From the NCBI RefSeq assembly GCF_032062105.1, contig NW_026937656.1, positions 1 to 64,000 on the forward strand: a stretch of DNA of 64,000 nucleotides, read 5' to 3'. The stretch is from Saccostrea cucullata (taxonomy: Eukaryota). Each line of letters begins with the position of its first letter. Positions within the stretch are counted from its first letter, which is position 1. A model generated the notes under the pieces. The model did no database searches, was not told where the DNA came from, and saw only the letters and a list, made by a program, of their open reading frames with translations. Shown here piece by piece: positions 1-64,000 of this stretch. A program made the translations under genes and the position numbers.

Positions 1-1170
1 ACATCAATTAGAGAAAAATGGGAATAAACTTCTTGGACTGTACGATAAAATTTAATCTTCCCAGGGATATCAAGGAGAAAAGTTCATCTTCACCCTCAAG
101 AAAAGTTAAAGACTTTTGTAGCATAGCAGAATTTTGTGTATATAACTTTAAAATTGTGTTTTTTATTTTTATGCATCTATAATTATGAAATATAGGTAGG
201 TAAATAAAAGTTTTACATATATATAAAATTACAAAGTTATTAAAAGTGTTTGTGTTGATTTATTTTACAATTTTGTTAAATTAATTATTTTCCCGCCAAA
301 ACTCTATTGAGCGATTGGTTTATTAATATCACATGATTACTGACCATAGACAAGTTTTGAATTCTTTGGGGTGTTGGTCACTTTTGTCCAGTGCTGTGGT
401 ACCAGCAGGTTGTGTCTATATTTAATTTACTTTAGAGGATTTTGGATTTTCAGTCATGGTATGTTTGACTTTTTGTTTGGTTTTTAACTTTGAAGTTTGA
501 GAATTGTTTCAGGATAAGATTTCTGCATTTTCCAGTAGTTAAAACTTGCATGTTTAATTCTTTTAGAACAGCACAGCACTTAGATAAATTTACCAGATTA
601 TTTGAGAGCCTAAATTCCATAATTTTGGTAAGTCGTTTGTTAGATATTATTTGTAAATGTAAGTGTAAATAATTGTTTGATTTTATCGCTAAACTTTCAT
701 AATTAAATAGGTTCAGTGGAGATCACTTTATAAATTAAATTTATGAGTGTTAAACTATAACGATATTGAGTTAATGCGTTCCGATACGTATTTTCAGTGA
801 GAGACTATTTTATGATTAGTGTTTTGTAATATAATATGAACACTTGATTATTGTATACATTACTGAGGTTTTGTACATTATTTAACAGGGCAAATTATCT
901 TTATAATCGGGAATATCCTATTTCCTATGTGTGAAATGAGTTGGAAATGTTATAATATATAACCTGCTGAACTTTGAAACCTGTGTTGTCTTCTTTTAAT
1001 ATACAACCAAGGTTTACACTTTGAAGAAGAGTGGCTCCAGTTAGGCCACGATTTTTCTGATTTAGTAGTAGTATTTATTTGGTATCATGTCATCATACAT
1101 AAAACAAATACACATAATTACACATGATCTTACAAAGATGAAAGCTGGTAATCAAGATTTTATAAATAAA

Positions 1171-1339
1171 CAAGAGGCCCACGGGCCTTATAGGTCACCT
1201 GAGCATCATGCAACAACATTCAAATGATTGAAATTTGTTTAATGTTTTAAGCTAGATGCTAAGGCATTCACAATTTTGGAAGAGGCACTCTTGCTCAACA
1301 TAACTATGTACTTAGTTAGTTTATTTAAAACCTAGGAGC

Positions 1340-1373
<34 letters not shown>

Positions 1374-2009
1374 CACTATATAATAAATAGAGCCCTGCCC
1401 TAACACCAGAACCCCTGACCCTGGGGCCATAAAATTCACAATTTTGGTAGAGGCACTCTTGCTCATCATAACTATTTACTTAGTTAGTTTATTTAAAACT
1501 TAGGAGCAGAGAAGAAGATTTTCAAAGATTTAATGCATTTTCACTATATAATCAATAGAGCCTCGCCCCAACACCAGAACCCATGACCCTGGGGCCATGA
1601 GTTTCACAATTTTGGTAGAGGCACTCTTGTTCATCATAACTATTTACTTAGTTTATTTAAAACCTAGGAGCAGAGAAGAAGATTTTCAAAGATTTAATAC
1701 ATTTTCACTATATAAACAATAGAGCCCTGCCCTAACACCAAAACCCCTGACCCTGGGGCAACAAAATTCACAATTTTGGTAGAGGCACTCTTGCTCATCA
1801 TAATTATTTACGGAATTAGTGTATTTAATACCTAGGAGCAGAGAAGAAGATTTTCAAAGATTTAATGCATTTTCATTATATAATCAATATAGAGCCCCGC
1901 CCTAACACCAGAACCCCTGACCCTGGGGCCATAAAATTCACAATTTATGAAGAGACACTCTTGCTCATCATAACTATGTGCTTAATTAGTTTATTTAATA
2001 CTCAGGAAC

Positions 2010-2043
<34 letters not shown>

Positions 2044-2617
2044 CACTATATAATCAATAGAGCCCCGCCCTAACACCAGAACCCCTGACCCTGGGGCCAT
2101 AAAATTCACAAATTTGGTAGAGCCACTCTTGCTCATCATAACTATGAACTTAATTTGTTTATTTAATACCCAGGAGCAGAGAAGAAGATTTTTAAAGACT
2201 TACTGCATTTTCACTATATAATCAATAGAGCCCCGCCCTAACACCAGAACCCCTGACCCTGCCATGAATTTCACAATTTTGGTAGAGGACTCAATGCTGA
2301 TTACAATCATACCAACAGTTTGACTGCTTGATGTCCGGGAGTAAAGAAGAAGATTTTTAAAGATTGCACTATTTATAGTGGTTTTTGCCCCACCCCCCAG
2401 GCCCCAGGGGGGCGGGGACCACGAAATTCACAATTTTTGTTCCCCTTCACCCATAGATGCTATATGCCAAATTTGGTTGAAATTGGTTCAGTGGTTTCAG
2501 AGAAGAAGCTGAAAATGTTTAAATGTTAACGCACGACGGACGACGGACGACAGACGACGGACGACGACGGACAAAAACGGATAGCAATAGGTCACCTGAG
2601 TTTACTCAGGTGACCTA
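1171..2617 (+). mobile_element. Non-autonomous Helentron-associated element (HINE-type) carrying a central satellite-like array
   Basis: Starts CAAGAGGCCCACGGGCC followed by the subterminal motif ATAGGTCACCTGAG. Contains a central tandem array, a (GACG)n-type microsatellite at ~2535-2575 and a terminal hairpin GGTCACCTGAG-TTTA-CTCAGGTGACC at 2590-2615. No TSD; flanks are A/T-rich. Confidence 0.85.
1265..2290. repeat. Tandem array of ~6 copies of a ~167-bp monomer inside the HINE
   Basis: TTCACAATTTTGGTAGAGGCACTCTTGCTCATCATAAC and GAGAAGAAGATTTTCAAAGA recur at ~163-170-bp spacing. Confidence 0.95.
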
Positions 2618-2823
2618 ATAATTTAACATGACTAGATAGATACCAGGATAACCCATTAAAGCTCGAGAGCTTATTTCCAATGGGGTCCTATCTTAAATAA
2701 CTTAAAAAAATAAATAACAATATTCCATCATCAAAGCACTGTAATACTTTTGGCACAATAATTTTAGCATGCACATCTAAATTAGGTTTAAGTATGACAA
2801 CATTGACATTATCAATAAAATGT

Positions 2824-3844
2824 TGTAATAGTGTTAGATTTGTATAATAAAGTTAGAGAACTTGCCAGAGTATTTATTTTAACTTTTATTTAACTTATTT
2901 AAAAACTTAGATCCACTCCTTAGTTCTCCCTTACCTGTATTACCTGTACATATATGTGTATATACCCCAGGGCATTGATCAGGTATTTTGGAAGTGGACA
3001 TTGTGATTTTGGGTTTTATTGGTCAGTGATTTAAAAGGTCGAATTCTATTGGTTTTCTTGGTTGGTCTGGATTTTTCCCGCTTAGTATGAGTATTCTTTG
3101 TTCTGTGGGTTGATCAGACAAGACCTTGATTTTGACATAGACTTGAGACTGAAGATTTTCCTTCTCTGGTAAGTTACTAATATTTTCTTATTTTAAATGT
3201 TTATCCTATAGAATGCAAAAGCTATCCATTTGCACTTAATTACTAAAGTGAATAAATGATTTTGAGAGAAAGTTATTTTATTATGCATATTTATTATTGG
3301 TTACAAGATCAATATGAAGTATTTACTAGAAGTAATTTGATATTACTCAGATTATGTGTTTTTATGATGATCAAAGATATTTTTGATTATATTGTTCAAA
3401 GTGAGCAATTAGTATATTTTTAAGAGATAATATTTTTAAATATTATTGTATTAAATTACAGATCACCATTCATATATAGACATATACATTTTGTCAGTCA
3501 GACAATTTATTGGGAAAGCCTGTTCCCACAGAATGGTGAGATTGATATGTTTTTACCTTTGATACTTTTTATTATTATTTTGGGAGAAATATGTCAAGAT
3601 TTATATATTTAAGAGTTATCTCCCTTTGATGATAATGTGTAAATTATAGAGGATGATAATCTAGGTATTATCTTCATGTAAAGTAATGAATGAACATGAT
3701 GTGTGTGATATTTACATTATATTTATTGCTGTTTTATGATATTTACAGGGCTATCTATGTATACCTATATGATCACTCCACTGTGAATAAATATTCAAAG
3801 AACCTGACAGGAATTTGTGTGTCATTGCCATACCCCCTGTTACA
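2824..3844 (+). repeat. 5' LTR of Gypsy-1
   Basis: TGTAATAGTG...CCCTGTTACA; direct repeat of 11154-12174; AATAAA at 3786-3791. Confidence 0.96.
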
Positions 3845-3846
3845 TT

Positions 3847-3863
3847 TGGCGCCCACGTTGGGA
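3847..3863 (+). promoter_or_regulatory. Primer-binding site, tRNA-Lys(CUU)-like
   Basis: TGGCGCCCACGTTGGGA lies 2 nt after the LTR. The first 9 nt match the canonical Lys1,2 PBS TGGCGCCCAACGTGGGG. Confidence 0.8.
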
Positions 3864-5527
3864 CACAGTGGCCTTGATTGACCGAGTATACATCAGGAGC
3901 AGACTGGAGACAAGTGTATGGTGTGTGTGCATTGCCTTTACCGATCCATGGAGATCATCAGACCGTGACCCATGAACTTACCAATGGTGATTGCATTAAT
4001 ACACCTAAGTTACAAACTTTGATCCGCGCCTAACAGGTGACATTCCGTAGGATCATCTGTGACACCGGTGTAGTGCATTTGACAGTGTGAGACTGCATGA
4101 AATAACTTTATCTGTGATATTTATCTTTACCAGCTGGTGAGTTACATGCATGTTTTAAAACTGTAGATATTAGAATTTGGTGCACCAGTAGAGTTAAATT
4201 TTGTTTATATATATTTTTTTTCTATGTAAAGTTTCAGTTATATTTATTATCAATCAGTGGTGTAAATATTTTTGAAAGGCCTCTAATTAGCTATAGCTAG
4301 CAATATTTTTATAGACCAGTTCTGATTATTGTCTGTCTGAGTCCGTCATAACTGGGTTTATTATTTTTTACTGTGCACATATTGGTATTATTAGAACTTT
4401 AAAATGTAAGAAGAACAGCAGTGAGAGTGACTCAGTGAGAGCCTGGTAAGTTGTGTAATTAACAGTGCACATATTTCCCTCATTCCATTCCCAGTATTAG
4501 TTAGTATTTAACTGCTATCTCTTTCAACTGACATTTTACAGACGAGACAGTAAGACTGCAATAGTTGAATTTACAAGTTTATATTGGTTGTGTTCAAGTT
4601 GGTTGATTTGAGTTTGTCGTGATATTTTGTGAGGTCATAGTTGCTTCAGTGTTTATCAGTGGTTTTTGAATTGTCTGGTAGTTAATTCCAAACCCCCTAT
4701 ATTACCCCAAATCCCATTTGTACTTATTATTTACATTTAGAGTAGAGTTAGTATTATTTCATACGTATCAATTTAGATCGGGTTCGGTTTCATCTCCGTA
4801 TTTCAATCGAGTTCGGTTTTGTTTTGCGAATTCCGATCGAGCTCGAAATCCGTTCATTCATAAACCGGAAGTTTACAAAACGTGATTCGGTTTTTCTGAA
4901 TTTTTTTGTTTTCAGCACTTTAGATTTGTTTTAAAACTTCAACAACAATCTTTGCATTTAGAATTTGTGTTTCTGTGTTATAATCTTACAGAGTCCAAGT
5001 TCCCAGGTAAATATTTCTGCTTAAAACCTCGTATTTATCTTATCATCGAAGTAAAATCAGCTGATTTGGATCGACAAGTAAGTTCATATTGACAAAGTTA
5101 CCTGTTTGTTTTCAGTATTGATATTATTTGCTGATAATTTAGGTCTGTTTTTGAATCGTTTTACGTTTACCAAACTTACTCTTTGTAGTACAAAAGATTG
5201 AAAGTCTTCTTTATTGCAGGTTGTAAATAGTATATTGTTTTTCAGCAGTAAGATAAAATATTTTGAGTGCATTTATTGACCGGAAGTGCAGCACTTAGCG
5301 GAAGTGCATCCTACTTTCATTTTCTATTTATATCCTGACTTTGTTTATATATTTCCAAAGATTATTAGTTCATTCTGAACTACCCTCCTGGAATTATTTC
5401 AATTTTATTTCAGCATGAGATAAATTAAACATACAAACAATTGCTTACTTTTGAATATTGGATATTGCTTTGTAGTATTGTAAATATTTTGTAATATTAT
5501 TTGTTTCTACCAAACAATTGTTCAACA

Positions 5528-6766
5528 ATGAATCCTGAGGAAGCAGCGATGACACAGCATGAAGTGAAGAAGAATCCTGAGGAAGCAGCGATGACGCAGC
5601 AGGAAGTGAAGAACATGCTCATAGCCTGGAAAGCCATGAAGTTGAAGCCCAAGGCTGATAGCCCGCAGGACTTCATAGACTGGATGACGGCTACATTCAT
5701 AAAGGAAGAACCTAAAGAGACAACTGCATCTCCAAGCAAAACAACTTCGAGTAACACAGCTCAACCGCCACCATCTTCTGGGAAACTGACGCCTTATACT
5801 CCGTTCCCACGGATATCTACCTTCTCAGGAGATAGTAAGAGTGACGTTACTTATGATGTTTGGAAATATGAAGTGGAATGCCTCATCAACGAATCATATC
5901 ATCCAGATGCTATCCATCATGCTATCAGACGCTCGTTAAAGGGAGAGGCAAGTCGTGTGATAGTACATCTTGGACCAGGGGCATCTACTGCAGTTATCAT
6001 CCAGAAACTAGACAGCATCTATGGTACCGTAGCTGAGAAGGAGGACATACTCTCCGAGTTCTATAGTGCTAGACAAAAGGATGATGAGGAATGTGCAAGA
6101 TGGAGTTGCAGATTAGAGGACATTCTAAGCAAAGCCATACAGAAAGGACTTATTGCACAGTCACAGTCCAATGAGATGCTACGGACAATGTTCTTCAAGG
6201 GATTAAGGCCATCACTTAAAGATATTTGTGGACATCTCTTTGACAAAATTCCTGACTTTGATGAGCTCAGATCAGCAGTGAGGAAAGTTGAGATGGAGCA
6301 TCAACCTCAAGTCAAAGAAAAGAAATCAGCCACCGCAAAAGCCGCAACACCTGCTGAACACTCAACTGATAGAATTGATGATCTTGAGGCAAAGATTAAT
6401 CAACTGACCACTGCAATGCAAGGATTTAATGATCGTCAGTACACTTACAACAGACGACTACCACAAACATTCAGTGCACCCAGACCATCCTTTCAAAGAG
6501 GTAGACAAGGAAGAGGTTACAGAGGAGGATACAAACAGAATCCAAGGATACCTACATCTCAAGTCACACAGGATGAAATGCTGGAACCTCCGAGATTTAG
6601 ACAAAAAGAACCACCTACCTGCTACAGATGTGGACAAGTTGGACACATTGCAGTAGGATGCAGAGTAATGGTGGATCACAGACGCCAAGCTTTAAACTAC
6701 AACAAGTCAACCCCTGGGGACGAGGAGTTGGCTCGAGGACCAAGAGTCCCAGGACGGAAATCATAG
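5528..6766 (+). CDS. gag: Gag (PNMA/Arc-like capsid domain plus CCHC zinc knuckle)
   Basis: First ATG at 5528 within ORF 5501-6766. Capsid-like motifs FSGD..YDVWKYEV and AIRRSLKGEA; knuckle CYRCGQVGHIAVGC. Confidence 0.92.
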   Translation: MNPEEAAMTQHEVKKNPEEAAMTQQEVKNMLIAWKAMKLKPKADSPQDFIDWMTATFIKEEPKETTASPSKTTSSNTAQPPPSSGKLTPYTPFPRISTFSGDSKSDVTYDVWKYEVECLINESYHPDAIHHAIRRSLKGEASRVIVHLGPGASTAVIIQKLDSIYGTVAEKEDILSEFYSARQKDDEECARWSCRLEDILSKAIQKGLIAQSQSNEMLRTMFFKGLRPSLKDICGHLFDKIPDFDELRSAVRKVEMEHQPQVKEKKSATAKAATPAEHSTDRIDDLEAKINQLTTAMQGFNDRQYTYNRRLPQTFSAPRPSFQRGRQGRGYRGGYKQNPRIPTSQVTQDEMLEPPRFRQKEPPTCYRCGQVGHIAVGCRVMVDHRRQALNYNKSTPGDEELARGPRVPGRKS

Positions 6767-9700
6767 GAAAGCCAAATGAGATTACAGTTGCCATCAACGA
6801 CATTCAGTGTACAGCTCTACTAGATACCGGTGCCACCGTATCTACGATTAGCCAGTCCTTTTATGACCAGTATCTTCAAGATGTAGAGTTACATCCCATT
6901 GAAGAGGCCATTAATATAGAATGTGCTGATGGACAACTGATGCCATATAATGGCTATGTGTGTGTCAACCTATCACCATTTGGTATTCCAACATTAGAAA
7001 GACTCCAGGATTGTTTATTCCTCGTTGTTCCGAATAGCAACTACAACCTGCATGTTCCTGTGCTTATCGGAACCAACATAATACAGAGTCTGATAGACGT
7101 TACAAAGGAGGAATATGGATCCAGATTTCTTCAAGAAGCAGCTTTGACGACACCCTGGTACTTAGCCTTTCGCTGCATTACTATTAGAGAGAAAGACTTA
7201 AGTAGGAATGGGTATGTGCTAGGCTTAGTGAAAAGTGCAGAGACATCCAGAGTGATCATCCCTCCTAATAGTAATGTTACCATCAATGGATACATTGACA
7301 AGAAGATTCCTTACCACAAATGTATTGTCATGATGCATGAATCTAACAGATCCTGTATTCCAAGTGATGTCGACATTGAGGCAACTCTCCATCCTTATTT
7401 GTTCGAGGATCATCAGATAATGCCTGTAACCATCAACAATGTCACAACTAGAACCATCTCAGTTTCACCAAAGAGCATCATTTGTGAGATTCAACCAGTC
7501 GAAATACAGGATACAGGACCAACACCCAGTGAATCTTCTTCCGTGTCGCCAGAATTAGAGGATATTCTATCCAAAATCCACCTACCAGAGGATATATCAG
7601 ATGAAGAACGACACGCATTCAGAGAATTAGTGGAGTCGTACCAGGATATATTTTCAACAGGTGCTACCGACATTGGTACAACAGACAAAGTGAAGCACAG
7701 AATTGAACTTGCTGACTCAACACCATTTAAGCAAAAGTACCGAAGAATTCCACCTGCTATGATCGATGAAGTCAGGTCGCACATAAAGGAGTTGCTGGCA
7801 GCAGGAATTATCAGACCTTCACACTCACCTTTCTCCTCCAATGTCGTGCTGGTTAGGAAGAGTGATGGATCTCTGCGACTCTGCATCGATTATCGGCAGT
7901 TGAACTCCAGAACTGTGAAAGACAACTATGCTTTGCCCAGAATTGAGGAGATACTAGACTCGCTATCAGGAAACACCTACTTCAGCGTTCTTGATATGAA
8001 ATCAGGATACCATCAAATAGAGATTGATGAGCGGCATAAAGAACGAACAGCATTTACAGTCGGCCCTCTCGGATTTTATGAGTTTAATAAAATGAGTTTT
8101 GGCTTAGCTAACGCACCTGCAACTTACCAACGTTTACAAGAGCAGTGTTTAGGTGATTTACATCTCAAAATTTGTTTTATATATTTAGACGACTTAATTA
8201 TATTTTCGAAATCTTTCAGAGAACATATCCAGAGATTACAACAAGTTTTTCAGAGAATAAGAGACTATGGGCTTAAGCTTTCTCCCAAGAAGTGTTCCCT
8301 ATTCATGAAGAAAGTTAAGTATGTAGGACACATTGTGTCTGAACATGGGGTTGAGCCAGACCCTGACAAGCTGTCTAAAGTCAAAAACTGGCCAGTTCCA
8401 ACCAACGCAGAGGAAGTAAGGCAATTTTTAGGCTTCGCAGGTTATTACCGCAAGTTTATCCAGGATTTCGCAAAAATTGCCAGACCATTAATCGATATTA
8501 TGGCTGTAGGAAAGAAGTCGAAAGGAAAACAGAAACCAGACCCTAAATGGAAATGGGAAAAAGAACAACAAGAGGCATTTAATTCACTTAAAGACAAACT
8601 TACATCACCACCTGTCTTAGGCTACCCGGATTTCAACAAACCGTTCAAGTTACATACAGATGCTTGCCAGACAGGTCTTGGAGCAGTCTTATACCAAGAA
8701 CAGAAAGGGAAAGATAGAGTCATTGCCTATGCCAGCAGGGGATTGAGTAAGTCGGAAAAGAACTATCCAACACACAAACTTGAATTTTTGGCTTTGAAGT
8801 GGGCGATTACTGAAAAATTTTCTGATTATTTACAAGGCAAGGAATTTACAGTTTACACCGACAACAACCCTTTAACCTATGTTTTAAGCACTGCTAAATT
8901 GGATTCTACCGGACATCGTTGGATTTCTGCCTTGGCCTCCTTCAACTTCAAAATTTTATACCGACCAGGAAAATCAAACACGGATGCGGATAGACTTTCC
9001 AGACTCAACAACAACATGGAAACCATCAACAGCGACTCTATCAAAGCCATATGCCAAATTGGACAGCCATATGCAGAGACCTTAGCCATAGATGATGCTA
9101 TTTGCCAGATTATGCAGCCAACTTTAGAAATAGCAGATCATCTGGACATATCAACTATCCAAGACAAGGACCCTACCATATCATTCTGGAAAACCCAAGT
9201 GGAATTAGGAACCAGACCAGATAGGGATTCCTTGAACACCGAAGTTGACTTAATTTATTACAGAAATTTTTCCAAATTAAAGATCAAAGATGACATTCTA
9301 CTTCGAGAAGTGAAAACAGAGAACAGCATCATTTACCAGTCAGTTATACCCATGTCCACCATACCAACTGTGTTACACCACCTACACAATAAGATGGGAC
9401 ATTTGGGCAGAGATAAGACCATTTCATTAGTTCGTCAAAGATTTTATTGGCCAAAGATGCAGCAAGATATTATCAACTGGATTGATGGTTGTGATAGATG
9501 TATGAAGACAAAGACAAGTGACCAGAAAGCGGAATTAGTCAACATAAGAACATCACAACCACTGGAACTTGTATGCATGGATTTCCTTACATTGGAACCA
9601 GCAAAAGGAGGAATACAAAATATTTTAGTGATAACAGACCATTTTACCCGGTTCGCAGTGGCAGTACCAACTCGAAATCAGACAGCCAAAACAACTGCAG

Positions 9701-11055
9701 AAGCTATCTTTAATCATTTCATTCTTCACTATGGTATTCCAGAGAAACTCCATTCAGATCAAGGGACCAACTTCTGCAGCAACATCATCAAAGAACTATG
9801 TACACTCTTAGAAATTTCCAAATCTAGAACAACCCCCTACCATCCGATGGGTAATGGACTTACAGAACGTTTTAACCGAACTTTACTTTCTATGCTCAGG
9901 ACTTTGGAAAATTCACAGAAAGCTGACTGGAAAAGCCACATCAACTCCTTAGTCCATGCGTACAATTCCACAACCAACGATACAACAGGATACTCGCCAT
10001 TTTATTTAATGTTTGGCAGAGAGCCTAACCTACCAATTGATGTCATCTTTGGGTTTAAGCATCCTGATGAGGAAGGTTGCAACACCAAATATGTAGACAG
10101 ATTGAAGCAACGACTACAAGAGGCATACAGACTAGCCAATACCGCAGTCAAGCATTCCCAACAACGACAGAAGGAACACTACAATCTAAGAGCACGAGCA
10201 GCTACTTTACAGGTCGGAGACCGTGTATTGGTTAAGATTGTAGCATATGATGGGAAACATAAGATTGCCGACAAGTGGGAAGATGAGCCCTATGTAGTCA
10301 TTGCCCAAGCTAATGAAGATATACCTGTGTATAAAGTCAGAAGAGAGGATGGTGAAGGAAGATTCAAAGTACTCCACAGAAATCTTTTACTTCCAATTGG
10401 TTCCAAATTACAGAAACCTACACCTCCTCCAGCAAAACCACCAAGAGGTAGAAGGAAGGCAGTGAGAAAAGAGGTACCAGTAGAAACAGTTTCTATTGAG
10501 AATTCTTTTTCAGATTCTGATAGTGAATTTTCTTTTGTAGGTTACCCTACAATGCAGACAGAAGATTCCCACACAGATATTCCCAGTCAAGATGGTGACG
10601 ACCATTCCTTGACTGAGGAAGCTTCAGTTATTGGTTCAGGAGAGGACGCTCTTCAACAGGAGGAACCTGTGGACCAAGCTGAGGAAGATGCTGATGTTGA
10701 TGAAGACACTCAGCCTGATGTTGATGAAGATGCTCAGCCTGATGTTGATGAAGATGCTCAGTCTGATGTTGATGACGATGCTGATGATACTGATATGCCT
10801 TCACATCCTGATCACCAGGAGGATGAGCCTTCTACCCAAGTACCAGTACCAGCACCAAGAAGATCAACAAGAGCCAAGAGTAAGCCACCATGGACAAAGG
10901 ATTTCATCATGATGAACCAGAATGTGACGCAACCAGACTGGCTACAGAGAGCAAACTACATAACGGCTTTGATGAAACAAGGAACTCTACAGAGTGTGGA
11001 CTCTAGTGTTTGCCAGTTGGCTTTATTGAATCTGGTTTCATCATCATCGAAGTAA
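6628..11055 (+). CDS. pol: Pol polyprotein (aspartic protease, RT, RNase H, integrase), probably made as Gag-Pol
   Basis: Protease LLDTGA; RT LRLCIDYRQLN and YLDDLII; RNase H TDAC and YTDNNPL; integrase HHCC (HNKMGH...CDRC) with CMDF, HSDQG and GNGLTER. No stops over 1475 codons. Confidence 0.97.
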   Translation: MWTSWTHCSRMQSNGGSQTPSFKLQQVNPWGRGVGSRTKSPRTEIIGKPNEITVAINDIQCTALLDTGATVSTISQSFYDQYLQDVELHPIEEAINIECADGQLMPYNGYVCVNLSPFGIPTLERLQDCLFLVVPNSNYNLHVPVLIGTNIIQSLIDVTKEEYGSRFLQEAALTTPWYLAFRCITIREKDLSRNGYVLGLVKSAETSRVIIPPNSNVTINGYIDKKIPYHKCIVMMHESNRSCIPSDVDIEATLHPYLFEDHQIMPVTINNVTTRTISVSPKSIICEIQPVEIQDTGPTPSESSSVSPELEDILSKIHLPEDISDEERHAFRELVESYQDIFSTGATDIGTTDKVKHRIELADSTPFKQKYRRIPPAMIDEVRSHIKELLAAGIIRPSHSPFSSNVVLVRKSDGSLRLCIDYRQLNSRTVKDNYALPRIEEILDSLSGNTYFSVLDMKSGYHQIEIDERHKERTAFTVGPLGFYEFNKMSFGLANAPATYQRLQEQCLGDLHLKICFIYLDDLIIFSKSFREHIQRLQQVFQRIRDYGLKLSPKKCSLFMKKVKYVGHIVSEHGVEPDPDKLSKVKNWPVPTNAEEVRQFLGFAGYYRKFIQDFAKIARPLIDIMAVGKKSKGKQKPDPKWKWEKEQQEAFNSLKDKLTSPPVLGYPDFNKPFKLHTDACQTGLGAVLYQEQKGKDRVIAYASRGLSKSEKNYPTHKLEFLALKWAITEKFSDYLQGKEFTVYTDNNPLTYVLSTAKLDSTGHRWISALASFNFKILYRPGKSNTDADRLSRLNNNMETINSDSIKAICQIGQPYAETLAIDDAICQIMQPTLEIADHLDISTIQDKDPTISFWKTQVELGTRPDRDSLNTEVDLIYYRNFSKLKIKDDILLREVKTENSIIYQSVIPMSTIPTVLHHLHNKMGHLGRDKTISLVRQRFYWPKMQQDIINWIDGCDRCMKTKTSDQKAELVNIRTSQPLELVCMDFLTLEPAKGGIQNILVITDHFTRFAVAVPTRNQTAKTTAEAIFNHFILHYGIPEKLHSDQGTNFCSNIIKELCTLLEISKSRTTPYHPMGNGLTERFNRTLLSMLRTLENSQKADWKSHINSLVHAYNSTTNDTTGYSPFYLMFGREPNLPIDVIFGFKHPDEEGCNTKYVDRLKQRLQEAYRLANTAVKHSQQRQKEHYNLRARAATLQVGDRVLVKIVAYDGKHKIADKWEDEPYVVIAQANEDIPVYKVRREDGEGRFKVLHRNLLLPIGSKLQKPTPPPAKPPRGRRKAVRKEVPVETVSIENSFSDSDSEFSFVGYPTMQTEDSHTDIPSQDGDDHSLTEEASVIGSGEDALQQEEPVDQAEEDADVDEDTQPDVDEDAQPDVDEDAQSDVDDDADDTDMPSHPDHQEDEPSTQVPVPAPRRSTRAKSKPPWTKDFIMMNQNVTQPDWLQRANYITALMKQGTLQSVDSSVCQLALLNLVSSSSK
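6691..6753 (+). promoter_or_regulatory. -1 programmed ribosomal frameshift signal (U UUA AAC plus H-type pseudoknot)
   Basis: Heptamer TTTAAAC at 6691-6697 is in gag phase, and pol is in the -1 frame. After a 7-nt spacer: stem 1 AGTCAAC/GTTGGCT, stem 2 CCTGGGGAC/GTCCCAGG. Confidence 0.85.
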
Positions 11056-11143
11056 TGTTTTAATTGTATATTGTTTATTTTAATGCTTTATATTACAGGA
11101 TTATTGTTTCCCTTTTGAATGACGTGGACGTCATTCCGCAACC

Positions 11144-22544: not shown

Positions 22545-22780
22545 ATGGATTCCAGGAATAATCAACCTCCAAGACTTGCATATATATATACGACTATGAT
22601 GATTCCGGAAAATTAGTTTTAGTGAGGATCGAGGATTTTAATTACGGAAGGAATGCCCAAACTGTTATAACATGTTTGTAAAAACGGAAAACAGGCATGA
22701 ACATCAAACCATGCAGTGGACGCGTTGTTCAGTTCTATAAATGCCCAGCTTGTAGATGCCGGATTAAAATACCTAATTAG
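22545..22780 (+). pseudogene. Leader ORF B: small CxxC zinc-ribbon-like protein, frameshifted
   Basis: MDSRNNQPPRLAYIY/DYDDSGKLVLVRIEDFNY/KECPNCYNMF/KRKTGMNIKPCSGRVVQFYKCPACRCRIKIPN*. Joining the segments needs small indels. Confidence 0.45.
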
Positions 22781-22856
22781 AGAAAGTTAGTGATTTATCA
22801 ACCTGGATCCGTTTGTTATATTTGTGTTATTTGCCCACTGTGCTCTTCTACTTAAA

Positions 22857-24076
22857 ATGTTTCAATCACCGACGAATATGGAATCACAAAGAATAATTCC
22901 AGAGCGTCCAGCCCCGTATTATACGCCTTATCCAAGGACAAGTGCGCGTAGAAATTTAATGAGTGAATTTAACAGGATGTCGCCATCTCCTGTGATATCA
23001 AGTACACCGCTTAATTGGAGTTCTAGTGGGAATGAGCGCGAAACGCCAAGCAGTGCGGAATCCGGAAGCTCCGATTCCAGTACTTGGGGTTCATATATAT
23101 CTTATTTTCTGCTTGGAGTGGTTTTATGCATGTTGACAATACTTGGAAGTTATAAACTCTTCCCTATGGATTACCTGAACAGTCTGACTCGTGGAGCGGG
23201 AGTCGTCGTTGGAATTGTGTTATTCATGTTTATTTGTGCAGTGTTGAGGAAATTGTTCAACAAAGGACGTGCCAGTTTCGAGAATGAGACATCTAACGAG
23301 CAGATGCCAGGAAGAGGATCAGGAGTTAGTATTCAAATCAAACGCACCTTTAAGGGCGAAGGGGCCGAGATATGGAGCGAGTTCATTCGATATTTCGAGA
23401 ATATCGCTATGCTTAATCATTGGACTTTAGATATGAAACGGCGAGTTCTTATTACTACGTTTAGAGGACAAGCGGAAACATTTGCCTACGGATTGCCAGA
23501 GGATATTGTAGAAGATTACAATCAACTGAAGCAAAGTATGGATGACAGGTTTGGTCATCATGCAATGAAGGAAAGTTACATCGCCGAGGCAAAACTGCGG
23601 AAAAAGAGGAATACTGAATCTTATAGAGATTTTGGACAAGCCATTGCTGATCTTTATAGGCGAGCACATCCAAACAACAGAGACTATGTAGAGGAAGCCA
23701 GCCTTAAGACATTCCTAGACAACTGTGATGGTAACGGAATTTCGCCTTGCTGTAAAGCGAATGAGACCAGATACGCTACAAGAAGCTGTGACCGCAGGAG
23801 GAATGCATTAGAGTAACAGAAAATAGAAGTTCTAGAAATATTCAGAATCGTATTGTTAGACCTGTCTACAGAGTTAATGACTCTGTGAAATTTGATGCTA
23901 AACCTCAGATACACCCCGCGCAAAACAGTGAAGTACAAAGTAATGAAGCTGCACGGAGAATAAAGAAATGTTACGAATGTAACTCAACACAACACTTGTA
24001 CAGAGACTGTCCTATGAAGAAAAATGTAAATGACAGAAGACTGCAAAAACCTTTAAACCTAAAAGTGTCGAGGTAG
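22857..24076 (+). pseudogene. gag: Gag of Gypsy-3 with two N-terminal hydrophobic helices, capsid domain and CCHC knuckle; frameshifted near 23735-23780
   Basis: Hydrophobic segments YISYFLLGVVLCMLTILGSY and GAGVVVGIVLFMFICAVL; capsid-like FKGEGAEIWSEFIRYFENIA...W; knuckle CYECNSTQHLYRDC. Confidence 0.85.
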
Positions 24077-24114
24077 TAGGCCATGCATCGGCACAGGAGT
24101 TTGTAAAGCGGCCT
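24052..24114 (+). promoter_or_regulatory. -1 frameshift signal (U UUA AAC plus pseudoknot) of Gypsy-3
   Basis: TTTAAAC in gag phase, 6-nt spacer, stem 1 GTGTCGA/TCGGCAC, stem 2 AGGCC/GGCCT. The -1 frame is open into the protease. Confidence 0.8.
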
Positions 24115-26920
24115 TGTATAGGTAACCAGCAACCCCGGGATACTGCGGACGTTGTTAGTAAGGGAAATGTTACTGTATCAACGCAGACTGTTGTTGCTGA
24201 GAATATGCACCTGAATTATGACTCTAAGGATGTTGAAACTGGGGACTTTGTAGAGATTCAAGGGAAGTCCGGTATGAAGTTAGATGGTTTAGTTGAGGGC
24301 ACGCCAGTAGAGTGGAAATTAGACACGGGTGCAATAAATACGTTCATTACAGAGGATACTTATCTTAGCATCCTTCCAGAACACCGACCTGTACTTGAGC
24401 GCGTTAAGAAAATATTCCATACAGCCGATGGCAGGAGGTTAAAGGTTATGGGAACAACGAAAATGTTACTCTCATTTAAAAGTTTTCAAGTGATTTTCCG
24501 TGTATTTGTTGGAGAAGTTAAGAGTAACTTATTAGGACAAGACTTTATCACCAGGTTTCAATGCCAGTGGAATTATACATCTAATCTGTGTACCCTAAAA
24601 TCACAAAATGAGGAAATTATGCGAGGTAATTTTGTACAATGCATCGAGGATAGTGTCGTTCCTGCTCATTGTGAAATTGTGATTAAAGCAGCGTTCGAGC
24701 GGAGTGCAAATGCTACTGACGGTTTTCTAGTTCCACTAAAAACTTTTGTGTTTAGTTATGGACTTGCTGTAGCGCGAGAATTAGTAACTGCGACTACTGG
24801 CCAGAATATCATATATGTGCGTGTTTTTAATCCAAAAGATCGTGATGTAATTGTGAGAAAGAATTCTGAAATAGCAGTGTTTGATCCTGTGGATGCGGTT
24901 TCAACTGTGAACATTCTGGAAGTGAGCAATGTGACGTCAGTGGATAGTCGACTGCCTGAATATCTAGAACCAATCTTCAATGATGCGTGTAAAAATATGA
25001 CAAAAGAGCAAAGTGTTAAGTTCAAGGACTTTATTTTGTCGCGTGTAGATGCATTTGCAGATCCTAGTAAACCCGTTGAACGTGCTACGATCGGATAGCA
25101 TCGCATTAAATTGAAGGAGGAAGTACCCTTCAAGGAACCAGTGCGCAGGGTTCCGATATTTAAGAGAGAAATTATGGACGAGGAGCTCCGGAAACTGGAA
25201 GAACAAGGGATAATTGAGAGATCTAATAGCCCGTGGTCCTCACCTCTTGTGTTAGTACAGAGAAAAGGACAAATCATGGAGATTGTGTGTCGATTATCGT
25301 CGACTTAATGCAGACACCATTAAGGACGCATACTCCATACCTCGAGTGGCAGATGATCTTGACTCTCTCGCTGGATCTACATGGTTTTCGTCACTTGATT
25401 TAAACATGGCATACCATCAAATTCCGATGCGTGAAGAAGACAAAGAGAAAACAGCGTTTGCTACACCTCGTGGAGGCCTTTATCAATACACAGTTATGCC
25501 CTTTGGATTATGTAATGCCCCGGCAACATTTCAACGAGTGATAGAACAGGCACTAACTGGATTGCAGTGGAAAATCGCAGTGCTTTACCTGGATGATATT
25601 ATTGTGTACAGTCGAAGTTTTGATGAACATCTTAACAATCTTAATTTAGGTTTTGACAGGCTACAGAGTGTGAATTTAAAACTAAAAGCTAAGAAGTGCA
25701 ATTTCTTTAGACGTGAGGTTAGTTTTCTGGGACATATTGTATCTGAGAGTGGTATTAAGACCGACCCATCAAAAATTGAAGCTGTAAGGAACTGGAAAAA
25801 GCCCGAAACTGTGTCAGAACTTCGAAGTTTCCTTGGATTAGCAGCTTTCTATCGACGATTCATACAAGATTTTGCTAAAATTGCCAGATGTTTGCACGTC
25901 CTGACTGGAAAGAATAGTGTGTGGAATTGGACCAGTGAGTGTGACATAGCCTTTCAAACTTTGAAAGAGAAACTTATTTCAGCTCCTATTCTAGGATACC
26001 CAGACCCAGATGGTGGAGACTTTGTGTTAGACACTGACGCTAGTAATAGTTCTATTGGTGCTGTGCTATCGCAAATACAAAATGGACGAGAAGTTGTCAT
26101 TTCATATGGAAGCCGTGTGTTGAATAATTCTGAGCAGAATTATTGTGTTACGCGTAAAGAAATGCTAGCAGTTGTGTATTTTGTTAGACATTACAAGCAT
26201 TTTCTTCTTGGTAGAGAGTTTTTACTCAGAACAGACCATGGATCGCTAGTATGGCTTCATAGATTTCGAGAACCCGATGGCCAAATTGCGCGTTGGCTAC
26301 AACAACTTGGACCTTACGTGTTCCGGATCGAACACCGGGCAGGAAAACGACATGGAAATGCAGATGCATTATCTCGTCTGCCGTGTGAATTAAACTGCAA
26401 ACAATGTAAACGCGAGAAAAATGACTACCATGGCAATGATATATTCTCACATGTAACAGAACTAAGGAATTATTCTGCAAATAATGACAAAGACTGTATG
26501 TTAGAACTTAACCTGTTATTTGATGAGAAAACGAATTATGTTCTTACTTCGGAATGTGCTGTTGTTTCGCCTACTCTAAAGTCGAGATGTAATAGACCTG
26601 CCAGAGCCAAAGCACGGAAGCAGCCCATGATATCTTTAAGCTATGAGAGCATTCGTGAGAATCAAGCAAAAGACAACGGAATGCAAATCATAAACCGATG
26701 GCTGGAAAATGATGAAAAACCGCCATTATCAGTAATATCTGGAGAAAATTCGGAGTGTAAATTCTGGTATTCGAGATGGGATTTATTGTGTATTGACCGT
26801 GGTGTGATGTGCATTCGTTGGATTCTAGACAACAAAGAAGAAATAAAGATATGCTTACCGCGAAACATGCGCCATGTTGTGTTGTGGCACATGCACGATT
26901 CTAAAGTAGCTGGACATATG
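24052..26920 (+). pseudogene. pol: pol of Gypsy-3 (PR, RT, RNase H, start of IN), disrupted
   Basis: KLDTGA, CVDYRRLN, YLDDII, DTDAS and RTDHGSL motifs. Stop at 25096-25098, frameshift near 25262, truncated at the IN zinc finger. Confidence 0.92.
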
Positions 26921-27480
26921 TTGGGTTTGGTTCTTCGGTTCAGGCTCCCTGTACCCCTGTACCCTTGGCGCCGATGGCCCTTCTGTGGCTGGCCTTGGGC
27001 GCTGTTGAAAAAGGGATTCTGTGGGGCTGAGTTGTTGAAGCGTTATTAATGGTTTGGACCATTTTTGCAAGCATAAAATTGGTTCGGAGGTCCTCCATGG
27101 TTTTAGGGTTGACTTTTACCATACCTGCTTTTTTTCGGTTTTAATCCTCTGATTATTTGACCTTTGGTCTGATTGGTGTCTATTTTTAAGTTAACGGCTT
27201 TTTCAGTTACCCTGTGTTTAAAATTCTCAACAATTTCAGCCAATCCTTGGTGCATGTCCAGAAGATCAAAAACGTTGTTTGCTGGGTGCTTGGAGCGTTT
27301 GATGAAGGCTCTTGAACTGTCGTTAAAATTAATTTCTTTTAATTTTACCATTTCCAACGAAACGAACCAGGTCTCCGCTGCTTCGATGAGGAAGAATGGT
27401 AGACGTAGGATGGCTGTCTGTTCCGAAAGACTTTAGATGGATATAAAAGCCATGAACTTCATCCACCACTGAAATTTCTG
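26921..27480 (-). pseudogene. Decayed retrotransposon gag fragment in opposite orientation
   Basis: Minus strand FQWWMKFMAFISI*SLSEQTAILRLPFFLIEAAETWFVSLE fits a capsid-like W..F...LP..L...A..WF.SL pattern, followed by an N/Q/G/R-rich tail. Confidence 0.6.
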
Positions 27481-28881
27481 TAATTATCAAAGGACTTCGG
27501 TTATGTTTAGGGGCTTTTGGAACTTCCCATGTAGACAGTTAATATGTTGAGGCAAGTTATCTACCTCTCGATTTAAACTTGCATGGGTATTTATACAACA
27601 AAAGAGAAAAAGGGCATTATATCAATTGGTCTTAGATATAAAAAAAAAATATCAGAGATTCTGAGTTACCGTTAAATATAATAAAACCATCTACTAGAAC
27701 TGACATACCGTCACGGAAATTACTTCATACATCGAAAAAATTTTCCTTCAATCGAAGAAGGAAGAAGAAGGGATGTCCAATGTGTCTTCCTGGTCTCCTT
27801 CTTTCCAAACCGCCCTCGACTATTTTTTGCACCCCACCTTATAAAAGTAATTAAAAAATGTTAGACATCTTCACACATATAATTAATTCCACCACGAAAT
27901 GCTTCGTTTACATGCAGAACTAAATAAAAACTGGTATGTTCTTTCGGCTATAAAATATTAAATAATATTTGCAAAATTAATGATGGTTCAAATAAAATAC
28001 ATTCACCTAGCTGAGTTACTTTATTAACATTAGTCCGATCATGTCAGAAATATGCAGTATTCAATTAGAAACATGTAATACCTACCACCTCTATCACCAT
28101 CTTTCCATCTCATGGCGTAAGGGGATCATAACATACCCCGTATCATCTGGAAGAAAAGCTGCTTTCCTCTCAAACTTATCATACTCGGGCAATATTCGCC
28201 TGGCTGGTCTGCACCTATTTTGTATTTTTTGAACATTCACCAAATTTAAGGTAGAGATTGATAGGTTGTCAACAAAAAAACTACCCATTGAATTTTTCTG
28301 AATTTTTTATATGTTTGTGTTTAGTCCTTGTTCTAAATCATATCAAAAATTCAAGGTAGGTCATCAGGCTAGTTTAAGAGAAATTTGACAATTTTAATAT
28401 AGCCTTCATCAACCACCGAAGAGCTGAAAAAGCAGGGTAAAATAAAATAAGAATATGATATGAAAAGGGCTGTAAATTTTTTATTGCTATATCAATTATC
28501 ATTTGTCTTATATGAATTCAAACATCTGTCTATATGGATTAATATTTGACATCAATCTTAAATTCATCAAGCATTGTAAGCGAAAAAGAGAATTACATTT
28601 ACCAAGATGCATGGTCAAATTAGGTTAAAATATTGCCTATTCACTGCACAAAGTCTCCCACTTCTGCTTCCATTGTGAAAAAATTACCCATCAAATTTCT
28701 TTTTTTATTGCATATTATAGTTAGTCTACAAGTGTCTTAAATTTCAGAAAAAAATCATACTACGTAATGGGGTTTAAATTCATCCTGGAACAAGTTTATT
28801 ATCTTACACCCTACCCTACCCCCTTCTTTTAGAAGGATGCACTTTTGAAGAATATGGTGACTAAGAGAGATTATCAAGAAT

Positions 28882-29250
28882 TTATCAAAATATTTCACGG
28901 AAAATGAGTTAATTCTTTGTAATATTCTTCTAAATTACATTTTATATCACAAAAACAATTTATACATGTACACCTAGACACATGTTGCCCTGGTTGACCT
29001 TTTTGCACTTACATTGAAAAAGATAAGAACTTTCCCTTATATCGTTGAATTTGACTTTGATAGATTGAATTAATCAAAATATTTCAAAGAAAATAGGTAA
29101 ATTCTTTGTAATATTCTTCTAAATTACATTCTATACCACAGAAAACAATTTATACATGTACACCTGAACATATGGTGACCTGGTTGACCTTTTTGCACTT
29201 ACATTAAAAAAGATAAGAACTTTCCTTTATATCGTTCAAATTGACTTTGT
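28882..29250. repeat. Tandem duplication, 2 x ~190 bp
   Basis: ATCAAAATATTTCA...ATTCTTTGTAATATTCTTCTAAATTACATT...GATAAGAACTTTCC occurs twice. Confidence 0.9.
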
Positions 29251-29760
29251 AGATTTATTATACATATGATTCTTGGATGAATTATCAATGACAATATCTT
29301 TTGACCAATTCTGTAAATAAATAAACTGGTCTTATTATCTTCCTTTGACAACAATAGTATTAATTTCACTTTCCTTCAACAATTCCTTTTTCATTCCAAA
29401 TACATGTACAACATGAATAAGAAAACCCAGTGATTATGAAGTTTTGTATGCAGAATCAATCCATGGCATGTTATCCTTGTTTTAAAAAAATTTAGATAAA
29501 AATGTGTTATGTATTACACTGTTAAATGAAGACTGCCTGGTCATCAGTTGTTAGATATCAATACACTGAAGCATCACATGGTAAAAGTGTGGGAAAATGG
29601 AGAGTGATTCGGTTATCATTCCATACATACAAAAATACTGTAATAATTTACAAAGAAAACATACAATGTATCAGAGGTAATAATTTGTAACTTTAAAGTA
29701 TAGATTTTGCAAACAGATTCATAAAAGTTAGAGGAATCCCACCATAAACTGTATATGATA

Positions 29761-29968
29761 CTGTAGATCACTAAATTTTCGCTACACCTTATTTTCGCGA
29801 GATTTTCATTGACTCTTTGTAAGCGAGACATAATTTTCACGAATAGTTGTTATTCCTCTATATAATCGTAAGGAATACTTTTATACGCGAGAATTAAATT
29901 TTCGCGAACGCATTGTCTCGCGTAATTACGCGAAAATAAAGTTCTCGCGAATAAAAAGTGATTTACAG
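29761..29968. mobile_element. Tc1/mariner-type MITE
   Basis: TA TSDs, TIRs CTGTAGATCACT/AGTGATTTACAG, and internal TTCGCGA motifs. Confidence 0.8.
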
Positions 29969-32450
29969 TAGTGTACAATTTTTAAACTCTTGATGTAGTT
30001 CAACAAAATAAAGAGAATACATTCAGTACATGTATGGTAATAGGATAAACTTGCTATTTTGCTTTTTGTCTTATTGGCTAACAAAGATCAATGTAAACAT
30101 GTATGCATTTTTAATAGCCATCGTATGCAGCCAGTTGCATCATGTTCAAGAATCCTGACAATTCCTTTGTTTTTATTTCAATACAACAAAGGTGTTCTTT
30201 CACAAGGATCTGCAGTGAGCAAAATTCATTCTGTATATTCAGATATTGAAGCATGTCTTATGGTGTGATATGTCCGTTCCTCTTTACTGTCTCCTTCTGG
30301 TAGTTCTTTTTTCTGAAAAGAACAAAATATTTTAAAACAAAAAGAACGAAAATACATGTTTTACTTCTTTCTTACACTGCAAATATAGTATGACTATGTC
30401 TATATGAATATAAGACACTTCTGAGATACCTTTTTATATAATGTCATGATTTTTTTTAATAAATGCATATAAAGTTGGCCTCATTAATCTGGGCACTTTT
30501 GCTTCCAAGGAAATTATTTGGATTAATGAATTGTCCTAATTAAACAAACTTGGTATATAAGGATAAAGATAAAATATTTTAGTTTCTAAATGTAGGCCAC
30601 ACTCTAAGGCCAAGATCATGGGGTTAAAGAAAAAGAAATAAACTCAGCAATAACTGTTCAAGAGTTAATACCAAAGGATAAAGTTTTTGTGGAAATGAAG
30701 AATTACATGTACCTGTCAGTGACACATCAATTCATATTCAACTTTAACAACATAACTATTATATGTGGAATTAAAATACTTTTCTTTTTACATCTTGTTC
30801 CATTTTTTAAATTCAGTTTTGTCCCTAATTACCTTACTGATATAAATCCAATATTCTTTTGTAACACTGCAGATGACACTTGATTAGTAAAGGATCCTAT
30901 ATTTCCGTGGGATCTGTAACATGATTAAAATAAAATAAAGTAGATAGCTTGATCTATTTAAAATTTTTGTGTATAATTTATTAATAATTTTGATTTAATT
31001 TGCAAATTTAGGTATGATAACGTGAAGAAGTCAGTATTGTTTAAAAACCATGTCACTTATAAGTTTTTTAACAATACTGACTTCTTCACATTATCATATC
31101 AATTCTTTGGTGCTTCATTTTAAACAATTTCATTCAAGTAGAAAACATATTTACATTTTACAATTGTTTTGGTTATTCAGTTTTGAATTCAATTTACAAT
31201 ATGTCTTTTTATATGTTTATACACAAGCATTTAACCATACATGTACTTAAGTCAATAGAGCACCTAACTAGTGATACAGGGATCTTCCGTTAGATTCTCA
31301 GTCCAGACATACATATTCCTCGTTTCCTGTCACACAAGTATGCCACTTTATGTTTGAGTTTGCTGTAGCAGATTCGGCTTGAACTTTCCTGAAATATTAA
31401 TATGATCTTTTAGAAATTATTGACTCGAGAAAATGCTTCTACATGTATACAATAATACTGTATGTACATTATGGTGTGTAAATAAAAAAATACAAGGATT
31501 AAAAATCATTATAAATTATAAATTTAAATTTATAATACATGCATTACAAAACCCCTCCTTTTTACCACCCCTTGGAAAAAATTTCTGTATTTTCCCTCAT
31601 ACATGTGCAAGTGTAAATTGAAAGGAAAAAATACAAACCAATGGCTATCTAGGAGTTAATGTTAAGCGCCCTTGACATTCCTCTTTCCAGGTGACACTTG
31701 ATCTGGTCACATTATTTCAGCAGAGAAAGCTGAATACACTGTCTAGTCCATAGCTTGCTTCACCTGTAGCATTAAATATTTCTTATATAATCTATGAATA
31801 TGATATCTGTTTATAATCAAGACCCTTTTGAGCTTACAACAAATACATACCTCTACATAAATTTATAACAATACATGTACATAAATATTACATAAGGCAA
31901 AAAAAAAAAAAAAATAGTCTTGTTTCCTGCTACCTGACTGACCCTATTTTTTTTTTTTTATTTTGGCACTTGATCCCAAAGTTGTTTCTTTTTTTTTCAG
32001 TGCAACTTTTTACAGTTTGCTTTTTATTTCAAAGACAAAAGATTCGCAAGTAAATGTCCACTATCATTTATAAAAGGGGTTATAACCTAGCTGTCATCCA
32101 AAGCAGAGAAGGTTTGCATATTTCTGCATTTGAGCAATTTAAGCAAAATATGTTTTTCCATTTTTTGATCTGAGTAACTAAACACCACCTCGTGTGTTAG
32201 GCACAGATAAGTATGATTACTTCACATTTTTGCTAATTTTACCAATCCGGCCTTTATCATGTTCTGACACCAGAAATGTCTGGTTTTGTTCCTCTATTCT
32301 AAAAGTTACAGACTTGTCATATAATAAGTTTTAATTTTTAGCTAAATAAAACAACTTTAGGAAGGTAAAAAAATCTATGTAGGTTATTGATAATTGGAGC
32401 TAAATATATTGGTTGTACCAGACCTGTGCGTAAACAATCAAGCACTTTAG

Positions 32451-32818
32451 TCATGATCGATATACTAAGTCATAAATATTCACCTTATGTATCTGACATG
32501 GACACAGCAAACATAAAATCTGTTCTGCAAAAATTTTACTTCTTCCGTCATACCAATTAACATCTGTAGGCTCATGGTCTTTAATGTCTATATTGAAAAC
32601 AACATCAGGCACAGATCGATACCGGTGTACCCACGTGGTGCTGCAGTGGACACTGGACAAGGAGTAGTTTCACCAAAATTATGTTCATGGTCGGTTTCAG
32701 TCTCACTTCTATTTTGATTCTCATGAAGATGCTTCAATTTCGAGAACCGTAAAGGTTTAATATGTATGCCAAATTTGTCTTTTAAACGAGGAAATTTCTC
32801 GATTGCTTCGTCGGCCAT
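32451..32818 (-). pseudogene. First coding exon relic of the Kolobok-like transposase
   Basis: ATG ~125 bp inside the TIR (MADEAIEKFPRLK...), frameshifted into ...DVNWYDGRSKIFAEQILCLLCPC. Confidence 0.5.
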
Positions 32819-32949
32819 CTTGTAGCATGGACAACAATGTGTAAATGGAGAATTTTATTTGACGGCGTTGCGGAATTCCGGAAAAACAGCACGTGCAAAT
32901 ATGCGAATTCTCTGTATCACGTGATTGCTATCGGTCTCTACCTTAAAGA

Positions 32950-33048
32950 GAAGTTGCATATAAGAAGCTAAAAATGTTCAAATGTTAACGCACGACGACA
33001 GACGAAAACAGATAGCAATAGGTCACTTGAGTCTCAGGTTACCTAATA
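32950..33048 (+). mobile_element. HINE 3' end fragment
   Basis: GAAGCTAAAAATGTTCAAATGTTAACGCACGACGAC...AGGTCACTTGAGTCTCAGGTTACC, homologous to 2500-2617. Confidence 0.8.
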
Positions 33049-34849
33049 ATGTCTTGTTTTAAACTTATTCCTTGCTGCTGGGATATTGATCCGATTCCCA
33101 TTCGCGTAGGTGTATACCTCCATGAAGCGTCCATTTTCTAACGATAACTTACAGCAAGAGGAAAACATGTTATCAATAACGCTTTAGAATAAATACCAAA
33201 ATACAAAGACATCTTTTCGGATATTGCACTGGAAAAGGGTCATATCCGATTCATAACGTATTCATCTTGCTAGACCGGAATTGATGGTCTTCACAATATT
33301 TTTTATGGGTGTAATCGTTTTCCGGTCTGAACACAGGGATGTTCATTTATAAAAGTCGACATAAATTTTTTCAATGTTTCCTGAGCACTTAATCATCATT
33401 GGGGATACTCTCTCGATTCGTGTCTTAAACCGACATCTGTCTAAAGTTAACATAATCCACTCTCCTTTACAGTCTTTACAGTTTTCAGGGAATGTTAATT
33501 ATTACACGTACCACCTTATTTAAAATCTTAAACACTTTTTTCATCTTTATCAAAATAATTTCTTTGATCACCAGTTCTTTTAATTCACAACAGAGTGCTA
33601 ATTGTTATTTGCTTATCCTTTTGTCTGAAAGCAATATTTTTCATTGCGTTAATCGCTGCAAGATGAAAATAAAAAAAACTTAACAAATTTATCAACACTT
33701 ATAACTAAATTATTCGTTCACTCTTTTAACAAAAACACAGACTAATTCATCTCTTTTCGAAAATGACTTCTTCAAATGATTTAATCCAGCTAAATGTCGT
33801 AGTATTGTACTATTAATCCTAACCATTCATTATGACTACTCCTTTCTCAACTAATTATCTTGTTTGCTACGTCACGATCCTCACTCATACCGATGCTCAA
33901 TCTGGGATATGTCTCACACTATACTACTATCGTTCACATACCTACCTAATCTGCTGTGTGTGTTTGTTGCATCAATACTGATACTGTCATCTAGTAAATA
34001 TAGGAATATTAAATCTAAACAAAAACATATCTATTCAAAGATTGTGAGGCTCACCTTCACTGATTATTGCGTTGATGAAGTGAAATGACAGAATAAACAT
34101 TCATGTTTACAATATACTTATTTTTTTTTTACAAACCATTTCACTCCATCCATTTGAAGTAATATAGGTAACAATGTCTACCCTCCTCCATTTTTCTATT
34201 TTTCTGAATTTATTGGGTCAGTTCTTTCCCCTTAACCAAAAAAATACATTGACCTGGTGTAAACTTGACTAAACGTTTTCATTTTATTGACTGTATAAAA
34301 AGCATCTTTTCTAAAAAAAAAAATTGGATGCCCCTTAAAAAGGCCGTTTGGTCGATTTTTTTCGACAGGGTTTACTCCCTATGAGGCTTGCCTCTTCCCA
34401 GGAACTCCCGTCTGCAAGAGAGGGGTGGCCGCTTGATGCAGATCATAGGCTCCATGAAGTCCAGTCTTGCGGGGGGTGGTGGTGGCGGTCTGGCTGGGGT
34501 AGGCGGTCTCTAGGCTAAGGTAGGCGTAATCCTCCGACTCAGCGGGTGGTAGGGGGCCTCGGTTCCCGGCGTCTGCAGAGCTGGCAGCACGAGGGAGGAT
34601 TCGTCTAGGTGACCAGCACCCGAATTCAGCTTTAACAGGCGTACGTAGTTGGACGGCTGGTCCTCCTGGAGGCAGACTGTACAGAAATCGATCCGGGCCT
34701 CCGGTACATGCATCCCCCAGACTGGTACGGGCCCCCTCGGCCGGCACCAGTGATCCCCGTGCAGCAGATCTGGCTGGGGATGGGGATGTGTATTCATAGT
34801 TGGATTCAAATATGAAAAAAATAGTGCTGAAAGATGTTGGAGTTGAAAC

Positions 34850-35140
34850 TTATCCCCCTTCCCTTATTCTGTTTGCTTTTCCGTCTTTTAATTGTTGATT
34901 TTGTTTTCTTTCCTTTCCAATATTTTCATTCATGAACGTTCCCAACATTTCCTAAAACTCCAAAAAGATGATTAAACTGTTCTACTGTAACACCTGTGTA
35001 GAATTTGAAAAGTTTGCTTCGAGTAGCTAATGTCTCATATGCAATTTTTTTTTTACTGACCACTTTTATTTGACTCTTGCTTTTAGTTTGTGCTTCATTT
35101 TTCCATAGTCTGCGTTCTATTTTATTTGCAATCACATCAA
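34850..35140 (-). pseudogene. PIF/Harbinger-like (ISL2EU-type) transposase N-terminal HTH fragment
   Basis: KLFKFYTGVTVEQFNHLFGVLG...*KYWKGKK matches the FYTG...F..L...YW.G pattern that precedes DDE_Tnp_4 domains. Confidence 0.55.
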
Positions 35141-35578
35141 CACACTGAAATGTTGTTTGTGTATCACTGTCGCGTGTTGTTCTTCAGTTAATCTCTGTTG
35201 AGATTCTGCTGGGCTAGATATTTGGACTGACGCCCGCATAATCTCTGGACAGTCCTATATAATTCATGTCTGGAGATCAAGTCCCAACTTCGGCCGACTA
35301 TAGCAAGAATAATTCACCTAAGCCACACAGCTGCTCGCTTCAATTAAGTCATTTGGTTGTTTATTTGACCCTCTGTCACTTTTATTTCTACATTGCTTAC
35401 CTTTTAGGCATGTAAATCCCAACATAAAAATATTCACTGAAATTTCAGTTTTTAAATATGGCTCCTGTAACGAAATTGTTTACCTCCTCAAATAAAAGAG
35501 TTCTTATAGTCTGTTTTTACCCTAGGTGAATCTAAACCAATGTCTTCTGTGGCTATTGAACATCAATTAGGGTAAAAA

Positions 35579-36680
35579 CAAAGTTTTCGCCAAAGGTTTT
35601 CAAAGTGTCAAAGTTTTTCAAAGTGTTAAAGTTTTCGCCAAAGTTTTTCAAAGTGTCAAAGTTTTCGCCAAAGTTTTTCAAAGTATCAAACTTTTCGATC
35701 AAGTTTTTCAAAGCATCCCAAGTTTTCGATAAAGTTTTGTAAATTTTCAAAGTTGGCGATAAAGTTTTTTAAAGTCTCAAAGTTGGCGATAAAGTTTTTC
35801 TATGTGTTAAAGTATCCAAGTTTTCGACAAAGTTTTTCAAAGTGTTAAATTTTTTGATAAAATTTTTCAAAGTATCCAAGTTTTTGATTAAGTTTTACAA
35901 AGTATCAAAGACTTCGATAATGTTTTTCAAAGTGTCAAAGTTTTCAATGAAGTTTTTTTCAAAGAATCAAAGTTTTCAATAAAGTTTTTTAAAGTGTCAA
36001 AGTTTTCAAAAAACTTTTTCAAAGTTTTAAAGCATCCAAGTTTTCGATAAAGTTTTTCGAAGCATCCAAGTTTTTGATTAAGGTTTTCGAAGTATCAAAG
36101 TTTTCGATAAAGTTTTTCAAAGTTTTCCATAAAGTTTTTTGAAGTATCAAAGTTTTCGCCAAAGATTTTCAAAAAAGTGTCAAAGTTTTCACCAAAGTTT
36201 TTCAGAGTGTCAAAGTTTTCGTCAAAGTTTTTCAAAGTGTCAAAGTTTTCGCCAAAGTTTTTCAAAGTGTCAAAGTTTCCGCCAAAGATTTTATAAGTGT
36301 CAAAGTTTTCACCAAAGTTTTTCAAAGTGTCAAAGTTTTCGTCAAAGTTTTTTGAAGTATCAAAGTTTTTGATAAAGTTTTTCAAAGTGTCAAAGTTTTC
36401 GCCAAAGATTTTCAGAGTGTCAAAGTTTTCACCAAAGTTTTTCAAAGTGTCAAAGTTTTCGTCAAAGTTTTTCAAAGTGTCAAAGTTTTCATCAAAGTTT
36501 TTCAAAGTGTCAAAGTTTTCGCCAAAGTTTTTCAAAGTGTCAAAGTTTTCGTCAAAGTTTTTCAAAGTGTCAAAGTTTTCGTCAAAGTTTTTCAAAGTGT
36601 CAAAGTTATCACTATAGTAAATCAAAGTTTTCAAAGTTATCACGATAGTTAACTATAGTAAACTATAGTTAACTATAGTA
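35579..36680. repeat. 30-bp minisatellite (CAAAGTTTTCGCCAAAGTTTTTCAAAGTGT) ending in ACTATAGT repeats
   Basis: Directly visible. Homogeneous at 36180-36600 and degenerate to the left. Confidence 0.95.
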
Positions 36681-36691
36681 TTTTTTTGTTA

Positions 36692-37925
36692 GGGTAAGTA
36701 AGGAAAGTTGACGATAGAAAAGTTAAAGTCATCACGTTTATCATATAGCTTGGTTGTTAGATTATCATTAGTGTCTTTTTCAAGTAAGATATCCAAGTAT
36801 GAAGCAGAAGTGTCGGACTCTGTGGTATCTTTTATCTCAAGCTCACCAGGATATATCGTGTCGACGTAGGAATGGAAATTATCATTATTAATTGACAAAA
36901 CGTCGTCGATATATCTAAATGTCGAGTTGAAGGCCACAGCAAGTGTTTCGTTCTTTTCACGCATGAGATTTTGCATAAATTCTGCTTCATATGAATATAA
37001 AAATAAGTCTGCTAATAACGGAGCGCAATTTGTACCCATGGGAATTTCAATAGATTGTTGGAATACCTGGTCTCCAAAAACCACATAGATATTGTCAATC
37101 AGAAACTCAAGCATCTTCTTGATGTCAACTTCAGAGTACTTATGTGTGCAATCAGAATCTGTTTTAACAAAATAATTTTTCAAATGACCAATGACGAGGT
37201 AAGTAAATTTACGAGTTCCATTTCTGTTGAAAAAGCAGCTGTCAATGATATCAAAAAGCCTGGATTTTAATTTGTCGTGGGGAATGGTTGTGTATAAAGT
37301 TGAAAAGTCGTAAGTTTTTCAGCTGTTGATTTTTGTAAAGTCTTGTGATTTCAAATTGTCCAAAAGTTCTTTAGAATTTTTAAGTATCCACATCTGATTT
37401 ACACCACTTCTTGAATATATAGTTGTACAGAACTCTTGAAGTTTTTCCTTCACTACTGTCAATATTTTAGTGAGAAGTAACGAAAGAGGCTTGGTTGAAC
37501 ATTTACTGGAACCTGCAATGTATCTTTGTTTGTAAGGATTCTTATGAAGTTTTGGAATCCAATATATATAAGGTAGTTCAAATTTATTTGGCTCTGTGGA
37601 ATATTAAAAGTATTCAAAACTGACAGGTGATTTTGAAGAATTTTTTCCTTAGAAAGAGAAGTATGAGTATAAGTATTACCACTTGTAGAATTAAATCCAA
37701 GTTCTTCTAGAATACAATTTATATAATGAGCCTTACAAACGAAGACAATGTTGTTACCTGCTTTGTCGGCAGGAACCAGTACGTACTGATCGTGTAATCT
37801 AATTCTTTTTTCACTTCTGGTTTATTGAACACAGAAGGATAGATGGTTTTCATTTTGCCCCGCAATCTTTTAATACGTGACTTTAACATGGATCTGATAC
37901 ATTTAATCCATTCTGACAAAGTGTA
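36692..37925 (-). mobile_element. Penelope-like retroelement RT fragment
   Basis: YWIPKLHK, YDFSTLYT, IPMGTNCAPLLADLFL, FRYIDD and LYDKRDDFNF motifs. Contains stops and is truncated before the GIY-YIG domain. Confidence 0.92.
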
Positions 37926-38013
37926 TGGATAATTATTATCAATATTTATGGCAATACAACATTCAGTGATAGACTAATAAATTTAGATAATTAAAACAAA
38001 AATAATCTACCAT

Positions 38014-38292
38014 ACCTCTGATGCTTCATCTTCTGGAAAGTGATCATTTAAAAGTCGCTTGAAGTGCTTCACACAGTAGGAGTTGCTGTGCCAACTTGCA
38101 TAGTCTTCATACATGTTCTGAATCGAGTAGCATGTTGGAAGCATCACATTACCGTTGTTTGGCTGGACCTCCCCATGGGCTCTTGCTGAGCTCCTGATGA
38201 AGTTGACAACATCAGCTGTCCGGGGCCTGTCATATCTGTGGGATGTTCTCGCATCTTTGTCATGACTTGTCTTTCCCTTCAGCACATAGTAT
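38014..38292 (-). pseudogene. Transposase-associated exon relic (family uncertain)
   Basis: Exon bounded by AG and GT reads ...VVNFIRSSARAHGEVQPNNGNVMLPTCYSIQNMYEDY...FKRLLNDHFP, resembling the F...G..P....LP...Y..Y...F.R...FP region of spliced invertebrate DNA-transposon proteins. Confidence 0.4.
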
Positions 38293-39365
38293 CTAAAACA
38301 GAAACATAGGACTGTAATTCCAAGTGATTTTGTGCTTAAAATTAACGTTCTTTTAATTTCTTTGTTTATTTCACTTAAAACCAGCAGGGGATGCTAACTT
38401 GGATACAGACCAATCTTGTTTTCTTTTCTCGATTTCTTAAAAAAAGGCAGCTATATATTCCACCGATTATGAATTCAACATCCTTTGATTACATAAAATT
38501 TGTAACTAATCGTGATAGCTATCAATAACACCCCTGACATTCCTTGGGATGTTCCCAGATGGTGCAAGAGAAAAAGAAAGAATGAAATGGTCAGTGGATA
38601 TACTTTCCACCTAATCCTCCGCCTTCCCTTCCCTCCTGGCACTGCCCTCCTACACGCTTTCCAAGAAGTGGATTCACTTCACGCATACCAGTGGATATTA
38701 ATGGTGATATTTCCTGATACAGCTCTCCCTACTGGAGGCCACGCCCCCGCATACTTAGGGACATCCATGAGGGCCATGCTACCAGATGAAGCACTCCTTA
38801 GATTATCCTTCGTTGATTTCTTCTTTCCAATGATAACCTGTAGACAAAGAAAATAATTTCGTAAGATAAGTAGATTTTCTTCAATTATTTATTATTTTTT
38901 TTTTGGCAAAAATTACACATAAATATAACTATAAATCTGACTATAATTTTATTCGAAGAATCAATTGTATAGCAAATGAATTACGGGGGAATGACGTCCT
39001 CTGTATCTGAAATATCCAAGTCTTCTTCGATTGTGGCGACTGCAGCTAGCTCTTGTCTTTTGTTATTGATAAGCTCTGTGGAGATATCTTCTTCCTCGGA
39101 TTTATAATCGTCAATGTCTATCACATATCCAAAATTAAGTTTAAATTTCGGTAAAAATATCGTAACGAAATTAAATGGATGACTCGCAACTAGTATTAAT
39201 GATATAAAGTGTTTAAGTAAATTTCAGTTCTTTTTGAAATCTGCAAATAATCTGTCCGTGAAATTTAGAGCAAACTCGGTAAGTAATGAAGTTAATTAAT
39301 TTTTAGCGATATGCTATGATCACTTATGATCCATGCAATTCTTTTTCGAGAAATGGTTTGATTTA

Positions 39366-39748
39366 GGGAATAACTATCTTCTAATTTGGTATTAGCAACC
39401 GTTAATGCTGATTTAACGGTCGCAAACTGAGTTTTACCGGCGACGCGTAAGCGGAGCCGGTAAAACGGATGTGTGCGACCGTTAAATCAGCATTAACGGT
39501 CGCAAATACCAGATTAGAAGATAAGTTATTCCCATTCTAATGCAATCCATGCATTTTGTTTGTTGTTTACGTCTTATTTTGATGAATTTTGTAACATGAA
39601 ATACGTCATGCAGCATTGTGTTTTTGCGTCGCTCTTTTATGACGTTACAATGAAAAAGCTTTCACGCTCGTTAATGCTTGTTTTACTGCTTCAAACATCA
39701 GTGCATTAGCCAATGAAAAAGTGTTTTACAAAACAATTGCATTAGAAT
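39366..39748. mobile_element. Palindromic non-autonomous element (168-bp hairpin plus adjacent IR-bounded module)
   Basis: Near-perfect palindrome at 39366-39533 centred on GCGACGCGTAAGCGGAGC, followed by ATTCTAATGCAAT...ATTGCATTAGAAT. Confidence 0.75.
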
Positions 39749-40172
39749 TCATTTTTTTATTCAAGATATAAAAACTTATTAAACATTCATTGCAATCTGC
39801 GTTGGGAACGCTTTTACGGCTGAGAATCCCGTCTTGAAATTTGTACATAAATGAAGCGACATTAAGATTTGCAGTGGAATACGTTTTCAATATTAGACTT
39901 TCATGATGCTCAGGGATATCTAAACTTTTACTATATATACATACATGTATCGGTAAATAAAAAAAAAAAACAAACAAACATGCTTGTGTATTATACCTTA
40001 GACATTACATGTATAACGGCAAATATGTAAGTGACATGAAAAAACATGTCCATGCTTGTTTTTGTGGAATGACTGTGTATATATAACAACCATGGTAACA
40101 GAAAGGGAAATAAATCCCTTCCATATATTAAAAGAAGCGATTTATTTTACACCGAGCTTATGAACGACTTAA

Positions 40173-41286
40173 GGACGCGATTGCACTGCGTCACGTGATC
40201 ACGTCATTTGGTGAATAAAAAAAGAATGTTTGCTGTAACTATTTCCGGAATAAGGGGAGTCATATGTTTGCGCTCATGACAAAAGTTTTTTTTTTTCCTA
40301 AACTAAAAGTATTAAAGATTGTTACAATGCACTGAGAGTGTTGGTGAAAGTTGATCAAATTTTTTATCTACATGCATGTTTTACGATTTGACACGTCTAT
40401 CTATTGTATATCTCTGAACTTTGAATTCTATTTCATTAAAAATCAATTTGATTTATATCTTGAGGTTTGTATCTTCATTTAAAAATAAGAATTTTATTTA
40501 AAATTGTTGTTTATCATAGGATCTACATATATATATAGATAATTTCCGATAAGAGATTCAGACGGCGTGATTTACTAGATACATGTATAAATATTGATGA
40601 ACGAAGGCGATTTTGATAAACGTGTTACGGTGAAGGCCACTTATGCCTAGAAGACATATCTTTAAAAGATATCGTAGAGGATTTTCTTTTCTCCTATAAG
40701 ATCTTTAGCATTTTCAGCAGTGACATTGACCGTGTAAACATTCAATCATCGTCGCACATATATTGTAAACGATTTTTGTAAAATGTTTTATGCGTCGTAT
40801 TGAAACACAACACACTTCTTCTGAAAGAATACCGGGGAAGATATGTACATAAATAAATAAAAGAAACGTGCACTCATCATGCTTATGGGAATACATTTGA
40901 AAAATGTTTGTTTTTTTTTAAATCACAAGGACATTAACATAGAGGTTTCACTCCAGCGTATATTATAAAGCGACGGAAAGTTATTTCAATCAATGATTTT
41001 TTTTTTTAAATCAAAACAGTAGATCTATAGTTTTAACGTCAATTGTGTCATTGTGACGTCACAATGGAGATAGCGCTAATCCATATACAAGAGAAAATGA
41101 AGTGTACTTATATACTTGAAAAGAATCGGAAGATAAACTATTTGTAAATGTGAATATTTAGAATTATAATAATTTAGCCAATATGATAATTTATGGATGA
41201 ATATATTTATTTAAAAATATATATATAATGCAGCTACAAGTACAATGTAAAATAACCTCTTTCATTCAATGTGTTCAAATGTCTGA

Positions 41287-41318
<32 letters not shown>

Positions 41319-42191
41319 CTCGATTCAAGGTCACTGAGAAGAAACATCGCGGAGCGTTCAAAGCAGGGGAATAAGGCTTTTGAGGACTGTGCACTGGTTT
41401 TTAATATATTATTTATATTATACTGATATAGTAACAAAATGAATGTTTTGAAGATGAAAAACTGAGTTTGAAAAAAAATTTAAAGTTATTTTCGTAACCA
41501 CTGTCGGTAATACGTAAATCATTGTGCTTCTCATATAAAATGTATCTTTTGTTTTTTATCTATACATATGGTCTTCATTGTCTTTAAACAGATTCTGCAT
41601 ATTTAAGGTCAAACAAAAAACCATCAAATGAAAATCGTTGAAATCTTTTTATATTCTAGGAAAGGGGGGGGGGGGTACAGAAATGTCTGTAGCTTCAAAA
41701 TTATTCTGATTACCTTACGTCATATTTTAACCACAAGTCACTCATAATGACTAGTACAGCATATATTAGTTTTGGGAAAATTCATTGGGAAATTTTTTGT
41801 CTAGACGTTAAAAACTGCTATTGAGGTGAAAATATTACTGTAAATTTACAATTAATACTTCCCCAAAAAACAATGGCATTACTACATTTATCAATAGTTT
41901 CCGAAACAATTTTTATTTTCAATAAATATAAAGTATATTTTTAAATACCTGCAGGAAAATATTTAATTTGCTTCAATTTTGTTGCGTGTATGGCAGTATA
42001 AAACATTCACCTCATAAATATCAAAAGATTAAAAAATGATGGTTGCCATGGCAACCATAACTTCCTTATAAGCCTGATGATCATGCTTGATACTTTGATA
42101 TAATGGTATCATTGACATTGGGAACATTATTTGTAAAAATGAGAAAAAATCATTGGGCAGAATTTTTTCACGGACCCGTGCAATCCTTTCC
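40173..42191. mobile_element. Non-autonomous Kolobok-like element
   Basis: TTAA flanks (40169-40172, 42192-42195); TIRs GGACGCGATTGCAC and GGAAAGGATTGCAC match at 11/14; no coding capacity. Confidence 0.65.
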
Positions 42192-43390
42192 TTAATTGTT
42201 TACACGTAAAACGTTAGACATGACGTCATAGTGCATTTTGTTTGCTTTACTCGAAAAAAATTCCAATATTCAACAGCAAATATTTTTGTAACGGATGCTC
42301 GTACATTTCAATGTCCAGTAGAAAAATACCAGCTTTTAGGATATGGCATTCATTTTTCTTTTATCGTGTGCTGTAAGATAAATACAGCCTACAGAAGATA
42401 GATACAGCCTACAGAAGATAGCACAAAATCACTCATTTATGCGCAATTTTACTAACTCCCCGCAATTATATTCAATGTTCATTTCAATTTTACAATAATT
42501 TCTTAACATCGCAGAGAAAAACTGATAGTAAAAAAAATTTTGTGTTTCTTCTCTAGTTTCAGAAATTGACAAAAATATCTCTTTTGTTGTATCCCATTTA
42601 TTTACAAAACACCAACAGTTAAATCACGGAGATGCTAAAAATGCGTCAAAAGGCGCACTTGGCCGTTAAGGGGTTAGAAGATCACAGAGAACTAGAACTG
42701 TTGCCATAAAATTCTTCTCCAATAGCTGCTCCCTCACACCATATATACTTCAGGGTCATATTTCTGATCAAGAACCGCATCTAGGGTATCTATAATCTAA
42801 AAGTCAAGGCCAGACACCAGGTGAAGTCAACATTACACAAAAAATAGAAAAAAAAGTTTACTTAGATTAAAATTCATTTCATATATAATAGTATATGATA
42901 CTGTATTGTAATGTTAACGCTTGATGAGTTTCACTAAGTTAATTAATACAAGCTCATTCACTCATTGCCAATCATTATCAAAGTACTCAGAAGTACAGAG
43001 AGCCGGGTTCATTTACAGAGTAGAGTTTAACAGATAAAAAAAAAGAATAACAGATTTAAAATTCTGATGAAAAAATCATTTTAAATCTATCAATATAAAT
43101 GGTAAGACACTAACAGTACTATCATTCCAATAACAGCTTGTCACTGTGCTTAAATGTCATGAGCGTGCTAAAGTGTCACATGTTGATCATCATATTACTC
43201 ATCGATTGCATGTTTGATTTCAATGAAAGCAAAACTACTTTGCATACGAAACACAGAACTCAGCAATACCACTTACAATACTGACCAATCATATTAAATG
43301 ATTGTTCACGAGAATGCAGTGAACAGTTAACACATGTGGACCGCGAAGCAAGTTTTACTCCTTATAATTACAGAACTGATCGCTAAATGC

Positions 43391-43397
<7 letters not shown>

Positions 43398-43462
<65 letters not shown>
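43398..43462. repeat. (TA)n microsatellite
   Basis: Directly visible. Confidence 0.98.
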
Positions 43463-43465
<3 letters not shown>

Positions 43466-44865
43466 TTTCAAAGTATGCCTTGTTTATTTGATGTTCTAAA
43501 TGTTATGATACGCTTCACAATTAACTCCATTAGATCAAATCACAACAACACAACAAATATGACACATGCTTTTTTGGGGACTGTAAACGGGCTTTGACTG
43601 ACCACGTGTTGCCGGTAACTACAATTGACGATCATTCAATACGATTGGTCAGCGTTATCGGGATAGTGTTGAATTCTGTATTTCATATGCAAAGTCGTTT
43701 TTTCCATTCAAATAAAACATCCAATCGATGAATAATATGGTAATCGGTCGATCCAGCAAAGTGACACGCTGTTATTGGAATGATAGTAAGTTTCGATTCT
43801 AATACCACGGTCCGATTTTGTCATAATCATAATTGATCTGGTACCGCAACTGAAAATAAACAAACAGGCCAGTCTGGTTCCCTCTCCTGCTTTTCTTCGT
43901 ATGTGTAGAGAACTAAGATACATGTAACACTGATTATCAAAAATCCCTACACTAATGAACTATGTTCGTTGACTTAAGACTGAAGTTTTCAAAGGTACTT
44001 AAAATGTTTATTTATTTAGATAAAACTTCGTTTTATATTTGTTGCTTTATTTAACGTTTGTATTATCTCAAAAGAGGTTGTGAGTAAGAACTATATTTTT
44101 ACACCTAACTTTAAAATGGCGACTATGGGGTTGACATCCTTTCTTGAACAGGATCACATAAGCCGGCAATTGCTCTTTGAGCAATACGCCCGGCTAAAAA
44201 TTTTATATTATTTTTTTATTAAGATTAACTGGCTTCGATCAACAAGTCTGATGCAAGCCCTGCCATGGAGAGCAAGCGAGTTGCAGCAGCTCGAATAAGT
44301 GTCAACTTTTTCATTCCATATGATTCCTTAACCTGTTTGAAAAGAGAAAACTTCTTTGGCGAGTAACGGAAGATTTTCCACATACCGATGAGCACGCTTT
44401 ATACCCTGTCAATAACAGGACATGTATTGATCAGATGTTTTACACACAAAGCTAGATTGTGATTTCGACAGTTAATATAGATTTGATGGGGAACCAAATG
44501 TTTTATCTTCTTTGAAAACCTACAAAAGATTACAAAGAGTAAAATGAAAGTTTCGAATGTAATTTAGAACAAATCAATGTATTGTCTTATAATTGAGGAA
44601 TAATAAAACTTTCCAAATTGAAATTGTTGTGAACAGACAGTTCTACTTCCTGAAAATTACTTTTGTTCTGTCCACTCATCGTATTGCAACCATCAAATCC
44701 AACAAACATGGCGTTTTCATTTTTGATGCCTTTCGCCAGAAGGTATCTCGAGATTTCTTTCATAAGACTTTCAGCTTCGTCCGCTGAACTTCTATAAGTC
44801 GTAAGTAACTGTCGCCAACTTTTTCCATTGCGCCGAAACCTTGTCCATATGGCAAACTTTTAATT

Positions 44866-45022
44866 CCAACAGTTTGTCTGCTTGATGTCCAGGAGTAAAG
44901 AAGAAAATGTTTAAAGATTTACTCAGTGGTTTCAGAGAAGAAGCTGAAAATGTTCAAATGTTAATACACGACGGACGAAAACAGATAGCAATAGGTCACC
45001 TGAGTTACTCAGGTGACCTAAA
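44866..45022 (+). mobile_element. Internally deleted HINE 3' fragment
   Basis: Homologous to 2310-2617; ends in the GGTCACCTGAG-TTA-CTCAGGTGACC hairpin. Confidence 0.8.
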
Positions 45023-45351
45023 AATTCCAAGATAAATTCCTGTACGAGTTATGAAACGCTGAGTTAATTCAATAATATATTCTACTTTAATAATGGTGCC
45101 TTTAACAAAAACTCTTATCTCCTTTCTTCTTTGCTCCCACTTCTGAAACTTTTACTGGTTGTGGATCTCTCCACCTATTGACATTTTCTCTGTGTATGAT
45201 GGTTCTTTCCGTTTCCAAAAGTTATGTATAAAATTAATTATATATATATTGAAAATGTTAACAAAGGAAAAATTAAAAAGTGTTTTAACTTCATAATCAT
45301 CTTAATCTACAGAACCAAGCTAATACTTCTTTTCTTATTATTTATGATTTT

Positions 45352-45900
45352 TAGGTCACCTGAGTTACTCAGGTGACCTATTGCTATCCGTTTTTGTCGT
45401 GTGTTAATATTTGAACATTTTCAGCTTCTTCTCAGAAACAACTGAACCAAATTTGGTATGCAGCATCTATGGGTGAAGGGGAACAAGAATTGTGAATTTC
45501 ATGGTCCTTTGCCCCCTGGGGCCTGAGGGGTGGGGCCAAAACCACTAAAATCATCTTTAAAAATCTTCTTCTTTACTTCAGGACATCAAGCAGGCAAACT
45601 GTTATAATGAATGTAATAAACATTGAGTCCTCTACCAAAATTGTAAAATACTTGGCCCCATGGTCAGGGGTTCTAGTGCTAGGGCGGGACTATATAGATT
45701 ATATTGTGAAAATGCATTATTTCTTTGAAAATCTCTGTTTTGGGGTATTAGATAAACTAACTAAGCACATAGTTATAAAAAGCAAGAGTGCCTTTTCCAA
45801 AATTGTGCATTTTATTGCCCAAGAATCAGGGGTTCAGGTGTTAGGGCTCTTGATTATTCAGTAAAAATACATTTATTTCTTGAAAATATTTTCATTTGCT
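45352..45900 (-). mobile_element. HINE copy of the same family as 1171-2617, reverse orientation, decayed
   Basis: Terminal hairpin at 45355-45379 followed by reverse-complement monomers. Confidence 0.8.
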
Positions 45901-46437
45901 TCTTGGTTTTATGCTAATGATTCAAGTATTTATATTTATGATGAAGAAAGGTGCATCTAGCAAAATGGTCATTTTTTTTATCCCCCCCTCCTGGGTCAGG
46001 GGGATGGGGGGTTACATAGTCTGAAAATAAATTAATGCTTTGAAATCTGCTCTTTGGTATTAATCAAGCATTTTATGATAACATTTGCAAAATTTTGAAA
46101 TATGTGGCCCCAGGGTCAGTCGTTCTTTTGGGGTGAGGTGCACAACTGGTTGGAAAGTGGAAGAACATTTTTTCTTTGTAACTCTGTAACTTTGTATCTA
46201 TGATCTACCTCTGGGTATTGAATAAGTAAAGTTAACAACAGGCCCATGGGCCACATCGTGCACATGAGCACTAAGGCTAAAAAAAGTGAAAATTGGAAAT
46301 ACATTGAATTGTGAGCTTTGTGTTGCTTATATATGAATGACTGACAGTCAAATTTTGGATGATTAAATGTGTCTTAAAGCAATTCCCACTTAAAGTAACA
46401 AGTCTCTCATATTGTTGTAAAGATTATATTTATTTAC

Positions 46438-46904
46438 TTTTATTATACGTCTGTTTATTTTTTCTATATAAAAATAAGACGAATAAACATGCTATTTTTT
46501 CTAAACAGTCTCTACCGTGAAATAGTTTTTGTGCTATTTGCCCATGGTGAATAGTCCTCAAACTATTCAACGGCAGCATTCGATTTCCCTCTCTTTTCAT
46601 CTCTGAAAAACTTCTGATTTTACATGGATTGTGACGCATATTTATTATGACGTAACAAAAGTTAAATCAGAACCAGTATAATATGGAATATCATAATTGT
46701 GTGTACCCTGGACTCCCAAAAGTTAACAAAAGTTAAGTCAGCATCGGTATAATAAAACACCTATTTACTGACTATTCGGACAATAGCAAGTTTATCGTCC
46801 CCCTCGACAGCAAACTATTTCCCTCGGCTGCGCCTCGGGAAATAGTTTGCTGTCTTGGGGGACGATAAACTTGCTATTGTCTTCATAGCCAGTAAATAGG
46901 TGTA
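46438..46904. mobile_element. Palindromic non-autonomous element (IR-bounded module plus ~148-bp hairpin)
   Basis: TTTTATTATAC...GTATAATAAAA module, then a palindrome at 46757-46903 centred on CTCGGCTGCGCCTCGG. Confidence 0.75.
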
Positions 46905-46910
46905 TATTAG

Positions 46911-47106
46911 GTGATTGGCCTTCGAGATCATGAAATGAAGTGGCTTTGTCAGCATTTAGGGCATACGCAAAAAGTCCATGTAATTCATTACAGAGCCACA
47001 TCTGGAATAATAGAAAGAATTGAAATATCAAAACTAATCCTGATGCAAGAGACTAACAGTATATCCAAATTTGCTGGAAAAAATTTAAGGGTCATACAAT
47101 TTGAAG
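46911..47106 (+). pseudogene. Isolated exon encoding a tyrosine-recombinase-like C-terminal box
   Basis: Exon bounded by AG and GT reads VIGLRDHEMKWLCQHLGHTQKVHVIHYRATSGIIERIEISKLIL...FAGKNL, with an LGH-x4-H-x3-Y box-II-like motif. Confidence 0.6.
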
Positions 47107-47919
47107 GTAAATTTTATTTTGTGAAGATGTGATGTAGGAATGATCAAGTGCATTAATATGTTAAATTGTAGTGTTGTAAATGACCAAATGTGTACTAGGT
47201 TAACCATGCAGTTACACACCATGTCTACATGTTGCTGCCATCAATTTTTTCTTGTATGCATTTCTCTTTACTTGCATGTCCTGATGGGCCAAAAATGATA
47301 TTGTGACCACTATTTTTTTTAAATAGACTGAATGAACACTTACTTACCTGCTAAAATAGCAATTTTAAACTGAGAAATGTTTGAATTTAATTTTCAAATG
47401 TAAAATGAATCTTATTAGAAAAGTTTTTAGATATGTTTAAATTGTAAAATTTTAAAAATCAGTTTTTAAATTTGTTCTTTTGATTTTTTAATGAAGTTCT
47501 TAATATACAGAATCAAGCATGGGCATTAGTATGGTTGAGAAAAAAAACTAGAAAAAGGTGTAAAAGTGTCCACTGTTATAGCTGATGATGACACCGCCTG
47601 AAAAAGAGTGTGAATCCAGATATTTAAAAAAGTGTGACAAGATCCACACTAGGAAATTTTTTTCCTCAATTCTATTTGCTTTGCAGAAAAATCTCGTCTT
47701 TGACTTCAAAGGTTATCTTTCAAAATGCTTTAATTATCTTGTAGCACAAATCCAGGGAAACCAAGGAGAAATAGAAAAGGCACTTAATTTCCTTAGTAAA
47801 TGAACGACTAAGATTATCAGTTATAAAGTTTAATATGTATTTACTTGTCATACCTAATGCCTTACTATGTATAAATTGTATATATTTACATGTACTTATA
47901 TTTTTTGTAGAATCACCAT

Positions 47920-61871: not shown

Positions 61872-62448
61872 ATACAAAGTCATGTATATAGTCTGCAGTT
61901 GGTTTGCGTCGCAAAATTCATTTGTCAATTATAACTGATAATTGTAGTACTAATCTCAAATCTAGTAATTTGATGTACGGCAATTATTTACTTCAAATCT
62001 TTAAAGCAATTAACCAGAATAAAAATTTTTTATGTGTACTTAGATCTATACGTTCTTTAACACACAAACACACGAAGAAATGCCATCCCCTGTTCAGATT
62101 GACTTTTAGGCATTTGATTTTTTAGGCGGGGGGGGGGGAATAATTGACATGACCGTTATCTAAATATTCTTGGGAGACGGACATCTCTGCCGAATTCAAT
62201 TTTGAAAATTTTATTTTAAATGTGTCACTCCGACCACAATGTATGTGCATTTTGAAGTATGTATAAATGTTTTATAATTATGGTGTTATAGAGAGTTTTT
62301 CGAGATTTCAATATCCCTGCCTGATAGTCTAGCTACTTTTTTTATATTTAAAAATAATTTCTGTAGGAGTATTTGGGAGATAATTCTAAAAGCTAAGGTA
62401 GGGAGTCTTGACACTGGTTGAATACGGATAATTTTATTTACTAATTGT

Positions 62449-62550
62449 TAGTGTTGGCAAATCGGTCGATTTTTAGTAACCGGTTACTCGCTTCATCTTC
62501 CGATCGAGTACCCGGTTACTCGGATGATTTTTGGTAAAAGTATCGATATC
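62449..62550. mobile_element. Probable left end of another hAT-type MITE
   Basis: TAGTGTTGGCAA start with repeated CGGTTACTCG motifs; partner end not found. Confidence 0.4.
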
Positions 62551-63450
62551 TATTATTTATCTTATTCTATACTTATCGGTAGTAGTAATGCGCAAATATA
62601 CTGTATAGGGACAATATATTTACAATACACACATACGATATCGTCAAAGATTTTCCGATTTTAAAATAAAGAAAATTAATAGGAAATTCGACACACAAAG
62701 ACAAATAAATACGTCACCGTAAATCACCATTTTTTCTTTCTTTTTCAGCCCTAAATGATACCCTCGCCGCCCATATGGTTATAAATAATGGCAAAGTACA
62801 TATTTTGCTGTTGTCGCTAAACCCAAAATACGTGTCGGATCAAAATGTAAAATAGGAGGTGCACAATGGTAATATGTAATATACCCATAAGATTCTGTGA
62901 AAGTTTTATGTAATTTCATTAAGTGGTATAAGAGGATTTGCGGATAGGAGAGTGCAAAGAAATTTTTTTATACAAAAAATCTGACAAGCTAAAAAAAAGG
63001 GGGGGGGGGGAAATGTCCTTTTCCTAAACACAAATCTTCTATTTCGTGTGGGGGAAAGGGGGTTGGGTGGGTTCGAACTTCAGTAACAATTTTTTTCTCC
63101 AAACACCAACACTTTCCTCTTTTTTAACTTATACTGCGACTTGTCTGTGAAAAGCGGGGGAAGAGAGGGGGGGGGGGGGGGGCTAAACCTACGCAGCAAT
63201 ATTCAATGTCTATACTAAGTATATATTTGCCCCCCCCCCCCCCCCGGTTCCGACACTTAAATGCTGAACCTGGACAACAAACAAGAGAAATTACAAAAAG
63301 CTAATTGTAGGTAGAATGTGGAATTCTCACGGGGGGTTTCCTATCTCTTTTTATCTGCTTTTTCTAGTGATCATTAATTATTTATATCTAGAAATTTAAT
63401 TCACATTAAATTCTATTTTCATTATCATTGTACCAAAGAATCAAACTCGT

Positions 63451-63907
63451 TTATTATACCCCTTGCAACAATTTGCGTGAGGTATAATGTTTTGGACCCA
63501 CCAGTCAGCCCATTTTTTTTTTTGGGGGGGGGGGGGTCAGCGCAACTTCTTATAAACTAATGCACAGAGTTTTGTTGAACTATGCTGATATTCAGAGGAG
63601 TCAATGTGTCTGTATTTGTACATCACCAGGAAATTATGAAATCTTTATTTTTTCGGGAATGTTCGCACTTTTACATTTAGATTTTGGCCATATCTTGAAT
63701 ATAAAAATGAGCAGTTTGTCAGCACAATTCCTCATAAACCGGTGCATACAATTTCGTCAAACTTGGCAGATAATTAGGACACAATATGTATAGATGTGCA
63801 TATTACAAGGAAATTACGATTCCTTTATTTTTTTCTGTGAATTTCAGCACTTCGACTTAAATGTGGGAGCGTGGGGTATGTGAATTTGCTCACTTTTTCT
63901 TTCATTG
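63451..63907. mobile_element. Decayed DINE/HINE-like element
   Basis: TTATACCCC...GGTATAA hairpin start, GTCA microsatellite remnant, internal repeats and GGGGTATGTG subterminal motif. Confidence 0.5.
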
Positions 63908-64000
63908 AGCATAGAATTATTAATAACTTTAAATCAAATTATATTAGGTCTAATAAAGCCAATATACAGTATTTATTTGATCATAAAGAAATCCGATCTG

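What the first reader, a model, noticed from the sequence alone, without database searches (positions are those of the whole stretch)
22857..23420. Gag with an N-terminal transmembrane-like hairpin
In the same uninterrupted frame as the capsid domain are two ~18-20-aa hydrophobic segments (~23094-23153 and ~23193-23246). They are separated by a 13-aa loop and followed by basic RKLFNKGR (positive-inside rule), so both the N-terminus and the capsid would face the cytosol. Upstream is a Pro/Tyr motif, PAPYYTPYP, loosely like late domains. Ty3/Gypsy Gags are normally soluble; an integral membrane anchor could drive assembly on membranes or env-independent budding. Function is inference.
Basis: partly seen in the sequence, partly recalled or inferred. 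Interest (0 to 1): 0.8.

Follow-up and report, generated by a model that had tools for sequence, protein, structure and literature searches.

The report
Retrotransposon capsid with built-in membrane anchor
A whole branch of envelope-less retrotransposons, found in this genome and in mussels, carries two conserved greasy helices in front of its capsid protein, which likely anchor the capsid in a cell membrane where related jumping genes have no such anchor.

Summary
The ORF from 22857 is the Gag of a Ty3/Gypsy LTR retrotransposon without env. Its capsid fold matches PNMA2/Arc/Ty3. Two ~19-residue hydrophobic helices lie upstream of the capsid in the same frame.

The hairpin is a lineage trait. 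It is in 86 of 93 close capsid relatives with a long N-terminus, including Mytilus proteins. It marks one branch of a capsid tree (100/98 support; 31 of 34 rows, against 1 of 21 outside). It keeps its hydrophobicity at about 26% identity. The conserved Met lies upstream of the helices, so a start at MPGRG is unlikely. The 'late domain' is not conserved.

New here: many families have an in-frame CTG in strong start context (21 of 22 copies; window 22803). It would add a third hydrophobic helix, recalling MLV glyco-Gag. The N-terminal arm is rich in kinase-type motifs, and uninterrupted copies carry zinc-binding accessory ORFs.

Most likely Gag and Gag-Pol insert into the ER or nuclear envelope and assemble there. 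Membrane insertion, topology and budding are predicted, not shown. Ten paper searches found no description of it.

The parts
21646..22131 (+). 5' LTR (TG...CA)
   Evidence: 94-96% identical to both LTRs of sister copy L031, whose own LTRs are 99% identical, with a 4-bp target-site repeat
22134..22151 (+). Primer-binding site, tRNA-Leu-like (tRNA label recalled); diverged from sister copies
   Evidence: Starts 2 nt after the LTR; related TGGTGGCAGC sites in 9 of 17 loci scanned
22227..22451 (+). uORF1, 74-aa Cys-rich zinc-ribbon-like accessory ORF; has a stop in the window copy
   Evidence: Open in L031, L032, L050; only weak zinc-ribbon Pfam hits, E 0.01 or worse
22545..22780 (+). uORF2, 76-aa CxxC...CxxC accessory ORF; frameshifted in the window copy
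   Evidence: 111 matches in the genome; low-confidence beta-ribbon model, pLDDT 62; weak Pfam hits
22803..22859 (+). Candidate CUG start (aacCTGg) and in-frame hydrophobic leader helix (helix 0)
   Evidence: CTG in 21 of 22 distinct copies with the leader, A at -3 in 22, G at +4 in 21; T enriched at codon position 2, p=1.4e-6; pN below pS in 6 of 6 between-family pairs; helix 3-20 at pLDDT 82-85
22857..23087 (+). Gag AUG starts (22857; conserved strong-context AUG at 22878) and disordered N-terminal arm with RRxL (22947-22958) and S-S/T-P (22998-23009) motifs
   Evidence: Met at the 22878 column in 74 of 80 homologs; motif enrichment over shuffles; pLDDT under 50
23088..23153 (+). Hydrophobic helix 1 (predicted transmembrane)
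23154..23192 (+). Short loop: Pro turn plus amphipathic helix (predicted on the luminal side)
   Evidence: Commonest loop length 15 aa (35 of 80); Pro in 89% of rows; mean hydrophobic moment 1.06
23193..23270 (+). Hydrophobic helix 2 (predicted transmembrane) and basic flank
   Evidence: Uncharged run of exactly 19 residues in 11 of 13 families; Lys/Arg at its end in 94% of rows
23331..23737 (+). Capsid domain (two-lobed CA); frame broken near 23737 in this copy; CCHC knuckle follows out of frame near 23972-24013
   Evidence: Foldseek PNMA2 E 4e-4, then dArc1, Ty3; VIA-align Z 10.9 to dARC1, rmsd 7.6, 161 aligned; Pfam Retrotrans_gag in 7 of 80 homologs
24052..24058 (+). Slippery heptamer TTTAAAC at the gag/pol overlap (candidate -1 frameshift site)
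   Evidence: TTAAAC at the Gag end in 8 of the 9 loci printed; pol in the -1 frame
24034..26920 (+). pol: protease, RT, RNase H; interrupted, and cut off before the integrase core
   Evidence: Pfam; uninterrupted relatives continue to integrase and a C2H2-finger/acidic ORF3, with no env

Best explanation
This is the Gag of an env-less Ty3/Gypsy lineage whose conserved two-helix hairpin likely inserts into the ER or nuclear-envelope membrane during translation, so that capsids would assemble on the cytosolic face of that membrane. Shown: the hairpin, its conservation, its place upstream of the capsid, upstream start codons, and no env. Inferred: the hairpin spans the bilayer with the N-terminal arm and CA-NC in the cytosol, and does the job that matrix plus myristate does in retroviruses and the SRP-bound N-terminus does in mouse IAP. 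Gag-Pol, made by a likely -1 frameshift, would carry the same anchor, concentrating both on one membrane with their RNA. Particles would wrap in or bud into that membrane, and the element's protease would likely cut the core free in the variable linker. The N-terminal arm carries motifs of the kind read by cell-cycle kinases (labels recalled), which may time assembly or release to division. In about two thirds of the copies examined, a CUG start would add a third helix, likely a minor isoform.
For: Hairpin in 86 of 93 close capsid hits with an N-terminus of 130 aa or more. One tree branch (100/98) holds 31 hairpin-bearing rows of 34, against 1 of 21 outside. Median identity among 13 families is 26% in the hairpin and 65% in CA, yet only 4 of 481 helix positions are charged. 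pN is below pS in the hairpin in 12 of 13 pairs. Positive flank after helix 2 and a neutral loop. Helix 2 is short, 19 residues, which fits ER-type membranes (rule recalled). Conserved Met upstream, none downstream. RRxL in 42 of 78 arms (shuffles 2.6), S/T-P-K/R in 66 (12.1), S-S/T-P in 43 (11.2), DSG in 22 (2.2); N-glycosylation sequons not kept, median 0. Both fit a cytosolic arm. One RNA-library contig runs unspliced from uORF2 through CTG and hairpin into CA (X3 record 9). Precedent: Ty1 Gag and IAP Gag are brought to the ER by SRP (PMC3945221, passages).
Against: No experiment and no dedicated TM predictor. Three close relatives with long N-termini (P0095, P0101, P0105) and two further rows inside the branch (P0126, P0177) have no hydrophobic segment; they may be deleted copies or truncated gene calls, or show that the anchor can be lost. 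The flank before helix 1 is nearly neutral (2.1 K/R, 1.6 D/E), so topology rests mainly on helix 2. In the one pair without pN below pS (L031/L032) the hairpin has almost no changes. RNA support is thin: depth 1-5 on both strands in one raw-read run with no raw reads over the hairpin, and RNA-library contigs may hold DNA. Motif counts are inflated by kinship. Which membrane is used is not shown.
Confidence: 0.55

Rival explanations
1. The anchor carries Gag through the secretory pathway to the plasma membrane or endosomes. There it drives release of membrane-wrapped particles, or direct cell-to-cell transfer without Env; the amphipathic loop is the only outward-facing part.
For: No env in any uninterrupted copy read. 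The loop is conserved and amphipathic and is 25-40 aa in distant members. Env-less MDG1 elements, which also have two small ORFs before gag, pass between cells and encode a small TM protein that localises with capsids (bioRxiv 10.1101/2025.03.14.642691, abstract passage and section 7).
Against: No conserved late domain (1 of 78). Short helix 2. The loop is small, with no myristoylation motif seen. The uORFs are zinc-binding, not FAST-like. No transfer between species was tested.
Confidence: 0.2
2. The CUG-initiated form is a glyco-Gag-like accessory protein. Helix 0 acts as a signal peptide or type II anchor and flips the topology, so that arm and capsid lie in the lumen or at the cell surface, while the AUG form builds particles. 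This can be true alongside the best explanation.
For: CTG in 21 of 22 copies in strong context, though CTG is only 14% (72 of 501) of Leu codons in these Gags. The leader's conserved Val and His use varied codons. MLV glyco-Gag starts at a CUG upstream of gag and enters the ER (PMC3265304, passages).
Against: Helix 0 has an acidic N-flank and in some families a Lys after it, which fits an N-out anchor that keeps CA cytosolic. Sequons are not conserved. 7 of 20 fetched copies lack the leader.
Confidence: 0.15
3. The hydrophobic helices do not span a bilayer. They pack on each other as a matrix-like oligomer, or the N-terminal third is cut off early as a separate accessory peptide and a soluble CA-NC assembles in the cytosol.
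For: ASPRV1, a domesticated gag-pro gene, has an N-terminal hydrophobic region that is removed by autoproteolysis and is not predicted as TM (PMC11402058, passages). The linker after helix 2 is long and variable.
Against: Two 19-residue runs almost free of charge, low identity with kept hydrophobicity, interfacial aromatic residues and a basic stop flank are the pattern of TM helices, not of a soluble core.
Confidence: 0.08
4. Chance hydrophobicity, or decay in one broken copy.
For: The window copy has frameshifts and stops.
Against: 0 of 2000 shuffles; conserved across families and species.
Confidence: 0.02

Closest known systems
Ty3/Gypsy (Metaviridae) LTR retrotransposons; mollusc clades of Thomas-Bulle et al. 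2018 (PMC6238403)
   Same: LTR-PBS-gag-pol(PR-RT-RH-IN)-LTR, Ty3/Arc/PNMA-type capsid, CCHC knuckle, likely -1 frameshift.
   Different: Gag carries a two-helix hydrophobic hairpin; zinc-binding uORFs and a C2H2/acidic ORF3 are added. That paper classifies by RT/RNase H and never uses the word 'transmembrane'. I could not assign the named clade: no sequence motif was found in its readable supplements.
Mouse IAP Gag (and yeast Ty1 Gag)
   Same: Env-independent element whose Gag is brought to the ER by SRP (as stated in PMC3945221, passages; the IAP primary paper was not held).
   Different: Per those passages IAP Gag was not translocated and Ty1 Gag has no discernible TM domain. Here there are two, sometimes three, full-length predicted TM helices. 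IAP is a retrovirus derivative, Ty1 a Copia element.
MLV glyco-Gag (gPr80)
   Same: CUG in a favourable context upstream of the gag AUG adds a hydrophobic N-terminal extension (PMC3265304, passages).
   Different: In MLV standard Gag has no TM anchor and the extension is 88 codons. Here even the AUG form has the hairpin, and the extension is 18-30 codons.
Drosophila MDG1-group sORF1/sORF2
   Same: Env-less Gypsy elements with two small ORFs before gag and a TM protein associated with capsids (bioRxiv 2025.03.14.642691).
   Different: sORF2 is a separate single-pass FAST-like protein. Here the hydrophobic helices are in Gag itself and the uORFs are Cys-rich zinc ribbons.
Domesticated Gag genes with hydrophobic segments (Drosophila Gagr, mammalian ASPRV1)
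   Same: Gag-derived protein with a hydrophobic or TM segment (PMC8956099, PMC11402058, passages).
   Different: Single host genes with one segment; for Gagr it is described as gained after domestication. Here it is a trait of a recently mobile multi-family lineage.

Membership tests
Ty3/Gypsy LTR retrotransposon | Direct LTRs with TG...CA ends, PBS, target-site repeat | tested here: met
   L031 LTRs 99% identical, 4-bp flanking repeat; window 5' LTR and PBS
Ty3/Gypsy LTR retrotransposon | pol order PR-RT-RH-IN | tested here: met
   Pfam order in L031 pol and in the window
Ty3/Gypsy LTR retrotransposon | Gag with Ty3/Arc-type two-lobed capsid and zinc knuckle | tested here: met
Named mollusc Gypsy clade (MolGy1-16, C-clade, CsRN1) | Placement in the RT/RNase H tree with reference elements | not testable with these tools
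   Reference sequences were not obtainable from the supplements
Errantivirus / env-carrying Gypsy | env ORF (F- or gB-type glycoprotein) | tested here: not met
   The ORF after pol is a C2H2/acidic protein with no TM segment in the copies read
MDG1-group sORF2/FAST-like system | Separate 60-210 aa single-TM ORF with an N-myristoylation motif | tested here: not met
   uORFs read from their ATG are Cys-rich and start with no MG motif; hydrophobic stretches before the uORF2 ATG are unexplained
Glyco-Gag-like isoform | Conserved in-frame CUG in strong context upstream of the gag AUG, encoding a hydrophobic segment | tested here: met
Glyco-Gag-like isoform | Initiation at the CUG, translocation and glycosylation of Gag | not testable with these tools
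   Needs ribosome profiling and biochemistry; sequons are not conserved
IAP-like ER-assembling element | SRP-dependent ER targeting and particles at or in ER cisternae | not testable with these tools
   Sequence features only
Late-domain (ESCRT-recruiting) Gag | Conserved PPxY, YPxL or P(S/T)AP | tested here: not met
   1 of 78 N-terminal arms and 0 of 76 post-helix linkers; the region after CA was not scanned

The most novel reading that the evidence does not exclude
An old lineage of env-less marine-invertebrate retrotransposons has fused its membrane protein to its capsid. An integral-membrane Gag wraps particles in host membrane and moves them between cells or hosts without Env, with a CUG/AUG switch giving two topological isoforms and cell-cycle phosphorylation timing release. 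That would be a route to enveloped particles distinct from myristoylated matrix, captured Env and FAST-like sORF2.
Probability: 0.2. Interest if true: 0.92.

Novelty: new variant of a known kind. Interest (0 to 1): 0.72.

Why it matters
Retrotransposon and retroviral Gags reach membranes through matrix domains, lipid anchors, Env or SRP-bound signals (partly recalled). A lineage-wide polytopic anchor inside Gag would be a different assembly route. It bears on how LTR elements came to make enveloped particles and how env-less elements might move between cells. The claim is directly testable by topology mapping, ribosome profiling at one defined CUG, and immuno-EM. The hairpin also marks a branch of Gypsy elements that has so far been classified by RT alone.

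Tried and rejected
Late-domain reading: not conserved.

Internal start at MPGRG: poor context, not conserved.

Splice-acceptor or polypyrimidine reading of the T-rich leader: there is no AG between the upstream in-frame stop and the CTG in the window family, and the T bias follows codon position. Frame +1 has stops in 7 of 8 families, but frame +2 is also open in 7 of 8, so open frames alone prove little.

Start codon of homolog P0015, whose record begins with Met at the CTG position: not read. The Met may be ATG, GTG or TTG, so it is not counted as evidence.

No informative hits: Pfam on the window Gag, the ESM Atlas for the N-terminal 200 aa and for P0092, PDB sequence search with the CA profile. 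Fold matches over the hairpin were generic helical hairpins, Z 7 or less, inconclusive.

Splicing or expression level: not shown by the read lay.

Earlier findings of this scan: none in three look-ups.

No complex prediction was run. No RT tree was built.

Full report
OBSERVATION. The frame 22794-23816 is open. From ATG 22857 it encodes a Ser/Thr/Pro-rich arm, two hydrophobic stretches (19-residue Kyte-Doolittle means 2.0 and 2.5), a basic flank and then a capsid domain. Two such stretches appeared in 0 of 2000 shuffles. The unrelated Gypsy Gag at 18245-19891 has none (maximum 0.82).

THE ELEMENT. The window holds a 5' LTR (21646-22131), a PBS, two small Cys-rich ORFs, gag and pol with protease, RT and RNase H. 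It is a decayed copy: both uORFs are broken, gag shifts frame near 23737, pol is interrupted and ends at about 26920. Sister copies L031 and L032 (96% identical over the first 200 aa) have an uninterrupted 431-codon gag frame ending in a zinc knuckle. L031 has 99% identical LTRs, integrase and a downstream C2H2/acidic ORF3, and no env. A TTAAAC site sits at the gag end in 8 of the 9 loci printed, with pol in the -1 frame, so Gag-Pol would share the N-terminus (inference). AlphaFold2 with an 80-sequence alignment gave a confident capsid (pLDDT about 95) and helices at 3-20, 94-119 and 122-162. The best fold matches are PNMA2, dArc1, Arc and Ty3 capsids. Named homologs are from Mytilus and Mizuhopecten, so the host is probably a bivalve (inference).

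CONSERVATION. The first 200 aa gave 180 matches in the genome, a lower bound and not a copy number. All 20 copies fetched at length show both helices. For a count not ranked by the hairpin I searched with a capsid-only profile and pooled those hits with the earlier full-length search, keeping rows with a near-complete capsid. Of 127 close rows (200 bits or more), 93 have an N-terminus of 130 aa or more: 86 have two or more hydrophobic segments, 4 have one and 3 have none. Of 56 distant rows, 27 have a long N-terminus: 6 have two, 3 one and 18 none. A capsid tree was built from 55 rows: 24 close rows that I picked, plus distant rows with an N-terminus of 90 aa or more; shorter ones were dropped. 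It has one branch at 100/98 support with 34 rows, 31 of them hydrophobic, against 1 of 21 outside, and that one is at the extreme N-terminus. The tree is unrooted, so this is one side of a branch; gain versus loss is not shown. Distant members have 25-40 aa loops and no organism names. The figure 79 of 80 in alignment A1 is biased, because I chose long sequences for it. Among 13 families of this genome the hairpin is 26% identical at the median (capsid 65%), only 4 of 481 helix positions are charged, helix 2 is an uncharged run of exactly 19 in 11 of 13, and pN is below pS in 12 of 13 pairs.

START CODONS. A Met is shared by 74 of 80 aligned homologs at window 22878, in strong context (29 of the 74 are first residues of predicted proteins). 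Half of the homologs, 40 of 80, have no Met between helix 2 and the capsid, and no column there holds more than 5. A soluble Gag from a downstream AUG is therefore not a shared feature.

THE CUG LEADER. Upstream of the AUG, 13 of 20 long copies keep an open, hydrophobic 18-30-codon leader. A pattern that left the first codon free found 22 distinct copies in about 8 families: 21 begin with CTG and one with GTG, all have A at -3 and 21 have G at +4. CTG is 14% of Leu codons in these Gags. T is enriched at codon position 2 (89 of 136, against 47 and 61; p=1.4e-6). The conserved Val and His use different codons across families, and pN is below pS in the 6 between-family pairs with a leader. Reads of one RNA run (3 of 3) and one contig also show C at that base. 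The families share ancestry, so these are not independent events, and initiation itself is not shown. Seven of 20 copies lack the leader, so it is a sub-lineage trait.

TOPOLOGY AND MECHANISM (inferred). After helix 2 there are on average 2.7 K/R and 1.2 D/E. The loop is near neutral, with a conserved Pro turn and an amphipathic helix; the flank before helix 1 is weakly biased. This favours arm and capsid in the cytosol. The arm is enriched in RRxL (42 of 78; shuffles 2.6), S/T-P-K/R (66; 12.1), S-S/T-P (43; 11.2) and DSG (22; 2.2). From recall, these resemble cyclin-docking, proline-directed kinase, Polo-box and beta-TrCP motifs. S-T-P and DSG also occur in several hairpin-less relatives, so they are not specific to the anchor. 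Late-domain motifs are not enriched (1; 3.1). I commit to co-translational ER or nuclear-envelope insertion and membrane-bound assembly, with protease release of the core (0.55). That the helices insert in some membrane I put at about 0.9. Rivals are plasma-membrane or extracellular release (0.2), a topology-flipped glyco-Gag-like CUG isoform (0.15, not exclusive), and non-inserted or pre-cleaved helices (0.08).

EXPRESSION. Twenty listed runs hold part of the stretch, 4 of them on record as RNA. Laying 4 of the 24 listed runs on L031 gave 186 and 30 reads in two poly(A) runs, on both strands, with none over the hairpin, and no canonical splice joints. One contig spans uORF2 to the capsid. This shows neither level nor strand of transcription.

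LITERATURE. Ten searches showed, in their listings, no description of a transmembrane hairpin or CUG leader in Gypsy Gag. The library lacks most subscription papers and Repbase reports. I saw passages of PMC13524379, PMC8956099, PMC6238403 (supplements listed and term-searched, with one PDF and one slide file unreadable, which may bear on the clade name; 29, 59), PMC3265304, PMC3945221, PMC8556966, PMC5408684 and PMC11402058, and passages plus section 7 of bioRxiv 10.1101/2025.03.14.642691 (16, 56). The closest analogies are IAP and Ty1 Gag (SRP, ER), MLV glyco-Gag (CUG, hydrophobic extension) and MDG1 sORF2 (env-less, TM protein with capsids). Rotifer Vesta4 has a two-TM protein, but as a separate ORF3. 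In none of the passages read does Gag of a mobile element carry the hairpin itself.

VERDICT. A real, lineage-defining feature of a Ty3/Gypsy branch: a new variant of a known kind. Sequence support for a membrane-anchored Gag is strong and for a CUG-extended isoform good. There is no functional test. Interest 0.72.

Noticed in passing
window 22227-22780; L032:988-1533; L050:917-1444: Two small Cys-rich zinc-ribbon-like ORFs between the PBS and gag. uORF2 has 111 matches in the genome and no firm Pfam family. Families L044 and L045 lack them. How ribosomes reach gag behind them is unexplained.
   Followed up: partly
L031:6937-7734 and the equivalent place in most long copies: ORF3 after pol encodes two C2H2 zinc fingers and a long acidic tail, like a transcription activator; missing from the truncated window copy.
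   Followed up: partly
window ~22470-22544; L033:1124-1489; L050:1148-1220: An in-frame hydrophobic stretch also precedes the uORF2 ATG in several families. In L033 it is continuous with the end of uORF1; in L050 one stop separates them.
   Followed up: no
L044:1710-1790; L045:1805-1885: In families without uORFs, the Gag frame is open back through the PBS and LTR end.
   Followed up: no
P0188, P0192: Hairpin-less relatives carry an N-terminal segment resembling a SAP domain (label recalled, not tested).
   Followed up: no
window 15656-19949 (minus strand): A second, unrelated Gypsy element with short near-identical direct repeats (99% over 101 nt) and long gag and pol frames; its Gag has no hydrophobic segment.
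   Followed up: partly
window 21274-21645 and 26920-27430: LINE-like reverse-transcriptase fragments flank the element (recognised by eye); the downstream one abuts the point where pol is cut off.
   Followed up: no
window 49464-52921: Large nested inverted repeat (arms up to 672 nt, 96% complementary) built from ~148-nt units.
   Followed up: no
window 35532-36718; 1266-2403; 53111-54059: Tandem arrays with 30-nt and 166-168-nt periods.
   Followed up: no
window 2824-3796 and 11154-12126: Near-identical direct repeats 8330 nt apart, possibly the LTRs of a third element.
   Followed up: no
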